A stretch of DNA of 64,000 nt, taken from the NCBI GenBank assembly GCA_004558025.1, contig SFEG01000008.1:13909-77908 (forward strand). The letters run 5' to 3'. The notes beneath the pieces were generated by a model. It ran no database searches and was not told where the DNA came from. It was given only the letters and a program-made list of their open reading frames with translations. A program made the translations under genes and the position numbers. Shown here one piece after another: positions 1 through 64,000 of this stretch; the first letter of the stretch is position 1, and each line of letters opens with the position of its first letter. This stretch comes from Clostridiales bacterium (lineage in GTDB: Bacteria > Bacillota > Clostridia > Oscillospirales > Oscillospiraceae).

Positions 1-2
1 AG

Positions 3-32
3 CTGCTGATAAATTTCAGCAGTTTTTTTGTT
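3..32 (+). terminator. Rho-independent terminator of a gene upstream of the window
   Basis: Inverted repeat ctgctga/tcagcag (3-9/16-22) followed by a T-run. Confidence 0.5.
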
Positions 33-56
33 TTTCAAAACAAGGAGGAAAAGAAA

Positions 57-1472
57 ATGGATGCAGTATTGAAAATCGTCCAGACCGTGAACCTTTACCT
101 GTCGGATTATATTCTTATAATCCTGCTCGTCGGCTGCGGCCTGTATTTCAGCTTCAAGACCAAGTTCGTCCAGGTTCGCTGCTTCGGCGAGGGCTGGCGC
201 AGGGTCTTCGGAAACTTTTCGCTTCACGGCGGCAAGCATGAGGGCGGCATGAGCTCGTTCCAGGCACTTGCGACGGCCATCGCGGCTCAGGTCGGTACCG
301 GCAACATCGTCGGCGCGTGCGGCGCTATCCTCGTCGGCGGACCGGGAGCTATCTTCTGGATGTGGATCATCGCCTTCTTCGGCATGAGCACCATCTACGC
401 CGAGGCGGTTCTCGCGCAGAAGACCCGCGTCGTCAATCCCGACGGCACCGTCGCCGGCGGCCCTGTTTACTACATCAAAAAGGCATTCAATAACGGCTTC
501 GGCAAATTCATGGCAGGCTTCTTCGCGGTCGCTATCATCCTCGCGCTCGGTTTTATGGGCGCAATGGTCCAGTCCAACTCCATCGGCGAGAGCTGCCAGA
601 ACGCGTTCGGCATCCCGTCCTGGGTCATGGGCGCTATAATCGCGGTCATCTGCGCATTCATCTTCATCGGCGGTGCGCACCGCGTCGCGGCCGTTGCGGA
701 GAAGATCGTCCCCATTATGGCTATCCTGTACGTTCTCGGCAGTTTCGTAGTTCTTATCTGCCGCATCCAGTACATCCCCGAGACCTTCGGGCTCATCTTC
801 AAGTACGCATTCAACCCCACCGCTGTCATCGGCGGCTCGATAGGCTTTGCGATAAAGCAGGCTATCTCGCAGGGCGTCAAGCGCGGCCTGTTCTCCAATG
901 AAGCCGGTATGGGCTCGACTCCTCACGCACACGCTCAGGCAAAGGTCAAGAGCCCCCACGAGCAGGGCGTCGTCGCAATGATCGGCGTGTTTATCGACAC
1001 CTTCGTCGTTCTCACCATGACCGCTCTCGTCGTTATCTCCACCCTGTACACCGGCGACGGCATACTCTCCGGCGTTATGACCAGCTCCGAAAACCTCGCT
1101 GCACTGGGTGTTGCAAAAACGAACCTCGCGCAGCTTGCATTCGGCAGCGTATTCGGCAAGGGCATCGGCAGTGCATTTGTCGCTATCTGCTTGCTGTTCT
1201 TCGCGTTCACGACCATTATCGGCTGGAACCTCTTCGGCCGCATCAATATCGAGTACCTGTTCGGCAAGAAGGCAGTCCTGCCGTACTCGATCATCGCTAT
1301 CGTGTTCATCTTCCTCGGCTCGCTTCTGTCCAATGACCTCGTTTGGGAGCTGACGGATATGTTCAACCAGCTCATGGTCATCCCTAACGTTATCGCACTG
1401 CTCGCACTCGGCGGCCTGGTCGCAGCCAGCGCCAAGGCCGGCAGCAGCGAGACCCTCGAGAATAAGAAATAA
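57..1472 (+). CDS. Alanine/glycine:cation symporter (AGCS family)
   Basis: Multi-pass hydrophobic 471-aa ORF. Motifs SSFQALATAIAAQVGTGNIVG and GGPGAIFWMW are typical of sodium:alanine symporters. AAGGAGG lies 8 nt upstream of the ATG. Confidence 0.9.
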   Translation: MDAVLKIVQTVNLYLSDYILIILLVGCGLYFSFKTKFVQVRCFGEGWRRVFGNFSLHGGKHEGGMSSFQALATAIAAQVGTGNIVGACGAILVGGPGAIFWMWIIAFFGMSTIYAEAVLAQKTRVVNPDGTVAGGPVYYIKKAFNNGFGKFMAGFFAVAIILALGFMGAMVQSNSIGESCQNAFGIPSWVMGAIIAVICAFIFIGGAHRVAAVAEKIVPIMAILYVLGSFVVLICRIQYIPETFGLIFKYAFNPTAVIGGSIGFAIKQAISQGVKRGLFSNEAGMGSTPHAHAQAKVKSPHEQGVVAMIGVFIDTFVVLTMTALVVISTLYTGDGILSGVMTSSENLAALGVAKTNLAQLAFGSVFGKGIGSAFVAICLLFFAFTTIIGWNLFGRINIEYLFGKKAVLPYSIIAIVFIFLGSLLSNDLVWELTDMFNQLMVIPNVIALLALGGLVAASAKAGSSETLENKK

Positions 1473-1483
1473 TCAAAGCTTTC

Positions 1484-1511
1484 AGAGCCCGCTTTTGCGG
1501 GCTCTTTTTTC
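1484..1511 (+). terminator. Rho-independent terminator after the symporter gene
   Basis: Stem agagcccgc/gcgggctct with a tttt loop, followed by a T-run. Confidence 0.75.
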
Positions 1512-1550
1512 TTGACAATAGTGTTCATACTGTGTATAATACGTATACAC
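1512..1550 (+). promoter_or_regulatory. Sigma-A type promoter with overlapping palindromic operator
   Basis: TTGACA (1512-1517), 17 nt, TATAAT (1535-1540). A perfect inverted repeat GTGTATA-N5-TATACAC (1532-1550) overlaps the -10. Confidence 0.6.
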
Positions 1551-1570
1551 GGTATGTGAGGAGCAGAACG

Positions 1571-1942
1571 ATGAACATTTTTATCGACAACCGCAGCGGA
1601 CTGCCGATATACGACCAGATCTATTCGCAGATAAAATCGCAGATCATAAGCGGCGCTCTCGATGCCGACGAGGCGCTGCCGTCCATACGCGGGCTTGCCA
1701 AGGAACTTCGCATAAGCGTCATAACTACAAAGCGGGCGTATGACGAGCTTGAAAAAGAGGGCTTTATATACACAATTGCCGGAAAGGGCTGCTTTGTCGC
1801 CCCGAAGAATACTGAGCTTCTGCGCGAGGAGAATCTGAGGAAGATAGAAGAGCACATGAGCGAGATAATTAGGCTCTCGCATTCCTGCGGGCTGAGCGGG
1901 GAGGAGCTTTTGGATATGCTGCGCTATGAAATGGAGGAATGA
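1571..1942 (+). CDS. GntR family (YtrA-like) transcriptional regulator
   Basis: Winged-helix motif LPSIRGLAKELRISVITTKRAYDELEKEGFI. The start was moved to ATG 1571 (GAGGAG upstream), because the track ATG at 1532 lies inside the promoter. Confidence 0.85.
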   Translation: MNIFIDNRSGLPIYDQIYSQIKSQIISGALDADEALPSIRGLAKELRISVITTKRAYDELEKEGFIYTIAGKGCFVAPKNTELLREENLRKIEEHMSEIIRLSHSCGLSGEELLDMLRYEMEE

Positions 1943-1945
1943 TCG

Positions 1946-2782
1946 GTGAACGCACTTGAGATAAGAAGCTTACAAAAACACAGGAAAGGCTTCAGCCTTG
2001 ACGGTATAAATCTCACCTTGCCCGCAGGCTGCATAATGGGGCTCATCGGCGAAAACGGAGCGGGAAAGACAACGACAATAAAGCTCATGCTGGATATGAT
2101 AAGAAAGGACGGCGGCACGGTGCGCATTCTCGGAAAGGACAGCGCCGAGATATCAAAGGAGGATATCGGCGTCGTTCTCGACGAGGTCGGACTGCCGACC
2201 TGCCTAACAGCGTGCCAGGTCGATAAGATCATGAGCAAGGCCTATACGCAGTGGAGCAGCGATGAATTTTTCGCGTATCTTAAACGCCTGAACGTTCCGG
2301 AGAACAAAGCGTTCAGCGCGCTTTCGCGCGGAATGAAAATGAAGCTCGGCATAGCCTGCGCACTGTCGCACAAGGCAAAGCTCCTTATTCTTGATGAAGC
2401 CACGAGCGGCCTTGACCCCGCCGTGCGCGACGAGGTGATCGACATCCTACTCGATTTCACCCGCGATGAGGAGCACTCTGTGCTCATATCCTCGCATATC
2501 GTAAGCGACCTTGAGAAGATCTGCGACTACATTGCTTTTCTGCATAAGGGCAGGCTCATGCTCTGCGAGGAAAAGGACAGACTTTATGAGCAGTACGGCA
2601 TCATCCGCTGCGATGAAAAAACGCTTTCGGCCATTGAGCCGAGTGCGGTCATCGGCAAGCGCGTAAGCGCCTTCGGGGTCGAGGCCATCGTCCGGCGCGA
2701 CACCGTTCCCGAGGGTGTGAGCATAGCTCCCGTGGGCATAGAGGAGCTTTTCGTATTCATGGTAAAGGAGGCTGCGAAATGA
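1946..2782 (+). CDS. ABC transporter ATP-binding protein
   Basis: Walker A GENGAGKTT, signature LSRGMKMKL, Walker B LLILDEATSGLD. GTG start 4 nt after the regulator stop. Confidence 0.9.
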   Translation: MNALEIRSLQKHRKGFSLDGINLTLPAGCIMGLIGENGAGKTTTIKLMLDMIRKDGGTVRILGKDSAEISKEDIGVVLDEVGLPTCLTACQVDKIMSKAYTQWSSDEFFAYLKRLNVPENKAFSALSRGMKMKLGIACALSHKAKLLILDEATSGLDPAVRDEVIDILLDFTRDEEHSVLISSHIVSDLEKICDYIAFLHKGRLMLCEEKDRLYEQYGIIRCDEKTLSAIEPSAVIGKRVSAFGVEAIVRRDTVPEGVSIAPVGIEELFVFMVKEAAK

Positions 2783-3378
2783 GAGCTCTGCTTTTGAAGG
2801 ACTGGTACATGGCGAGGAAATACTGCGACAGCTATTTGTTTATCGTTCTCGTGTTTCTGGTGCTCTCCTTTGTGTCCGATAATGTTATTTTCTATACATA
2901 TCCCTGCATGATGACGGGGCTTTTGCCTTACACGCTCTATTCGTATGACGAGCGCGAGAAATTCACGAGCTACTGCGCGGCTATGCCCGTATCAAAGCGG
3001 CAGTATGTCAGCGAAAAATATGTTTTTGGACTTATCGCCTCTGCCGCGGCGGCGCTGCTTACGCTTATCTGCATAATAATAAAGGGGAAGACCTCTGAGC
3101 TTATGCCGATGCTCGGCGCTGCGACGATAGCGGCGCTCATTTCTCAGGCGGCGATGCTGCCGTTTGGTTTCAAATTCGGCGTGGAAAAGGGAAGAATACT
3201 GTTCATTGCTGTTGTCGCTGTGCTGTTTGCGGCGTTTTATATCGTCATGGGTTCGGGAGACTCTGCACCGACACTGAGCGGCGAAGCATTAGGGTACATA
3301 TCACTTGCCGTTTCTGCGCTGCTGTTTGCAGCCTCGTGGCTCCTGTCGCAGAGGATATATGAAAATAAAGAGTTTTAA
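2779..3378 (+). CDS. ABC-2 type transporter membrane protein
   Basis: Hydrophobic 199-aa ORF. It overlaps the ATPase stop by 4 nt (translational coupling). Confidence 0.7.
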   Translation: MRALLLKDWYMARKYCDSYLFIVLVFLVLSFVSDNVIFYTYPCMMTGLLPYTLYSYDEREKFTSYCAAMPVSKRQYVSEKYVFGLIASAAAALLTLICIIIKGKTSELMPMLGAATIAALISQAAMLPFGFKFGVEKGRILFIAVVAVLFAAFYIVMGSGDSAPTLSGEALGYISLAVSALLFAASWLLSQRIYENKEF

Positions 3379-3407
3379 AAATGCAGAGCCATTGGCTCTG
3401 CATTTTT
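3377..3407. terminator. Bidirectional terminator between convergent ABC operons
   Basis: aaaaatg-cagagcc-att-ggctctg-cattttt: a perfect hairpin flanked by an A-run and a T-run. Confidence 0.75.
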
Positions 3408-4162
3408 CAGTATTCCTTTTTTGCGATAGCCACGAACGAGCCGACCGTTGTCACAACGAAGTAGCTGAGCGCTGTAAGCAGCGCTTTTTTCATGTCCTCG
3501 CTTTTTACGTCAAACACGGCCAGCGTGCCGTTTATGCGCTCGAGCCAGTAGCCGGACAGCTGTATCTCCTTTTCGGCCAGCGCCGTATCCGCCAGCGCAA
3601 GGACGATCGTCAGCACCATCGGCAGCACAAGGCATATGGCTATAGCGCCGCCGGTTTTCTGCAAGACTGTGCTTATCGCATAAAACAGTGAAGCCTCCGC
3701 GAGCATGACGGCAAGCTGACACAGCAGTATCTTCACAGTGTATGCGTCAAACGGCTGCTCCCCGGGAGCACAGAACAGCACTCCGACGAGATATCCCGCC
3801 GCCATGCAGACTATCGTCATAATCGCCGACGCAAATAAGACGGCGATGAGCTTTGCCGAGAAAATGCCGAGGCGGGTGTAGCCGCGGGTGACGATGTTGC
3901 GTATCGTGCCTGAAACATAATCCTCGCACACGAAAAGGGGAACGAACACGCCGATTACCATGCTCAGCGTTCCGCCGGATACAGCGCCTATCATAACGCT
4001 CATACCGTCAATTCCCATTTGACTGACATCAACGGCGTCCTTTTGCATGAGATATGTCGTGTAGGTCGAAATAAACAGCATCGCCACGGCGACGGCAAGG
4101 CAGATATAAAAGCTCTTTTGGCGGATGAGCTTGTGAAATTCAAAATGCAGCAACTTTCCCAT
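3407..4162 (-). CDS. ABC-2 family transporter permease
   Basis: Multi-pass hydrophobic protein. The start was set to MGKLLHFEF (ATG 4160-4162), 1 nt after the upstream ATPase stop. The track ORF extends to 4198. Confidence 0.75.
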   Translation of the reverse strand: MGKLLHFEFHKLIRQKSFYICLAVAVAMLFISTYTTYLMQKDAVDVSQMGIDGMSVMIGAVSGGTLSMVIGVFVPLFVCEDYVSGTIRNIVTRGYTRLGIFSAKLIAVLFASAIMTIVCMAAGYLVGVLFCAPGEQPFDAYTVKILLCQLAVMLAEASLFYAISTVLQKTGGAIAICLVLPMVLTIVLALADTALAEKEIQLSGYWLERINGTLAVFDVKSEDMKKALLTALSYFVVTTVGSFVAIAKKEY

Positions 4163-4163
4163 A

Positions 4164-5060
4164 TCACTTTCCCATCCTTTCAAGAAAGTATTCCTCAAGG
4201 CTTGCCGTCTGCACCGAAAGCTCGCTGACCCTTATTCCGTGGCGAACCAGCAGGCGGTTTATCCTGTCGCTCTGGTCGAGAAGCTCGTACATATAAATAC
4301 AGTCGTCCTGTACCTTGATCGCCTCCGGGCGTGCAATGCACGATAGAAGCGCCGCAGCCTTGTGGATGTCATTTACCTTGAGTTTCAGGTGGTGGCGGCA
4401 GCGGCCTTCAAGCTCCCTTGCCGTTATCTGCTCTATAAGAACGCCGTCTTTTATGATGCCGTAGGTCGTAACGATCTTCGACAGCTCGTCTAGCAGATGG
4501 CTGGATACGAGAAGCGTAACGCCTTTTTTCTGATTGAGCGTGAGTATAACGTCGCGTATCTCTTTTATTCCGGCGGGGTCGAGGCCGTTTATCGGCTCGT
4601 CGAGCACGAGAAACTCCGGATGCCCCAGGAGGGCGATGCCGATGGCGAGGCGCTGCTTCATACCGAGGGAAAACTGCCCGGCCTTTTTCTTTCCGACGCC
4701 CTTGAGACCGACAAGGTCGAGTATATCCTCAAGCTCGTCCGTGCCGGTGCCGGTCAGAATGGCAAAGCGGCGCAGGTTTTCAAGCGCCGTGCAGTTTTTG
4801 TAGATGCACGGATACTCCAGCAGCGCACCGATTCGGTGCCGTGCTTCGTTTTCGCTCTCCTCACCGCCGAAAAGCTCGATGCTTCCGGCAGTGGGCATCG
4901 CCGCGCCCAAAATAAGGCGCATAAGCGTCGTCTTACCGGCTCCGTTTTTGCCGATAAAGCCGTATATCTCGCCCTCTTTTATCTGCATGCTTACGTTTTT
5001 TACGGCAACTTTTTCGCCGAACTGCTTGGTCAGGTTTTGCGTGCGCAGAACGTATTCCAA
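4164..5060 (-). CDS. ABC transporter ATP-binding protein
   Basis: Walker A GKNGAGKTT, signature FSLGMKQRL, Walker B FLVLDEPINGLD. Confidence 0.9.
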   Translation of the reverse strand: MEYVLRTQNLTKQFGEKVAVKNVSMQIKEGEIYGFIGKNGAGKTTLMRLILGAAMPTAGSIELFGGEESENEARHRIGALLEYPCIYKNCTALENLRRFAILTGTGTDELEDILDLVGLKGVGKKKAGQFSLGMKQRLAIGIALLGHPEFLVLDEPINGLDPAGIKEIRDVILTLNQKKGVTLLVSSHLLDELSKIVTTYGIIKDGVLIEQITARELEGRCRHHLKLKVNDIHKAAALLSCIARPEAIKVQDDCIYMYELLDQSDRINRLLVRHGIRVSELSVQTASLEEYFLERMGK

Positions 5061-5150
5061 ATAATTCGCCTCCCGGTGAATTGACTTTTAGTTTATTAAC
5101 TATATAATATATTATAAATCGGAAAAAATCAACAAGCGAGGGCAAAGGAT

Positions 5151-5813
5151 ATGGCGGAAATGAAGATAATAGCGCGGATACGCACGCCTTTTAAGACGAA
5201 ATTCGGTATTCCGCGCCAAAGCGGCGTCGCGGCTGAGGTAAAGGGCGAGATCGTGTTCGAGCCCGATTACCGCGAGACAGAGGCAGTGCGCGGGCTCGAG
5301 GGCTTTTCGCATATATGGCTGATATGGTGCTTCACCGAGGCGGTGAGTGATAAATGGTCGCCGACCGTGCGGCCGCCTCGCCTCGGCGGAAATGTGCGCA
5401 TGGGCGTTTTCGCAACGCGCTCACCGTTCAGGCCGAACCCGATAGGGCTGTCCTCGGTAAAGCTCGAAAGGGTAGAGTATACAGCCGACCGTGGCCCTGT
5501 GCTGCACGTTCGGGGGGCAGATCTCATGGACGGAACGCCGATATTCGACATTAAGCCCTATGTTGCCTACGCGGATTCTCACCCCGCCGCGAGCGGCGGC
5601 TTTACGGATACGGCGGAATTTAAAAAGCTCCGCGTCGAGCTTGATGACGGCGTAACCGAGCCGCTTCCGGAGGGACTCTTTGAGGTGCTCGAAAACGATC
5701 CGCGCCCGCGATACCACGACGATCCCGAGAGAGTCTACGGCATGGAGTATGGCGGCAGAGAGGTTAAGTTCCGCGTCCGAGGCGATATTCTGACCGTTAT
5801 TGAAATTCGGTGA
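5151..5813 (+). CDS. trmO: tRNA (N6-threonylcarbamoyladenosine(37)-N6)-methyltransferase TrmO (TsaA/YaeB family)
   Basis: KFGIPRQSG and TRSPFRPNPIGLS motifs characteristic of the TsaA/YaeB family. Confidence 0.85.
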   Translation: MAEMKIIARIRTPFKTKFGIPRQSGVAAEVKGEIVFEPDYRETEAVRGLEGFSHIWLIWCFTEAVSDKWSPTVRPPRLGGNVRMGVFATRSPFRPNPIGLSSVKLERVEYTADRGPVLHVRGADLMDGTPIFDIKPYVAYADSHPAASGGFTDTAEFKKLRVELDDGVTEPLPEGLFEVLENDPRPRYHDDPERVYGMEYGGREVKFRVRGDILTVIEIR

Positions 5814-5818
5814 ATAAC

Positions 5819-5847
5819 TTGACGAAGGCGGGGATAAGTGCTATATT
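5819..5847 (+). promoter_or_regulatory. Sigma-A type promoter for the HMA gene pair
   Basis: TTGACG, 17 nt, TATATT, with TGc immediately upstream of the -10. Confidence 0.45.
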
Positions 5848-5886
5848 AATTTTACCAAGTGGTCAACAAAAAACAGGTCGTGTACT

Positions 5887-7047
5887 ATGGCTGAAGTAAG
5901 GCTTAAAATCAGTGATATCGACTGCGCCGCGTGCGTAAGAAGAGTGCACCGCGCCCTTGCCGCGTGCTCCGGTGTTGAGTCTGCGCAGGTAAGCTACGCC
6001 TCGGGTATGGCGGAGATGTGCTATGACGAGGATAGAACAGATCTTGCGGGCATTGTAAAATGCGTTAAGAACGCGGGCTTCAAAGTCCCGACGGAGACGG
6101 CGATAATTAAATGCGCAGACCTCACCGCGGCCGAGGCGGAACTTTGTGCGCTGCCATGCGTCGCGCTTTTTGAGCGCGATGAAAAAAGCGGCGTGATAAA
6201 AGCGCGGTTTTGGCCGGTGGGAGCCGATGAAGAGGACATAGCTCGGGCGCTCGGAATGCCCGCCGAGGTGACGATAGAAAGACACGGCGAAGACGGCGGC
6301 GACAGGGTAAAGCAGACCGAGTTTTTACGCGGGATATTCGCGGCGATCTTCTTTTCGCTTCCGCAGCTTTGGGATATATCCATTGCCGCGCGGCTCGTTT
6401 TCGGTGCTCTTACGCTTTTTGCCGGCGCGTATTTTTACAGTGCGACCGCCCGCGCGATAAGGAAAAGGGTGCTCAGCCCCGATATTGCGGCAGCAGTTAT
6501 ACTGACAGCGGTGTATGTTCTGTGCGCGGTTGACATAACGCACTTCCTGCTGCTGACTGCGGCGACTGTGCTGCTGCTTTTGAGCCGCTATGCAGAGCGC
6601 CGCGCCGCGTACACCCTGGGAGCGTCGGCGCGCAGACTTTCGCACATGCAGCCGAAGTCGGCGCGTGTTCTGCAAAACGGCGTAACAGTTGAAAAGAGCA
6701 TTGACGAGCTGTGCGTGGGCGATATTGTCGTTGTCCTGCCCGGCGAGCGCATAGCCGCCGACGGAGAGATAGTTTTCGGCGAGTGCACGATCGATGAATC
6801 CGCAATAACCGGCAGTGGCGAGCTTGTTCACAATAGCTTAGGCGATACGGTGCTCTGCGGCTCGCTTGACCGTGCGGGAGAGGTGCATATGCGCATAGTG
6901 CGTGCGGGAAAGGATACCGTGCTTCAGAGAAGAATATCCGAGCTAAGCCGCGCAGAGCCTCCGCGAGCCGTGGCCCGCATTGCGGCGGCGCTTGGCATGA
7001 CGGCGGTGTTTGCCCTGATGTTTGGCGGAAAGGACGGCAAAGAATGA
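5887..7047 (+). CDS. Heavy-metal-associated domain protein: N-terminal fragment of a P1B-type ATPase (HMA + TM helices + actuator domain only)
   Basis: HMA motif DCAACVRRV. An actuator-like block VGDIVVVLPGERIAADGEIVFGECTIDESAITGSGELV has TGES degraded to TGSG. The ORF ends before any CPC or DKTGT region. Confidence 0.7.
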   Translation: MAEVRLKISDIDCAACVRRVHRALAACSGVESAQVSYASGMAEMCYDEDRTDLAGIVKCVKNAGFKVPTETAIIKCADLTAAEAELCALPCVALFERDEKSGVIKARFWPVGADEEDIARALGMPAEVTIERHGEDGGDRVKQTEFLRGIFAAIFFSLPQLWDISIAARLVFGALTLFAGAYFYSATARAIRKRVLSPDIAAAVILTAVYVLCAVDITHFLLLTAATVLLLLSRYAERRAAYTLGASARRLSHMQPKSARVLQNGVTVEKSIDELCVGDIVVVLPGERIAADGEIVFGECTIDESAITGSGELVHNSLGDTVLCGSLDRAGEVHMRIVRAGKDTVLQRRISELSRAEPPRAVARIAAALGMTAVFALMFGGKDGKE

Positions 7048-8003
7048 AAACCTGCGAAACGGAAATTAAAATTCGCGGCATGATCTGCCGAGCCTGCACG
7101 GACGCTGTCGAGTCGGCGCTGATGTCCGTTCGCGGCGTAGTGTCCGCGAAGGCGAGCTATTTCAAGGGCTGTGCCCACGTCACATACGACCCCGATATAT
7201 GCGATGAGGCGGTGTTTTCCAAAAGCATCGAAAACGCCGGATACGAAACGGGCGAAAAGGGCAAGCTCGAATATTTGGTTGACATAATATGCGTCATTCT
7301 CACCGCCTTCCTTGTTTGGCTTCTCATGAACATGAAGCTCAATGCCGTTCCCGAGGCCTATGAGGGCGCATCGCTCGGCTACATATTCCTCATAGGATTG
7401 CTGACCGGCACGCACTGCATCGCCATGTGCGGCGGCATAATGCTCAGCCAGACGGGGGCAGCCGCGTCGCCTATAAGAGCCGCCGCCGGATACAATGCGG
7501 GCAGACTCGTCTCCTACACCGCCATGGGAGCTGTATTCGGCGCTCTCGGCATGGTCATAAGCTACACTATGCAGACAAAGAGCATTGCCTTCACCATGAT
7601 CGGCATCCTCGTCGCGCTCATCGGCATAAACATGTGGGGGCTGCTGCCGGGTCTGCGCTCGCTCATGCCGCAGCAGAGCTCATATTGCTCGGTGACAGTG
7701 GGAGCCCGCCGTCGCTTTGCCTCGCGGCCGCTCGTTGTGGGGCTTCTCACGGGCGTTATGCCCTGCGGCTCGATGTACGCGATGTGGCTGTTTGCAATGT
7801 CCGGAGGAAGCGCCGGCAGGGGAGCGTTGGTCATGCTCGCGTTTGCGCTCGGAACCGTGCCGCTGATGCTGCTGTTCGGCTCGCTCGGCTCGCTTATCCC
7901 GCGCAAATATATGAAATATATGATAAAGCTCAGCGCCGTGCTCGTTACGGCATTCGGAATCAAAATGCTCCTGGGCGGCCTGAAAATGTCCGGCCTCTTA
8001 TAA
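7044..8003 (+). CDS. HMA domain fused to a TauE/SafE (DsbD_2-like) membrane protein
   Basis: N-terminal HMA motif MICRACTDAV. Membrane motifs GTHCIAMCGG and GVMPCGS. ATGA overlap with the upstream ORF. Confidence 0.75.
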   Translation: MKTCETEIKIRGMICRACTDAVESALMSVRGVVSAKASYFKGCAHVTYDPDICDEAVFSKSIENAGYETGEKGKLEYLVDIICVILTAFLVWLLMNMKLNAVPEAYEGASLGYIFLIGLLTGTHCIAMCGGIMLSQTGAAASPIRAAAGYNAGRLVSYTAMGAVFGALGMVISYTMQTKSIAFTMIGILVALIGINMWGLLPGLRSLMPQQSSYCSVTVGARRRFASRPLVVGLLTGVMPCGSMYAMWLFAMSGGSAGRGALVMLAFALGTVPLMLLFGSLGSLIPRKYMKYMIKLSAVLVTAFGIKMLLGGLKMSGLL

Positions 8004-8012
8004 GATATCCAC

Positions 8013-8041
8013 AAAATGCACAGTATGGTACTGTGCATTTT
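8013..8041 (+). terminator. Rho-independent terminator
   Basis: aaaatgcacagta-tgg-tactgtgcatttt perfect hairpin with a T-run. Confidence 0.7.
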
Positions 8042-8046
8042 CACTA

Positions 8047-8097
8047 TTGAAATACTTCAAATTATTGATATAATATATTTAAAAATTTTGAAGTATT
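8047..8097 (+). promoter_or_regulatory. plsY promoter bracketed by an 11-bp inverted repeat
   Basis: TTGAAA (8047-8052), 16 nt, TGaTATAAT (-10 at 8069-8074). AATACTTCAAA (8051-8061) and TTTGAAGTATT (8087-8097) are exact reverse complements. Confidence 0.5.
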
Positions 8098-8109
8098 GGA
8101 GAGCGTTCC

Positions 8110-8697
8110 ATGAAATATCTTATAATTGTGCTGATCGCGTATCTTTTGGGCTCGTTTTGCGCGTCTATTCCGCTGTCAAAGCGCGTATATGGCGGGGATG
8201 TGCGCGAAAAGGGCAGCGGCAACGCCGGGGCTACGAATATGGCGCGCGTTTACGGTATGAAGGCCGGGCTTGCCACCTTTGCGCTGGATGCCCTCAAGAC
8301 TGTAGCGGCGATGCTCGCAGGCTTGCACCTCGGCGGAGCTGTCGGCGAGGCGCTTGCCGGAGCGGCCTGCATATTCGGGCACTGCTTCCCGGTGTATTTT
8401 GCCTTCCGCGGCGGCAAGGGCGTTTCTGTCGGCGCTGCCTTGGGACTTATGACGGGATTTTGGACCTTTGCAATTATCATGGCAGTGTTTTTTGCCGTGA
8501 GCCTTTCAACGCACAAGGTATCGCTCGGCTCGATGTGCGCGGCTGTCTCGCTGCCGTGTGCTGCGGTGCTCACAAATGCTGAAAAACCAATGCTTTTCAT
8601 GTGTATTTTCGCTGCGCTGCTCGTAGTTTTCATGCATCGTGTCAATATCAAAAGGCTCATTAACGGCACCGAGGGCGACTTCCACGCAAAAAAGTAG
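8110..8697 (+). CDS. plsY: Glycerol-3-phosphate acyltransferase PlsY
   Basis: GSGNAGATN motif, hydrophobic 195-aa protein. Confidence 0.92.
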   Translation: MKYLIIVLIAYLLGSFCASIPLSKRVYGGDVREKGSGNAGATNMARVYGMKAGLATFALDALKTVAAMLAGLHLGGAVGEALAGAACIFGHCFPVYFAFRGGKGVSVGAALGLMTGFWTFAIIMAVFFAVSLSTHKVSLGSMCAAVSLPCAAVLTNAEKPMLFMCIFAALLVVFMHRVNIKRLINGTEGDFHAKK

Positions 8698-8852
8698 TTG
8701 AGAAATTTTAAGCTCCAATTTGTTCAAAATGTCGAAATTATTTGCTGAGAGCGTCATGGTCTTGACAAATAAGACATAAATGTTGTAACATGGTCATATC
8801 ATCAAAGCGGACACAGGGAAGGCCCGCGTATAAATGAAAAAGGAGAATTATC

Positions 8853-9086
8853 ATGGCAGTATTTAAAGACACCCTCGGCAAGGATTTTCTGGAGAAGTAT
8901 GACGGCGTAGAGCTTTTCAAGGAGTTCACTCCCGGCATAGCAAAGCTCCCCAAGCTTATGTATAAGCCCTATTACAATAAGAAGGCCGGCGACGTTGTCG
9001 AGACTTGCATCAAGCTCGGCCGCTGCACCGCAGAGGAAGCCGCAGCTCTCGAGAAGGCATTCAACGAGCGCTACGCAGACAAGTAA
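8853..9086 (+). CDS. Small hypothetical protein (paralogue A)
   Basis: 77-aa ORF with GGAGAA upstream and its own terminator. Alignable to the neighbouring 69-aa ORF. Confidence 0.6.
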   Translation: MAVFKDTLGKDFLEKYDGVELFKEFTPGIAKLPKLMYKPYYNKKAGDVVETCIKLGRCTAEEAAALEKAFNERYADK

Positions 9087-9100
9087 TAAAATTGTAGAAT

Positions 9101-9131
9101 AAAGCCCTGCCCATCAGGCAGGGCTTTTTTA
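9101..9131 (+). terminator. Rho-independent terminator
   Basis: gccctgcc-catca-ggcagggc followed by tttttt. Confidence 0.8.
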
Positions 9132-9158
9132 AAAGCACCGTTAATAAGGAGGAAGACT

Positions 9159-9368
9159 ATGGATTTCAAAAGCATGACGGTTAAGGACTTCTTTGAGGTC
9201 AACGGAGGAAGAGAGCTGTGCGAGCAGTACGCTCCCAACCTGCTGAAGTATCCCCTCAAGCTGTTTTATAAAAAGACCTGCGGCGAGATATTCGATCTCG
9301 TCACAAGCAAGGGACTTGTCCCGGCCGACAAGGCAGCGGCAATAGAAGCCGCGATAAAGGCGAAATAA
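9159..9368 (+). CDS. Small hypothetical protein (paralogue B)
   Basis: 69-aa ORF with AAGGAGG upstream. Shares the pattern KDFxE..G.EL...a.P...K.P.KLxYK with paralogue A. Confidence 0.6.
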   Translation: MDFKSMTVKDFFEVNGGRELCEQYAPNLLKYPLKLFYKKTCGEIFDLVTSKGLVPADKAAAIEAAIKAK

Positions 9369-9402
9369 TAAAAATGTCCGTTCTAATGAACGGACATTTT
9401 TA
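9369..9402. terminator. Bidirectional terminator
   Basis: atgtccgttc-taat-gaacggacat flanked by an A-run and a T-run. Serves the convergent genes on both sides. Confidence 0.8.
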
Positions 9403-9411
9403 TTCTCAATA

Positions 9412-9819
9412 TTACATGCCGTAGTCCCAGTCGACTGCCTTCTTGGAATCGATGAGGCTCTGGTATACGCCGAGGTGAGCAACTGCTGCCAGCAGGTTGC
9501 CCTTGAGCTTGAACTTGCCCTTTACGAGAGGAGTCTTGGAGTCCCACTCGCCGGTGATGACCTTTGCAAAGTTCTCGTAGGGTCCGATAACGGTGAAGCT
9601 TGCATCGGGAGCAGTATCCTCGCCGAAGCCGCACTTATGATCGACACAGACATTGTCCTGAACGTCAACATAGAACCAGAAGGTGCTTCCATCGGTGTTG
9701 TCGGTCCATATCTCGGTGTAAGTGAAAGTGTTGAGCTTGCCGGGTTTCTTCTCGGAGAACTTGGGCAGAACGTCTGCGCACAGTTTCTCGAACCATTCCT
9801 GGTTAACAGCTTTTGCCAT
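9412..9819 (-). CDS. SCP2 sterol-binding domain protein
   Basis: C-terminal KGKFKLKGNLLAAVAHLG resembles the SCP2 fold signature. The start was set to MAKAVNQ with AGGAGG upstream. The track ORF extends to 9858. Confidence 0.6.
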   Translation of the reverse strand: MAKAVNQEWFEKLCADVLPKFSEKKPGKLNTFTYTEIWTDNTDGSTFWFYVDVQDNVCVDHKCGFGEDTAPDASFTVIGPYENFAKVITGEWDSKTPLVKGKFKLKGNLLAAVAHLGVYQSLIDSKKAVDWDYGM

Positions 9820-10054
9820 GATTATTCCTCCTAAAATATTGTGCGTTGCTTTACGCACACCTAAAAAGCTTTTATATTATAACTGCGAAAAACGCGAAAA
9901 TCAAGGCAATAAAAGGCAAAAACGGATGTTTGACCAATAAAGTCTAAAATACTTACATTATTAAAAAAATGTTTAGAAAACGATGCGATAATGCAGCAAC
10001 ACGAGGCAATAATGCTCTATATCTGATAAGCAATTGTGTAATGTCAATAGTAAT

Positions 10055-10092
10055 AAAAATAAGCCGGTGGTCAGTTCCACCGGCTTATTTTG
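10055..10092 (-). terminator. Terminator at the end of the pheST-ireB gene string
   Basis: aataagccggtgg-tcagtt-ccaccggcttatt with flanking A/T runs. Confidence 0.8.
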
Positions 10093-10101
10093 GCTGAAAC
10101 A

Positions 10102-10347
10102 TCATTCACCGCCGAGGTAATTCGTCAGCAGCTCATGCATGAGTTCATCTCTGTCGATCCTGCATATAAGGCTTCGCGCGTTGTTGTAATTTGTGATGTA
10201 CGTCGGATCCTCGGAAAGAATGTATCCGACAAGCTGGTTAATAGGATCATAGCCTTTAACCTTAAGCGAATTGTATACGGACGACAGTATTTCACGCATT
10301 TCGGTCTTGCTGTCGACGATAGCGAATTTTCTTGTGATGTCTTCCAT
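10102..10347 (-). CDS. IreB family regulatory phosphoprotein (UPF0297)
   Basis: MEDITRKF...[33 protein letters not shown] matches the conserved UPF0297/IreB pattern. GAGGAG lies 8 nt upstream of ATG 10347. Confidence 0.85.
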
Positions 10348-10382
10348 AATTATCACTCCTCGGTCAAAAATATCTTGCTGCT

Positions 10383-10411
10383 ATTATAACCAGTTTATTC
10401 TCAATTGTAAA
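10383..10411 (-). promoter_or_regulatory. Sigma-A type promoter for the IreB-family gene
   Basis: On the minus strand: TTTACA, 17 nt, TATAAT. Confidence 0.45.
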
Positions 10412-10458
10412 GCAAATATGCGGAAAACCTTGCAAACAAAGCTCGAAATTTGAACTTC

Positions 10459-13161
10459 TTAACGCATTGCCGCGCCGAAATCACGCTCAAGCGCCTCCAA
10501 AACAGCCTTCATGGTCTCCTCGGCGTGCTCGTCGGTTAGAGTCTGATCGTCGGCTCTGAGCGTCAGTGAGAAGGCGACGGACTTCATGCCGTCGGCAATG
10601 TGCGAGCCGGTGTAGATATCAAACAGTGCACAGCCCTTAAGATACTGGCCGCCGGCCTTTTTGATGCAGTCGATGAGCTTTGCAACGGGGATAGATTTAT
10701 CGCAAACGACGGCGATGTCGCGCGTGACGGCGGGGAACTTGGGCAGCGGCGTGTAAACTGGATCGGGACCGCAGCTGTCCAGAAGCTTTTCGAGCGAAAG
10801 CTCGGCGCAGTAGAGCTCCGCGTCAACGCCGTAGTTTGCGGCGACCAAGGGATGTATCTGACCGAACACGCCGATGCACTCATTGCCTGCCCAAACGGTC
10901 GCGCAGCGGCCGGGGTGGTAGGAGGGATTATCGGTGCAGGCCTCGAAGCGTACATTCTCCGCGCGAAGGTCTTTTATAATAGCCTCGATAAGACCCTTGA
11001 CGGAGAAGAAATTGACCTTCGCACCGTAGGTGCCGAGGGTGAGATACTTCTTCTCGATGGCAAGTCCGTCCTTGCCGCCGAGGTGATAGGTTCTGCCGAG
11101 CTCGTAGAGCTTAACCTCCTTGTTGCGGAAGTTGTAGTTGCGGGTGAGTATTTCGAGCATGGACGGCAGAGTGGTCGTGCGCATGATGGAGGTGTCCTCG
11201 CCCAGAGGGTTGAGGATCTTGAAGCTTGCGCGCTCCGGGGAGTCTGCCGGCATGCGGATCTTGTCGTAATAGGTGGGGGATATGAAAGAGTAGGTGATTA
11301 TCTCGTCATAGCCTGCCGCGCGGCACAGAGAGCCCAGGCGCTGCTCAAGGAGCTGTTCGTCCGAGTAGCCGCCGAGGGTGCTCTCGCCGGAGACCAGCGT
11401 GCAGGGGATGTTGTTATAGCCGTAGAAGCGCGCGACTTCTTCCGCGAGGTCAGAGTAGTGGCCGACGTCGCCTCTCCACGATGGAACGCTTATCGTCTCG
11501 CCGTCAACGCCGAACTGCAGACTGCGCAGAATGCCCTTCATCGTCTCGACGGGAACATCGGTGCCTAAAAGCGCGTTTATCTTATCCGGGCGCAGTGCGA
11601 GCACCGTCTGCTTGGGAACGGAGTTTACTATATCGATAACGCCGTCGACGACCTCACCGGCGCCGAGCAGCTCGACAAGCTCGCAGGCTCTGTCAACTGC
11701 CGGAAGAGTATTCATCGGGTCAAGACCCTTTTCAAACTTTGCCGAAGCCTCGGTGCGCATGCCCAGGGACAGTGCGCCCTTGCGGATGCAGGTGCCGTCA
11801 AAGTTTGCAGACTCAAATACAACGTCAACGGTGTCATCAACGATCTCGCTGTTCTCGCCGCCCATGATGCCGGCAAGGCCGACAGCGCGTGTGTCGTCGG
11901 CGATGACGAGAATATTGGGATTGAGCTTTCTGACATTGCCGTCGAGCGTTGTGAGCTCTTCGCCCTCATTTGCACGGCGCACGATTATCCTGCCGCCCTT
12001 GACGTAGCGATAGTCGAAGGCGTGCATCGGCTGGCCGTACTCCATCATGACGTAGTTTGTGATATCGACGATGTTGTTTATAGGCCTTACGCCCATTGCG
12101 CGCAGTCTCTCGCGCATCCACTTCGGGGAGGGTGCGATCTTTACGTTGCGCACCATGCGTGCGGTGTATCTCGGACAGAGATCGGCTGCCGGAGTTTCGA
12201 CCGACAGAAGCTCGGTGAGAACGCCGTCTGCGCCGCCTTTTACGACGGGGGTGTGAGTCTTGAGCTCCTTGCCGAAGGTAGCCGCCGCCTCGCGTGCAAG
12301 GCCGATGACCGACAGACAGTCGGGGCGGTTGGGAGTTATCTCAAACTCGATGACGTGATCGTCGGCGCCGATGATGGGCTTAATGTCGTCGCCGGGCTTT
12401 ACGCCGTCCTCGTGCAGGACGAATATGCCGTCGGGTATGCAGTGGGGGAACTCGGACTGCTGAGCGTGCAGATCGTCGAGAGTACAGATGCTCTCAGACT
12501 TCGTATTGTAAGCGACCATATCGCCGGCATGGATGTTCTGGCAGCCGGTCGTGACCGTGACGGCCGCGTCGCCGGTACTCAGCTCGCACTTCCACAGGTT
12601 AACGCCCGCGTTTTCAACGGCGGTGACAGAGGCTGCGATAACCGGCCCGAAGACCTTGTCGCCCGCCGCAATGTCGGTCGGGATAGAGGGTTTATCCTTA
12701 TCAAGAGGATGATAGTCATTTAAAAGCGCAGCGGCGGTGATAACGCCGTAGGGGAAGTCGCGCTCGTCGAGGTCGAGCTCCTTGAGTGAGCACAGCATAC
12801 CGTTTGACAGCACGCCTCTGAGCTTGCCCTTGGTTATTTTCTTTCCGCCGGGCAGCAGTGAATTGTGCAGCGCGGCGGGGATGATATCGCCTTCGTGGAT
12901 GTTCCACGCGCCGGTGACTATCTGAACGGGCTCTTCCTGACCGACGTCGATCCGGCAGACCCACATATGGTCAGAATCCGGGTGCTTTTCCATGGAGAGG
13001 ATCTTGCCGACGAGAACGTTTTTGATCTCCGCGCCGAGGTCCTCATAGGTCTCGACCTTAGAGCCGGAAAGTGTCATAGCCTCGGAAAACTCGCGGTCGT
13101 CAATATCGCTGACGGAAACGCCGTCAACAAACTCGGTGAGCCATTTTCTGCTTAAATTCAT
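10459..13161 (-). CDS. pheT: Phenylalanine--tRNA ligase beta subunit, with an extra OB-type tRNA-binding domain
   Basis: tRNA-binding domain, TPNRPDCLS motif, and B3/4, B5 and C-terminal FDX-ACB-like regions. At 900 aa it looks long for a PheT. Confidence 0.93.
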   Translation of the reverse strand: MNLSRKWLTEFVDGVSVSDIDDREFSEAMTLSGSKVETYEDLGAEIKNVLVGKILSMEKHPDSDHMWVCRIDVGQEEPVQIVTGAWNIHEGDIIPAALHNSLLPGGKKITKGKLRGVLSNGMLCSLKELDLDERDFPYGVITAAALLNDYHPLDKDKPSIPTDIAAGDKVFGPVIAASVTAVENAGVNLWKCELSTGDAAVTVTTGCQNIHAGDMVAYNTKSESICTLDDLHAQQSEFPHCIPDGIFVLHEDGVKPGDDIKPIIGADDHVIEFEITPNRPDCLSVIGLAREAAATFGKELKTHTPVVKGGADGVLTELLSVETPAADLCPRYTARMVRNVKIAPSPKWMRERLRAMGVRPINNIVDITNYVMMEYGQPMHAFDYRYVKGGRIIVRRANEGEELTTLDGNVRKLNPNILVIADDTRAVGLAGIMGGENSEIVDDTVDVVFESANFDGTCIRKGALSLGMRTEASAKFEKGLDPMNTLPAVDRACELVELLGAGEVVDGVIDIVNSVPKQTVLALRPDKINALLGTDVPVETMKGILRSLQFGVDGETISVPSWRGDVGHYSDLAEEVARFYGYNNIPCTLVSGESTLGGYSDEQLLEQRLGSLCRAAGYDEIITYSFISPTYYDKIRMPADSPERASFKILNPLGEDTSIMRTTTLPSMLEILTRNYNFRNKEVKLYELGRTYHLGGKDGLAIEKKYLTLGTYGAKVNFFSVKGLIEAIIKDLRAENVRFEACTDNPSYHPGRCATVWAGNECIGVFGQIHPLVAANYGVDAELYCAELSLEKLLDSCGPDPVYTPLPKFPAVTRDIAVVCDKSIPVAKLIDCIKKAGGQYLKGCALFDIYTGSHIADGMKSVAFSLTLRADDQTLTDEHAEETMKAVLEALERDFGAAMR

Positions 13162-13176
13162 ATCATTTTCCTCCCA

Positions 13177-14202
13177 TCAGAACTGTTCCAGGAAGCGGAC
13201 GTCGTTTTCGAATATAAGACGCAGGTCGGAGATCTTGAATCTGCGCATGGCAAGGCGCTCAAGACCCATGCCGAATGCCCAACCTGTGTACTCCTCACTG
13301 TCGATGCCGCTCATCTCGAGTACCTTCGGGTGGATCATGCCTGCGCCGAGGACCTCTATCCAGCCCTCGCCCTTACAGGTGGGGCAGCCCTTGCCGCCGC
13401 ACTTGTGGCACTGAACGTCCATCTCGCAGCTGGGCTCGGTGAAAGGGAAGTGGTGCGGTCTGAATCTCGTGACGGTGCCCTCGCCGAAGAGCTCCTGCAT
13501 TACAAGGTTCAGCGTGCCCTTGAGGTCTGCCATGGTGACGTTTTTGTCTATGACCATGCCCTCGATCTGATGGAACATCGGCGAATGCGTCGCGTCTACC
13601 TCGTCCTTACGATATACTCTGCCGGGAGCGATAATGCGGATAGGCAGCTTCATGGTCTCCATCGCACGGACCTGCATGGGGCTGGTCTGCGAGCGGAGCA
13701 TGACGCGGCTGTCGGTGTCAAAATAAAAGGTATCCGACCAGTCGCGGGAGGGGTGCCCCTCCTCGGCGTTGAGCTTATCGAAGTTATATGTCGCAAGCTC
13801 GACCTCGGGACCGTCGAGAACGGTAAAGCCCATGCCGACGAAAATGTCCTTTATCTCGTCAAGCGCCTTGTACATCGGGTGCTTATGGCCAAGGCGGATA
13901 TCCTCGCCGGGAACGGTAACATCGACCGTTTCGAGCTCAAGCCTGGTCTCCAGAGCGGCGGCCTCGAGCTTTTTGCGTGTCTCGTCAATGGCGCTTTCAA
14001 GCTCTGCGCGGATCTGGTTTGCAAGCTGACCCATGACGGGGCGCTCCTCGGCCGAGAGCTTGCCCATCTGCTTGAGTATTGCGGTGAGTTCACCCTTTTT
14101 GCCGAGATATTTAACTCTCAGAGCTTCAAGATTTTCGGGACTGTCAGCGTTGAGAATTGCCTTGACGGCGCTTTCTCTGAGCTGATTGATCAATGCTTTC
14201 AT
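13177..14202 (-). CDS. pheS: Phenylalanine--tRNA ligase alpha subunit
   Basis: Class II aaRS motifs (FRPHHFPFTEPS, GWAFGMGLERL). The start was set to MKALINQ with AAGGAGAG upstream. Confidence 0.93.
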   Translation of the reverse strand: MKALINQLRESAVKAILNADSPENLEALRVKYLGKKGELTAILKQMGKLSAEERPVMGQLANQIRAELESAIDETRKKLEAAALETRLELETVDVTVPGEDIRLGHKHPMYKALDEIKDIFVGMGFTVLDGPEVELATYNFDKLNAEEGHPSRDWSDTFYFDTDSRVMLRSQTSPMQVRAMETMKLPIRIIAPGRVYRKDEVDATHSPMFHQIEGMVIDKNVTMADLKGTLNLVMQELFGEGTVTRFRPHHFPFTEPSCEMDVQCHKCGGKGCPTCKGEGWIEVLGAGMIHPKVLEMSGIDSEEYTGWAFGMGLERLAMRRFKISDLRLIFENDVRFLEQF

Positions 14203-14227
14203 TGTGTCTCTCCTTATCTTCAGATCA

Positions 14228-14465
14228 AAAATAAACAAAAAAATAGCCTTACGTCCTCACCGGGACGAAAGACCTGTCTTCCGCGGTACCACCCTTATTC
14301 GATGTTTATCGCACTCAAATGGCTTTAACGGAGCCGCCGCCGGGGATTAGCCGGAGCTCACGGGCGAACTGAATATCCGCATCACGGGCGGCTTGCAGCC
14401 GATGACCGCCGTTCTCTGAGTGATGCCGCGATATTATCTTCCCGATCGAAGCAATATCTTTATTA
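14228..14465 (-). promoter_or_regulatory. T-box leader (Phe) controlling pheST
   Basis: The reverse complement of 14281-14294 is GGGTGGTACCGCGG (T-box sequence). A terminator hairpin cgtcc/ggacg and T-run follow. An AGAGA box lies upstream, as do two UUC triplets (atattcagttcg) as candidate Phe specifiers. Confidence 0.8.
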
Positions 14466-14572
14466 CTATAGTATTAAAGCCCACATTTTAATAAAAGTCA
14501 AGAGCAAATTTGAATAATGTTCGGCCGAAAAGGTTAATAGAATAGAATAAGTAACACTTTCGGAGGTCTAAT

Positions 14573-15115
14573 ATGAAAAGAGTATTGCCGTTTATCCTGT
14601 GCCTTATCCTGCTGTGCGGCTGTGCCGACGACGGGAAAGGACAGTTTGCAGAATTCGTGAAGATCGTTTCGACGGCGGAGAATATATCGTTTTCGGCGCA
14701 TGTCGCGGCGCAGTATGACGAAAAAACCGCCGAGTTTACCCTCGCGTATGAGCAGACAAAAGACGGCGCATCCATATCGGTCGTTGAGCCCGAGCTTTTA
14801 TCCGGCATAAAGGCAAACCTCTCGGGCGAAAGCCTGAGCCTCGAGTACGACGGAGCGATGCTCGATATCGGAACGCTCGACGATGCCGAGCTCAGTCCCA
14901 TGTCGGCTCTGCCGCTTATCGTCCGTGCGATGCGCGAAGGGCACTTGGAGATAAGCTGGATCGAGGCTGATATGCTGGCCGCGCGCGTCATACCGGCGGA
15001 CGACTACGTCGTAACGCTGTGGATAGACTCAAACCTCACTCCGTGCAGCGCCGAGATAAGCTATAAGGAAAACACCGTCGTGAGCGTTGAGATATCCGAC
15101 TGGGTCGTTTCGTGA
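14573..15115 (+). CDS. Putative lipoprotein, function unknown
   Basis: Signal peptide with lipobox LLCGC. Confidence 0.7.
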   Translation: MKRVLPFILCLILLCGCADDGKGQFAEFVKIVSTAENISFSAHVAAQYDEKTAEFTLAYEQTKDGASISVVEPELLSGIKANLSGESLSLEYDGAMLDIGTLDDAELSPMSALPLIVRAMREGHLEISWIEADMLAARVIPADDYVVTLWIDSNLTPCSAEISYKENTVVSVEISDWVVS

Positions 15116-15210
15116 GCGCCCCGGTATAAAATTCACACCATAGTGGGAGAATATAGTCAGCACCCTACATAAGATGTAGCGGGCGACTATTATTCGGAGT
15201 GTGAATTAAA

Positions 15211-15555
15211 TTGAGTATAGTCAAACGTGGAGATATTTTTTACGCTGACCTCAGTCCCGTCGTGGGCTCGGAGCAGGGCGGCATGCGCCCCGTGCTCATT
15301 GTCCAGAACGACACCGGCAATAAGCACAGCCCTACTGTTATTGCCGCAGCCATAACAAGTCAGACCGGCAAGGCCAGGCTTCCGACCCATATAGAGCTAA
15401 ACGCCCAGAGCGTGGGGCTGACGCGCGACAGCGTGATACTTCTCGAGCAGATACGCACAATCGATAAGTCTCGCCTGCGCGAGCGCATGGGAAAGCTCGA
15501 CGATAACACCATGACGAAAGTCGATAACGCCATTGCCGTGAGTTTTGGCTTGTAA
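15211..15555 (+). CDS. mazF: Type II toxin MazF/EndoA (PemK family) endoribonuclease
   Basis: [32 protein letters not shown]...LPTHIEL...[17 protein letters not shown] is close to my recollection of Bacillus EndoA. TTG start with GGAG 11 nt upstream. Confidence 0.9.
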
Positions 15556-15615
15556 TAATACTTCTGCGCTCCCCGGGCAGCTGCTCGGGGAGCGGGCTTT
15601 AAGGAGGACAGGGAC

Positions 15616-16047
15616 ATGCAGAGCCTGCCTGTTTACATAGACGGAAAAAACTGCGGAACGCTTGACATACGTCAAGACGGGCTCGTAAGCGTTTTCACGG
15701 CGCGGTGCGGCATAAAGCCGGTGAAGCCTGTGCGCTTATATCTCTACGGCGGCGGAAAAAGCGCGCTTTTGGGAACAATGCGGCCGGACGGCTCGGGGAT
15801 GAGCATAGTTCGCCGCTTTTCCCGCGCAGAGCTCAGAAAACTGCCGGAGAATATCGAATACGCCGCCGACAGACCGATGAGGGAAAGCGGCGGGAGCGAC
15901 ACTTTGTGGCGACGCGGCAAAATGGGCTGCCTTATTTCGGACGGGCTCATTGCGATACCGGCAGACGAAGCTCGTCTCGGCTGCGTTTCGGATAGGCTGC
16001 GGCGCATAGAGGGGAGAGCGTATTTGATATTTGAAAGAAAAAAGTGA
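15616..16047 (+). CDS. Hypothetical basic protein
   Basis: 143-aa ORF with AAGGAGGA upstream and GC-rich third codon positions. I recognise no motif. Confidence 0.55.
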   Translation: MQSLPVYIDGKNCGTLDIRQDGLVSVFTARCGIKPVKPVRLYLYGGGKSALLGTMRPDGSGMSIVRRFSRAELRKLPENIEYAADRPMRESGGSDTLWRRGKMGCLISDGLIAIPADEARLGCVSDRLRRIEGRAYLIFERKK

Positions 16048-16118
16048 TATCTGTGGAAATTTTTCGCCGCTTGTGCTAAGATACAGCCATAGTAAACAAA
16101 ACAATGGAGGTATCGGCT

Positions 16119-17423
16119 ATGCTGATGACTGATGTTATCGTAAAAAAGCGCGAGGGCGAAAAGCTCAGCGCCGAGGAGATAAAGTTCGTCGTGGACGGCT
16201 ACACGGGAGGCGAGATACCCGACTATCAGATGTCGGCGCTCCTGATGGCTATCCTGCTGCGCGGCATGGACAGGGAGGAAACGCTTCAGCTTACCATGGC
16301 GATGCGCGATTCGGGCGAAACGCTTGACTTAAGCGCCATAAAGGGCGTCAAGGCCGATAAGCACTCGACCGGCGGAGTCGGCGACAAGACCTCGCTCATA
16401 CTCTGCCCCATGGTAGCCGCGCAGGGCGTGAAGATCGCAAAGATGTCCGGCCGCGGCCTCGGCCATACGGGCGGCACGATAGACAAGCTTGAAAGCTTCC
16501 CCGGCTTCAACACGGGTATTTCCGAGGAAAAGTTCATTGAAAATGTCAATAAATTCGGCATCGCCATCGCGGGGCAGACGGCCGATCTCGACCCGGCGGA
16601 TAAAAAAATGTACGCTCTGCGCGATGTTACCGGCACCGTGCCGAGCATACCGCTCATCGTAAGCTCCATCATGAGCAAGAAGCTTGCCGCGGGCGCGGAC
16701 GTCATAGTCCTAGACGTAAAATCCGGCAGCGGCTCGTTTATGAAAACCGCGGAGGATGCGCGCGAGCTTGCGGAAAACCTTACGGCTGTCGGCAAGCTTG
16801 CCGGAAAAAAGACCGTAGCTGTCATAACGGATATGGACGAGCCTTTGGGCAACGCCATAGGCAACGCGCTCGAGGTCAAGGAGGCCATCGAGGTGCTGCG
16901 CGGCGAAAAGCAGGGCGAGCTGCTCGAGCTTTGCCTTACGCTGGGCGCATGCATACTCACCGAGGCCGGCATTGCCGAAAATGACGATGCCGCGCGCAAG
17001 ATGCTCGAAAAGGGCATTGAGGACGGATCGGCGCTCGAAAAGCTTGCGGAGCTCGTCGAAGGTCAGGAGGGCGACAGACGCGCCGTGTTCGATACCTCGC
17101 TCCTGCCGCAGGCACCGGTTCAATTTGAAGCAGTGTGCGACCGCACGGGCTATGTAAAGCACATCTGTGCAGATGAGGTAGGCCTTGTGTCGATGCATCT
17201 CGGCGGCGGAAGAGCCACCAAGGAGAGCGTAATTGACCTCTCCGTCGGCCTTATCCTTAAAAAGAAGGTAGGCGACAGGGTGGAGGCCGGAGAGAGCCTC
17301 GGCACGATCCACGCGCAGAGTCTCGAGGAGGCAAAGAAGGCTGCCGAAATGCTGAACTCCTGCTACACCGTCGTTCCCGATCCGGTCGAAAAACCGGCCT
17401 TTATAAAGGGAATAGTAAGATAA
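16119..17423 (+). CDS. pdp: Pyrimidine-nucleoside phosphorylase
   Basis: KHSTGGVGDKTSL and SGRGLGHTGGTIDKLE motifs. The start was set to ATG 16119 (GGAGG 8 nt upstream). Confidence 0.92.
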   Translation: MLMTDVIVKKREGEKLSAEEIKFVVDGYTGGEIPDYQMSALLMAILLRGMDREETLQLTMAMRDSGETLDLSAIKGVKADKHSTGGVGDKTSLILCPMVAAQGVKIAKMSGRGLGHTGGTIDKLESFPGFNTGISEEKFIENVNKFGIAIAGQTADLDPADKKMYALRDVTGTVPSIPLIVSSIMSKKLAAGADVIVLDVKSGSGSFMKTAEDARELAENLTAVGKLAGKKTVAVITDMDEPLGNAIGNALEVKEAIEVLRGEKQGELLELCLTLGACILTEAGIAENDDAARKMLEKGIEDGSALEKLAELVEGQEGDRRAVFDTSLLPQAPVQFEAVCDRTGYVKHICADEVGLVSMHLGGGRATKESVIDLSVGLILKKKVGDRVEAGESLGTIHAQSLEEAKKAAEMLNSCYTVVPDPVEKPAFIKGIVR

Positions 17424-17435
17424 ACAAAATAAATA

Positions 17436-17461
17436 AAAGGACAGTCGGTCGACTGTCCTTT
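17436..17461. repeat. 26-nt hairpin repeat, copy 1 (pdp terminator)
   Basis: aaaggacagtcggtcgactgtccttt, identical to 17761-17786. Confidence 0.85.
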
Positions 17462-17760
17462 CAGTATGTCGAAAAACTATGCTGCTGAGGAAAAACGAAG
17501 GCGCAGCAGGGGAGCGCGAGGGGTAGCGAAGCGGCGGCGCGGGAGTGAATGACATGCCGGGGGCATGTCAGAGCCGCGCCGTGACCGAGCCGCAGCGAGA
17601 AAAAGGCCCCGCTCGTGATTAGATTAATAGCCATCAAAAAAGTCTGATCCATCAGACTTTTTGACGAGCGCAGCGAGATTTTTCGTGAAAATTTATTTTC
17701 ACAAAAAATGTGGCGTTTTTTGAAGCGTGCAAAAAAGTCCCGGACTTTTTTGACACGCTG
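17462..17760. repeat. Composite palindromic intergenic element (MITE/REP-like)
   Basis: No credible ORF. Imperfect terminal inverted repeats cagtatgtcgaaaaa / tttttgacacgctg. Internal nested hairpins, and units of the form GCGTG(T)CAAAAAA-hairpin-TTTTTTGACACGC. Confidence 0.5.
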
Positions 17761-17786
17761 AAAGGACAGTCGGTCGACTGTCCTTT
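17761..17786. repeat. 26-nt hairpin repeat, copy 2 (terminator of the minus-strand gene at 17787)
   Basis: Identical to 17436-17461. Confidence 0.85.
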
Positions 17787-18098
17787 TTAACTTGCAATCG
17801 CAATTAATACCGAGGCTAAAACTATCAGAAGCGAAAAGCCTATCTCGCCGGCCCAGACAATACGAAGCTGATCTTCGGATATGACCATGCCGTAGCTTTT
17901 GGGCTTTTCCTGCGGCGCGGGAGCGGGCTCGTCTGCTTGCTCCTCCGTTTCCTCGAGCTCGTCGAGAATGTCCTCGGCGGCTTCATCGTCGGGAACAGGA
18001 GCATCTTCGTCGACTATCGGTTCGGCTTTATTCTCATCGCGGCGGAGCTTCGGGATGTTCACCTTCGGTATTTTGATTTCGGGTATCTTGAATTTCAT
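17787..18098 (-). CDS. Tail-anchored acidic hypothetical protein
   Basis: N-terminal KIPEIKIPKVNIPK repeats, an acidic middle region and a single C-terminal TM helix. Confidence 0.55.
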   Translation of the reverse strand: MKFKIPEIKIPKVNIPKLRRDENKAEPIVDEDAPVPDDEAAEDILDELEETEEQADEPAPAPQEKPKSYGMVISEDQLRIVWAGEIGFSLLIVLASVLIAIAS

Positions 18099-18107
18099 AG
18101 CGTTACC

Positions 18108-18140
18108 TGAAAAACGGCGGGCGTTAAAGCCCGCCGTTCG
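18108..18140 (-). terminator. Rho-independent terminator after the EF-G paralogue
   Basis: aacggcgggc-gttaaa-gcccgccgtt with a T-run on the minus strand. Confidence 0.8.
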
Positions 18141-18149
18141 GATTTTATA

Positions 18150-20153
18150 TTACTCGGCCTCGGCCAGTGCCTTAGCCTCTTCGATGACCTTCTGCTGAAC
18201 GTTGCCGGGAGCTTCCTCGTAGCGGATGAACTTGCAGGTGAACGAACCGCGGCCCTGAGTCATGGAGCGCAGGTCGATGGTGTAAGAGCTCATCTCTGCC
18301 ATGGGAACTTCAGCCTCAACGGTCTGCATGCCGTCCTCTGCGTTCATGCCGAGAACGGTACCGCGGCGCTTGGAGGAGATATCGGACATGATATCGCCGA
18401 GGTTCGCGTCGGGGATGGTGACCTGCAGAAGGCCGATAGGCTCGAGGATGGTGGGCTTTGCCTTGGGGATGCCGTCCTGATATGCAAGACGTGCGGCGGT
18501 CTGGAACGCCATATCGTTCGAGTCGACGGGGTGGTAGGAGCCGTCGTACAGAGTGGCCTTCAGGCCGACCAGCGGGTAGCCTGCGAGCACGCCCTTCTGA
18601 ACTGCGTTGCGCAGGCCCTTTTCGACGGAGGGGAAGAAGTTCTTGGGAACGGAGCCGCCGAAGACTTCCTCTGCGAAGATCATCTCATCCTGCTCATCCT
18701 GCGGCTCGAAGCGGATCCAGACGTCACCGAACTGGCCGGAACCGCCGGACTGCTTCTTGTGACGGCCGTGAGCCTCGACCTTGCCCTTGATCTTCTCGCG
18801 GTATGCAACGCGGGCGGGCTTGAGCTCGGTCTCAACGCCGAAGCGGCTCTTGAGCTTTGCGCACAGAACGTCAACCTGAATGTCGCCCGCGCCGGAGATG
18901 ACCATCTGATGGGTCTCTGCGTTGTTGACGAGGGTGAAGGAGACGTCTTCTTCGTTAAGTCTTGCAAGACCGCCGGCGACCTTGTCGTCCTGCCCCTTGG
19001 TCTTGGGGGAGATAGCCATGGAGTAGCAGGGATCGGGCATCTCAAGTGCCGGGAGCTCGACTTCGTTCTTGGGATCGCAGACGGTATCGCCGGTCTTCCA
19101 CTCCATCTTGCCGACGGCGACGATATCGCCGCAGCAGGCTTCCTTGACCTCGGTGGTCTTCTTGCCGCAGATGGTGTAAAGTCTGCCGAGCTTGTCGGTG
19201 CTGGAGGTACGGACGTTGCGCAGCGAGAGGTCGGCAGTAATCTTGCCGGAGACGACCTTTACGAAGCTGTATTTGCCGAACTGATCGGAAACGGTCTTGA
19301 AAACGAAGCCGCAAACGGGCTCGGCGGACTTATCCTCGGGAGCGGGGACATAGTCGCAGACGGCCTGGAGAACAGCCTCGGTGCCGACGTTGGACATTGC
19401 CGCGCCGCAGACGACGGGAACTACGCTGCGCTCTGCAAGGCCTGCCTTGAGGCCGATGACGATCTCATCATCGGTAAGCTCCATGGTGTCGAGGAACTTC
19501 TCCATGAGCTCTTCGGTAACGGCTGCCGCTTCCATAAGCTCCATGCGCATCTCTTCGACCTTGTCCGCATCCGCTGCGGGAACCGCGACCTTTGCGGTCT
19601 TGCCGCCCTTGGTCTGATAAGCGGTGTTATGTACGAGGTCGATAACGCCGGTGCCGTCGGACATGGGGATCATGACCGGGCAGATGGCTGCGCCGTATTT
19701 TTCCTTGAGTGCGGACAGGACTGCGTAGTAGTCGCCGTGCTCTTCATCGATCTTGGAGATGTAGAACATTGCGGGAACGCCTGCTGCCTTGAGATATTTC
19801 CAGCTTCTCTCCGCGCCGACGGTGATGCCGTCCTTGGCAGAGCAGAAGATGATGCCGGTCTCAACAACGCGGATAGCGGCGAGAACGTCGCCGACGAAGT
19901 CGAAATAGCCGGGGCAGTCAAGAACGTTGATCTTGCAGCCGCCGAAGTTTACGGGGGCGACGGAGGTCGCGATGGTGATCTGGCGCTTGATCTCTTCAGC
20001 GTCATAGTCGCAGACGGTGCTTCCGTCGGTGACCTTGCCCATACGGTCGACAGCGCCGGTCGTGAACAGCATGCTCTCAGCAAGGCTGGTCTTACCGCTG
20101 TTGCCGTGACCCATGAAGCAGATGTTGCGAATGTTTTTGGTTTCGTAGCTCAT
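18150..20153 (-). CDS. Elongation factor G paralogue (EF-G2-like translational GTPase)
   Basis: Full five-domain EF-G architecture by length and similarity. G1 is GHGNSGKTS, G3 is DCPGYFDF (Tyr in place of the catalytic His) and G4 is SKID. Confidence 0.85.
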   Translation of the reverse strand: MSYETKNIRNICFMGHGNSGKTSLAESMLFTTGAVDRMGKVTDGSTVCDYDAEEIKRQITIATSVAPVNFGGCKINVLDCPGYFDFVGDVLAAIRVVETGIIFCSAKDGITVGAERSWKYLKAAGVPAMFYISKIDEEHGDYYAVLSALKEKYGAAICPVMIPMSDGTGVIDLVHNTAYQTKGGKTAKVAVPAADADKVEEMRMELMEAAAVTEELMEKFLDTMELTDDEIVIGLKAGLAERSVVPVVCGAAMSNVGTEAVLQAVCDYVPAPEDKSAEPVCGFVFKTVSDQFGKYSFVKVVSGKITADLSLRNVRTSSTDKLGRLYTICGKKTTEVKEACCGDIVAVGKMEWKTGDTVCDPKNEVELPALEMPDPCYSMAISPKTKGQDDKVAGGLARLNEEDVSFTLVNNAETHQMVISGAGDIQVDVLCAKLKSRFGVETELKPARVAYREKIKGKVEAHGRHKKQSGGSGQFGDVWIRFEPQDEQDEMIFAEEVFGGSVPKNFFPSVEKGLRNAVQKGVLAGYPLVGLKATLYDGSYHPVDSNDMAFQTAARLAYQDGIPKAKPTILEPIGLLQVTIPDANLGDIMSDISSKRRGTVLGMNAEDGMQTVEAEVPMAEMSSYTIDLRSMTQGRGSFTCKFIRYEEAPGNVQQKVIEEAKALAEAE

Positions 20154-20216
20154 GTGTTGCTTCCTCTCTTGAAAGATATATTAAAAATTTAATTTCGTAT
20201 AAAACGCAATCGATTT

Positions 20217-20245
20217 ATTATACACTATTGTATATTTAATGGCAA
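20217..20245 (-). promoter_or_regulatory. Sigma-A type promoter for the EF-G paralogue
   Basis: On the minus strand: TTGCCA, 17 nt, TATAAT. Confidence 0.45.
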
Positions 20246-20252
20246 CATTTTT

Positions 20253-22724
20253 TTAAGGGGTACGTATCGTGGTGCTCAGAATGACGGTTATGAGCAGCCA
20301 TGCGAGCAGATAGCTCAGCGCCGCCACGACGCCGGGCAGCGCCTTAAGGCTTATGATGAACATGACGATCATGCCGATAACGGCGCTCATTACGCTGAGC
20401 ATGACGCTGAGGCGTATGCGGCCGAAAAGCGCCTTGCCGTGGTCGGCCAGACTCACGAGCGGTGCGAGCCCCTCGCGCGATAAAAGCGCTGAGGGCTTAC
20501 TGCCCTCAGAGGGCTCCGCGCCGGATATGGCATAGCGCTCCGAGTACGGCGGGAAGTCGAAGCCGTCGGTCGGCATGTCGAACTTTACAGACAGCATCGA
20601 GGGCGTGATGTTGAAGTCGCGCACGGCGAATATCGCGTGCCTGTCCGAGCCGACGAGCTCTGCCAAGGCGCTCCTGACTGCGTCAGAGGCCGTGTATTCC
20701 ATCTCGAATACGCCGCAGATAACGCCCGCCACGGCAACGTATACGCCGTTATTGAGAACATATTTGTCCGGCAGCACTACGCCCATAAGACGCATGAACG
20801 CGGCATTTCCGCAGTAAACCGACTCGCCGTCGACCATTGCGGTGAGGCCTCCGCTTTCGTGCACCGAGAAAGCCTCGACGGTCATAAGGCTTCCGCCTGC
20901 CTTGCGCATGAGCTCGTTGAACGGATGTACCATTGCGCTGCCCGAGGCAGAGATGATGCTTCCGGCAAAGGATATTATCCTTTCCGGCTGCATACCGGCG
21001 AAAACGCGCGTTCTGCTTATCTTGACGCAGCCTTTCGGGAACAGATCGGAATCTGTTATTATAAGATGCTTTGCCTTGCCGATATCGTAAAGCCCCGACC
21101 AGCCGGCTATCGTCGAGCCTCTGCGGATGAGGCTTTTTATCGAGATGAAAAACGGCAGGGGGAAGGTTATGAGCATCGCTATGGGCGCGGCGCACACGAA
21201 TATGCCTGAGAGGATGTGCGCAAAGGAAGAGAAGCTTTTGCTTATAACGGCGGCGATAATGCTCAAAACCAGAGCTGCCGCGGTGAGATACGGCGCGAGC
21301 ACACCGAAAACGGACTCGTCCGGGCCGTCCTCCTCGGTGCGGCGGACCATACCGTCTACCGGCCTGCTGCCCTTGACAAGGGTAATATCCCCGCCCGAAA
21401 GCTCGGACTCGGCAGTCAGAACGTACGGGCGCTTTGCCGCGGCGGCGGTGTTGAATATGACTCTGTTGCTTCGTGCGTTCATGATGCAGCCGAGCAGTGT
21501 GAACGCTATCGTCAGCGAAGGAATAACGCAGAACGGCACGACCTTTTCGCCGACGTTTGCCGCGGACAGAAATGCGTCTATCATGCACAGCAGACACGAT
21601 ACGACGATAAGCGCGCTTGCGTGCAGCTTGAGCTTGACTATGCTCATTATGCCGGTCGTTATGATATCAAGGCCGCAGATCATGACGGCGATCATCATGA
21701 TAAGGCACACAGCGCTCTTAACGCCCGCGTCAAACAGCGCACCGGGCACGGGCAGACCGTAGGATATGTACATCATGACAGCGCACAGAACGAAGGCTAT
21801 ACGAGCTCTCAGCCTCAGACCGGCGATGTGCTTGTCGTAAAATTTCGCGGCCTTGTCCGGAGGCATCTCCTCGCCGAGATCCTCGGCTTCATAGCTCGTT
21901 TCGCCGAGCGTGACCTGGCTCTGCTTTATTTTCATCGCGATAAACGCCAGTGCGGTGATGACCGGCACGGCGACGGATTCGCGGAATGACTTCGGCTCTC
22001 TGCGCGCCTTTTCCTTTTTCGGTATCTCGGGTTCTATAACGGTGTAGTCGGCGTCGGCAGCGTATTTATCCTCGGGATTTTCCTCTATGCCGGAGCCCTC
22101 GTAAAGATCGGGCTCGGGCTCGTTTTCGGGGGGCTCGTCAAAACGTACCCTCGTCTGCTCGGACTCGGACTTCGGCTCCGACGGCTCGGAGGGAGATGAG
22201 AGATGCTCTTCGCGCAGCTTTGTCGGCTCGGGCTCTTCGACCGGAGCGGGCTCGGGCTCGATCACACGCCCGGCCGGAGCATCTTCGTGCCGGAACTCGG
22301 CGATTATGCGGTCAACCTCGTCGAGCACATCGTCGGCTACCGCTGTTTCGGCAGGGAAGGTGGAAGTTTCAGCTTCCTTCGCGGGAGCGGCGGGACGTAT
22401 GCTGTCCTCGGAATAGAACTCGCGGCGGACTGCCTGCGCATCGAGCTTTGAGGTGCTTTCGGAAATGCTGTCTTCCGACTCAAATTCCGCGGCTATTTCC
22501 TCGGGGTCGAAGTCATATTCATCCTGCGCGGGTTCGGCCTTGACGCCGTCGTTTATAACGGCGGAGAACACCTCGTCGAGTGCCTTCGCTGCGTCCTTTA
22601 TCGGCTCTGCCGGCTCAAAGACGGGCTTTTCGGATACGGGCTCCTCGTCGAGTGCGCCGAACTCGCTCAATATACTGTCAAGATCAAAGCTGAGATCGAC
22701 AGAGTTTTTATAATTTGGATTCAT
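20253..22724 (-). CDS. Membrane protein with a degenerate P1B-type ATPase core and a long acidic N-terminal extension
   Basis: Colinear with CopA-type ATPases, but the catalytic motifs are changed: CPC to CAAP, DKTGT to TDSDLF, TGDN to VRDFN, and no GDGxNDxP. The first ~250 aa are Asp/Glu/Pro-rich. Confidence 0.65.
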   Translation of the reverse strand: MNPNYKNSVDLSFDLDSILSEFGALDEEPVSEKPVFEPAEPIKDAAKALDEVFSAVINDGVKAEPAQDEYDFDPEEIAAEFESEDSISESTSKLDAQAVRREFYSEDSIRPAAPAKEAETSTFPAETAVADDVLDEVDRIIAEFRHEDAPAGRVIEPEPAPVEEPEPTKLREEHLSSPSEPSEPKSESEQTRVRFDEPPENEPEPDLYEGSGIEENPEDKYAADADYTVIEPEIPKKEKARREPKSFRESVAVPVITALAFIAMKIKQSQVTLGETSYEAEDLGEEMPPDKAAKFYDKHIAGLRLRARIAFVLCAVMMYISYGLPVPGALFDAGVKSAVCLIMMIAVMICGLDIITTGIMSIVKLKLHASALIVVSCLLCMIDAFLSAANVGEKVVPFCVIPSLTIAFTLLGCIMNARSNRVIFNTAAAAKRPYVLTAESELSGGDITLVKGSRPVDGMVRRTEEDGPDESVFGVLAPYLTAAALVLSIIAAVISKSFSSFAHILSGIFVCAAPIAMLITFPLPFFISIKSLIRRGSTIAGWSGLYDIGKAKHLIITDSDLFPKGCVKISRTRVFAGMQPERIISFAGSIISASGSAMVHPFNELMRKAGGSLMTVEAFSVHESGGLTAMVDGESVYCGNAAFMRLMGVVLPDKYVLNNGVYVAVAGVICGVFEMEYTASDAVRSALAELVGSDRHAIFAVRDFNITPSMLSVKFDMPTDGFDFPPYSERYAISGAEPSEGSKPSALLSREGLAPLVSLADHGKALFGRIRLSVMLSVMSAVIGMIVMFIISLKALPGVVAALSYLLAWLLITVILSTTIRTP

Positions 22725-22737
22725 AAATTACCCTCGG

Positions 22738-23502
22738 TCAGCCTCTGCGCTGGCGCAGTACTTCGTACATGATTATTGATGCGGCGGCGGAAGCGTTCAG
22801 GGAGTTTATCTTTCCCGCCATGGGGATGCTCACGATGAAATCGCAGCTTTCGCGCACGAGCCTTCCCATACCGTCGCCCTCGGAGCCGATGACAATAGCG
22901 CAGGAACCGGAAAAGTCTGTTTTCCAAAGCTCGCTGCTGCCCCCGGCTGCCGCGCCGTAGACCCAAACGCCCTCTTCCTTCAGCTCCTTGAGCACCGACG
23001 GAATGTTCGGAACGCGGGCTATCTTCATATGCTCGGCAGCGCCTGCCGAGGCCTTGCCGACGATGGCTGTAAGCCCCGCGCTGCGGCGCTTGGGGATTAT
23101 GACTCCGTGTGCCCCGGCGCACTCGGCGCTGCGGATGATCGCACCGAGGTTTCGCGGATCGCTCACCTCGTCGCAGACGATGATAAACGGCTGCTCATCG
23201 CGCTCTCCGGCAAGAGCGAGAATGTCGGACACCTCGCAGTATTCGTTCACGCCGACGAGCGCGACGACACCCTGATGCGCCTTCGTCACCGACATATTGT
23301 CGAGCTTGCGGCGGTCGGCATCGACAACGACTATCCCCGCCTCGCGCGCCTTGGACGCGATATGGCCGAGCGTTTTGTCCGTCTCGCCCTTGGCAATGAA
23401 TATCTTATCTATGCTGCGGCCTACGCGCAGAGCTTCGATAACGGCATTTCTGCCCTCGATTATATCGTTTTTGATCTCAAAATTATTTTCTCTATTTTGC
23501 AT
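22738..23502 (-). CDS. rlmB: 23S rRNA (guanosine-2'-O)-methyltransferase RlmB (SpoU/TrmH family)
   Basis: EGRNAVIEAL N-terminal substrate-binding region, and the SpoU motifs DPRNLGAIIRSAE and IVIGSEGDGM. The start was set to MQNRENNF. Confidence 0.88.
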   Translation of the reverse strand: MQNRENNFEIKNDIIEGRNAVIEALRVGRSIDKIFIAKGETDKTLGHIASKAREAGIVVVDADRRKLDNMSVTKAHQGVVALVGVNEYCEVSDILALAGERDEQPFIIVCDEVSDPRNLGAIIRSAECAGAHGVIIPKRRSAGLTAIVGKASAGAAEHMKIARVPNIPSVLKELKEEGVWVYGAAAGGSSELWKTDFSGSCAIVIGSEGDGMGRLVRESCDFIVSIPMAGKINSLNASAAASIIMYEVLRQRRG

Positions 23503-23692
23503 GTTTTCACCTGTGCTCACATTTGCAGATAATAATACAAAATACATTCTAACATATCCTTGCAGAAGTTTAAAGGAAAAAGTTTTTCCTGCGACAATTT
23601 TTTTGTGGACATTATAACGATTTGGATGTAAGATGCAAGATAGTATACTATAGATTACTGTATCTATCTATATCCTGCGAAAGGAAAGCAAT

Positions 23693-24538
23693 ATGAAAAA
23701 ACTCAACAAAAAGATCGACATGTTCTGCTACAGGCATCCGAGATTCGGTATACCGAACCTCATGCTGTACATTGTCGTTGTAAGCCTTGCCGTTTGGCTT
23801 CTGAGCATTATGGACAGCAGCAAAACGCTTTTGAGCTACTTTGCGTTTTCGCCCGAGCTTATATTAAAAGGACAGGTCTGGCGGCTTATAACGTTCATGT
23901 TCATACCGCAGGATCTGAGCATGTGGGCACTGCTGTTTTTCTATTTTTATTACTGGATCGGCAGCACGCTCGAACGCGAGTGGGGCACGGCGAGATTTAA
24001 TATCTTCATCTTCTCCGGCGTTATACTGACCATCATCTACGGCATGGTGATATATTTCATCACCGGGCAGTCGGCTTCCATCGGAACATATTATATCTAT
24101 CTGTCGATGTTCTTCTCGTTCGCTACGCTTTATCCGGACACGCAGGTGCTGTTCATGTTCATAATCCCCGTGAAGATCAAATGGCTTGCGTATATAAACG
24201 CGGCGTTTTTCGTGTTTGAGATGCTCGCGACGAAATTCCCGTTCAATCTTCTGCCGCTGATAGCGATGCTCAACTACCTTATTTTCTTCGGCTCGGATCT
24301 CATTTCGTCGATTTCATCCGGCGCAACGCGCTACCGCAAGACCACGGTCAACTTCAACCGCGAAAAGCAGAAGATTAAATACGAGCAGCGCCAGAAGGAT
24401 TATAACTACAAGTGCTGCGTCTGCGGCAGAACGGATAAGGATTTCCCGAATCTCGAGTTCCGCTACTGCTCAAAGTGCGCAGGTTATCACTGCTTTTGCC
24501 AGGATCATATAAACAACCACGTTCATTTCACGGAATAA
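23693..24538 (+). CDS. Rhomboid-like membrane protein with a C-terminal Cys/His-rich zinc-ribbon tail
   Basis: GQVWRLITFMF and WIGSTLEREWG resemble rhomboid TM2/L1 motifs. The tail is CCVCG...CSKCAGYHCFCQDHINNHVH. Confidence 0.6.
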   Translation: MKKLNKKIDMFCYRHPRFGIPNLMLYIVVVSLAVWLLSIMDSSKTLLSYFAFSPELILKGQVWRLITFMFIPQDLSMWALLFFYFYYWIGSTLEREWGTARFNIFIFSGVILTIIYGMVIYFITGQSASIGTYYIYLSMFFSFATLYPDTQVLFMFIIPVKIKWLAYINAAFFVFEMLATKFPFNLLPLIAMLNYLIFFGSDLISSISSGATRYRKTTVNFNREKQKIKYEQRQKDYNYKCCVCGRTDKDFPNLEFRYCSKCAGYHCFCQDHINNHVHFTE

Positions 24539-24559
24539 GCATACAGGGTGGATAAGAAT

Positions 24560-26284
24560 ATGGATGAGAGAAAGAAAATAACAGCAAAGACCATGATCGG
24601 AGCGGTCATACTTGCCGCGCTTCTGGTGCTGCTGGTGTTTATCGTCATTCGCGGCGTAAAGGCCAATAAGAGTCTGGGCGAGGCGATCGAGAGCCCCGTC
24701 GCGACCGCGGCTCCCACGCCCACGCCTACGCCGGAGCCCACGCCTGTTCCCGTCGGTCTGCCGGACTTCAAGCCGCACTCCGTCGACGGAACGGAGCCGG
24801 TAAGACTCATTTCCAAAACAGACATAATGGTCGACGGCGAGATAGTCGAGGATTACGAGAGCGATTATGTGATAGACTTCGACCTCCCGGAGAAATACAC
24901 CGAGCTTGAGGGTGTAATAACCTTCCGCGGAGACAATTACCGCACGGGAGCGGCCTACGGCACGGCAGAGATGAGCAATAAAAAGCTCACAACAGCGTGG
25001 ACAAAATCCACAAGCGGCCTGAGCGATACCGACGGCAGCTACTGGTCCGGCAGCGGCTGGACCGGGCAGCCGCTTATCGTCAAGTGGCCGGAGGCTACGC
25101 GGAAAAACATGGCCGCGATGTATGACTGGGCGCGCGAAAAAAAAGACCTTGTTGAGGTCATTTACGCAACGCTGGACGGTCATGTGTATTTCTATGAGCT
25201 CACGACCGGCGAATACACGCGCGACCCGCTGAATCTCGGATTTACATACAAGGGAGCGGGCGCTCTCGATCCGCGAGGCTATCCGATACTCTATGTCGGC
25301 TCGGGCGTTGACAGCGTAAACGGCAAATCACGCGTCAAGGTAGTTAACCTTATCGACAACTCCGTCATGTTCGAATTCGGGCACAACGAGACCTTTGCAA
25401 ACCGCAACTGGCATATGTTCGACTCATCTCCGCTGGTAAGCGCGCAGACCGACCAGCTCATCTATCCCGGCGAAAACGGGATACTGTATATAATCCATCT
25501 CAACACGAAATACAACGAGCAGACGGGTGAATTGTCCGTCGATCCCGATAACATCGTGAAATGGAAGTACGACAGTACTCGCAGCGGCAGCCGATACTGG
25601 CTCGGAGTTGAATCCTCGGCCGCGATAATCAACAATTATATTTTCCTTGCCGATAACGGGGGCAACCTCATGTGCCTTGACCTCAACACGCTTGAGCTTG
25701 TTTGGGTGCAGGATGTTCTCGACGATACAAACTGCTCTCCGGTCGTCGATATAGAGGATGGGCACCCCTACATCTACATAAGCACCTCGTTCCATTACGG
25801 CTGGCGCTCGTACTCGACTGCTGAGATACCCATATTCAAGATAGATGCAGAAACGGGTGAGATAGTTTGGCGCACAGACTATACCTGCTACACCGTGCAG
25901 GATCTCTCCGGCGGCGTTCAGGGCACGATCGCTGTCGGCAAAAACAAGCTCTCGGATATGATATTTGTCCCTGTTGCGCGAACTCCGGGCGCAAGCTCCG
26001 GAACGCTTGCCGCGCTTAAAAAGGACACCGGCGAAAAGGTCTGGGAGAAGGAAACGCGCATGTACAGCTGGAGCTCACCGGTGGACTTCTACGATGCCGA
26101 CGGCAACGGTTATCTGCTCTACTGCAACTCCGGATTTAATATGTTTCTGCTCGACGGCAAAACGGGCGAGGAGCTTGACTACATGAACCTCGGCGGAAAT
26201 ATCGAGGCTTCGCCGGCAATGTATGGCAATTATGCCGTCGTCGGCACGCGCGCTATGCGCACATATTGCATACAGGTGGGTTAA
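24560..26284 (+). CDS. Membrane-anchored PQQ-like beta-propeller repeat protein
   Basis: N-terminal TM helix, a Pro/Thr linker (PTPTPTPEPTPVP), then repeated propeller-like blades. The start was set to ATG 24560; the track uses GTG 24548. Confidence 0.7.
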   Translation: MDERKKITAKTMIGAVILAALLVLLVFIVIRGVKANKSLGEAIESPVATAAPTPTPTPEPTPVPVGLPDFKPHSVDGTEPVRLISKTDIMVDGEIVEDYESDYVIDFDLPEKYTELEGVITFRGDNYRTGAAYGTAEMSNKKLTTAWTKSTSGLSDTDGSYWSGSGWTGQPLIVKWPEATRKNMAAMYDWAREKKDLVEVIYATLDGHVYFYELTTGEYTRDPLNLGFTYKGAGALDPRGYPILYVGSGVDSVNGKSRVKVVNLIDNSVMFEFGHNETFANRNWHMFDSSPLVSAQTDQLIYPGENGILYIIHLNTKYNEQTGELSVDPDNIVKWKYDSTRSGSRYWLGVESSAAIINNYIFLADNGGNLMCLDLNTLELVWVQDVLDDTNCSPVVDIEDGHPYIYISTSFHYGWRSYSTAEIPIFKIDAETGEIVWRTDYTCYTVQDLSGGVQGTIAVGKNKLSDMIFVPVARTPGASSGTLAALKKDTGEKVWEKETRMYSWSSPVDFYDADGNGYLLYCNSGFNMFLLDGKTGEELDYMNLGGNIEASPAMYGNYAVVGTRAMRTYCIQVG

Positions 26285-26333
26285 AAGCAATTTTGATAAA
26301 ATAAGCATAGAGGAAAAGGAAAGGGAAAAGACA

Positions 26334-27077
26334 ATGAAATACGCGATTTTCTACTTCAGCCCCTGCGGCGGCACGAAAGCCGTTGCGGACATCATCAGCA
26401 AGGAGCTTGGCGATGCTCCCATGCAGGAGCTGACCACTCCGAGCATGAACACGGCTATAGACCGCGATACGCTCACGTTCTTCTGCATCCCGGTCTACGG
26501 CGGAAGAATTCCCAAGCCCATGTATGACAGAATGAAGATCATAACGGGCGATAAGACCCCCTGCGTGCCCGTCGCCGTTTACGGCAACCGCGCAGTGGAC
26601 GACGCTCTGCTCGAGATGAGCGACCTTGCCGCAAAGTGCGGTTTTGTGACCGTTGCCGGATGCGAGATCGTAGCTCCGCATTCTATAGATCCCGAGTTCG
26701 GAGCAGGCCGCCCCGACGCGAACGACAAGGCGAATATCCACGAGTTTATCGAAAAGCTCAAGGCTATGGACAGCTTCAGCCCCGTCAAAATGCCCGGCGA
26801 CCCCGGCTATGCCAAGAAAAAAGCTGCCGGACTGCCTCTGTACCCTGTTGCATCTAAAGAATGCATCGGCTGCGGCATCTGCGAAAAGTACTGCCCCGCG
26901 GGCGCGATAAAGGGCAAGCACATGAGAACCGTGCCGACAAAGTGCATAAGCTGCATGAGATGCGTAGCAATGTGCTCGACCGAGTCGCGCAAGGTACCGG
27001 CACCCATGCGCCTGGCTGCCCATCTTAAGCTCAAGAAGCTCTGCTCCGAGCGTAAAGAGGATAAGTTTTATCTGTAA
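26334..27077 (+). CDS. Flavodoxin-like domain fused to a 2x[4Fe-4S] ferredoxin domain (EFR1-like)
   Basis: MKYAIFYFSPCGGTK N-terminus, and C-terminal CIGCGICEKYCP plus CISCMRCVAMC motifs. The start was moved from the track ATG at 26223. Confidence 0.75.
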   Translation: MKYAIFYFSPCGGTKAVADIISKELGDAPMQELTTPSMNTAIDRDTLTFFCIPVYGGRIPKPMYDRMKIITGDKTPCVPVAVYGNRAVDDALLEMSDLAAKCGFVTVAGCEIVAPHSIDPEFGAGRPDANDKANIHEFIEKLKAMDSFSPVKMPGDPGYAKKKAAGLPLYPVASKECIGCGICEKYCPAGAIKGKHMRTVPTKCISCMRCVAMCSTESRKVPAPMRLAAHLKLKKLCSERKEDKFYL

Positions 27078-27190
27078 TAATTGCAAATTTTCTGACAATT
27101 TCATGTTGTGTTTACATCGATAAATGTGGTATACTAAGATATAAGACCTGATTTATAGAAAACATAAATATATATGGAAGGGGATACATA

Positions 27191-29920
27191 ATGGCAAGAG
27201 AAAAAATCATTGCGCTCGGCAAGAAAATGACCGACCGCATACCTTACAAGCTCGGACTTGAAAAGCTTACCGAGACCGATCCCGAATACTACGGCCTTGC
27301 GTGCGTCGTCACCGACGATGAGGCGGACGTAGCGTTGGCGATGGATCTTCGCAAGCCCACGACTCCTGAGAAGATCGCGGCGAAGATGGGGAAGAGCGTT
27401 TCCTATGTTCAGGAGAAGATGGACTCCCTGTCGATGAAGGGCGTTCTGGAGTATAACTACGATACTCCCGACGGCAGCCGCCAGTACGTTCTGCCGATCT
27501 TTGTTCCTGGTGCGGCAGAGCTTATGAACATGAACCTCGAGCAGGTCGAGGCACATCCCGAGATCGCAAAGTTCTTCGAGCGCATGGCATTTCTGCCGCT
27601 GACGAAGATCACGCCCATGGTACCTCCCGGAGGCAACGGCATCGGCATGCACGTTATCCCCGTCGAGAAGGCCATCCCCGCAACAAATGAGTCGGTCAGC
27701 ATCGAACATATCTCCCACTGGCTCAAGAAGTACGAGGGTCAGCTCGGCGTCGGCTACTGCTCCTGCCGCAATGCAATGCGCCTTATGGGCGAGGGCTGCG
27801 GCGAGTTGCAGGAGGAGCTGTGCATAGCAGTCGGCACCTTCGCAAGATACTGCACAGAGACAGGCAAGGGGCGCGACATCACCTATGAAGAGGCTATGCG
27901 CATCCTTCAGCGCGCCGAGGATAACGGCTATGTCCATCAGATAACCAACATCGACGGCGAGAACAAGATCTTCGCCATCTGCAACTGTGCGCTCGGCTCC
28001 TGCTTTGCTCTGCGTACCTCTCAGCTTTTCAATACTCCCAACATGTCCGCATCCGCATACCGTGCGCACGTCGATAAGGAAAAGTGCGTGGCCTGCGGCA
28101 AGTGTGTCGAGGTCTGCCCGGCAGGCGCTGCCAAGCTCGGTCAGAAGCTCTGCACCAAGGAAGGCCCCGTTGTCTATCCCAAGCAGCCTCTGCCCGATGA
28201 TAACCACTGGGGCGAGCACATGTGGGATCCCGATTACAAGAACAATAATCAGAAAAACTGCCACGAGAGCGGCACCGCTCCCTGTAAGGCTGCATGCCCC
28301 GCGCATATTGCCGTTCAGGGCTATATCAAGATGGCCAGCCAGGGCAGATATCTTGACGCTCTAAAGCTCATAAAGCAGGATAACCCGTTCCCGGCAGTCT
28401 GCGGCAGCATCTGCAACCGCAGCTGCGAGGACGCCTGCACCCGCGGGCAGCTCGACCGCGCCGTCGCAATCGACGAAATCAAGAAGTTCATCGCCGAGAA
28501 GGAGCTGAGCGAAAAGACCCGCTACATCCCCGAAAAGCGCCGTCATAAGACTCCCGACACCGATTATGTCGAGAAGATCGCGATCATCGGCGCAGGCCCT
28601 GCCGGCATGAGCTGCGCTTATTATCTGGCAGAGATGGGCTACGCGAATGTCACCGTTTTCGACCGCAACCCGGTCCCCGGCGGCATGCTGACCCTCGGCA
28701 TCCCGTCCTTCCGCCTCGAGCGCAAGGTCATAAACGCCGAGATCGACGTTCTCAAGAAGATGGGCGTCAAGTTCAAGTGCGGCGTTGAGGTCGGCAAGGA
28801 TATCACCATCGACGAGCTGCGCAAGCAGGGCTACAAGGGCTTCTTCGTCGCCATCGGCGCGCAGAAGTCTGCAAAGCTTGGCATCGCGGGCGAGGAGCTC
28901 AAGGGCGTTTACGGCGGTGTTGACTTCCTGCGCGACGTGAACCTCGGCAACAAGGTCGAGATCGGCAAGAAGGTCGCGGTCATCGGCGGCGGCAACGTTG
29001 CAATGGACGTTGTCCGCACGGCGGTACGTCTCGGCGCCGAGGAGGCTTACATAGTCTACCGCCGCTCCGAGGAGGAGATGCCCGCAGATAAGGAAGAGGT
29101 CGCCGAGGCAATGGCAGAGGGCGTGAAGTTCTGCTACCTCAATGCTCCCGTTGAGATCACAGGCACCGCGGCCGGCAAGGTCAACGGCCTGAAGGTCGAG
29201 ATCATGGAGCTCGGCGAGCCAGATGAGAAGGGCAGGAGAAAGCCCGTCGGTACCGGCAAATTCAAGACCCTCAAGGTCAACTCTGTCATCGGCGCTATCG
29301 GTCAGACCATCGACTGGGGCGAGCTGGACGTCGGCGAGCTCAAGACCGCCGCAAAGGGCGTCGCTATGGCCGACCCCGTAACTCTCCAGACCGCGCAGAG
29401 CGACATTTTCGTCGGCGGCGATTGCTACACCGGCCCGAAGTTTGCTATCGATGCGATAGCAGCCGGCCGCGAGGGTGCAATCAGCCTGCACCGCTATGTC
29501 CACGAAGGTCAGAGCCTCACCCTGGCCCGCAACCCGCGCGATTTCTACGAGCTGGATAAGGACAATGTCGTCATCGACATTAACTGCTTCGACGCACCCG
29601 TACGTCAGGAGGTCAAGCACGATCCGCGCAAGGCGAAGACCATGAAGAACGACCGCGTTACCTTCACAGAGGAGCAGGTCAAGGCCGAGGCCAGCCGCTG
29701 CCTGGGCTGCGGCGTGACGATCGTCGATCAGAATAAGTGCATCGGCTGCGGCCTGTGCACGACAAGATGCGAATTTGACGCCATCCACCTGCACCGCGAT
29801 CACCCCGAGGCGAGCAAGATGGTCAACACCGACGACAAGATCCCGCCCCTCGGCGTGTACGCCGCAAAGCGTGCGGTCAAGATCAAGATCAAGGATCTCA
29901 AGGAAAAATTCGCAAAGTGA
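27191..29920 (+). CDS. Multidomain Fe-S flavoprotein oxidoreductase (GltD-like NAD(P)H/FAD module with ferredoxin domains)
   Basis: CVACGKCVEVCP, dinucleotide folds IAIIGAGPAGMSCA and VAVIGGGNVAMD, and C-terminal CIGCGLCTTRC. Confidence 0.8.
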   Translation: MAREKIIALGKKMTDRIPYKLGLEKLTETDPEYYGLACVVTDDEADVALAMDLRKPTTPEKIAAKMGKSVSYVQEKMDSLSMKGVLEYNYDTPDGSRQYVLPIFVPGAAELMNMNLEQVEAHPEIAKFFERMAFLPLTKITPMVPPGGNGIGMHVIPVEKAIPATNESVSIEHISHWLKKYEGQLGVGYCSCRNAMRLMGEGCGELQEELCIAVGTFARYCTETGKGRDITYEEAMRILQRAEDNGYVHQITNIDGENKIFAICNCALGSCFALRTSQLFNTPNMSASAYRAHVDKEKCVACGKCVEVCPAGAAKLGQKLCTKEGPVVYPKQPLPDDNHWGEHMWDPDYKNNNQKNCHESGTAPCKAACPAHIAVQGYIKMASQGRYLDALKLIKQDNPFPAVCGSICNRSCEDACTRGQLDRAVAIDEIKKFIAEKELSEKTRYIPEKRRHKTPDTDYVEKIAIIGAGPAGMSCAYYLAEMGYANVTVFDRNPVPGGMLTLGIPSFRLERKVINAEIDVLKKMGVKFKCGVEVGKDITIDELRKQGYKGFFVAIGAQKSAKLGIAGEELKGVYGGVDFLRDVNLGNKVEIGKKVAVIGGGNVAMDVVRTAVRLGAEEAYIVYRRSEEEMPADKEEVAEAMAEGVKFCYLNAPVEITGTAAGKVNGLKVEIMELGEPDEKGRRKPVGTGKFKTLKVNSVIGAIGQTIDWGELDVGELKTAAKGVAMADPVTLQTAQSDIFVGGDCYTGPKFAIDAIAAGREGAISLHRYVHEGQSLTLARNPRDFYELDKDNVVIDINCFDAPVRQEVKHDPRKAKTMKNDRVTFTEEQVKAEASRCLGCGVTIVDQNKCIGCGLCTTRCEFDAIHLHRDHPEASKMVNTDDKIPPLGVYAAKRAVKIKIKDLKEKFAK

Positions 29921-29940
29921 CCACATCGGAGGAATGACCC

Positions 29941-30285
29941 ATGCATGAGCTCGGAACGGTATTTTACGTCATAAAGGAAGTCGAGAAGCTCTGCGACGAG
30001 AATAAGCTCACCAAGGTCGGAAGCGTCACGCTTCAGATCGGCGAGGTCAGCGGTATAATCCCGGAATACATCGTCGACTGCTGGAACTGGGCAGTCAAGG
30101 AGTCCAAGTATATGAAAGAGGCCGAGCTCAAGATCGAAACGCTTGAGGCGGTGACCTTCTGCGAGGACTGCAAGCAGACTTACCCAACGGTAAAATACGC
30201 AAAGGTGTGTCCGTATTGCCAAAGCGAGAATACATACCTCGTAACCGGCAATGAATACATCATAAAAGAGATCGAAGCAATGTAG
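29941..30285 (+). CDS. hypA: Nickel metallochaperone HypA/HybF family
   Basis: N-terminal MHE nickel site and the CEDC...CPYC zinc site, 114 aa. Confidence 0.85.
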   Translation: MHELGTVFYVIKEVEKLCDENKLTKVGSVTLQIGEVSGIIPEYIVDCWNWAVKESKYMKEAELKIETLEAVTFCEDCKQTYPTVKYAKVCPYCQSENTYLVTGNEYIIKEIEAM

Positions 30286-30324
30286 TTAAACCCAAAAGCT
30301 CCCGCCCTCGGACGGGAGCTTTCA

Positions 30325-30377
30325 GCGTGTCAAAAAACCATGCTTTCAAGTAGCGAAAGCATGGGTTTTTGACACGC
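30325..30377. repeat. Palindromic unit of the GCGTGTCAAAAA family
   Basis: gcgtgtcaaaaaa-ccatgctttc-aagtagc-gaaagcatgg-gtttttgacacgc. It has the same outer arms as the units inside 17462-17760. Confidence 0.6.
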
Positions 30378-30427
30378 AGAAAACCGCACCGCAGAAAACC
30401 GCACCGCAGAAAACTGCGGTGCGGTTT
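30376..30427 (-). terminator. Terminator of the YhgE/Pip operon, with a 15-nt tandem duplication
   Basis: gcagaaaaccgcacc occurs twice, then the hairpin accgcaccgcag-aaaa-ctgcggtgcggt. A T-run follows on the minus strand. Confidence 0.7.
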
Positions 30428-30443
30428 ATTATCAAATTCTGTA

Positions 30444-32483
30444 TCAGCCTCCGTGCATGAGACCGGCGGTTTTTGCCTTGCTCTCGTTCGAGCGCCTGAG
30501 GTAGGGCTTGCACACGATGTGCAAGAATATTCCGAGAGGAACGGCGATGGCGGCCATCAGCAGCAGAACGAGGATGCATTTGAAGTAGGTGCCGTTGTAG
30601 TTGCCGGCGATCGTCTCGCGCATTGCGTTCATCGAATACTTGAACGGCATCACGCCGTAAAGCACCTGGAAGAACTTCGGCAGCATCTCGACGGGATAAG
30701 TGCCGCCCGAGCCTGCGACCTGCAGCACCAGCACGATGATAGAAAGTGCCTCGCCCGTGCTGCCGAGCGCAAACACGAAGCTGTAGTTTACAAGCGTTGC
30801 GACAAGGCTCGAAAGCGCTGCGGCAAGCCAGAACAGGAACGGGTTATAGCACTGTATGCCTATGTAGTAGAGGTTGCCGAGCACCGTTATGAGCGCTGTG
30901 AGCTGGCCGATCGCGAAGAATATGAAGTAGCGGCCGAAGTAGGACTCGGTTATGCTCAGCGTGGGGAACTCATTGCGATTCTTGATGTGCGGGTGCATGA
31001 GGCTGACGCTCAGCAGGGCGCTTGCCCAGATCGCCAGCACAGTGTAGAACGGAGCCATACCCGAGCCAAAGTGGTCAAGGGCGTACACGCGGACAACCTC
31101 GAGGTTAGCTGGGGAGGAGAGGTAGTCGACGAGGCTGGCAACGTCGTTCTGCATCAGGTCGAGGATGTTGGAGACGCTCTCGGACGAGCGCAGCTCGTTT
31201 ACGTTAGACTGCACGTTCGTAACAAGCTCGAGCATCGTGTTCATGACCTCGCGCGTGCTGTTTATGCTCTGCGTGCAGGAGCTGAGCGCGGAGGTGAACT
31301 GCTGAAGCGTGAGTGCCTGGCTGTCCACGTCGCCCTGGATCTGCGCAATGAGCGAGTCGAGGTTATCCAACGAGTTTTGCAGTGTCGTCATGGAGTTTAT
31401 GAGGTTGCTGTCGATGTTCGTCTGCTGGAGAATATCATCGAAGCGGATAACGCTTTCGTGAAGCTGCTTGTTGACGTCGTAGTACAGATCGTCGAGGATC
31501 TCGCCCTCGTAGTCTGTTATGCCGCCCTCGCCGTACAGCGCATCCCAGTCTATAACAGAGCTTCCCGCACCGGCAGGATCGCCGCCGGTCGCCTCGTCGA
31601 GGCGCTCCATGGTGTGGCGCAGCTGCTCGGAGCTGTTTCTTATTGCGTCGGCGGAATAGATGACATCCTCCTTGCTGGTCGCGAGGCGATCCTGCATGTT
31701 GGAGATGCTCTTGCGGCTGTTGTTGAGCATGTTTACAACATCCGGGAGCAGATTACTGGTCATGGTGGTGACGTTCAGCGCAGACTGCGTGACCGAGGAC
31801 ATTGACTCCATTATGGAGACATAGGTGCGCAGGTCGGTCTTTATGTTTTCGAGCTGCTCGTCGAGGCTGTCCAGCGACAGGGTGGCATCTCCGCCCATAC
31901 CGGAGAACAGGGAGGTGAAGTTTGAAAGCTCATCGACGATGGAGGCGAGGAATATGCTGTTTACCTCGTTCTTGACGATGCTTTGGGCACGGTCGGTAAC
32001 ACGGGAGGCGACCGCGTTCATCTTCTGGTTGTCGTAGTATATTATCTCGGGCGTTTCAAACTCGCCGTCTGTAAAGCCGAGCATTGCCGAGCTGAAGTCT
32101 GCCGGAATAACAAGACCGGCGTAGTAGTCGCCGCTGTACAGTCCGTCCAAGACGGCCTGCTCGGAGTCGACGAACTGCCAGTCTATCTGATTGTTGCTCT
32201 TGAGCTTTTCAATAATGATGTTGCCTATGTTTAGATCAAGCCCCAAAAACGTTGTTCCCTCGTCCTCGCTCGAAACGGCGATGGTGAGGTTCTGCGTAGA
32301 ATCGGGCGTGTAGGGGTCCCAGTTGGACATGATGTTGAACCATGCGTACAGGCAGGGGATCAAAGCCAGGCCGAAGACGCAGACGATCGCAACGACGCTC
32401 TTGCTCAGACGCTTTATGTCAGAACGGATGACGGCTCGAACATTTGAAGTTTTATCTTTTAGTTTGTTCATTGAATTGCTCAT
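30444..32483 (-). CDS. YhgE/Pip domain membrane protein
   Basis: N-terminal LIPCLYAWFNIMSNWDPY motif, a long coiled-coil-like ectodomain and a C-terminal ABC-2-like TM bundle. Confidence 0.85.
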   Translation of the reverse strand: MSNSMNKLKDKTSNVRAVIRSDIKRLSKSVVAIVCVFGLALIPCLYAWFNIMSNWDPYTPDSTQNLTIAVSSEDEGTTFLGLDLNIGNIIIEKLKSNNQIDWQFVDSEQAVLDGLYSGDYYAGLVIPADFSSAMLGFTDGEFETPEIIYYDNQKMNAVASRVTDRAQSIVKNEVNSIFLASIVDELSNFTSLFSGMGGDATLSLDSLDEQLENIKTDLRTYVSIMESMSSVTQSALNVTTMTSNLLPDVVNMLNNSRKSISNMQDRLATSKEDVIYSADAIRNSSEQLRHTMERLDEATGGDPAGAGSSVIDWDALYGEGGITDYEGEILDDLYYDVNKQLHESVIRFDDILQQTNIDSNLINSMTTLQNSLDNLDSLIAQIQGDVDSQALTLQQFTSALSSCTQSINSTREVMNTMLELVTNVQSNVNELRSSESVSNILDLMQNDVASLVDYLSSPANLEVVRVYALDHFGSGMAPFYTVLAIWASALLSVSLMHPHIKNRNEFPTLSITESYFGRYFIFFAIGQLTALITVLGNLYYIGIQCYNPFLFWLAAALSSLVATLVNYSFVFALGSTGEALSIIVLVLQVAGSGGTYPVEMLPKFFQVLYGVMPFKYSMNAMRETIAGNYNGTYFKCILVLLLMAAIAVPLGIFLHIVCKPYLRRSNESKAKTAGLMHGG

Positions 32484-32500
32484 CTTTCGTAGAGTGTTGT

Positions 32501-32938
32501 TTATTCGTCCTTGCCGGAGGATTCTTCGTAGTTGTCGTACTTGAAGCTCGCGGCTGTGCCTGCGTCATTTTCCGGTGCGCGGCTGCGGATAGATTCGCGT
32601 ATCGCCTCGGCGCGCTTGTCGGCAGAACTCTCGGCGTTTTCCGCTATAGAGGGCGGCTCGTCTTCGATGCCTGTCTCAACTCCGGTTATCATTTTTCTGA
32701 GCGTATTGTCCTGATACTCAATGACGATGAGCACCGCGGCGATAATGAACATCGAGACTATCCACAAAACGAGGAATATCGTTTTCGAGCTGTTGGTGAA
32801 AAACAGCATCACAAGGAAGATAGTCGGCACTATCAGCAGGCTTCGCAGTGCCATTCTCGTGCGCCTGACATTGTGCTCGTGCATCTGCCTGAGACATTCC
32901 ATCAGGTGCTTATACTTTTTTTCGTACTGAGTATCCAT
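32501..32938 (-). CDS. Small two-TM membrane protein, unknown function
   Basis: 145-aa ORF between the two YhgE/Pip genes, with two hydrophobic helices and an acidic tail. Confidence 0.6.
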   Translation of the reverse strand: MDTQYEKKYKHLMECLRQMHEHNVRRTRMALRSLLIVPTIFLVMLFFTNSSKTIFLVLWIVSMFIIAAVLIVIEYQDNTLRKMITGVETGIEDEPPSIAENAESSADKRAEAIRESIRSRAPENDAGTAASFKYDNYEESSGKDE

Positions 32939-32958
32939 AATGATTGCTCCTGTAGTTT

Positions 32959-35520
32959 TTACATCATTTCCGTCTTATCAAGCTGCTCGTTCATGTACTT
33001 GTTGATGCCGCCGAGCGAACGCTTTGCGAATATACCTATCAGCAGACCGACGACGAAGAACAGCATAAGCTGCAGCAGATATATCAGGTACTGATTCTGA
33101 TACAGTCCCGCAATGGCCTCACGCATGGCGTTTATCGCGTAGGGGAAAGGGAAGAACAGGTATACCTGCTGGAAGAAGTTCGGCAGCAGCTCGATGGGGT
33201 AAGAGCCGCCGGAGCCGGCGATCTGAATGATAAGTATTACGACGATGAGCGCTCTGCCTATGTTGCCGAAGGCAACGGCGAAGGCGTATGCCAGCATAGA
33301 GCAGGCCGTCGAGGTAACAAAGCCGGACAGCAGAAGCAGACCGGGATGCACGCAGTCAACGCCGAGTATCAGAAGATTGCCGAGCATTGTTATAAGCGTC
33401 TGTACCTGACTGAGCACGAAGAACAGCAGGTATCTGCCGAAGAAGCGCTGCTTTTCAGTCGCCTCGGGCACGGGGATGGGCGCATCGCACTTGAGTATGG
33501 CGTTGAGAATAACGCAGCCGACCCAAATGGCGAGCATGGTGTAGAACGGCGTCATTGCCGCACCGTAGGATTCAACGGGGTAGACCGACTTCGAAACTAT
33601 CGAAACGGGACTCGATAGGAACGAGCCGATGCTTTCGGGGTCAACGTTTAAGAAGTCAAAAACGTTCTGCAGCGTACCGTTTTCGGGATTTCCGTCAAGC
33701 ATTTCAATAAAGTCGTCGATCCTGCCACTGTAGGAGGTGAGCAGATCCTTGACCTGGATAAGCGCATTGTTGACGGCGCCGAAGGTGTTGCCGAGCTCTT
33801 TTACGATGGGCGTCGTCTTGCCGAGTATGCCGTTGAGATCAAGCAGCAGGCCTGATACCTCGCCGAGGCTGTCCTGAAGGTTGTTGAGCATAGTGTCGAG
33901 CATGGGATAGACCGTCTCCGTGAGCGTCTCCCTTGCTGTGCCGAGCATGTCGCTGACGAGCTGAAGATCGCGGATGAGGTCAATGTCGCGATTGCCGCTG
34001 AGGATATCGTCGAGAATATCCTGTGCGCTCTTTGCGTCGCTCTCGGCGCTGTTTATGGAGCCGGAGACACCGGAGGTGTCGCTTCCGCTTGCGGTGCCGA
34101 CGGCCTCCGCCGTCGCGCCGAGCGCACTGATCTCCTGAGACACGACGTTAGTGTCGCTCTGTGCGGCCTGCAGAGCTTCCTTCCTGACCTCGGGATCGGA
34201 GGTGCTCTGAGCCTTGGAGAGGTTTGCCTGAATGCTATCTATGCGGTCAGTGGTATCGTCCTTCATGAAGCCGACGAGCGACTCCATCGACTGCTGCGTC
34301 TGCGACGCGTCGTTTAAGTCCTCGTAATCATAGCCGGTGACGGCCTTGTAGACCACGGGAACGGCCACAGATTCGTAATCTGTTTTTACAGCTTCAATAG
34401 CGGCCTTGTTGTGCGCGGCGAGGACGCGGATTTGCTGAGCGTCCGACTGCGTGCCGTTGAGACCGAGCTTGTCGCGAAGCTGTGTGATCTTATCGGTGAG
34501 CTTGTTGAGCGCAGTGAGCGCATCCTCGACCTCGGTGTTTGTAAGACCCGAGTGGGTGAGGTAGTCTATAAGCTCCTTGTACTGCTTTTCAAGCTCCGCC
34601 AGCGCTTTTTTTGCGGCCTCTGCATCGGTAGTTCCGCCGTTATAGAGCCTGTCGAGCTTGTATATGGCTTCGTTTACGGAGTCCTGCAGCTCAAGGAGCA
34701 TGTTGTTAACTTCTTCGTTTATCAGCGCAAGATCCTTTTTCGTGTCCTCGATATACACGATCTGCTTGGAGATATTCACTCTCTCGTTGCCAATGAGATA
34801 TATCGAGTAATTGAGCGTATTGTTAGTGCGCTGGAGGGTATCTATAAGAGTATTGTTTGCGGTGATGAACTGGTCTATAGTTCCGCTGTAGCTGATGAGG
34901 TTGTCGTTTATCTTCTTGAGCGTATTCTTGAGCATCTCGGCAGAGGAATTGCCCTGAACGTCGGATGAGAAGGAGTTGAGCTTGTCAAACAGCGTCTCGA
35001 CAACGGTGGAAATGTACTTTTCATTGACGATCTTCTTTACCTTATCGCCCGCTGCCTCAACGACCTTGACGGCAACGGCGTTTTTCTTTTCGTTCTGATA
35101 GAACTTTATCGTCGGATTGTACATATCCGTGCTCAGGAAATTGTACATATTATATGTAAAGTCGGGCTCAATGATAATTGCCGCGTAGTATTTTCCCGCG
35201 TAGAGATCCTTAACGGCCTTGTCGGCATCGTCGAGAAAAACAAAGCCGAAGTTTTCGTCGTCCTTTATCTCATCGATAAGAGCCTCGCCCATATTGACAA
35301 TATTGCCTTCGGAATCCATATAGTCCTTATCATTGGAAACGACTGCAATGGAAACATCCTTGGTCTTGCCGTACGGATCCCAAAACGCATAGATATTAAA
35401 CCATGCATAGAGGGCGGGCAGCACAAGTATCGCCAGTATGATAAGGAAGGCGAAGAAGTTCCTGTACAGGTTCCGCAGATCGTATTTAAAAATCCTGAAA
35501 ACATTACGCATATCGGGCAA
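32959..35520 (-). CDS. YhgE/Pip domain membrane protein
   Basis: VLPALYAWFNIYAFWDPY N-terminal motif, a long helical ectodomain and a C-terminal TM bundle. Paralogue of 30444-32483. Confidence 0.85.
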   Translation of the reverse strand: MPDMRNVFRIFKYDLRNLYRNFFAFLIILAILVLPALYAWFNIYAFWDPYGKTKDVSIAVVSNDKDYMDSEGNIVNMGEALIDEIKDDENFGFVFLDDADKAVKDLYAGKYYAAIIIEPDFTYNMYNFLSTDMYNPTIKFYQNEKKNAVAVKVVEAAGDKVKKIVNEKYISTVVETLFDKLNSFSSDVQGNSSAEMLKNTLKKINDNLISYSGTIDQFITANNTLIDTLQRTNNTLNYSIYLIGNERVNISKQIVYIEDTKKDLALINEEVNNMLLELQDSVNEAIYKLDRLYNGGTTDAEAAKKALAELEKQYKELIDYLTHSGLTNTEVEDALTALNKLTDKITQLRDKLGLNGTQSDAQQIRVLAAHNKAAIEAVKTDYESVAVPVVYKAVTGYDYEDLNDASQTQQSMESLVGFMKDDTTDRIDSIQANLSKAQSTSDPEVRKEALQAAQSDTNVVSQEISALGATAEAVGTASGSDTSGVSGSINSAESDAKSAQDILDDILSGNRDIDLIRDLQLVSDMLGTARETLTETVYPMLDTMLNNLQDSLGEVSGLLLDLNGILGKTTPIVKELGNTFGAVNNALIQVKDLLTSYSGRIDDFIEMLDGNPENGTLQNVFDFLNVDPESIGSFLSSPVSIVSKSVYPVESYGAAMTPFYTMLAIWVGCVILNAILKCDAPIPVPEATEKQRFFGRYLLFFVLSQVQTLITMLGNLLILGVDCVHPGLLLLSGFVTSTACSMLAYAFAVAFGNIGRALIVVILIIQIAGSGGSYPIELLPNFFQQVYLFFPFPYAINAMREAIAGLYQNQYLIYLLQLMLFFVVGLLIGIFAKRSLGGINKYMNEQLDKTEMM

Positions 35521-35618
35521 TACTCCTGTCAGACTTAAGAGTAGTATAATCTAAAGTATGTATCCGAATCGGCAGCAATATGTCGATTACAAAACGGTAA
35601 CGATTTAGATACAATGGT

Positions 35619-35647
35619 ATTGTACAAGTAATTAAAATAATTGTCAA
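35619..35647 (-). promoter_or_regulatory. Sigma-A type promoter of the YhgE/Pip operon
   Basis: On the minus strand: TTGACA, 17 nt, TACAAT. Confidence 0.5.
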
Positions 35648-35744
35648 GTAGACATAACCACATAAACAGATAAAATTTTTGCACGCTTGTGGTCAGTGGA
35701 AATCAGGACACTACATCTTGTGTGTATAGATTATTTAGCACAAA

Positions 35745-35784
35745 AAATAGAAAAACGATGCCCGAAAAACAGGCATCGTTTTCT
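35745..35784 (-). terminator. Terminator after the SASP gene
   Basis: aacgatgcc/ggcatcgtt stem with a T-run on the minus strand. Confidence 0.8.
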
Positions 35785-35801
35785 TTCTCTCTTAACAAAG
35801 A

Positions 35802-36002
35802 TTACTTCAGGCCGTTCTCGTATGCCTGGATCATCTTCTTGACCATCTGGCCGCCGACGGAGCCGGCCTGACGAGCGGTGATATCGCCGTTATAACCGTT
35901 CTTAAGGTTTACGCCGACCTCGTTGGCAGCTTCCATCTTAAACTTCTCCATTGCCTCGCGTGCAGCGGGAACAACAAGATGATTGCTGGAATTGTTAGAC
36001 AT
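35802..36002 (-). CDS. Alpha/beta-type small acid-soluble spore protein
   Basis: EKFKMEAANEVGV and ARQAGSVGGQMVKKMI match the two conserved SASP blocks. Confidence 0.92.
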   Translation of the reverse strand: MSNNSSNHLVVPAAREAMEKFKMEAANEVGVNLKNGYNGDITARQAGSVGGQMVKKMIQAYENGLK

Positions 36003-36150
36003 AGTTTTTACATCTCCTTTTCTGTATTGGGTACGGTTTCTTGACCCGATACTATCATTACCGCGAATGAATTTTATATTCTTGCGGGGAGCATGTAATT
36101 AATGCTAATGATTCAGTTTTAATTTAAATTATAATAATGTATTGTGTTTC

Positions 36151-37434
36151 TTAATCTCGATACTCAAACTCGAGGTTATAGATGCTGACGGTGTCACCGT
36201 CGCGAATGCCCATTTCCTCCATGCGCTTGTAAACGCCGTTATCGCGCAGGACGCGGTCGAAGTACATCATACTCTCGTTATCTGAGAAGTTGACAGAGGA
36301 CATGAGCCTTTGCAGCCAGCCACCCTCGACGACCCAGACATCGTCGTACTTTTCGATGGTGAGAGTCTCGGATGTGTCTATTACCGGCTCGGGCGGAACA
36401 TAGTCGGCCTCGAAGTGAATGACCGGCGGCAGCTCGCGCAGCTGATCGGCAGCCATGTTCACAAGCTCGCGCGTTCCGTGATGCGTCGCGGCGCTCATCT
36501 CGAAAAATTCATAGCCCAGAGCCTCGACGTGTGCCTTGAGCCGTTCGATATTCTCTCGGTCATCGCCGCACAGGTCGCATTTGTTTGCGGCGACTATCTG
36601 CCTGCGCTCGGCAAGCTCGGCGGAATACTCCTTGAGCTCGGCGTTTATCGCATCAAAATCCTCGACCGGGTCTCGACCCTCGGAGCCCGAAACGTCGACG
36701 AGATGAATGAGCAGACGGCAGCGGTCTATGTGCCGCAGAAAATCGTGGCCGAGACCCGCACCCTCGGACGCGCCCTCGATTATGCCGGGGATATCGGCCA
36801 TGACGAAGGAGCGGCCTTCGTCTACATATACGACGCCGAGGTTGGGGAACAGCGTCGTGAAATGATAGTTTGCGATCTTCGGGTGCGCCTTGCTTACGAC
36901 CGACAGCAGGGTAGACTTGCCCACATTGGGGAAGCCGACCAAACCTACGTCGGCCAAAAGCTTGAGCTCGAGCGTGATATCGTGAGCCTCGCCCGGAAGA
37001 CCGGGCTTTGCAAAACGGGGGACCTGCCTTGTGGGCGTTGCAAAATGCTTGTTGCCCCAGCCGCCCTTGCCGCCGCGCGCGGCGATGAAGGGCTTGCCGT
37101 CGGACATGTCGTGCATTATGCCGCCGGTCTCGGTATCACGTACGAGCGTGCCGCGCGGAACGCGGATATACAGGCTTTCGCCGTCCTTGCCGGAGCAGCG
37201 CTTGCCCTGACCGTCCGCGCCCGTTCCCGCGACGTACTTGCGCTTATATCTGAAGTCCATCAGCGTGGACATGTTGTCGTCGACAACGAAAACGATATCG
37301 CCGCCCTTGCCGCCGTCGCCGCCGTCGGGACCGCCCGCAGCGACATACTTCTCGCGGTGGAACGCGACGGCGCCGTTGCCGCCGTTTCCGGCCTTTATCG
37401 TTATCTTTGCTTTATCAACAAAAGAGGTAGCCAT
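36151..37434 (-). CDS. obg: GTPase Obg/CgtA
   Basis: FVDKAKITIKAGNGGNG Obg fold, G1 GFPNVGKST, DIPGIIEGA, and a C-terminal TGS/OCT-like domain. Confidence 0.95.
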   Translation of the reverse strand: MATSFVDKAKITIKAGNGGNGAVAFHREKYVAAGGPDGGDGGKGGDIVFVVDDNMSTLMDFRYKRKYVAGTGADGQGKRCSGKDGESLYIRVPRGTLVRDTETGGIMHDMSDGKPFIAARGGKGGWGNKHFATPTRQVPRFAKPGLPGEAHDITLELKLLADVGLVGFPNVGKSTLLSVVSKAHPKIANYHFTTLFPNLGVVYVDEGRSFVMADIPGIIEGASEGAGLGHDFLRHIDRCRLLIHLVDVSGSEGRDPVEDFDAINAELKEYSAELAERRQIVAANKCDLCGDDRENIERLKAHVEALGYEFFEMSAATHHGTRELVNMAADQLRELPPVIHFEADYVPPEPVIDTSETLTIEKYDDVWVVEGGWLQRLMSSVNFSDNESMMYFDRVLRDNGVYKRMEEMGIRDGDTVSIYNLEFEYRD

Positions 37435-37499
37435 ATTTCACCTCACTATAAATATTTGTTATTTACTCTGGCTCTGTCATATATAACAGAACCTTAAAG

Positions 37500-37531
37500 T
37501 AAATGCCGGACGAAAGCTTCGTCCGGCATCG
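37500..37531 (-). terminator. Hairpin between rpmA and obg (probable partial terminator)
   Basis: atgccggacgaa-agc-ttcgtccggcat is a 12-bp perfect stem, but the T-run on the minus strand is short. Confidence 0.5.
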
Positions 37532-37541
37532 TCATGTTAAT

Positions 37542-37805
37542 TTACTGAGCGATCTCTTCGTAAACAGAAACCTGCTTGCGATCCTTATCCTTGCGCTCGA
37601 ACTTTACCTTGCCGTCTACGAGAGCGAACAGGGTGTCGTCCTTACCCTTACCAACGTTGGTGCCGGGATGGATCTTAGTTCCGCGCTGTCTGACGAGGAT
37701 ATTTCCGGCCAGGACGAACTGACCGTCTGCTCTTTTGACACCAAGACGCTTAGACTCACTGTCGCGGCCGTTCTTGGTAGAACCCATACCTTTTTTATGT
37801 GCCAT
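37542..37805 (-). CDS. rpmA: 50S ribosomal protein L27
   Basis: [24 protein letters not shown]. It begins directly at the mature N-terminus, with no propeptide. Confidence 0.96.
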
Positions 37806-37843
37806 TAAGGTTACACCTCCATTATCAGTAGTAGCGGGGAAAA

Positions 37844-38158
37844 TTATGCGTTGATGGTTTCGATCTGAACCTTGGTATAAGGCTGTCTGTGACCCTGCGT
37901 TCTGCGATAGCCCTTTTTGGGCTTCATCTTGTAGACGCGGACCTTCTTGCCCTTGCCGTTCTTGACGACATTTGCGGAAACGGTAGCGCCGTCGATAACA
38001 GGAGCGCCGAAAACGGTGCTGTCGCCGTCGATAACTGCGAGGACCTTGTCAAACTTAACGGTCTCGCCGGCCTCAACGTCGAGCTTCTCAACGAAGATAA
38101 CGTCGCCCTCTGCCACACGGTACTGCTTACCGCCGGTCATGATGATAGCATGCTTCAT
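37844..38158 (-). CDS. rplU: 50S ribosomal protein L21
   Basis: [19 protein letters not shown]...[17 protein letters not shown]. Confidence 0.96.
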
Positions 38159-38271
38159 AAACTAACAATCCTTTCTTCAGGTCTCGCTCTCATGGGTGCC
38201 GGACAGACTCCGGACTTCCGACCCATTCAATGCGGCTCGAATAGCATATCACATCAGCCCTTGATTGTCAA
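38159..38271 (-). promoter_or_regulatory. rplU promoter and structured 5' leader (possible L21-leader-type element)
   Basis: On the minus strand: TTGACA (38266-38271), 17 nt, TATGCT (38243-38248). The leader has nested stems atgggt...acccat and ccgg...ccgg. Confidence 0.35.
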
Positions 38272-38459
38272 CGATTTTTAGAGGTGCTTTAACGCATTTA
38301 CGAATATTTATGTTGCGTCAGCCCGGTATCCGAACCGCTGATAGACACTTTTGCAATGGCCTTGAGGAGGAATGAATGAAAATCGATTTGCAAAACGCGG
38401 ACGAACATGAGATAATATATAATACTAACAGATAAATCACGAGAAATGAGGGTATCCTA

Positions 38460-39977
38460 TTGCTTAAAAAACTGTTGTCACGAACTGCGATAACGGCTGT
38501 GCTGATCCTTGTGCAGCTGGTGTGGATAGCGGCGCTCGTCCTGCGCCTTGGCGATGCGCTGCCGGTGTTAAACTATATCCTGCGTATACTGAGCATTATC
38601 GCCATACTGCACGTCATAAAAAATGATATGGATCCGTCTTATAAGGTCAGCTGGGTGCTGTTTATCGCACTTTTGCCGCTGTTCGGCGGCCTTATGTACG
38701 TTCTGTTCGGCAATAAGCGGCCGACAAGAGTTGTGCGCGATAAGCTTAACGTTCAGATTGAGGAAACACGGCGGTACTATACCCTGTGCCCGTCGGTCGT
38801 CGATGAGATCGACGATGCAGGCGTGCGCGGCATTTTCCGATATCTTGAGTCCTACAGCGGCTACAGAGCGTGCCGCGATACGAAAACGACCTATTTCCCC
38901 GTCGGCGAGGATATGTATGCAAACCTGCTGCCTGAGCTTGAAAAGGCGGAAAAATTCATTTTCCTCGAGTATTTTATCATAAATTCGGGGCAGATGTGGG
39001 ATTCCGTGCTCGATATTCTGCGCCGCAAGGTCGCGCAGGGGGTCGATGTGCGTGTCATATACGACGACGTCGGATGTGCGGATTATCTGCCGGCAAATTA
39101 TTATCAGACCCTGCGCAGTTACGGCATCAAGGCCATGGCGTTCAATAAATTCGTTCCCGTCGTCAGCGTCGTTATGAATAACCGTGATCATCGAAAGATA
39201 ATGGTCATTGACGGCAAGGTCGGCTTTATAGGCGGCATAAATATAAGCGATGAGTATATAAACCGCAAGGAGCGCTTCGGCCACTGGAAGGACACGGGGC
39301 TCATGTTCAAGGGTCCGGGAGTCGAAAACCTCACGATCATGTTCCTTGAAATGTGGAACGCCTTCGAGGAAAAAGAAGGGACTTACGGCGATTATGTGCC
39401 CGAAAAATATGAAGAAAGCGGCGGTGAGGGCGATGGCTATATCCTCAGCTTTTCCGACAGCCCGCTCGACGATGAGAACACGAGCGAGAACGTCTATGCC
39501 AATATCCTCTACAGTGCAAGCGACTACGTATATATAACAACGCCGTACCTCGCGATCGACATCAGCCTGCAAAACGCCCTGTGCCTTGCGGCAAAGCGCG
39601 GTGTTGATGTGCGCCTTATTACCCCGGGAATACCCGATAAAAAGATGGTATACCGCCTGACAAGGTCGTATTATGCGCCGCTCATCCGCGCGGGGGTGAA
39701 AATCTATGGGTACACGCCCGGCTTCGTGCACGCAAAAAGCTATGTCTCCGACGATAAGCTCGGAGTTGTAGGCACGATAAACATGGACTACCGCAGCCTG
39801 TATCTGCACTTTGAGTGCGGAACGCTCATGTACGACTGCCCGGCCGTGATAGATTTGAGAAACGACGATCTCGCAACAATGGAAAAATGCCGCAAAATCG
39901 AGCTTTCCGACTGCCGCACGAGCTTCTTCGGCGAGCTTTTGGATCGCGTGCTGAGAGTTATCGCGCCGTTATTATAA
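38460..39977 (+). CDS. cls: Cardiolipin synthase
   Basis: Two HKD motifs (HRKIMVIDGKVGFIGGINISDEY and HAKSYVSDDKLGVVGTINMDYRS), N-terminal TM helices, TTG start. Confidence 0.92.
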   Translation: MLKKLLSRTAITAVLILVQLVWIAALVLRLGDALPVLNYILRILSIIAILHVIKNDMDPSYKVSWVLFIALLPLFGGLMYVLFGNKRPTRVVRDKLNVQIEETRRYYTLCPSVVDEIDDAGVRGIFRYLESYSGYRACRDTKTTYFPVGEDMYANLLPELEKAEKFIFLEYFIINSGQMWDSVLDILRRKVAQGVDVRVIYDDVGCADYLPANYYQTLRSYGIKAMAFNKFVPVVSVVMNNRDHRKIMVIDGKVGFIGGINISDEYINRKERFGHWKDTGLMFKGPGVENLTIMFLEMWNAFEEKEGTYGDYVPEKYEESGGEGDGYILSFSDSPLDDENTSENVYANILYSASDYVYITTPYLAIDISLQNALCLAAKRGVDVRLITPGIPDKKMVYRLTRSYYAPLIRAGVKIYGYTPGFVHAKSYVSDDKLGVVGTINMDYRSLYLHFECGTLMYDCPAVIDLRNDDLATMEKCRKIELSDCRTSFFGELLDRVLRVIAPLL

Positions 39978-39981
39978 CAAT

Positions 39982-40024
39982 AAAAAAACAGCCTCTCCCG
40001 TGCGGGAGAGGCTGTTTTTTGTTT
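39982..40024. terminator. Bidirectional terminator between cls and ackA
   Basis: acagcctctccc-gtgc-gggagaggctgt flanked by an A-run and a T-run. Confidence 0.85.
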
Positions 40025-40028
40025 TATC

Positions 40029-41225
40029 TTAGCCGACTATATCGCGGGTATCGCGTGCGATGACGAGCTCTTCGTTGGTGGGGATAACGAAAACCTTGAC
40101 CTTGGAGTCTGGGGTGGAGATCATGATGTCCTCGCCGCGCTTGGAGTTTGCCTCGTCGTCGATGGTGACGCCCAGGTAGCCGAAGTATTCGGCGATGGCC
40201 TTGCGGGAGCTCTTGGAGTTCTCGCCGACACCGGCGGTGAATACGATCGCGTCAACGCCGTTCATTGCCGCAACGTAGGAGCCTGCGACCTTTGCGACCC
40301 AGTAATGGAACATGTCAAGTGCCAGCTGTGCGCGCTCATTGCCCTCGGCAGCGGCATTGTCGAGATCGCGGAAGTCGGAGGAAACGCCGGAAACGCCAAG
40401 GACACCGGACTTCTTGTTGAGTATGTTGAGCATCTCGTCGATGCTTATGCCGTACTTGTTCATGATAAACTGGATAACGCCCGCGTCGAGGTCGCCGCAG
40501 CGGGTGCCCATGGGGAGGCCGACCAGCGGAGTGAAGCCCATGGAGGTATCGACGCACTTGCCGCAGTCGATAGCGGCGATTGAGCTGCCGTTGCCCATGT
40601 GGCAGGAGACGATCTTAAGCTCCTCGATGGGCTTGCCCATCAGCTCTGCGCAGCGTCCGGAAACATAGCGGTGCGAGGTGCCGTGGAAGCCGTAGCGGCG
40701 GATGCCGTCGTTTTTGTAATACTCATAGGGAACAGCGTACATGTAAGCCTTGCCGGGCATGGTTTGATGGAATGCGGTGTCGAACACTGCAACCATGGGA
40801 ACATTGCCCATAACGTCGCGGCAGGCATTGATGCCGATGATGTTTGCGGGGTTGTGCAGGGGAGCGAAGGGAGTGCACTCCTTGAGAGCTTCCATGACGG
40901 CATCGTCGATGCGGACAGAGGAAGCAAACTTCTCGCCGCCGTGAACGACGCGGTGACCGACAGCGTCGATCTCCTTCATGGAGGCGACAACGCCGTACTC
41001 GGCGCTGGTGAGCTTGTCGATAACAGCGGCTATTGCCTCTGCATGAGTGGGCATTGCAAGATCCTCGTCGAATACGGGCTTGCCGCCGACCAGCGGACTG
41101 TGCTTGAGGTGGCCGTCGATGCCGATACGCTCGCAAAGACCCTTAGCCATGACGGACTCGGTCTCCATGTCAATAAGCTGATACTTCAGCGAAGAGCTGC
41201 CTGCGTTGATAACAAGAATTTTCAT
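40029..41225 (-). CDS. ackA: Acetate kinase
   Basis: [41 protein letters not shown]. Confidence 0.96.
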
Positions 41226-41324
41226 TCCAATATTCCTTTCTTATTGTAAAAATCACAAAAAAATTGTATCATTAGTGCATGCCTAAATTATTTTAATACA
41301 TTTTGCACAAAAAGCAAGTAATTT

Positions 41325-42548
41325 TTGAAAGGGATGAATGATTTGAGCGTAATTGGCATAGTAGGAGAGTATAATCCCTTCCATTATGGGCACATGCACC
41401 ATATCGCGGAGACGAAAAAGCTCATGGGCGAGGACTGCCCGGTGGTGTGCGTGATGTCGGGCGATTTCATCCAGCGCGGCGAGGCGGCTGTTTATTCAAA
41501 ATTTGCGCGCGCCGAGGCCGCGGTGCGCAGCGGAGTTGACCTTGTGCTTGAGCTTCCGCTGCCGTGGGTGCTGTCCTCGGCCGAGGGGTTTGCGCGCGGG
41601 GCTGTGGGGCTGCTGGGTGCAACCGGCATTGTTACGCACCTGAGCTTCGGCAGCGAATGCGGCGAGGTCGAGGTGCTCGAAACGATCGCTGAAACGCTCA
41701 TCGACCCGCTCATCGGCGCGGATATACGCACAGAGCTTGCCGCGGACGAGGGCATACCCTTTGCCGCCGCGCGGCAGAGAGCCGTGGCAAAGCGCCTCGG
41801 TGAAATGTCCTGCCAGCTGGAAACTCCGAATAATATCCTCGCCGTCGAATATATTAAAGCTATATACAATCTCGGCCTCAACTTAAAGCCGGTGACCATA
41901 CAGCGCTTCGGCGCGGGACACGACGAGCTCTCCGGCGAGGGCTATAAATCTGCGGCCGAGATACGCCGCATGATATCAAACGGCAAGGATATTGCCTCTG
42001 TTCTGCCCGAGAGCGCCCATGCCGTCTATCGCCGCGAGGAAAAGCTCGGCCGCGGCCCTGTGATGCCGGAGAGCCTGGAGAGCGCAATTGTATCGCGTCT
42101 GCGCATGCTGCCGGACTCTGCGTATGCCAATCTTCCCGACTCCGGGGAGGGGCTGCACAACCGTATTGCCCGCGCTGCGAAGGAGGAGTGCACCCTCGAC
42201 GCGATACTGGCCGCGGGAAAGAGTAAGCGCTACGCTCTCAGCCGCATAAGACGTATTATAATGTGCGCCGCCCTCGGGATAGACGCACGGATGACGGCGG
42301 AAACTCCGCCCTATGCCCGCGTTCTGGCCGCAACGGCGCGCGGCTGCACACTGCTGCGCGAAATGGGTGAAAAATCGCGCATACCGGTCGTAACAAAGCC
42401 CGCGGATATTAAAAACTATGATGCCGAATGCCTCAGCCTCTTTGAACTCGGCAGCGCCGCGCATGATCTTTACGTTCTCGGCTACAACGCTCAGCAGGAG
42501 CGTCGCGGCGGCGCGGACTGGCGCACGAGCCCGAAAATAATAAAATAA
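41325..42548 (+). CDS. tmcAL: tRNA(Met) cytidine acetate ligase TmcAL (UPF0348/YlbM family nucleotidyltransferase)
   Basis: GIVGEYNPFHYGHMHHI HIGH-like motif. The start is uncertain (TTG 41325, ATG 41334 or TTG 41343). Confidence 0.8.
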   Translation: MKGMNDLSVIGIVGEYNPFHYGHMHHIAETKKLMGEDCPVVCVMSGDFIQRGEAAVYSKFARAEAAVRSGVDLVLELPLPWVLSSAEGFARGAVGLLGATGIVTHLSFGSECGEVEVLETIAETLIDPLIGADIRTELAADEGIPFAAARQRAVAKRLGEMSCQLETPNNILAVEYIKAIYNLGLNLKPVTIQRFGAGHDELSGEGYKSAAEIRRMISNGKDIASVLPESAHAVYRREEKLGRGPVMPESLESAIVSRLRMLPDSAYANLPDSGEGLHNRIARAAKEECTLDAILAAGKSKRYALSRIRRIIMCAALGIDARMTAETPPYARVLAATARGCTLLREMGEKSRIPVVTKPADIKNYDAECLSLFELGSAAHDLYVLGYNAQQERRGGADWRTSPKIIK

Positions 42549-42613
42549 ATCATAAGAGAATAAGCGATCGCCCCTCTCACGTCGTATGACTGAGCGGGGC
42601 GGCTGATTATTTT

Positions 42614-44620
42614 TTATGGCTCCCCGGTCGAAAAGCCCTGTGCCTCTGCGTATTTCCGAGCTTCGGAATTTTTTGAGCAAATAACGGTCATTTTCGGGGA
42701 GTTGTGCAAAGCGTCTGTGCCGAAAAAGCCAACGGAGTCGGGGATATACATCGTTTTGAGACCGGAGCAGCCATAGAATGTGCGCCTGTCCATATGCAAT
42801 GTTCCGTCCGGTATTGTCACCGCCGTGAGGCTCTTGCAGAAATTGAAAGCGCTTTTGTCAATGAACTTAAGCTCTCGCGGAAGCCTGATTTCTTTGAGAG
42901 CTGTGCAGGCATAAAAAGCATCTTGTCCGATATATGTTACAGAGTCGGGTATGTCTACAGAGACAATATTGCGTTTTTTTGAAAATGCTCGGCTTTGAAT
43001 CCTTATAACAACTGAATTTTCAATGCCTGAGGGAATAACAAGCCTTGTATCCGTGCCGGTGTAGCCTATGACTTCGGCTATGCCGTCACGCCGTATGCGG
43101 AATTTATAACCGTCCTTTTCAACGACATATCCCTCATTGAACTGCTGCTCATTTTGAAGAGTCGTTCCGTATACATGGTCAATTGTTTTTGCGAGGGCTG
43201 TTTCAAACTGTCCGCTTTTATAAAATGTTACGTCATCGTGAGTTACATTTTGCCTTAACCAGCCGTCAAGCTCATCGCGGGTCTGCATCAGAAAAGCACT
43301 TTCAAAGCCGTTTGCCTTGAGCGCCGCATAAATTTGATCGCTGTCGCCGCCGTAGAGAACTATTATATCAAGCTTGAGCTTCGCCAGATCCTCGCCCAAA
43401 GCGTAGTGCATCTGTTTTGAGTTTGCGCCGAGCTTGTCTATGTGCCCTGTAACGAATATTCGCCGGCCGCCGTCCGAGACAGGCATCTGCTCAAGCGTTT
43501 TTGCCGACCCCAAAACCGTTTTCGGCTCGGCATTGAAGCAATCTATGAGCATTTTATAGCCGCCGACATTCCTGAAGTTCTGCCTCATACCGGAGGGCGT
43601 ATAGGTGTCGATAAGCTCTATGGCTCTTTCCATCGGCACTCCGGCCAGCCGTGCGACAGCAATAGCCATCGCGCCGTTATATGCATTGTAATCTCCGTAC
43701 AGATTAAGCTTTGAGAGGAAATTTCCTTCGGCGCAGGTAAATGAAAATTCAATGCCGCTGAGTGTGGTGGAGACGCCGTTTATGTAATAGTCCGCTCCGG
43801 GGTCTTTCATTGAAACCGTAACGACCCTGTGCGTGAAATGCGTTTTTGACAGAATGTCATCGTCGCCGTTTATAACGACGACTCCGTTTGGCTTAAGATA
43901 TTTTTCGAGGCTGCCTTTATCTTTAAGAATATTTTCACGCGTCATGTACTTATCCAAATGCGATTGCCCGATATTCGTAAGAACGGCAATATCCGGTCTC
44001 AGTATGCAGGCGGAGCTTTCGATGTACCCGGGCTGCACGCCGCCGACCTCCTGTACCCACCATTCATGCTTTGGCGTCAGCTTCTGGATGTTTCTGAGTA
44101 TGGCGCCGTGGCTGTTCGACATGGGGTTATGAGTGAGCGTGTGATAAGTATTTGTGATCACTGCGTTTATAAGGCCTGTAGTCGTCGTTTTTCCTACGCT
44201 TCCGCTTATTACTATTCTCTTGGCGTGACAGCCCTTTTCGCGCCAGAGCTCATAGGCCTGTACGCACGCAAGCGGATCCTTGACCGCGATCACCTTGTCA
44301 TTGTCCGGGAACAGGTCGTTTTTTACACTCTCGGGACAGAAAACCGCAAGAGCGCCTTTTTTCAGCGACTGAGAGATGATGCGATTGTGCTCATACCATC
44401 CGGCGCTGATCACAACGTCTCCAGGAGTTACATATTCCGACTGCGTCAATATTCTTCCGCAGACGGCGCTGCCCGATACGGAGCAAGGAACGGATGCGTC
44501 GATTATCTTTGCAAATTCGGCAAGTGTGAGCTTTTTTCCGCTATTGCCATGTGCACCGAACAATGATATCAAAGATGACACCTCCAAGTAATTCTGATCA
44601 ATTAAAATGAAATTTATCAC
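42614..44620 (-). CDS. Mur ligase family (MurF-like) protein fused to C-terminal BspA-type leucine-rich repeats
   Basis: P-loop ISGSVGKTTT and Mur-ligase middle and C-terminal regions. The last ~170 aa have repeats such as DIPDSVTYIGQDAFYACTALKEIRLP and IDKSAFNFCKSLTAVTIPDG. GC content is visibly lower than in the neighbours. Confidence 0.75.
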   Translation of the reverse strand: MINFILIDQNYLEVSSLISLFGAHGNSGKKLTLAEFAKIIDASVPCSVSGSAVCGRILTQSEYVTPGDVVISAGWYEHNRIISQSLKKGALAVFCPESVKNDLFPDNDKVIAVKDPLACVQAYELWREKGCHAKRIVISGSVGKTTTTGLINAVITNTYHTLTHNPMSNSHGAILRNIQKLTPKHEWWVQEVGGVQPGYIESSACILRPDIAVLTNIGQSHLDKYMTRENILKDKGSLEKYLKPNGVVVINGDDDILSKTHFTHRVVTVSMKDPGADYYINGVSTTLSGIEFSFTCAEGNFLSKLNLYGDYNAYNGAMAIAVARLAGVPMERAIELIDTYTPSGMRQNFRNVGGYKMLIDCFNAEPKTVLGSAKTLEQMPVSDGGRRIFVTGHIDKLGANSKQMHYALGEDLAKLKLDIIVLYGGDSDQIYAALKANGFESAFLMQTRDELDGWLRQNVTHDDVTFYKSGQFETALAKTIDHVYGTTLQNEQQFNEGYVVEKDGYKFRIRRDGIAEVIGYTGTDTRLVIPSGIENSVVIRIQSRAFSKKRNIVSVDIPDSVTYIGQDAFYACTALKEIRLPRELKFIDKSAFNFCKSLTAVTIPDGTLHMDRRTFYGCSGLKTMYIPDSVGFFGTDALHNSPKMTVICSKNSEARKYAEAQGFSTGEP

Positions 44621-44725
44621 AGAAATGAAAGGAATTCAAGCCGGACGTGAGGCGGAGGTGATATAACATATTGAAAAAATATCAAAAAAATATCAAATAA
44701 ATATTAATTTAAGAGCAAAAAACAG

Positions 44726-44754
44726 TTGCAATTTGCTTTTTCGTAGTTTATAAT
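44726..44754 (+). promoter_or_regulatory. Sigma-A type promoter of the liv-like operon
   Basis: TTGCAA, 17 nt, TATAAT. Confidence 0.55.
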
Positions 44755-44841
44755 GCCAAATATCAACGCGAAGACAAATGTTCGCCATGTGCGGACACGG
44801 AGAAAGTTGAAAGTTGATTTTAATTAGGAGGAAATAACCCA

Positions 44842-46011
44842 ATGAAGAAGTTTTTAGCACTTGTTCTTGCGATGCTCATGGTGTTCTCGCTGTGCGCATG
44901 CGGCGACGGCGGCGAAAGCGGCGAGAAGGTCGTCAAGATCGGCGTGTATGAGCCTCAGACCGGCGCAAACGGCGCAGGCGGCAAGCAGGAGATACTCGGC
45001 ATGCAGTATGCAAACGCTCAGAATCCCACCGTCGAGATCGGCGGCGAGACCTATAAGGTAGAGCTCGTTTACGCCGATAACGAGTCGGATACGGCAAAGG
45101 CTGTTTCCGCAGCATCCAAGCTCGTTGCAGAGGGCGTATCCGTCGTCCTCGGCTCCTACGGTTCTTCCGTTGCAATAGCGGCATCCGATACCTTCAAGGA
45201 AGCCGGCATTCCCGCGATCGGCGTCACCTGCACCAACCCCCAGGTCACCGAGGGTAACGATCACTACTTCCGTATCTGCTTCCTCGATCCGTTCCAGGGC
45301 ACCGTTCACGCAAACTTCGCAAAAGAGCAGCTGAAGGCTGACACCATCTACTGCCTGGGCGAGCTCGGCAACGACTATGACCAGGGCCTCATCAACTACT
45401 GCAAGGAAGCAGCGGAGAAGCTCGGCATGAAGGTCATCACCGAGTCCTTCCCCAAGGATAACTCCGACTTCACCTCTTACCTGAACAACGCCAAGAAGGC
45501 CGGCGCTCAGGCTATCTTCGCTCCCTGCTCGATCCAGTATGCACAGCTCATCGTTGAGCAGGCTGCCGCACAGGGCATCAACATTCCTCTCCTCGGCTCC
45601 GATACCTGGGATAACAACACCATCGTCGGCGCGACCAAGGGCAAGGACGTTAAGATCTATGTTTCCACCTTCTATCAGGAAGGCGCAAATCCCGACTTTG
45701 AAAAGGGCATCAAGGAATGGATCAACGGCGACGCAAAGAACCTTGAGAATAACGGCGGCAACGACATGCTCGCAGCAGTCACCGTCATGGGCTACGACGC
45801 ATACATGGTAGCGCTCGAGGCCATTAAGGCGGCAGGCTCGACCTCTCCTGCGGACATCATGGCAGCTCTGCCCGGCGTACAGTACACCGGCATCTCCGGC
45901 GATATCTCCTTCAATGACATCGGCGACGCAAACCGCGACTCCGCTGTTATCAAGGCTGCAAACAATGAGACCGGCGAGTGGGAATTCGTCGCGGTCCAGA
46001 AGGCTGCATAA
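44842..46011 (+). CDS. livJ: Branched-chain amino acid ABC transporter substrate-binding lipoprotein
   Basis: Lipobox SLCACG. Type I periplasmic-binding-fold-like sequence, upstream of the livHMGF homologues. Confidence 0.85.
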   Translation: MKKFLALVLAMLMVFSLCACGDGGESGEKVVKIGVYEPQTGANGAGGKQEILGMQYANAQNPTVEIGGETYKVELVYADNESDTAKAVSAASKLVAEGVSVVLGSYGSSVAIAASDTFKEAGIPAIGVTCTNPQVTEGNDHYFRICFLDPFQGTVHANFAKEQLKADTIYCLGELGNDYDQGLINYCKEAAEKLGMKVITESFPKDNSDFTSYLNNAKKAGAQAIFAPCSIQYAQLIVEQAAAQGINIPLLGSDTWDNNTIVGATKGKDVKIYVSTFYQEGANPDFEKGIKEWINGDAKNLENNGGNDMLAAVTVMGYDAYMVALEAIKAAGSTSPADIMAALPGVQYTGISGDISFNDIGDANRDSAVIKAANNETGEWEFVAVQKAA

Positions 46012-46061
46012 GCCGCAAAGCTACAGGAACAGCTTAATACCAAACCTGTAAACTTACACTG

Positions 46062-46090
46062 TGGTGGGGATGCCGCTGGCATCCCCACCA
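46062..46090 (+). promoter_or_regulatory. Intra-operon stem-loop after the binding-protein gene
   Basis: tggtggggatgcc-gct-ggcatccccacca is a 13-bp perfect stem with a weak T-tract. Probably a partial terminator or mRNA stabiliser. Confidence 0.5.
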
Positions 46091-46217
46091 TATGCCGTTT
46101 TATTAAGCGGCTCGATATCCCCCCTTAAAATCAAGGCTGGAGCGCATAAATATGCTCCGTACATAAAATTGCGGAGCGGATCTATGCGTTCCCAAAGAGA
46201 GATAGGATGGTCCTCAG

Positions 46218-47114
46218 ATGATCGAATTTTTACATAACAATTTGACTTATCTGCTGTCGGGCATATCCGTGGGCGGTCAGTATGCCCTTATCGCCATCGG
46301 CTACACGATGGTATACGGCATACTCAGACTTATTAACTTTGCTCACGGCGATGTTTTCATGGTAGCAGGTCTTATTATGGTCTATGCCATAGCGGGCGGG
46401 CTGCCGATGTGGCTGTCGATAATTCTGGTGCTCGTGCTCACAGTAGTGCTCGGTGTCGTCATTGAGCGCGTCGCGTACAAGCCTTTGAGATCCTCGCCGC
46501 GTATGTCGGTCATGATCTCCGCTATCGGCGTATCGTACCTGCTGCAAAACTGTGCACTGTACTTCACCGGCGGCCTGCCGCGCTCGTACCCCTCCATTCC
46601 GTTTCTGTCCAAGCAGATAACGATCTGGGGCGCAACGACCAAGATGGTAACGCTTATTACTCCGATACTTACGGTAGTGCTTATTTTTGCTCTGGTGTTC
46701 CTTATAAACCATACCAAGATAGGCATGGCCATGCGTGCCGTCGCAAAGGATTTTGAGACGAGCCAGCTCATGGGTGTCAAGATAAACTCCGTTATATCCT
46801 TTACCTTTGTTATCGGCTGCTTCCTTGCTGCCGTCGGCTCGCTGCTTTATTTCTCAAACTACACGACCGTCGTTCCGACCTCCGGCGCGATGCCGGGCCT
46901 TAAGGCCTTCGTTGCGGCCGTTTTCGGCGGCATCGGCTCTATCCCCGGCGCGGTCATAGGTGCGTTTATAATCGGTATCTGCGAAAATATCATCAAGTCA
47001 TTCGGCGAGGGCTGGACTGTGTTCTCCGACGCGTTCACCTTCGTCCTGCTGATAGTTATCCTCCTCGTTAAGCCCACCGGCATCTTTGGCGAGAAGGCAA
47101 CGGATAAGGTGTGA
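46218..47114 (+). CDS. livH: Branched-chain amino acid ABC transporter permease (LivH family)
   Basis: Multi-pass membrane protein; LINFAHGD motif. Confidence 0.9.
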   Translation: MIEFLHNNLTYLLSGISVGGQYALIAIGYTMVYGILRLINFAHGDVFMVAGLIMVYAIAGGLPMWLSIILVLVLTVVLGVVIERVAYKPLRSSPRMSVMISAIGVSYLLQNCALYFTGGLPRSYPSIPFLSKQITIWGATTKMVTLITPILTVVLIFALVFLINHTKIGMAMRAVAKDFETSQLMGVKINSVISFTFVIGCFLAAVGSLLYFSNYTTVVPTSGAMPGLKAFVAAVFGGIGSIPGAVIGAFIIGICENIIKSFGEGWTVFSDAFTFVLLIVILLVKPTGIFGEKATDKV

Positions 47115-47124
47115 GGTGACGGTA

Positions 47125-48354
47125 ATGAAAACAATGAACGATACCAAAGTCCTCAGAACTCCGGACGAAGTTGCGAAGCGCCAGGGTATGTGGCTGACGA
47201 TAGTTGCCCTTGTTATACTGTACGTTGCGCTGTTTGCGCTCGATAACTTTATAAAGCCCTCAAAATTTACGCTTATGCTCATCCCCGTGCTCAAAAAGGG
47301 CGCGATATATTCGCTGGTGTGCGTGTCCATGAACCTGCTCAACGGCTTCACTGGTCTGTTCTCGCTCGGCCAGGCGGGCTTTATGCTCATCGGCGCTTAT
47401 GCCTATGCGATATTCTCCATCCCTGCTGCTCAGCACGCATCGGTATATCAATACTTCGACGGCGGTGCTATCCAGTTTTCAATCCCCGAGCTTCTCGGAA
47501 ACGCGCTGGGCGTCAACCTGGGCAGCTTTCTGGGCGCAGTGATCTGCATCATAATAGCCGGCCTCGCCGCAGCTGTGTTCGCGGCGCTCATCGGCATCCC
47601 CGTGCTGCGCCTGAAGAGCGATTATCTCGCCATTGCGACCCTCGGCTTTGCCGAGATCATACGCGCGATTTTCCAGTGGAACGGCCTCGGCGTTATCACA
47701 AACGGCTCGAACCTTCTGCGCAAGTATACAGCCTTCGGCGATATGAAGATACAGCTTGGCTCGCAGGTGTTCAAGCTCAGCACCACATTCCCGTTCCTCA
47801 TAGCGATGATCGGAATAATCATCATCGTATTGCTTATAAATTCCTCCTATGGCCGCGCGTTCAAGGCCATCCGTGACGACGAGGTCGCGGCGGAGGCAAT
47901 GGGCATTGACCTGTTTAAGCACAAGATGCTGTCGTTTGTAATCTCCAGCTTCTTTGCCGGTGTCGGCGGTGCGCTTCTTGCAATGTTCCAGACGACCGTT
48001 CAGGCCTCGGCCTTTATGTCGGCAATGACCTATGAGATTCTGCTGATCGTCGTTATCGGCGGTATCGGCTCCGTTTCCGGCAGCTGCATCGCAGCGTTCC
48101 TGTACATCGCGTGCTCCGAGTGGTGGCTCCGTTTCCTCGACTCCGGCATGCTGCCCTTCGGCAATATTCAGGTCAGCTTCTTCCGCGACGGCTTCCGCAA
48201 GGTCGTGTTCTCCGTCGTCATTATGATAATCGTTCTGTTCTTCTCGCAGGGCATCATGGGCAATAAGGAGCTGTCCTTTGCCGGACTTATCAGAAAGATA
48301 AAAGCCAAAAAGGCCACCAAGGCCGAAAAAGCTCAAGAGGGAGGTGCTGCGTAA
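47125..48354 (+). CDS. livM: Branched-chain amino acid ABC transporter permease (LivM family)
   Basis: NLLNGFTGLFSLGQAGFM motif. The start was set to ATG 47125 (GAGGTGA upstream). The track ORF starts at 47086, inside livH. Confidence 0.88.
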   Translation: MKTMNDTKVLRTPDEVAKRQGMWLTIVALVILYVALFALDNFIKPSKFTLMLIPVLKKGAIYSLVCVSMNLLNGFTGLFSLGQAGFMLIGAYAYAIFSIPAAQHASVYQYFDGGAIQFSIPELLGNALGVNLGSFLGAVICIIIAGLAAAVFAALIGIPVLRLKSDYLAIATLGFAEIIRAIFQWNGLGVITNGSNLLRKYTAFGDMKIQLGSQVFKLSTTFPFLIAMIGIIIIVLLINSSYGRAFKAIRDDEVAAEAMGIDLFKHKMLSFVISSFFAGVGGALLAMFQTTVQASAFMSAMTYEILLIVVIGGIGSVSGSCIAAFLYIACSEWWLRFLDSGMLPFGNIQVSFFRDGFRKVVFSVVIMIIVLFFSQGIMGNKELSFAGLIRKIKAKKATKAEKAQEGGAA

Positions 48355-49199
48355 TGAGCAACAATGTTCTCCACGTTGAAAATGTTACGATGCAGTTCGG
48401 CGGCGTCGTCGCCGTCAACAACCTCTCGCTTGATATCCCCGAGGGCAAGATAGTCGCCCTAATAGGCCCCAACGGCGCAGGTAAGACCACTGCGTTTAAC
48501 TGCATCACCGGCGTTTACGAGCCCACTAACGGCCTTGTTGAGTTCATGGGCAAGCCCATCGTGCGCAACCATCCGCAGGGCAAGATGAAGAAAAATTATA
48601 AGGGCGAAAACGGCGATATGTACCTCGGCAAGGTCGTTGCCAATACGCCCGACAAGATAACCCGGCAGGGCATAGCGCGTACCTTCCAGAACATAAGGCT
48701 TTGGAAGAGCATGACCGTTTTTGAAAACGTCCTCATCGCAAAGCACATGCACGCAAAGCAGAATGTTTTCTCCGCGACCTTCCGCGGCAACGCCAAGGAG
48801 GAAAAGCGCATGCGCGAGGAGACAATGGAGCTTCTGCGCGAGCAGGGTCTTGATAAATACAAGGACGAGTTAGCGACCAGTCTGCCCTACGGTCTGCAGC
48901 GCCGCCTTGAGATAGCGCGCGCACTGGCTGCCGACCCGAAGCTTCTGCTTCTTGATGAGCCGGCCGCCGGCATGAACCCGCAGGAAACGCTTGAGCTTGC
49001 GCAGTTTATCCGCGAGATACGCGAAAAGCATAACCTTACGGTATTCCTCATCGAGCATCACATGGAGCTCGTCATGCAGATATCCGACTATATCTACGTC
49101 ATCGACTTCGGCTCGGAGATCGCTCAGGGCACGCCTAAGGAAGTTCAGAATAATCAGCGCGTCATTGACGCGTATTTGGGGGTTGTTGAAGATGAGTGA
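48354..49199 (+). CDS. livG: Branched-chain amino acid ABC transporter ATP-binding protein (LivG family)
   Basis: Walker A GPNGAGKTT, signature LPYGLQRRLEIA, Walker B LLLLDEPAAGM. Confidence 0.92.
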   Translation: MSNNVLHVENVTMQFGGVVAVNNLSLDIPEGKIVALIGPNGAGKTTAFNCITGVYEPTNGLVEFMGKPIVRNHPQGKMKKNYKGENGDMYLGKVVANTPDKITRQGIARTFQNIRLWKSMTVFENVLIAKHMHAKQNVFSATFRGNAKEEKRMREETMELLREQGLDKYKDELATSLPYGLQRRLEIARALAADPKLLLLDEPAAGMNPQETLELAQFIREIREKHNLTVFLIEHHMELVMQISDYIYVIDFGSEIAQGTPKEVQNNQRVIDAYLGVVEDE

Positions 49200-49902
49200 T
49201 ACTATACTGAAGATCAATGACCTCAAGGTCAATTACGGCGGCATCGAGGCCGTCAAGGGCATAAGCTTTGATGTTCCCGAGGGGCAGATAGTTACGCTTA
49301 TCGGCGCAAACGGCGCGGGCAAGAGCTCGACCCTGCGCGCGATAGCCGGCCTTGTAAAGCCCTCCGGCGGCTCGATAGAGTTCAGGGGCGAAAATATCAC
49401 CGGCCTTGACCCGACGTCCATCGTCACAAAGGGCATAACTCTCGTTCCGGAGGGACGCAAGATATTCCCAGACCTCACGGTTGTGGAAAATCTCAAGATC
49501 GGCGCGTACCTGCGCAACGACGATCTGACCGATGACCTCAACTGGGTCTACGACCTGTTCCCGAGGCTCAAGGAGCGCTCGTGGCAGGAGGGCGGCACGC
49601 TCTCCGGCGGCGAACAGCAGATGCTTGCGGTCGGCAGAGCGCTCATGAGCCGCCCGAAGGTCATCATGATGGACGAGCCGTCTCTCGGCCTTGCGCCCAT
49701 CATCGTGCGCGGCATCTTTGATATCATCAAGGAGATCAACAAGCGCGGCGTTACCGTTTTGCTGATCGAGCAGAACGCGAACATGGCGCTTAAGACAGCG
49801 CATATCGGCTATGTTCTTGAGACCGGCAGACTTACAATGTCGGGCTCGGGCGATGAGCTGCTTGCAAACGAGCAGATCAAGGCCGCATACCTCGGAACAT
49901 AA
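49192..49902 (+). CDS. livF: Branched-chain amino acid ABC transporter ATP-binding protein (LivF family)
   Basis: Walker A GANGAGKSS, signature LSGGEQQML, Walker B VIMMDEPSLGL. The start MSDTILKI lies at 49192, within the longer track ORF. Confidence 0.92.
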   Translation: MSDTILKINDLKVNYGGIEAVKGISFDVPEGQIVTLIGANGAGKSSTLRAIAGLVKPSGGSIEFRGENITGLDPTSIVTKGITLVPEGRKIFPDLTVVENLKIGAYLRNDDLTDDLNWVYDLFPRLKERSWQEGGTLSGGEQQMLAVGRALMSRPKVIMMDEPSLGLAPIIVRGIFDIIKEINKRGVTVLLIEQNANMALKTAHIGYVLETGRLTMSGSGDELLANEQIKAAYLGT

Positions 49903-49913
49903 CAATAATGCAA

Positions 49914-49946
49914 TAAAAAAAGACGCACTGCGGTGCGTCTTTTTTG
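49914..49946 (+). terminator. Rho-independent terminator of the liv operon
   Basis: agacgcac-tgcg-gtgcgtct followed by tttttt. Confidence 0.85.
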
Positions 49947-49994
49947 CGCTTATAAAGCATTTAATGTAAACAGGAGGATGAAAAAGTCTTTTTG

Positions 49995-50046
49995 TTGACA
50001 AAACCTCCGCGTTAGCGTAAACTAACATAAGTTAGGCGAACCTAAC
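49995..50046 (+). promoter_or_regulatory. feoAB promoter with overlapping TTAG/CTAA inverted repeats (candidate metalloregulator operator)
   Basis: TTGACA (49995-50000), 17 nt, TAAACT (50018-50023). The palindromes CTAAC-ataa-GTTAG and GTTAGG-cgaa-CCTAAC (50031-50046) follow. Confidence 0.5.
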
Positions 50047-50073
50047 ACATTGGCCGTGCCATGGAGGTTTTTT

Positions 50074-50307
50074 ATGACACTTGATAAGCTGCCGATAGGC
50101 AAGCCCGCAATAATTCTGACCGTTGGAGGCGAGGGAGACCTGCGCTGCCACCTGCTCGATATGGGCCTGATACCGCACACCGAGGTTACGGTGCGTAAGG
50201 TCGCGCCGCTCGGCGACCCGATGGAACTGCATCTTCGGGGCTACACGATGACCCTGCGCAAGGAAGATGCCGCCCGCATCGAGGTGCGACCCAAGGAGGA
50301 GATATAG
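50074..50307 (+). CDS. feoA: FeoA family protein
   Basis: Small SH3-like sequence LLDMGLIPHTEVTVRKVAPLGDPMEL. ATG 50074 with GGAGG upstream. Confidence 0.88.
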   Translation: MTLDKLPIGKPAIILTVGGEGDLRCHLLDMGLIPHTEVTVRKVAPLGDPMELHLRGYTMTLRKEDAARIEVRPKEEI

Positions 50308-50309
50308 CT

Positions 50310-52319
50310 ATGCTGCTTGCTCTTGTCGGAAACCAGAACTGCGGCAAAACAACGCTCTTCAATCAGCTCACCGGCTCGAATCAGCACGTCGGTAATTTTC
50401 CGGGAGTCACCATTGAGCACAAGATTGGACAGGTCATTGGTTGGAAAAACTACGATCTTGTCGACCTGCCGGGCATATACTCCATCCGCCCGTACTCCGG
50501 CGAGGAAAAAGTGACGCGCGATTTCATAATCGACCGCAAGCCGGACGCGATAATCAACATCGTCGACGCGACGAATATAGAGCGAAACCTGTATCTGACG
50601 CTTCAGCTAATCGAGATGGGCAAGCCCATGGTGCTTGCGCTGAATATGATGGATGAGCTTTTGGGCAACCACGGAAGCGTTGATATACAAAAGCTGTCCG
50701 ACAGGCTGGGCATACCCGTCGTGCCGATAGCGGCCGCGAAAAACGACGGCGTTGACGAGCTTATGCGCGTCGTTGCCGAGACTGCCGAGAATGCGCGCAA
50801 GCCGCGCAGGATAGACTTCTGCTCGGCGGGCCCTGTGCACCGCTGCATACATACCGTAAGCCACGTCGTTGAAGATCACGCCGATAAAATAGGTGTGCCC
50901 TCGCGCTTTGCTGCGACGCGCGTTATCGAAGAGGACGATGAGATAATCTCCGCACTCAAGCTCAGCGAAAACGAGCTCGAGCTCATCGGCCACGCGGTGC
51001 TTGAAATGGAGAGCGAGGGCGGGCTTGACCGCAACGCCGCTCTTGCCGAGATGCGCTATCGCTTCATCGAGGCCGTGTGCTCCGAGTGCGTCGTCAAGGC
51101 GCACGAGAGCAGAGAGATGCTGCGCAGCGTTAAAATAGACAAGGTGCTTACGAATAAATACCTTGCCATCCCTACGTTTATAGCCATCATGGGCTTTATA
51201 TTCTGGATGACGTTCAGCGTTTTGGGGAAGTGGCTGTCTGATCTTCTCGCGCTCGGCATAGACAGCGTGACGCAGCTTGTGGACGATGCGCTGACGGCAT
51301 ACGGGTTAAACCCCGTCGTGCACAGCCTTGTTATTGACGGCGTATTTGCCGGCGTGGGCAGCATGCTGAGCTTTTTGCCCATTATCGTTGTGCTGTTTTT
51401 CTTCCTGGCTATTTTGGAGGACACGGGCTACATGGCGCGCGTTGCGTTTGTTATGGATAAGCTTCTGCGCCGCATAGGTTTGTCCGGCCGCAGCTTTGTC
51501 CCTATGCTCATAGGCTTCGGCTGCTCCGTTCCGGCCATTATGGCAACGCGCACGCTCTCGTCCGAGCGCGACCGCAAGATGACTATGCTGCTCATCCCGT
51601 TTATGAGCTGCTCTGCCAAAATACCCATTTACGCAGTGTTCACTGCGGCGTTTTTCCCGAATAACGGTGGCCTCGTCATGACCTGCCTGTATGTTTTCGG
51701 CATGCTCGTGGGAATAATAGCGGCGAAGGTACTGAGCAAAACGGCATTTACCGGTAAGCCCGTGCCCTTTGTCATGGAGCTTCCCAATTACCGCCTGCCG
51801 TCGCTTAAAACCGTGCTGCTGCTCATGTGGGAAAAGGCATGGGATTTCATCCGCCGCGCGTTCACCGTCATTTTCGCGGCGACGATCGTCATATGGTTTT
51901 TGCAGAACTTCGATGTTCGACTCAACGTTGTCGGACAGGGGAGCGGCGACAGTCTGCTTGCCATCATCGGCACATGGCTCGCGCCGATATTTGCGCCCCT
52001 CGGCTTCGGCGACTGGCGCGTTGCGACGGCGCTCGTCACAGGCCTTATGGCCAAGGAGGCCGTAATAAGCACTCTCGGCGTTCTCATGGGCGTCGGAGCG
52101 AATCTGAGCAGCGCGGCGCTGGGTACACTTTTCACGCTGCGCTCGGCGGTGAGCTTCCTCGTGTTCTGCCTGCTGTATACGCCCTGCGTGGCCGCTCTTG
52201 CGGCGCTCAGACGCGAGCTCGGCAGCGGGGTCAAAACCATACTCGTCATGATCTCGCAGTGCTGTGTGGCGTGGCTGGCGGCCTTCTGCGTGTATATGCT
52301 TATAGGGGTGATCTTCTGA
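50310..52319 (+). CDS. feoB: Ferrous iron transport protein B
   Basis: G-domain GNQNCGKTTLFN and DLPGIYS, followed by a polytopic membrane domain. Confidence 0.95.
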   Translation: MLLALVGNQNCGKTTLFNQLTGSNQHVGNFPGVTIEHKIGQVIGWKNYDLVDLPGIYSIRPYSGEEKVTRDFIIDRKPDAIINIVDATNIERNLYLTLQLIEMGKPMVLALNMMDELLGNHGSVDIQKLSDRLGIPVVPIAAAKNDGVDELMRVVAETAENARKPRRIDFCSAGPVHRCIHTVSHVVEDHADKIGVPSRFAATRVIEEDDEIISALKLSENELELIGHAVLEMESEGGLDRNAALAEMRYRFIEAVCSECVVKAHESREMLRSVKIDKVLTNKYLAIPTFIAIMGFIFWMTFSVLGKWLSDLLALGIDSVTQLVDDALTAYGLNPVVHSLVIDGVFAGVGSMLSFLPIIVVLFFFLAILEDTGYMARVAFVMDKLLRRIGLSGRSFVPMLIGFGCSVPAIMATRTLSSERDRKMTMLLIPFMSCSAKIPIYAVFTAAFFPNNGGLVMTCLYVFGMLVGIIAAKVLSKTAFTGKPVPFVMELPNYRLPSLKTVLLLMWEKAWDFIRRAFTVIFAATIVIWFLQNFDVRLNVVGQGSGDSLLAIIGTWLAPIFAPLGFGDWRVATALVTGLMAKEAVISTLGVLMGVGANLSSAALGTLFTLRSAVSFLVFCLLYTPCVAALAALRRELGSGVKTILVMISQCCVAWLAAFCVYMLIGVIF

Positions 52320-52320
52320 C

Positions 52321-52461
52321 ATGGAAGTTATCATAATCGCCGTGCTGGTAATATGGCTCGTCCTCGCCCTGCGCAGTATGAAAAAGGGCAGAGGCTGCTG
52401 CGGCGGCAAATGCTCCGGCTGCTCGGGCGACTGCAAGGACTGCCGCGACTGCAAAAAATGA
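52321..52461 (+). CDS. FeoB-associated Cys-rich membrane peptide
   Basis: Not in the ORF track (46 aa): MEVIIIAVLVIWLVLALRSMKKGRGCCGGKCSGCSGDCKDCRDCKK. It starts 1 nt after the feoB stop. Confidence 0.75.
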   Translation: MEVIIIAVLVIWLVLALRSMKKGRGCCGGKCSGCSGDCKDCRDCKK

Positions 52462-52475
52462 TTTAATACGCAAAA

Positions 52476-52504
52476 AAGGTCAGGATGAAAATCCTGGCCT
52501 TTTT
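52476..52504. terminator. Terminator after the feo operon
   Basis: aggtcaggat-gaaa-atcctggcct followed by tttt. Confidence 0.75.
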
Positions 52505-52515
52505 ACTGTATGGAC

Positions 52516-52732
52516 TTATTTAAGCGCGTCGATTATTATTTCAAATGTCTCCTTCTCGCCGCCTGTGTTCGTGCCCTCGCCGTTCATGACATAGACGGGG
52601 AAGAGGTAGGTCTTGCCGTCGTGCTTAACGCTGTCGGCGTAGTAGCAGAGCGTGCAGTCCGTGATCTTTGCGTTTGTCAGATCGCCGGAAAAGCTCGGCG
52701 AGAAGAAAAGATATAAATCTACTGTGTTTCAT
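52516..52732 (-). pseudogene. Small ORF with a 5' frameshift (or a homopolymer sequencing error)
   Basis: A strong AAGGAG-N7-ATG at 52730-52732 opens a 37-codon Arg-rich frame. The adjacent frame (52516-52728) has genome-typical GC3 codons but no start codon. Deleting one A from ATGAAAC would fuse them. Confidence 0.5.
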
Positions 52733-53000
52733 AATTGTCTCCTTAAATTATTATGCCGTTGTGTGGAGCGCGGCTCCGCTGCCCATCGGAATCACCTCCA
52801 AATACCGTTTTCTTATCCCTTCATTTATATAGACAGTGAATTTCGGAAAAACAGGACAACTATTTTCGAATTTCCCGAATTCTGTCGCTATGCACAAAAA
52901 TTAAAATTCAATTTATGGATAATACACAATACATATTCATTTTTTGTATATTCCCTTATAAAACGGTCAACAATAGGCATAGATAAAGGAGGGTTTATCT

Positions 53001-53705
53001 ATGCAGAACGAAAAAAGCGGCAGACTGGATAAGTTTTTTGCCGGCAAGGGCTTCTACATAGTCCTTGCGCTATGTGTGATCGTGATAGGAATATCGGCCT
53101 ACAGCCTCGCAAAGGGCGCGGATACGCCGACGGACGGTTTGAATCCCGGCATGAGCGCCGCGCAGCAGACGCGCAGTCCCGAGCCGAGTGCGCAGCCGCC
53201 CGTGAGCACCAAGGCGCCGAAGCCGGTGGACGCTCCGAACGAGGAGGACGTTGTGTCCGCGGGAACGCTAACGCAGGACGATGTCTGGCCAGAGCAGACA
53301 ACGTGGAGATGGCCAGTGTCGGGCGAGATCGAGCGCGGATACAGCGTGGAGGCGCTCAGCTACGATGTTACCATGGCCGACTGGCGCACGCATGACGGCG
53401 TGGATATCCTCGCGCAGCAGGGCGAGGTGGTCGTCGCCGCGGGAGACGGCGAGGTAGTAAGCGTGACTCAGGACGATCTTTACGGCACAACGGTCATCAT
53501 CGACCACGGCAACGGGATAAAGACCACCTACTCAAACCTTGCCGATACTCCGACAGTCGCCGCCGGAGACAAGGTAAAGAGCGGAGATGTTATCGGCTCT
53601 GTCGGCAAAACGGCGCTGTGCGAGATAGGGCAGGGCAGCCACATGCACTTTGCCATGAGCCGCGACGGAGCGAGCGTTGACCCGATGGTGTATCTACCGA
53701 TATGA
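53001..53705 (+). CDS. M23 family (LytM-type) metallopeptidase with an N-terminal membrane anchor
   Basis: HDGVDI, GDKVKSGDVIGSVG and GSHMHFAM motifs. TM helix near the N-terminus. A SpoIIQ-like role is possible but unproven. Confidence 0.8.
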   Translation: MQNEKSGRLDKFFAGKGFYIVLALCVIVIGISAYSLAKGADTPTDGLNPGMSAAQQTRSPEPSAQPPVSTKAPKPVDAPNEEDVVSAGTLTQDDVWPEQTTWRWPVSGEIERGYSVEALSYDVTMADWRTHDGVDILAQQGEVVVAAGDGEVVSVTQDDLYGTTVIIDHGNGIKTTYSNLADTPTVAAGDKVKSGDVIGSVGKTALCEIGQGSHMHFAMSRDGASVDPMVYLPI

Positions 53706-53730
53706 ATTTGAAGAAAAATAAAAAAATGTG

Positions 53731-53759
53731 TTGACAATCTGGGCTGTGTCTTGTATAAT
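53731..53759 (+). promoter_or_regulatory. Consensus sigma-A promoter of the tRNA locus
   Basis: TTGACA, 17 nt, TATAAT (exact consensus). Confidence 0.7.
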
Positions 53760-53781
53760 TCCAATTGCTCATTTGAGAAAT

Positions 53782-53845
53782 GGCGGCATAGCTCAGTTGG
53801 CTAGAGCATGCGGTTCATACCCGCAGTGTCCCCGGTTCGAATCCA
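53782..53845 (+). pseudogene. tRNA-Met(CAU)-like 5' fragment lacking the 3' acceptor strand
   Basis: Acceptor GGCGGCA, D-arm GCTCAGTTGGCTAGAGC, anticodon arm TGCGG-TTCATAC-CCGCA and T-loop TTCGAAT are present. No TGCCGCC-A-CCA follows, and tRNA-Glu starts at once. Confidence 0.6.
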
Positions 53846-53920
53846 GGCCCGTTGGTCAAGCGGTTAAGACACCGCCCTTTCACGGCGGTAACATGGGTTC
53901 GATTCCCGTACGGGTCACCA
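53846..53920 (+). tRNA. tRNA-Glu (anticodon UUC)
   Basis: Full cloverleaf by hand folding: acceptor GGCCCGT/ACGGGTC, anticodon loop CTTTCAC, T-loop TTCGATT, encoded CCA. Confidence 0.9.
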
Positions 53921-53955
53921 AAAAGCCTTCACGCTTCTGCGTGAAGGCTTTTTTC
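53921..53955. terminator. Bidirectional terminator (tRNA locus / srtB)
   Basis: aaaagccttcacgc-ttct-gcgtgaaggctttt. Confidence 0.85.
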
Positions 53956-54691
53956 ATATCTTTTTTGCGACTACTATGAAGCGCCCGTCCTCGGCGTGAT
54001 ATGCACAGGTGGAGAGGGTGAGTATCTTATCGCCGGGCGAGAGTTCGGCATCGGTGTCGTAGAGCCTGTTTTCTTCAATGAATTTACCGTAGTCATTAAA
54101 CGAGTTCTCATCACCGCTGCCGGTGTATTCATAGTATTTGAAGCCGTCGCTGCCCTCGGGCACGAGCTCGGTCTTTATCGCAGCGACGATCTCATAGGTC
54201 TGCTTTTCGTATATCGTGTCAAAGCTTATGAGCTTGTGCTGCTTATAAAAATCCTCGCTGACATAGTACATGAGCGAGCCGAACATTGAATTATCCTTCA
54301 TGTTGTGCCCGTAGATTATCAGGTTGTCGGACGAGAGTATGTCGCAGTATTCGTCGACGAACAGGCAGCCGCGATAGGCGTAATTGCCGTAAAAATCCGT
54401 GTGCAGATACTTGTCGATCTCGTCGGGCGCGTACATAACGACGTTGTCTATGCCCGTTCCGTCTATCTTCAGCCAGCCGATGGTGTCGGGGTTTTCGGCA
54501 TACAGCGCTTCATATTCCGGCAGAATATCGGGCAGGGAAGAGCTTGCCTGTGCATCCTTGAGGCCTTTGAGCTTATCGTCGGTGCGCTTGCTGCGCAGAT
54601 CGTCGACCGTGTAGAATATCAGGACGCCGACAGAGACGATGAGCGCTATTAAAGCTATCAGGCGTGTGATTTTTCGCAAATTTATGTTCAT
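53954..54691 (-). CDS. srtB: Class B sortase
   Basis: N-terminal TM anchor, IYGHNM motif and catalytic TLSTC motif. Length and pattern are typical of SrtB. Confidence 0.9.
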   Translation of the reverse strand: MNINLRKITRLIALIALIVSVGVLIFYTVDDLRSKRTDDKLKGLKDAQASSSLPDILPEYEALYAENPDTIGWLKIDGTGIDNVVMYAPDEIDKYLHTDFYGNYAYRGCLFVDEYCDILSSDNLIIYGHNMKDNSMFGSLMYYVSEDFYKQHKLISFDTIYEKQTYEIVAAIKTELVPEGSDGFKYYEYTGSGDENSFNDYGKFIEENRLYDTDAELSPGDKILTLSTCAYHAEDGRFIVVAKKI

Positions 54692-54706
54692 TCCGTGTTC
54701 CTCGGG

Positions 54707-54744
54707 AAAATAAAAATAGGAGCGGCTTTCGCCACTCCTATTTT
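54707..54744 (-). terminator. Hairpin with T-run between the surface-protein gene and srtB
   Basis: ataggagtggc-gaaa-gccgctcctat on the minus strand, followed by tttttatttt. It lies only ~25 nt upstream of the srtB start. Confidence 0.6.
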
Positions 54745-54786
54745 ATATGCACTATTGCAATAAGTCAACTAATCGCCCACATATGA

Positions 54787-55902
54787 TCAGTTTGGCTTTT
54801 TCTTGCGATAAGTACCTGCAAGCACTGCCAGGCTGATGACCGCTATCGCAGACATCATGACAACGCTTCTTGTATCTCCGGTCTCTGACGGAGTCTTGGA
54901 CTCTGTCGGCTTATCCGGAGTATTCGGATTGTCCGGGTTGTTCGGCTTATCCGGAGTGTTCGGATTGTCGGGATTACTCGGCTTATCCGGAGTATTCGGA
55001 TCGTCGGGATTGCTCGGCTTATCCGGAGTATTCGGATCGTCGGGATTGCTCGGCTTATCCGGAGTATTCGGATCGTCGGGATTGCTCGGCTTATCCGGTG
55101 TGTTCGGATCATCCGGCTTGCCGGGCTTATCGCCGCCGGGGTTATCGCCGCCGGGGTTGTTGCCGCCGGGGTTGTCGCCGCCGGGGTTGTTGCCGCCGGG
55201 ATTGTCGCCGCCGGGGTTGTTGCCGCCGGGGTTGTCGCCGCCGGGGTTGTCGCCGCCGGGATTGCTGCCGCCGGGATTGTCGCCGCCGGGATTGCTGCCG
55301 CTGCCGATACTGTCAATGTTCAGGTGAACGACATGACCGCCGACATTGCTCATAAACATGTATGTAGCGTTGCCGGGTACATAGTCTGCGGCCACTCCGG
55401 TGAAACCACTGCTCGGATTCCAGATGATGGCCTCCTCGACGGTGTTGCCGTAAATGAGATCCCAGCCCTTGATGTTCGCTCCGTTAACTTCTATCTTGAG
55501 CGTGCATGCACCGGGAAGCCTTATGAGTGAACCGTGAGTTACAAGCTGAATGTCATCCTTCAAGGTCAAGTAGTCCTTGGTAAAGGTGGAACGCCAGAAA
55601 ACGGTGTTCGTAACAGGCAGATAAGCTGTAACGGTCACGGTAGCGTCAGCCGGAAGATTCTCGTAGCCATGCAGGCAAAGCAGGAAGTTGATGAAGTTTG
55701 CGTCGGGATACTCTGTATTGCGAAGCCCGATCCCGCTGAAGTAAGACGAAAGAGTCGAGACAGTGTCGGTATCCGCAGCAACATCCACATCAAGTCCATC
55801 GGCATTTGCGTCAGCACTTAGAGCGAAAACAGCAATCAGGAAGACAGCAAGCACAAAAAGCGCCGTAAGCACAGGCCTGCTGAGCCTTTTCGCTTTTACC
55901 AT
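54787..55902 (-). CDS. Repetitive cell-surface protein with a C-terminal sorting signal (PSETG)
   Basis: Signal peptide, a ~190-aa globular region, (G-G-D/N/S-N-P)n and (KPSNPDDPNTPD)n repeats, then PSETG, a hydrophobic helix and RKKK. Confidence 0.85.
   Translation of the reverse strand: MVKAKRLSRPVLTALFVLAVFLIAVFALSADANADGLDVDVAADTDTVSTLSSYFSGIGLRNTEYPDANFINFLLCLHGYENLPADATVTVTAYLPVTNTVFWRSTFTKDYLTLKDDIQLVTHGSLIRLPGACTLKIEVNGANIKGWDLIYGNTVEEAIIWNPSSGFTGVAADYVPGNATYMFMSNVGGHVVHLNIDSIGSGSNPGGDNPGGSNPGGDNPGGDNPGGNNPGGDNPGGNNPGGDNPGGNNPGGDNPGGDKPGKPDDPNTPDKPSNPDDPNTPDKPSNPDDPNTPDKPSNPDDPNTPDKPSNPDNPNTPDKPNNPDNPNTPDKPTESKTPSETGDTRSVVMMSAIAVISLAVLAGTYRKKKPN
54907..55122. repeat. Six tandem 36-nt coding repeats
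   Basis: The unit cggcttatccggagtattcggatcgtcgggattgct encodes KPSNPDDPNTPD on the minus strand. Confidence 0.9.
55123..55302. repeat. Twelve tandem 15-nt coding repeats
   Basis: The unit ggggttgtcgccgcc encodes GGDNP-type pentapeptides on the minus strand. Confidence 0.9.
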
Positions 55903-56186
55903 ACTATTAAGTTTTCCTCCTTTCCCAAAGGATACATACTAATACCTACACCACCGCGGATTATCCATGCGGCATCGATTATCCCTGCCCTTCGGCAGGG
56001 AAGCAGTCAACCGTTATTCACGGAAGCAGCACGGAGGCTATTAATTAGTATTGCAGATATGATACTATATTGTAACCGAAAGTTCAATGCAGAAAATGGT
56101 AAAATAAGCTTTTTATAAACAAAATCGCATAAAATTTTAGTTAAAATTTTTGAAAGATATATACAATACGGGTGTAATGTATAGAG

Positions 56187-56215
56187 TTGCGAACGGGTGC
56201 TTTTTATGCTAAAAT
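56187..56215 (+). promoter_or_regulatory. Sigma-A type promoter of the pyridoxal kinase gene
   Basis: TTGCGA, 17 nt, TGcTAAAAT (extended -10). Confidence 0.5.
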
Positions 56216-56254
56216 CAAAACGATAATTCGGTTTATATTAAGGTAGGATACACT

Positions 56255-57121
56255 ATGGAAAAACTGCCGAGGCTGCCGAGAATGGCGGCCATACATGATC
56301 TTTCGGGGCTGGGCAAATGCTCGCTGACCGTTGCGCTTCCTATAGTTTCCGTGACGGGAGTCGAGTGCTGCTGCATACCGACGGCGCTTTTGTCGACGCA
56401 TACGGGCGGCTTCACGGACTGGACATTCACCGACCTGAGCGGAGATATAGTTCCGATCGCCGAGCACTGGCACGAGCTGGGTGTCGGCTTTGATGCCATA
56501 TATTCGGGCTATCTTGCGTCGGAGACACAGGGAAAGCTGCTTGAGCGGGCAATTGAGCTCCTGCGCGGAGAGAATACGCTGGTGATCGTCGACCCGGCTA
56601 TGGCCGATAACGGCAGATACTACGCCAATCTCGGCGGGGAGATGACGGAATGCTTCCGCAGACTTATAAAAAAGGCGGATATCATAACGCCGAATATGAC
56701 CGAGGCGTGCTTCCTGACCGGCATGGAATACAGACCTGGTGTGCACGATGAGGCCTATGTCGCCGAGCTTATCGACCGTCTGTCCGAGCTGGGGCCTTCT
56801 TTTGTTGCCATAACCGGCGTCAGCACCGAAAGCGGTAGGGTGGGCATAGTCGCACGCGATAACAGAAGCGGGAAAATGTGCTCTGTCATGAACAAAACGC
56901 TCGACGGAATGTTCCACGGCTCGGGCGATGTGTTCGCGTCGGCGTTCGCAGCCCTGCTCACACAGGGGGCTCCTCTTGAGGATGCACTGAATACCGCCGA
57001 GGAATTTGTGACGGCCGCCATAGAGCGAACGGCTGCGCGCGGAACTCCGCGCGAATACGGCCTCGATTTTGAGGGAGTGCTGCCGGATTATATAGATGCG
57101 TGCCGCAAGCTGTTCAAGTAG
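56255..57121 (+). CDS. pdxK: Pyridoxamine/pyridoxal kinase (ribokinase superfamily)
   Basis: IHDLSGLGKCSL, VIVDPAMADNG, ADIITPNMTEA and GSGDVFASAF motifs. Confidence 0.85.
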   Translation: MEKLPRLPRMAAIHDLSGLGKCSLTVALPIVSVTGVECCCIPTALLSTHTGGFTDWTFTDLSGDIVPIAEHWHELGVGFDAIYSGYLASETQGKLLERAIELLRGENTLVIVDPAMADNGRYYANLGGEMTECFRRLIKKADIITPNMTEACFLTGMEYRPGVHDEAYVAELIDRLSELGPSFVAITGVSTESGRVGIVARDNRSGKMCSVMNKTLDGMFHGSGDVFASAFAALLTQGAPLEDALNTAEEFVTAAIERTAARGTPREYGLDFEGVLPDYIDACRKLFK

Positions 57122-57196
57122 ATAGACAGTATGTTGACCAAGTGTTCAAGATGCTGAAATTACCATGATTAATTTCCAAATACTCTTGACATAAAC

Positions 57197-57226
57197 TTGA
57201 CATTTGCGCTGAAGTTAAAGTATAAT
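57197..57226 (+). promoter_or_regulatory. Sigma-A type promoter of dehydratase-like pair 1
   Basis: TTGACA, 18 nt, TATAAT. Confidence 0.5.
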
Positions 57227-57304
57227 CAAACAAAGAAGTATGGGGGATTCTCATACGAAAATAACTGGTAGGCAAAAATTTAAAATAAGCGGAAGGGGTT
57301 GCAA

Positions 57305-58492
57305 ATGAAAGACCTAAAACATCTGATCTATTTTGAAAACCTGCTGCAGGACGCTCAGAACGAGCTCGTCACCAAGGCAGTGGAGGATGGGCAGATAGCA
57401 CTCGGTTATAACTGCTATTACATACCCGAAGTCCTTCTCAATCTTGAAGGCTGCTTCTCTTCAAGACTTCGTGCACCCAATTGCACATCCAGCGACATCG
57501 CAAACTACTACATGACAAACCGTACCTGCCCCTATGCACGCTCCATTCTTGAGCGCGCCATTGAAGGCGGATACAACTATCTGAGCGCTCTGTTCGGCGC
57601 GGAGAGCTGCGCTACCATGGAGCGTATGGAGGAGCATTTCTTCCTCATCAATCCCGTAAAGCACGACGGCTTCTTCGTCACCCAGATCGATCCCCCCATG
57701 AAGGGCGATCAGACAAACCTCGATTACTACAAGGCACAGCTCAAGCTCAAGGTCGTTGACGCAATGCGCGACCGCCTCGGCATTGACGTCTCCGAAGAGG
57801 CGATGCGCAAGGCGATCGAGCAGGAAAATGAGCTCAGCCGCATAATCACCGAGATCGGTAATTTCCGCAAGCTCGATAATCCTCCCATCACCGGCTATGA
57901 GTTCCACGTGATCCAGCTCGTGAGCCAGGTCTGCCCGCATAAGCTGATCCTGCCTTACCTCAAGGAGACCCTCGAAGAGATCAAGACCCGCGAGCCCGAG
58001 GAGAAGTTCCCGTTCCGCGCGCGCGTTGCGCTCGTCGGCTCTGAGATCGACGACCCCGAGTTCACAAAGCTAATCGAGATGTGTGGCGCAATGGTAGTTG
58101 CCGACCGCTACTGCTTCGGCTCCTTCCCCAGCAGAGAACAGATCGAGATACGCGACGGCGAGACCGCATTCGACGCTATCTGCCGCCACTACCTGTACTG
58201 GAACCAGTGCGCGCGCTTCATGGACGGCTTCAAGATCGACCAGCGTCATGCTATAGCGACTCAGCTCGTTGAGGACTTCAAGGCTGACGGCATCATCTAC
58301 GAAAACATGAAATTCTGCGAGTTCTGGAGCTATGAGAAGGTTCTCGCAAACCACATCTTCACGAACGAAAAGCACATTCCTTGCTGCACCATCGAGAAGG
58401 AGTACTCCCTCGGCGCAGTCGGACAGCTTCGTACACGTTTCCAGGCATTCATCGAATCCCTGGAGATCAAGTCCATTCAGGGAGGTAAGTAA
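57305..58492 (+). CDS. 2-hydroxyacyl-CoA dehydratase family protein (HgdB/BcrC-like), beta1
   Basis: GYNCYYIPEVLL, SCATMERMEEHF, DRYCFGS and MKFCEFWSYE Cys-containing blocks are typical of the HGD-D family. ATG at 57305. Confidence 0.75.
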   Translation: MKDLKHLIYFENLLQDAQNELVTKAVEDGQIALGYNCYYIPEVLLNLEGCFSSRLRAPNCTSSDIANYYMTNRTCPYARSILERAIEGGYNYLSALFGAESCATMERMEEHFFLINPVKHDGFFVTQIDPPMKGDQTNLDYYKAQLKLKVVDAMRDRLGIDVSEEAMRKAIEQENELSRIITEIGNFRKLDNPPITGYEFHVIQLVSQVCPHKLILPYLKETLEEIKTREPEEKFPFRARVALVGSEIDDPEFTKLIEMCGAMVVADRYCFGSFPSREQIEIRDGETAFDAICRHYLYWNQCARFMDGFKIDQRHAIATQLVEDFKADGIIYENMKFCEFWSYEKVLANHIFTNEKHIPCCTIEKEYSLGAVGQLRTRFQAFIESLEIKSIQGGK

Positions 58493-60096
58493 TGATGTTC
58501 GATAAAGTTATAGCAGCAGTAGATAAAAAGCTTGAACGCTTTGACCCCATATGGCAGGCCGAAAACGGCGTCGGCGGTCAGAGATCCCGTTACTACGACA
58601 AGACCGGCGTTGCAAAATGGCGTGAATGGCGCGGCGTTAAGGACACCATGGTCGACTACGGCGCATGGCTGAAGAACCTTGCCTCAATGGCGATGATGGT
58701 AGCCTCCGCTCCGATCCCCTGTCTCAAGGGCTTTTGGGAGTACCGCTGGATGGGCTCCTACCTCGGCACCTTCATGTTCATCGACCGCCTGTTCGAGGGC
58801 TTCCGCGGCTATGAGCTCGTTACTGCACATAAGTGCATGCACGCTATCGTCCGCAGCCTGACCAAGAAGATCGCGTTCTGCCTGAGCAATGACCGTCGTC
58901 TCGGCGGCGGCAAGGATACCGACCGCATCGTTCCCATGGATGAGGTTCTGCCTCCGCTGTTCATGATGGGCTTCAAGGAGCTCGTTCCGTTCCCTCTGCA
59001 GACGCTGCCTGAGTTCATCATCTGCGATGTTGACCAGCACATTGAGCCCTACTACATCGACGTTGCCGAGTCCTTCGGTCTTCCCGCCGACGTCTGCTCC
59101 CGCTGCGCGGCAGAGACCGGCGTTGCTCTCGACGACGCATTCCCCCTCATCGGTAAGGCAATGATCTCGACCAATATGCCATGCAATGCATCCGAGGCCA
59201 CCTCCATGTTCCAGCGCCGCCGCATAGGCATGCCGGACTTCCCCGTAACACTCGCCATGATTCACAACGAGCCGGGCGCGCATCCGTATTCCACCCAGAT
59301 GCTCAAGGACGCTATCGCCTTCATCGAGAAGGAGTACGGCGTAAAGTACGACTGGGATAACCTCTTTAAGTATGCAAAGCTCATGAACGAGCAGAACACC
59401 ATTGAGCTTGAAAAGTGGGATTACTTCAAGACTCCGTACTCCGCGCTGTGCGGCATAGCGGAGACTCTGTACCGCCTGTATGCTTGGGCCTCCGTAAACG
59501 GCACCGATCCTTACTTCAACAAGGTTGACCGTCAGGTCATAAAGATCATGCGCAAGGCGTATGAGGAGAAGAGAGAGCCCTTCGGCGGCCGTACCCGCCA
59601 CCGTGCCTTCCTGTGGGGCCCCTCCGCTGTTTACTACACCGATTTCCCGACCTGGATCCAGAACTGCTGGGGCATCAATATCGTCCTGAACATGGACTCC
59701 ACCATGGGTCACAACATGATAAACACCGAGGATCCCGAAGAGGCAATCAAGGATCTGGCTCTGTTCTCCGAAAAGGCTACCATGCGTCACCACGCCGTCG
59801 GCGGCTGGGACAACGTCAACGCTATCTGGGAGTGGGCAAAGAATTTCAACTGCGACATGGTCCTGTTTAACGACAACATCGCCTGCAAGGGTATGCTCGG
59901 CGTCCACGCTCTCATGGAAGAGCAGGCCAGAGAGCTCGGCTTCCACTTCATCTTCATCGAGCATGACCTTGAAGACAGCCGCACCGTTTCCCGCCAGGAT
60001 ATGCGTAACTGCGTAAACGGCTACATGTCCGTCGTCCTGGGCGAGAAGCCTCTCGACCCGACCATCGTTGAGTTTGACGACAGCGAAGCATATTAA
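58492..60096 (+). CDS. 2-hydroxyacyl-CoA dehydratase family protein, large subunit-like, alpha1
   Basis: TAATG overlap with beta1. Blocks ESFGLPADVCSRC, NMPCNAS and NIACKG. Paralogue of the ORF at 62389. Confidence 0.65.
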   Translation: MMFDKVIAAVDKKLERFDPIWQAENGVGGQRSRYYDKTGVAKWREWRGVKDTMVDYGAWLKNLASMAMMVASAPIPCLKGFWEYRWMGSYLGTFMFIDRLFEGFRGYELVTAHKCMHAIVRSLTKKIAFCLSNDRRLGGGKDTDRIVPMDEVLPPLFMMGFKELVPFPLQTLPEFIICDVDQHIEPYYIDVAESFGLPADVCSRCAAETGVALDDAFPLIGKAMISTNMPCNASEATSMFQRRRIGMPDFPVTLAMIHNEPGAHPYSTQMLKDAIAFIEKEYGVKYDWDNLFKYAKLMNEQNTIELEKWDYFKTPYSALCGIAETLYRLYAWASVNGTDPYFNKVDRQVIKIMRKAYEEKREPFGGRTRHRAFLWGPSAVYYTDFPTWIQNCWGINIVLNMDSTMGHNMINTEDPEEAIKDLALFSEKATMRHHAVGGWDNVNAIWEWAKNFNCDMVLFNDNIACKGMLGVHALMEEQARELGFHFIFIEHDLEDSRTVSRQDMRNCVNGYMSVVLGEKPLDPTIVEFDDSEAY

Positions 60097-60114
60097 TAGG
60101 AGGATATAATAACG

Positions 60115-60288
60115 ATGAAAAACGTTGCAAAGATCGGCGGCAAGCTCGCCATGTTCGCATTCCTCGCTTTTGTCGGCACCTTTACCCTGTACATCACCAA
60201 CGGCGAAAACAAGCTCATCTACTATGTCATTCGCCCGCTGCTGAACAAGCATTACGATTCCCAGGTTCGTGACCGCAGGATCGTCTGA
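60115..60288 (+). CDS. Small single-TM protein (57 aa)
   Basis: Not in the ORF track. TAGGAGGA lies 8 nt upstream. MKNVAKIGGKLAMFAFLAFVGTFTLYITNGENKLIYYVIRPLLNKHYDSQVRDRRIV. A terminator follows. Confidence 0.55.
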   Translation: MKNVAKIGGKLAMFAFLAFVGTFTLYITNGENKLIYYVIRPLLNKHYDSQVRDRRIV

Positions 60289-60306
60289 TTGCGTATTTTA
60301 ATCACT

Positions 60307-60338
60307 GAGAGACCCCGAACTTCGGGGTCTCTTTTTTC
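60307..60338 (+). terminator. Rho-independent terminator after pair 1
   Basis: gagaccccga-act-tcggggtctc followed by tttttt. Confidence 0.85.
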
Positions 60339-60437
60339 GCTTGCGAGCAAATTGACAATTTTGTTGAATGTGTATAGCAGAACACGTTTTTTATGCAAAA
60401 AAACCTGAAATTTTCATATAAAAGGACGTATATTCTC

Positions 60438-60466
60438 TTGCAAAACCAAGGCACTTGTGTTAAACT
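60438..60466 (+). promoter_or_regulatory. Sigma-A type promoter of the CooC-like / pair 2 unit
   Basis: TTGCAA, 17 nt, TAAACT. Confidence 0.45.
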
Positions 60467-60519
60467 GTTATCAAAATGCGTAAGGTATGTATAAGCGCAA
60501 TTGAAGGGGGGACGTATTA

Positions 60520-61284
60520 TTGGAAAACAAAGCGAAGATCATAGCGGTCGCCGGTAAGGGCGGCGTCGGCAAGACGTCGATCTCGGCATCGATCGTAAGG
60601 CTTTTGGTGGAGAATTTCCCGGATAAAAAGATCCTTGCGATAGATGCAGACCCCGCTGTCGGCCTGTCTGTCGCTCTCGGCGTTGATGTTAAGCTCACAC
60701 TTGACGATATCCGCATGAGCATCGTTGACAGCGTCGAAAACGGCGAAACAAGAGAAGCGCTTGAGCTTTTGAGCGAGGCGCGATTCAAAATCTTTGACGC
60801 ACTGGTCGAAATGCCCGGCTTTGCATTTCTCGGCATCGGCAGGCCCGAAAGCTCCGGCTGCTACTGCAAGGTCAATTCCTACCTGAAGGAAGTCATCGGC
60901 ATTCTGGCAAACAGCTTCGACTATGTCGTCATTGACGGTGAGGCCGGCATTGAGCAGATACAGCGCCGCGTTATGGATAAGGTAACGCATCTGCTGCTCG
61001 TCACCGACCAGAGCAAAAAGGGCTGCCAGGTCGTATCAACGATCAAGAACGTCGCAGACGAGCTGATCGTTTACGATAAGATCGGCGCCATCGTAAACAG
61101 AATGACAAATCCCGAGCTCGCGGAGCTCATAACAGTGCCCGGTGTTGACATCGTGGCGCGCATCCCTGCGGACAATGCATTTGCCGCAAACGATATTAAG
61201 GGTCAGAGTGTGCTCAATCTGCCCGAAGATTCTCTTATGCTCAACGGAGTAAAGGAAGCACTCCAAAAAATAGAAATTCTTTGA
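60520..61284 (+). CDS. CooC/AcsF-type MinD-fold metallocentre-maturation ATPase homologue
   Basis: Deviant Walker A AGKGGVGKTS, DADPA, the CXC metal motif SSGCYCKVNSYL, and DGEAGIEQ. TTG start with AAGGGGGGA upstream. Confidence 0.8.
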   Translation: MENKAKIIAVAGKGGVGKTSISASIVRLLVENFPDKKILAIDADPAVGLSVALGVDVKLTLDDIRMSIVDSVENGETREALELLSEARFKIFDALVEMPGFAFLGIGRPESSGCYCKVNSYLKEVIGILANSFDYVVIDGEAGIEQIQRRVMDKVTHLLLVTDQSKKGCQVVSTIKNVADELIVYDKIGAIVNRMTNPELAELITVPGVDIVARIPADNAFAANDIKGQSVLNLPEDSLMLNGVKEALQKIEIL

Positions 61285-61300
61285 AGAAGAGGTGTAACAT

Positions 61301-62389
61301 TTGAAAGATCTTAAGCATCTGATCTACAACATAGGCAACTGTTTCTCCGTGCGTCTGCGCGCACCGAAGACAGGTTCGATCGACATCGCGACCTACTACA
61401 TGTCCAACTACACCTGCGAGTACGCACGCGCACTCGTAGAACGTGCAATTGAGGGCGGCTATCAGTTCCTCGACGCAATGATCGGTGTAGACGCATGCTC
61501 CATGATGAACCGTGCAATGGAGCATTTCGAGGTCCTGAAGGTCAACGATAAGGAAAAGTTCTTTGTAACTCACATGGACATTCCTTTCAAGGTGACCGAC
61601 TATACCCTCGAAGCTTACGAAACCCAGATGCAGATCCACGTTTTGGATAACCTGAAGGAGAAGTTCGGTATCGACACCTCCGAGAAGGCTATCCGCAAGG
61701 CTGTTAAGGAGCACAACGAAGTCTGCAAGATCCTCACCGAGATCGGCGATATGCGCAAGGCTGAAAACCCCGTTATCACCGGCTATGAGTATCACGTCCT
61801 GAACCTCGTTTCCTTCACCTGCCCGAAGAGACTCATTCTCCCCTACCTGAAGGAGACCCTGAAAGAGCTCAAGGCTCGCAAGCCCGATCCCAAGCCCTGG
61901 TTCCGCGCAAGAGTTGCTATCGTTGGTTCCGAGATCGACGATCCCAACCTCACCAAGCTTATCGAAGGCTGCGGTGCATTTGTCTGCTCCGACCGTCACT
62001 GCTTCGGCTCGACTCCCGGCCGTGAGGTCATCGAGCTCAATGACGACGAGCCCGCACTCAGACAGATCTGCCGTCACGTAATGGAGCACTCCGAGTGCGC
62101 ACGTTACATATCCGATGAGAAGGTCATGCAGCGTCGTCACACCGCAGACCGCCTTGCAAAAGAGTACCACGCAGAAGGCATCATCTACGAGCAGATGAAG
62201 TACTGCGACTACTGGGGCTTCGAGCGTGCACTCGTCAGCCATGTTATGGCTGAGGAATACGGCTGGCCCGTACTGTCCATCGATAGACTGTACAACAACG
62301 GTAACTCTGGTCAGCTCCGTACCCGCTGCCAGGCCTTTGTTGAGTCTCTGGAGATCAAGCGTATTCATAAAGAGGAGGGCATAAAGTAA
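61301..62389 (+). CDS. 2-hydroxyacyl-CoA dehydratase family protein, beta2 (paralogue of beta1 with an N-terminal deletion)
   Basis: Shares MKDLKHLIY, RLRAP, ERAIEGGY, ITGYEYHV, ILPYLKETL, RARVAIVGSEIDDP, DRHCFGS and GQLRTRCQAFVESLEIK with beta1. TTG start. Confidence 0.75.
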   Translation: MKDLKHLIYNIGNCFSVRLRAPKTGSIDIATYYMSNYTCEYARALVERAIEGGYQFLDAMIGVDACSMMNRAMEHFEVLKVNDKEKFFVTHMDIPFKVTDYTLEAYETQMQIHVLDNLKEKFGIDTSEKAIRKAVKEHNEVCKILTEIGDMRKAENPVITGYEYHVLNLVSFTCPKRLILPYLKETLKELKARKPDPKPWFRARVAIVGSEIDDPNLTKLIEGCGAFVCSDRHCFGSTPGREVIELNDDEPALRQICRHVMEHSECARYISDEKVMQRRHTADRLAKEYHAEGIIYEQMKYCDYWGFERALVSHVMAEEYGWPVLSIDRLYNNGNSGQLRTRCQAFVESLEIKRIHKEEGIK

Positions 62390-64000
62390 TGGCTAAGACT
62401 CCTAAATATCCTAATCCTAAGTTTTTCAAGGCGAAAGACAATATCGATTGGAAGAAGCAGTGGGAAAACCTGAAGGTTTGCGGCGGCATCTTCTATGATA
62501 TGCTCAAAGAGACCGATTGGGAAGCATTCAAAAACGGCTGGAAGAACACCCTGAAGATGGATGCAGAACGCATCAAGGAAGAGTACCATGCATTCATGGC
62601 ACTCGACCAGCAGGGTAAGCTTGATGCTATCCTCTACGGTGAAAAGAGACTTGGCAGACTGTATGCCAAGGGCGCAATGGCAACCGTTCGTCGTGAGTGG
62701 CGCGGCATCAAGGACACCGCATATGACTTCTACGAGTGGGCTCGTATGTGGGGCATGCTCCTTATGACCTTCTCCAAGGATCTCATTCCCGCACTCAACA
62801 GTGCTCTGCACTACCGCTGGATGATCTCCTACTTCTGCTGCCACGGCTTTATGGATAAGAACATCATGGGTCAGCGCGGCCGCGCTCTCCGCATGAGCCA
62901 CCTGCTTATCTACGATATATTCCGCTATGTTGCAGAGAACCTCGTTCTTCTGTCCAAGGCTGACCGCAAGAACGGCAACAGCAACGAGCTCAACAAGATG
63001 CTCGTAACCTTTGACGAGATGACCATGGGTCAGATCATGGCAGGCTTCCCCGATCTGTGCGGTATTCCGTATCAGCTGCTGCCCGTCTTCCTCGTCTCTG
63101 AGATCGACCAGCTCACCTGCGTACCTTACATCGACGCAGTCGAGTCCTTCGGTCTGCCCGCAGACTGCTGCCCGGTTCCTTCCTCCGAATGCGGCGCACT
63201 GGTTATCGACGCACTGCCCGATATGGGCTCCTGCTTCATCTCCAGCTCCATGCCCTGCGACGGCTCCACCATGGCATCCTCTTACTTTGCACGCCGCTTC
63301 CCGAACACTCCCGTGTTCCACCTCTGCTTCCCCGTACGTTACGAGGACGAATCCGTCCTTCAGTCGGCAGCCGAGGATATCAAGGCCTGCATAAAGTTTA
63401 TCGAGGATAAGACCGGTGCGAAGTGGAATTGGGATGCTTACTTCACGGCTATGAAGCGCTTCAACAAGGAGACTTCCTATGAGCTCGAGAAGTGGGAAAT
63501 TAACAAGACCAAGTATCCGCAGCTTATCGGCCCCTGCTACGAGCTGTTCCGCAAATGGAACTACGAGATGGACGGCGGTATCGATCCCCGCGTCATATCC
63601 ACCTGCGAAAAGGTCAGCAAGCTGATCCGCGAGGCATATGAGGATCGCGACGAAGCTTGGGTCGGCAAGATGAAGTACCGTGCGATCGTATGGTCCTGCC
63701 CGGCTCACTACTACGCAAACTTCTCCAACTGGGCTGCCAACTGCTGGGGCATCGATGTCCTGGTAGAGATGGAGTCTCTCAACTTCACCAAGCCCCTCGA
63801 GACCGAGGACAAGGAAGAGGCATTGCGCGACCTGGCTCGCCTGTACGAGCGTATGGTTATGCGCCGTCACACCAACGGCGGTTACCACAACGTCGTAACC
63901 GAGCTGTGGCGTCAGTGCGAAGCATGGGATGCAAAGCTCATCATCATGTATCAGAACGTTGCATGTAAGAACATGGCAACTGTTCAGGGCCTGCTTGACG
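62389..64000 (+). CDS. 2-hydroxyacyl-CoA dehydratase family protein, alpha2 (3'-truncated by the window edge)
   Basis: The open frame from ATG 62389 (TAATG overlap with beta2) runs to the window end and is not in the ORF track. REWRGIKDT, ESFGLPADCCP, SMPCDGS and NVACKN parallel alpha1. Confidence 0.7.
   Translation, partial: MAKTPKYPNPKFFKAKDNIDWKKQWENLKVCGGIFYDMLKETDWEAFKNGWKNTLKMDAERIKEEYHAFMALDQQGKLDAILYGEKRLGRLYAKGAMATVRREWRGIKDTAYDFYEWARMWGMLLMTFSKDLIPALNSALHYRWMISYFCCHGFMDKNIMGQRGRALRMSHLLIYDIFRYVAENLVLLSKADRKNGNSNELNKMLVTFDEMTMGQIMAGFPDLCGIPYQLLPVFLVSEIDQLTCVPYIDAVESFGLPADCCPVPSSECGALVIDALPDMGSCFISSSMPCDGSTMASSYFARRFPNTPVFHLCFPVRYEDESVLQSAAEDIKACIKFIEDKTGAKWNWDAYFTAMKRFNKETSYELEKWEINKTKYPQLIGPCYELFRKWNYEMDGGIDPRVISTCEKVSKLIREAYEDRDEAWVGKMKYRAIVWSCPAHYYANFSNWAANCWGIDVLVEMESLNFTKPLETEDKEEALRDLARLYERMVMRRHTNGGYHNVVTELWRQCEAWDAKLIIMYQNVACKNMATVQGLLD

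Follow-up and report, generated by a model that had tools for sequence, protein, structure and literature searches.

The class I benzoyl-CoA reductases Bzd and Mbd (BzdNOPQ, MbdONPQ; PDB 8s02, 9g87/9gai) are built on a heterodimeric core, in which subunit N carries an [8Fe-9S] cluster on six cysteines and subunit O a [4Fe-4S] cluster that has three Cys ligands and leaves one iron open. The enzyme is driven by an ASKHA ATPase, the P/Q heterodimer. (R)-2-hydroxyisocaproyl-CoA dehydratase, HadBC (3o3m), is an alpha/beta heterodimer of HGD-D subunits with the homodimeric HgdC-type activator HadI. HadC holds one [4Fe-4S] cluster, and the had operon includes the CoA-transferase HadA. DCCP, which is served by the ASKHA reductase DCCP-R (6eno, 7yyl), has the six-Cys [8Fe-9S] site in a homodimer of one subunit type.

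The nickel-insertion ATPases CooC1 (3kje) and AcsF of CODH/ACS are MinD-fold proteins with a deviant Walker A and a CXC motif, whose partners are encoded by cooS and acsB. NifH, a MinD-family ATPase, is paired with the eight-iron-cluster proteins NifDK and NifEN, whose fold family is distinct from HGD-D, though distantly related to it. As electron donor and aid in complex Fe-S maturation, NifH provides a precedent for an ATPase that helps cluster fusion or maturation.

Here, we analyze a 64,000-nt stretch of DNA from a gut Clostridiales bacterium (the window), at the 3' end of which two pairs of HGD-D genes are accompanied by a CooC-type ATPase.

Two transcription units encode paralogous HGD-D pairs

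Unit 1 consists of a promoter, beta1, alpha1, a 57-aa membrane peptide, and a terminator, all on the forward strand. Its sigma-70-type promoter (57197..57226; TTGACA-18 nt-TATAAT) agrees with the consensus at 12/12 positions in a consensus scan, and the ATG of beta1 (57305..58492; 395 aa counted from this ATG) follows ~78 nt downstream. Alpha1 (58492..60096; 534 aa) is joined to beta1 by a TAATG stop/start overlap, which recurs, as predicted, between beta2 and alpha2. The third gene of the unit (60115..60288) encodes the 57-aa peptide with a single predicted transmembrane helix (Kyte-Doolittle hydropathy 1.69 over 19 residues). It is annotated by gene callers in the related contigs L001-L008 and was found by tblastn right after alpha1 in 32/32 related-species loci with full flanks. 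A strong intrinsic terminator (60307..60333; 12-bp stem with 7 GC pairs, 3-nt loop, and T run) ends the unit.

Unit 2, likewise on the forward strand, comprises the cooC-like gene (60520..61284; 254 aa, TTG start), beta2 (61301..62389), alpha2 (62389..64000), and an activase gene. The window end leaves 537 of the 595 codons of alpha2, whose complete form is known from L001. Each unit had been expected to possess its own promoter-like element; this applies fully to unit 1, while the second site (60405-60434) matches at only 9/12 consensus positions. ORF translation recovered the genes of the original prediction at the coordinates given here. The 57-aa ORF, the terminator, a deletion in beta2, and the activase beyond the window had escaped it.

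The ATPase belongs with unit 2, not with pair 1. It had been placed at the center of both pairs, but the terminator splits the units and the ATPase opens the beta2-alpha2-activase operon. In 30/32 related species, pair 1 occurs without an ATPase nearby, and a third paralogous pair found in relatives also has no ATPase in its vicinity. Moreover, locus L070 preserves the sequence of genes (ATPase, beta2, alpha2, activase) although the module is inverted relative to pair 1.

Predicted cluster ligands of the beta and alpha subunits

The assignment of both pairs to the HGD-D family is confirmed by Pfam (cut-off 28.4 bits), with 294 bits for beta1 (2.6e-87), 287 bits for beta2 (3.6e-85), 111.5 bits for alpha1 (8.4e-32, residues 183-508), and 97.8 bits for alpha2 (1.3e-27). 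The predicted paralogy is evident from 54% identity between the betas (2e-165) and 36% between the alphas (7e-118).

Beta1 resembles BzdN and DCCP. In the ranking of PDB sequences, BzdN (8s02_B) is at the top (3.4e-20) and DCCP is also present, while HadC comes last. In the alignment with BzdN, Cys37, Cys75, Cys102, Cys270, Cys302, and Cys338 of beta1 fall on the ligands Cys36, Cys73, Cys100, Cys263, Cys293, and Cys327; beta1 should thus hold an [8Fe-9S] double cubane at a putative site of six cysteines. The complete BzdN-type set distinguishes beta from HadC, and the presence of distinct alpha and beta subunits distinguishes the pairs from DCCP. The top NCBIfam model for both betas is double_cubane, yet their 141 and 118 bits stay well under its cut-off of 350 bits, and all equivalog scores are far below their thresholds (HadC 77 vs 700, bzdN 75 vs 454).

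Beta2 comprises 362 aa in this window and 398 aa in other strains. As seen from the L001 translation and the DNA alignment, a 108-nt in-frame deletion near 61322-61328 removes 36 codons that are present in every other strain and species. The missing segment holds the cysteine of GYTCYHVPE, equivalent to BzdN Cys36, and the deletion takes away one predicted cluster ligand.

The alphas resemble catalytic subunits of the BzdO/HadB type, with profile matches to DCCP, BzdO, and MbdO. The AF2 model of alpha1 (pTM 0.81) is matched best by HadB (3o3m_A), followed by BzdO (8s02_A) and MbdO (9g87_A). In the alignment with BzdO, C202 of alpha1 corresponds to C95 and C465 to C380, while C231 is one residue off C128; alpha should thus bear a predicted three-Cys [4Fe-4S] cluster of the BzdO/HadB substrate-side type. 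In contrast to BzdO, alpha adds a helical N-terminal domain of ~130-190 aa (~130 aa in alpha1) and has no histidine counterpart to BzdO His131 in the alignment.

An HgdC/BzdQ-type activase follows alpha2

Inside the window, the cluster contains neither an activase nor a CoA-transferase gene, from which the original prediction had drawn the picture of a system without an HgdC-type activase. This picture is an artefact of the window edge. In eight near-identical contigs, an activase of 264 aa begins ~140 nt past alpha2 as the next gene (approximately window-equivalent 64317-65111, outside the window); it is complete in L001-L004, and cut gene starts are found at the ends of L005-L008. The protein matches PF01869 (7.7e-57) and TIGR00241 (217 bits, cut-off 125), and its Cys128 and Cys167 sit at the positions expected for the [4Fe-4S] ligands of HgdC. 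Being encoded by a single gene, the activase would be a homodimer, similar to HadI and different from the P/Q heterodimer of Bzd and Mbd. The absence of a CoA-transferase was upheld: according to the contig gene tables, no CoA-transferase or CoA-ligase gene lies within 10 kb of the cluster, in contrast to the had operon. A further difference from the Bzd and Mbd systems is the lack of neighboring genes for a CoA-ester pathway. The substrate may perhaps not be a CoA thioester.

The ATPase is a CooC-family member with a conserved neighborhood

As had been proposed, the ATPase is by its sequence a member of the CooC family. It has a MinD fold and contains a deviant Walker A motif (GKGGVGKT) and GCYC; among 89 full-length representatives of the subfamily, nearly all keep GKGGxGK[ST] and C[YF]C. 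The closest PDB sequence is CooC1 (3kje; 5.8e-16), which aligns over the full length with the CXC motifs at the same position, though with an identity of just 27%. CooC1 also yields the highest TM-score (0.74) for the AF2 model (pTM 0.87). By analogy with CooC1 and AcsF, the protein most likely acts in an accessory capacity, as a metallochaperone or maturation factor, rather than as an electron donor.

Synteny was counted over 33 ATPase-anchored metagenome loci with at least 5 kb on both sides. All 33 carry an HGD-D gene (28), an activase gene (27), or a gene resembling the N-terminal domain of CdhC (31), whereas cooS or acsB are the partners of CooC1 and AcsF. Likewise, distant homologues with 48-51% identity to the ATPase lie alongside HGD-D pairs and activases in 6/6 cases. 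The linkage spans gut Clostridia to environmental loci with close relatives labeled as Desulfobacterales, a strongly positive answer to the question of whether the cooC-like gene stays beside HGD-D pairs in relatives. The 57-aa peptide and a 52-aa membrane peptide encoded 3' of the activase are further conserved components of the system. Neither the ATPase nor the membrane peptides have a counterpart among the structure-named BzdNO and MbdONPQ subunits or in PMC11971306. As the original prediction had supposed, we found no paper in the literature that describes the pairing of a CooC-like ATPase with HGD-D proteins.

Discussion

With moderate confidence, we favor a model in which two HGD-D radical enzyme heterodimers, encoded in two units, are driven by the activase and assisted by the CooC-like ATPase as a dedicated accessory factor. 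Beta1/alpha1 and beta2/alpha2 would be paralogous heterodimers of the benzoyl-CoA reductase/2-hydroxyacyl-CoA dehydratase/double-cubane protein superfamily. The BzdN-like beta would hold the double cubane on its six cysteines, and the cluster of the BzdO/HadB-like alpha would face the substrate site with one of its irons left open. The homodimeric activase would inject low-potential electrons in an ATP-dependent manner, and one activase probably serves both pairs. As in CooC and AcsF, ATP-driven dimerization of the ATPase may bring two CXC motifs together into a four-Cys site, which would hold a metal ion or cluster fragment and hand it over to a partner protein. We infer that beta2/alpha2 is the partner enzyme, joined in most lineages by the small CdhC-like protein as a second partner. 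Against the model, E. coli with a plasmid for BzdNO only yielded BzdNO including its [8Fe-9S] cluster (PMC11971306); the double cubane alone therefore needs no dedicated ATPase. Pair 1 and the third pair of relatives, which have no ATPase nearby, count against the model as well.

It is less probable, though worth serious attention, that the CdhC-like protein is the sole client of the ATPase, comparable to acetyl-CoA synthase for AcsF/CooC, with HGD-D untouched. In the present strain, the client gene would then be elsewhere or lost, and the ATPase would act in trans or be vestigial. Across loci, no other partner shows as tight a linkage to the ATPase as the CdhC-like gene. Besides its frequency of 31/33, type I clusters show an 8-nt overlap between the end of this gene and the start of the ATPase gene, and at five loci the two genes occur as a pair while HGD-D genes are absent from the surrounding 10 kb. 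Scores of 28-48 bits with PF03598 relate the protein by homology to the first domain of CdhC/AcsB. However, the match covers approximately the first 150-195 of ~460 CdhC positions and leaves unmatched the C-terminal part, the domain that binds the canonical A-cluster with its nickel. Moreover, the closest relatives of the strain (L001-L003, L014, L134) retain an intact, highly conserved ATPase, although no CdhC-like gene was found in the ~5-6 kb downstream of their activase. The ATPase is also translationally near beta2, with a gap of 16 nt. Owing to the absence of a CdhC-like gene from the ~6 kb downstream of the activase, the client of the ATPase in this strain is uncertain.

An ordinary amino-acid-fermentation operon for a 2-hydroxyacyl-CoA dehydratase, with the CooC-like gene as a chance neighbor serving a CODH elsewhere, would account for the activase but is improbable. 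It is at odds with the missing CoA-transferase and CoA-ligase genes, with the complete BzdN/DCCP ligand set and low HadC rank of beta, with the NCBIfam scores far below cut-off, and with the synteny in all 33 loci from gut Clostridia to Desulfobacterales-labeled relatives. Further, neither the gene tables examined nor the ten large ORFs of the window that were scanned contain a gene for CODH or ACS.

Similarly improbable is a role of the ATPase as NifH-like, ATP-driven electron donor reducing the alpha/beta clusters: Fe-protein and BchL structures are among its Foldseek matches, in line with the MinD/NifH fold, and the two CXC motifs of a dimer might in principle bind a bridging cluster, but Fer4_NifH matches only the N-terminus below threshold (22.8 vs 25 bits), the CooC-type CXC provides the sole conserved cysteines while the NifH Cys97/Cys132 pattern is absent, and the main argument for such a donor falls with the dedicated ASKHA activase directly 3' of alpha2, which is conserved in the module.

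Our preferred model retains the ATPase as an accessory factor beside a separate electron donor. The CooC-type ATPase is a conserved and hitherto undescribed companion of this benzoyl-CoA-reductase-like enzyme family in distant bacteria.

Organization of the cluster in two units

The cluster at the 3' end of the window is divided into two units, both on the forward strand. Unit 1 is preceded by a promoter-like element, which was claimed before and is a perfect TTGACA-18-TATAAT at 57197-57226 (+). It comprises beta1 (57305-58492; 395 aa from ATG, with a TTG six bases upstream also open), alpha1 (58492-60096; 534 aa), and, after a gap of 18 nt, a 57-aa ORF with one predicted membrane helix (60115-60288). 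A strong terminator with a 12-bp stem is located 3' of this ORF (60307-60333). Unit 2 is opened by the CooC-like ATPase (60520-61284; 254 aa, TTG start), which is separated by 16 nt from beta2 (61301-62389; 362 aa). Alpha2 starts at 62389 and runs to the window edge, with 537 codons inside the window and 595 aa in L001-L008, eight near-identical contigs from public assemblies. The ORF coordinates originally predicted for both pairs and the ATPase match the ORF list, and the TAATG stop/start overlap is present at both beta/alpha junctions. The presumed paralogy holds as well, with an identity of 54% between the betas and of 36%, over nearly the full length, between the alphas. An Rfam search of the whole window revealed no riboswitch or leader RNA before either unit.

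The small membrane peptide, the terminator, and the two-unit organization were overlooked in the first reading, which arranged both pairs around the ATPase as one unit. This arrangement does not stand, as the two pairs are separated by the terminator and, in relatives, pair 1 occurs on its own.

The activase gene lies just beyond the window end

The original prediction saw no HgdC-type activase next to the two pairs. An exact look-up of the ATPase protein in public assemblies led to the human-gut contigs L001-L008, which extend past the window end. Here, a 264-aa gene of the PF01869 (BcrAD_BadFG) family follows ~140 nt after alpha2, outside the window; it is complete in L001-L004, and L005-L008 each end within a truncated gene whose start has the same position. 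Thus, the missing activase is a window-edge artefact. The protein matches PF01869 at 7.7e-57 and, with 217 bits (cut-off 125), TIGR00241, "acyl-CoA dehydratase activase". Its Cys128 and Cys167 occupy the positions of the cluster ligands in HgdC. Replacement of the activase by the CooC-like ATPase is ruled out, since the activase is present.

A 52-aa membrane peptide is encoded 3' of the activase, followed on the opposite strand by genes for an acetyltransferase, RidA, a PLP enzyme, a DUF3298 protein, and an Fe-hydrogenase. The 57-aa peptide (60115-60288) and the 52-aa peptide (L001 14902-15060) are both single-helix proteins with no family assigned, and they have in common a W/Y-x-N-L-D-x-K-like motif that also occurs in a small ORF of locus L118.

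Beta and alpha subunits resemble BzdNO but fall into no characterized family

Assignment of the subunits to the HGD-D superfamily (PF06050), which unites class I BCR, 2-hydroxyacyl-CoA dehydratases, and DCCP, is borne out by Pfam, with 294 bits for beta1, 111.5 for alpha1, 287 for beta2, and 97.8 for alpha2 at a cut-off of 28.4. The best PDB matches of beta1 are BzdN (8s02_B, 3.4e-20), DCCP (~1e-16), and HadC (8.6e-12). In BzdN, the [8Fe-9S] cluster is ligated by Cys36, Cys73, Cys100, Cys263, Cys293, and Cys327 (PMC11971306). All six pair with cysteines of beta1 in the HMMER alignment (Cys37, Cys75, Cys102, Cys270, Cys302, and Cys338). The set is also complete in beta2 of other strains; in the window, beta2 lacks the first cysteine owing to an in-frame deletion of 108 nt (36 codons) relative to L001-L008 and to every other species examined. 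The deletion removes FESLLENADNELVKQAQAEGDICLGYTCYHVPEALL, including this first double-cubane cysteine, the equivalent of BzdN Cys36. Its junction is located at ~61322-61328 (within 61301-61340 of the window) and displays TCTAC/TCTC microhomology. No other record of the exact truncated protein was found by exact-sequence look-up. A defective unit 2 in the window strain is possible, as is an assembly error at the deletion.

For alpha1, phmmer against the PDB gave no match, and a profile of six alpha sequences retrieved DCCP (9.4e-15), BzdO (2.7e-11), and MbdO (1.7e-10). The [4Fe-4S]-OH2 cluster of BzdO is bound by Cys95, Cys128, and Cys380 (PMC11971306). In the profile alignment, C202 of alpha1 corresponds to C95 and C465 to C380, with C231 one residue off C128; C202, C231, and C465 are invariant in 38 alpha sequences. 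In contrast to BzdO, where His131 is catalytic together with Glu65, no histidine of alpha1 is aligned at this position, around which the alignment is approximate. The AlphaFold2 model of alpha1 (pTM 0.81) matches HadB, BzdO, and MbdO best, ahead of beta/N-type subunits. In this model, a helical domain predicted with confidence spans residues 1-132, in front of the Pfam HGD-D part (183-508), and the cluster loops are modelled with low confidence.

NCBIfam scores remain far below the respective cut-offs for all equivalogs: 141 bits for double_cubane (cut-off 350), 77 and 61 for HadC (700), 75 for bzdN (454), and 18 for bcrB (487). Thus, the subunits have a BzdNO-like architecture, but belong to no characterized family. 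Further differences concern the gene neighborhood. While class I benzoyl-CoA reductases (Bcr/Bzd/Mbd) use a heterodimeric activase pair, a single activase gene is found here. In addition, the Had/Hgd/Fld/Lcd fermentation dehydratases are associated with a CoA-transferase, whereas here neither a CoA-transferase, already noted as missing from the ~7 kb in view, nor a CoA-ligase is encoded within 10 kb on either side.

Some relatives contain a third paralogous pair, composed of a 398-aa beta and a 548-aa alpha subunit (55% and 37% identical to the window proteins). At L065 232-3071 and L070 1431-5312, this pair is accompanied by an activase of its own but not by an ATPase; a similar pair is positioned directly 3' of the small peptide from L031 12068 onwards.

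The ATPase is CooC-like and lacks the NifH-type cysteines

The ATPase contains both motifs noted before, the deviant Walker A of the MinD fold, GKGGVGKT (residues 12-19), and GCYC (C114-Y-C116). Compared with solved structures, it is closest to CooC1 (3kje; E 5.8e-16, 27% identity), which aligns over the full length with CXC on CXC. The ATPase model also reaches its highest TM-score, 0.74, with CooC1. As Foldseek E-values cannot separate CooC from MinD, FleN, and NifH, the structural comparison favors CooC1 by TM-score only and weighs little. A search of representatives with the ATPase returned 2060 clusters at E<1e-3 and 158 at E<1e-30; C[YF]C and Walker A are kept in nearly all full-length members of the subfamily. 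The enzyme is widespread in gut metagenomes; the assembly collection indexes the identical ATPase in 1115 blocks.

Fer4_NifH reaches 22.8 bits, below its cut-off of 25 and over residues 7-82 only, and the NCBIfam models nifH, bchL, and cfbC score ~18-20 against cut-offs above 340. NifH and BchL bridge a [4Fe-4S] cluster by two conserved cysteines per monomer; in contrast, the CXC cysteines are the only conserved ones in the ATPase subfamily. A role as electron donor, one of two options put forward in the original prediction, is unlikely, given the missing NifH-type cysteines and the presence of a dedicated activase. The ATPase differs from CooC and AcsF in its genomic partners, which are cooS or acsB/cdhC for the latter and HGD-D proteins, an activase, and a ~240-aa protein akin to the first CdhC domain for the former. 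Neither cooS nor a full acsB appears in the gene tables inspected, those of L001-L008 and L089-L095; these cover the neighborhoods of the clusters, and a CODH/ACS may be encoded elsewhere in the genome.

Pair 1 is usually found without the ATPase

An alpha-alignment scan of the genome collection, which reached only alpha1 orthologues of at least 73% identity, yielded 80 loci, whose labels are almost all Oscillospiraceae or unclassified Clostridiales/Clostridia. Named hosts include Candidatus Limivicinus and Ca. Scatomorpha. The seven cluster proteins were mapped onto these loci by tblastn. All 32 loci with at least 6 kb on both sides carry the trio of beta1, alpha1, and the 57-aa peptide; the ATPase is nearby in only two of them and the activase in only three. 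The ATPase-beta2-alpha2-activase unit follows pair 1 in the closest relatives only. In locus L070, this unit is found in inverted orientation with an unchanged gene order, and the ATPase there shows 66% identity. As pair 1 usually occurs without the ATPase in relatives, the ATPase belongs to unit 2 and not to both pairs.

The ATPase is syntenic with HGD-D pairs in distant relatives

A homologue search with the ATPase only returned relatives of at least 84% identity and is silent on distant synteny; distant members were reached by the representatives search, a 14-member profile, and a consensus-first alignment. Synteny of the CooC-like gene with HGD-D pairs, named as a check in the original prediction, is confirmed in six of six distant loci and in metagenome loci. 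In the protein collection, the 14-member profile gave hits labelled Desulfobacterales or similar, and in all six contexts inspected (L089-L095), HGD-D pairs and activases adjoin the ATPase. Their ATPases are 48-51% identical to that of the window. Two types of pair occur in these contexts. The first, type I, resembles BzdNOPQ and has two activase genes; by tblastn, its beta shares 25% and its alpha 19% identity with the window subunits. Type II consists of a 370-aa beta, an ~507-aa alpha, and a single activase, which are 35-37%, 25%, and 54-56% identical to their window counterparts, respectively.

A metagenome scan with the consensus-first ATPase alignment added 80 loci. Among the 33 with at least 5 kb on both sides, counted with related strains included and hence not phylogenetically independent, HGD-D genes accompany the ATPase in 28, an activase in 27, and a CdhC-like gene in 31, and at least one of these partners is found in every locus (33/33). 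The type I architecture (495-aa protein, B, A, Act, Act, CdhC-like, ATPase) accounts for 7 of the 33, the type II architecture (ATPase, beta, alpha, activase, CdhC-like) for 21, and a minimal form with ATPase and CdhC-like gene only for five. Eight of the 80 loci have no visible partner; in each of these, truncation leaves under 1.5 kb on one or both sides of the ATPase. Synteny thereby spans gut Clostridia and loci with Desulfobacterales-labelled relatives in three architectures.

Type I clusters begin with a conserved protein of 495-525 aa (L089 396-1883; L092 2320-3897; L099, L101, L102, and others), which matches no Pfam or NCBIfam family. Their further genes encode a BzdNOPQ-like set, a 395-aa ferredoxin, and the CdhC-like and CooC-like proteins, sometimes together with AFOR, acyl-CoA dehydrogenases, or an AMP-ligase. 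These clusters, whose close relatives are Desulfobacterales-labelled, look like an uncharacterized aryl-/acyl-CoA reductase system. At L091 8001-9257 (P0380), a 418-aa call joins a CooC-like ATPase to an HGD-D fragment, which is either a fusion or a frameshift or miscall.

A CdhC-like protein is the closest partner of the ATPase clade

The gene most tightly linked to the ATPase clade, and its sole partner in the minimal loci, encodes the CdhC-like protein of ~230-250 aa (e.g., L129 14807-15541, L165 10814-11557, and L089 7268-8008). It matches the N-terminus of CdhC/AcsB only, covering the first ~150-195 of ~460 positions (PF03598, 28-48 bits), and carries a conserved DCxxCxLKxxCDEVEGMxELHF motif at its C-terminus. 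The gene is absent from the window and, in L001-L003, L014, and L134 as the closest relatives, from the ~5-6 kb 3' of the activase. It is present in L129 and L157, where the ATPase is 85% identical, and also in L070, L067, and L081. Thus, the CdhC-like gene has been lost or relocated in the window lineage.

Further features of the window

Adjoining a sortase gene (53954-54691), a surface-protein-like ORF on the reverse strand (54787-55902, 371 aa in the window) contains tandem repeats (GGDNPGG and PDDPNTPDKPSN) and ends in a membrane anchor. It ranges from 290 to 378 aa among the otherwise near-identical L001-L008, indicating that the repeat number varies between strains. ARAGORN places a tRNA-Met (53781-53855) and a tRNA-Glu (53846-53920) with an overlap of 10 nt; at 53781-53920, Rfam reports only the second tRNA (53846-53917). 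An 823-aa ORF (20256-22724, reverse strand) has no Pfam match at E<=1e-5.

Discussion

The enzyme core and the activase are of an already known kind, to which a dedicated CooC-family ATPase and, usually, an ACS-domain-like protein and small membrane peptides are added as conserved components. By analogy to the published BzdNO and DCCP systems, the activase would inject a low-potential electron in an ATP-dependent manner, which would travel from the double cubane of beta via the [4Fe-4S] cluster of alpha to the bound substrate. The CooC-like ATPase would act in the manner of CooC and AcsF: ATP-dependent dimerization would create a site of four cysteines for a metal or a cluster fragment, and hydrolysis would release this cargo into the client. 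The beta2/alpha2 enzyme and the CdhC-like protein, singly or together, are candidate clients. BzdNO bearing its [8Fe-9S] cluster has been produced in E. coli from a plasmid encoding BzdNO only (PMC11971306). Thus, the ATPase may serve a different site or partner. Moreover, the absence of CoA-activating genes together with the conserved membrane peptides hints at a substrate outside the classical CoA-ester pathway.

Tentatively, this large, uncharacterized clade of BzdNO/DCCP-like radical iron-sulfur enzymes might need a CooC-type ATPase of its own, usually along with a small ACS-domain-derived protein, which we regard as possible rather than probable. We found no description of these additions, or of a linkage between CooC-like ATPases and HGD-D proteins, in the searchable literature, which leaves much subscription literature outside its reach.

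The ATP-driven radical enzymes of the BCR, HAD, and DCCP type catalyze some of the hardest reductions in biology. To our knowledge, and in the papers accessible to search, general Fe-S assembly and an ASKHA activator suffice for them. Conservation of a CooC-type ATPase, usually with an ACS-domain-like protein, in one HGD-D clade suggests an unrecognized cofactor or maturation step, and the linkage widens the scope of the CooC family beyond CODH/ACS. If the proposed requirement is true, some HGD-D members would carry a nickel or heterometal site, or would need ATP-dependent assembly of their complex cluster; a further maturation pathway would then stand beside those of CODH/ACS and nitrogenase. 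The clade is found in abundant human-gut Oscillospiraceae and in anaerobes with Desulfobacterales-labelled proteins.
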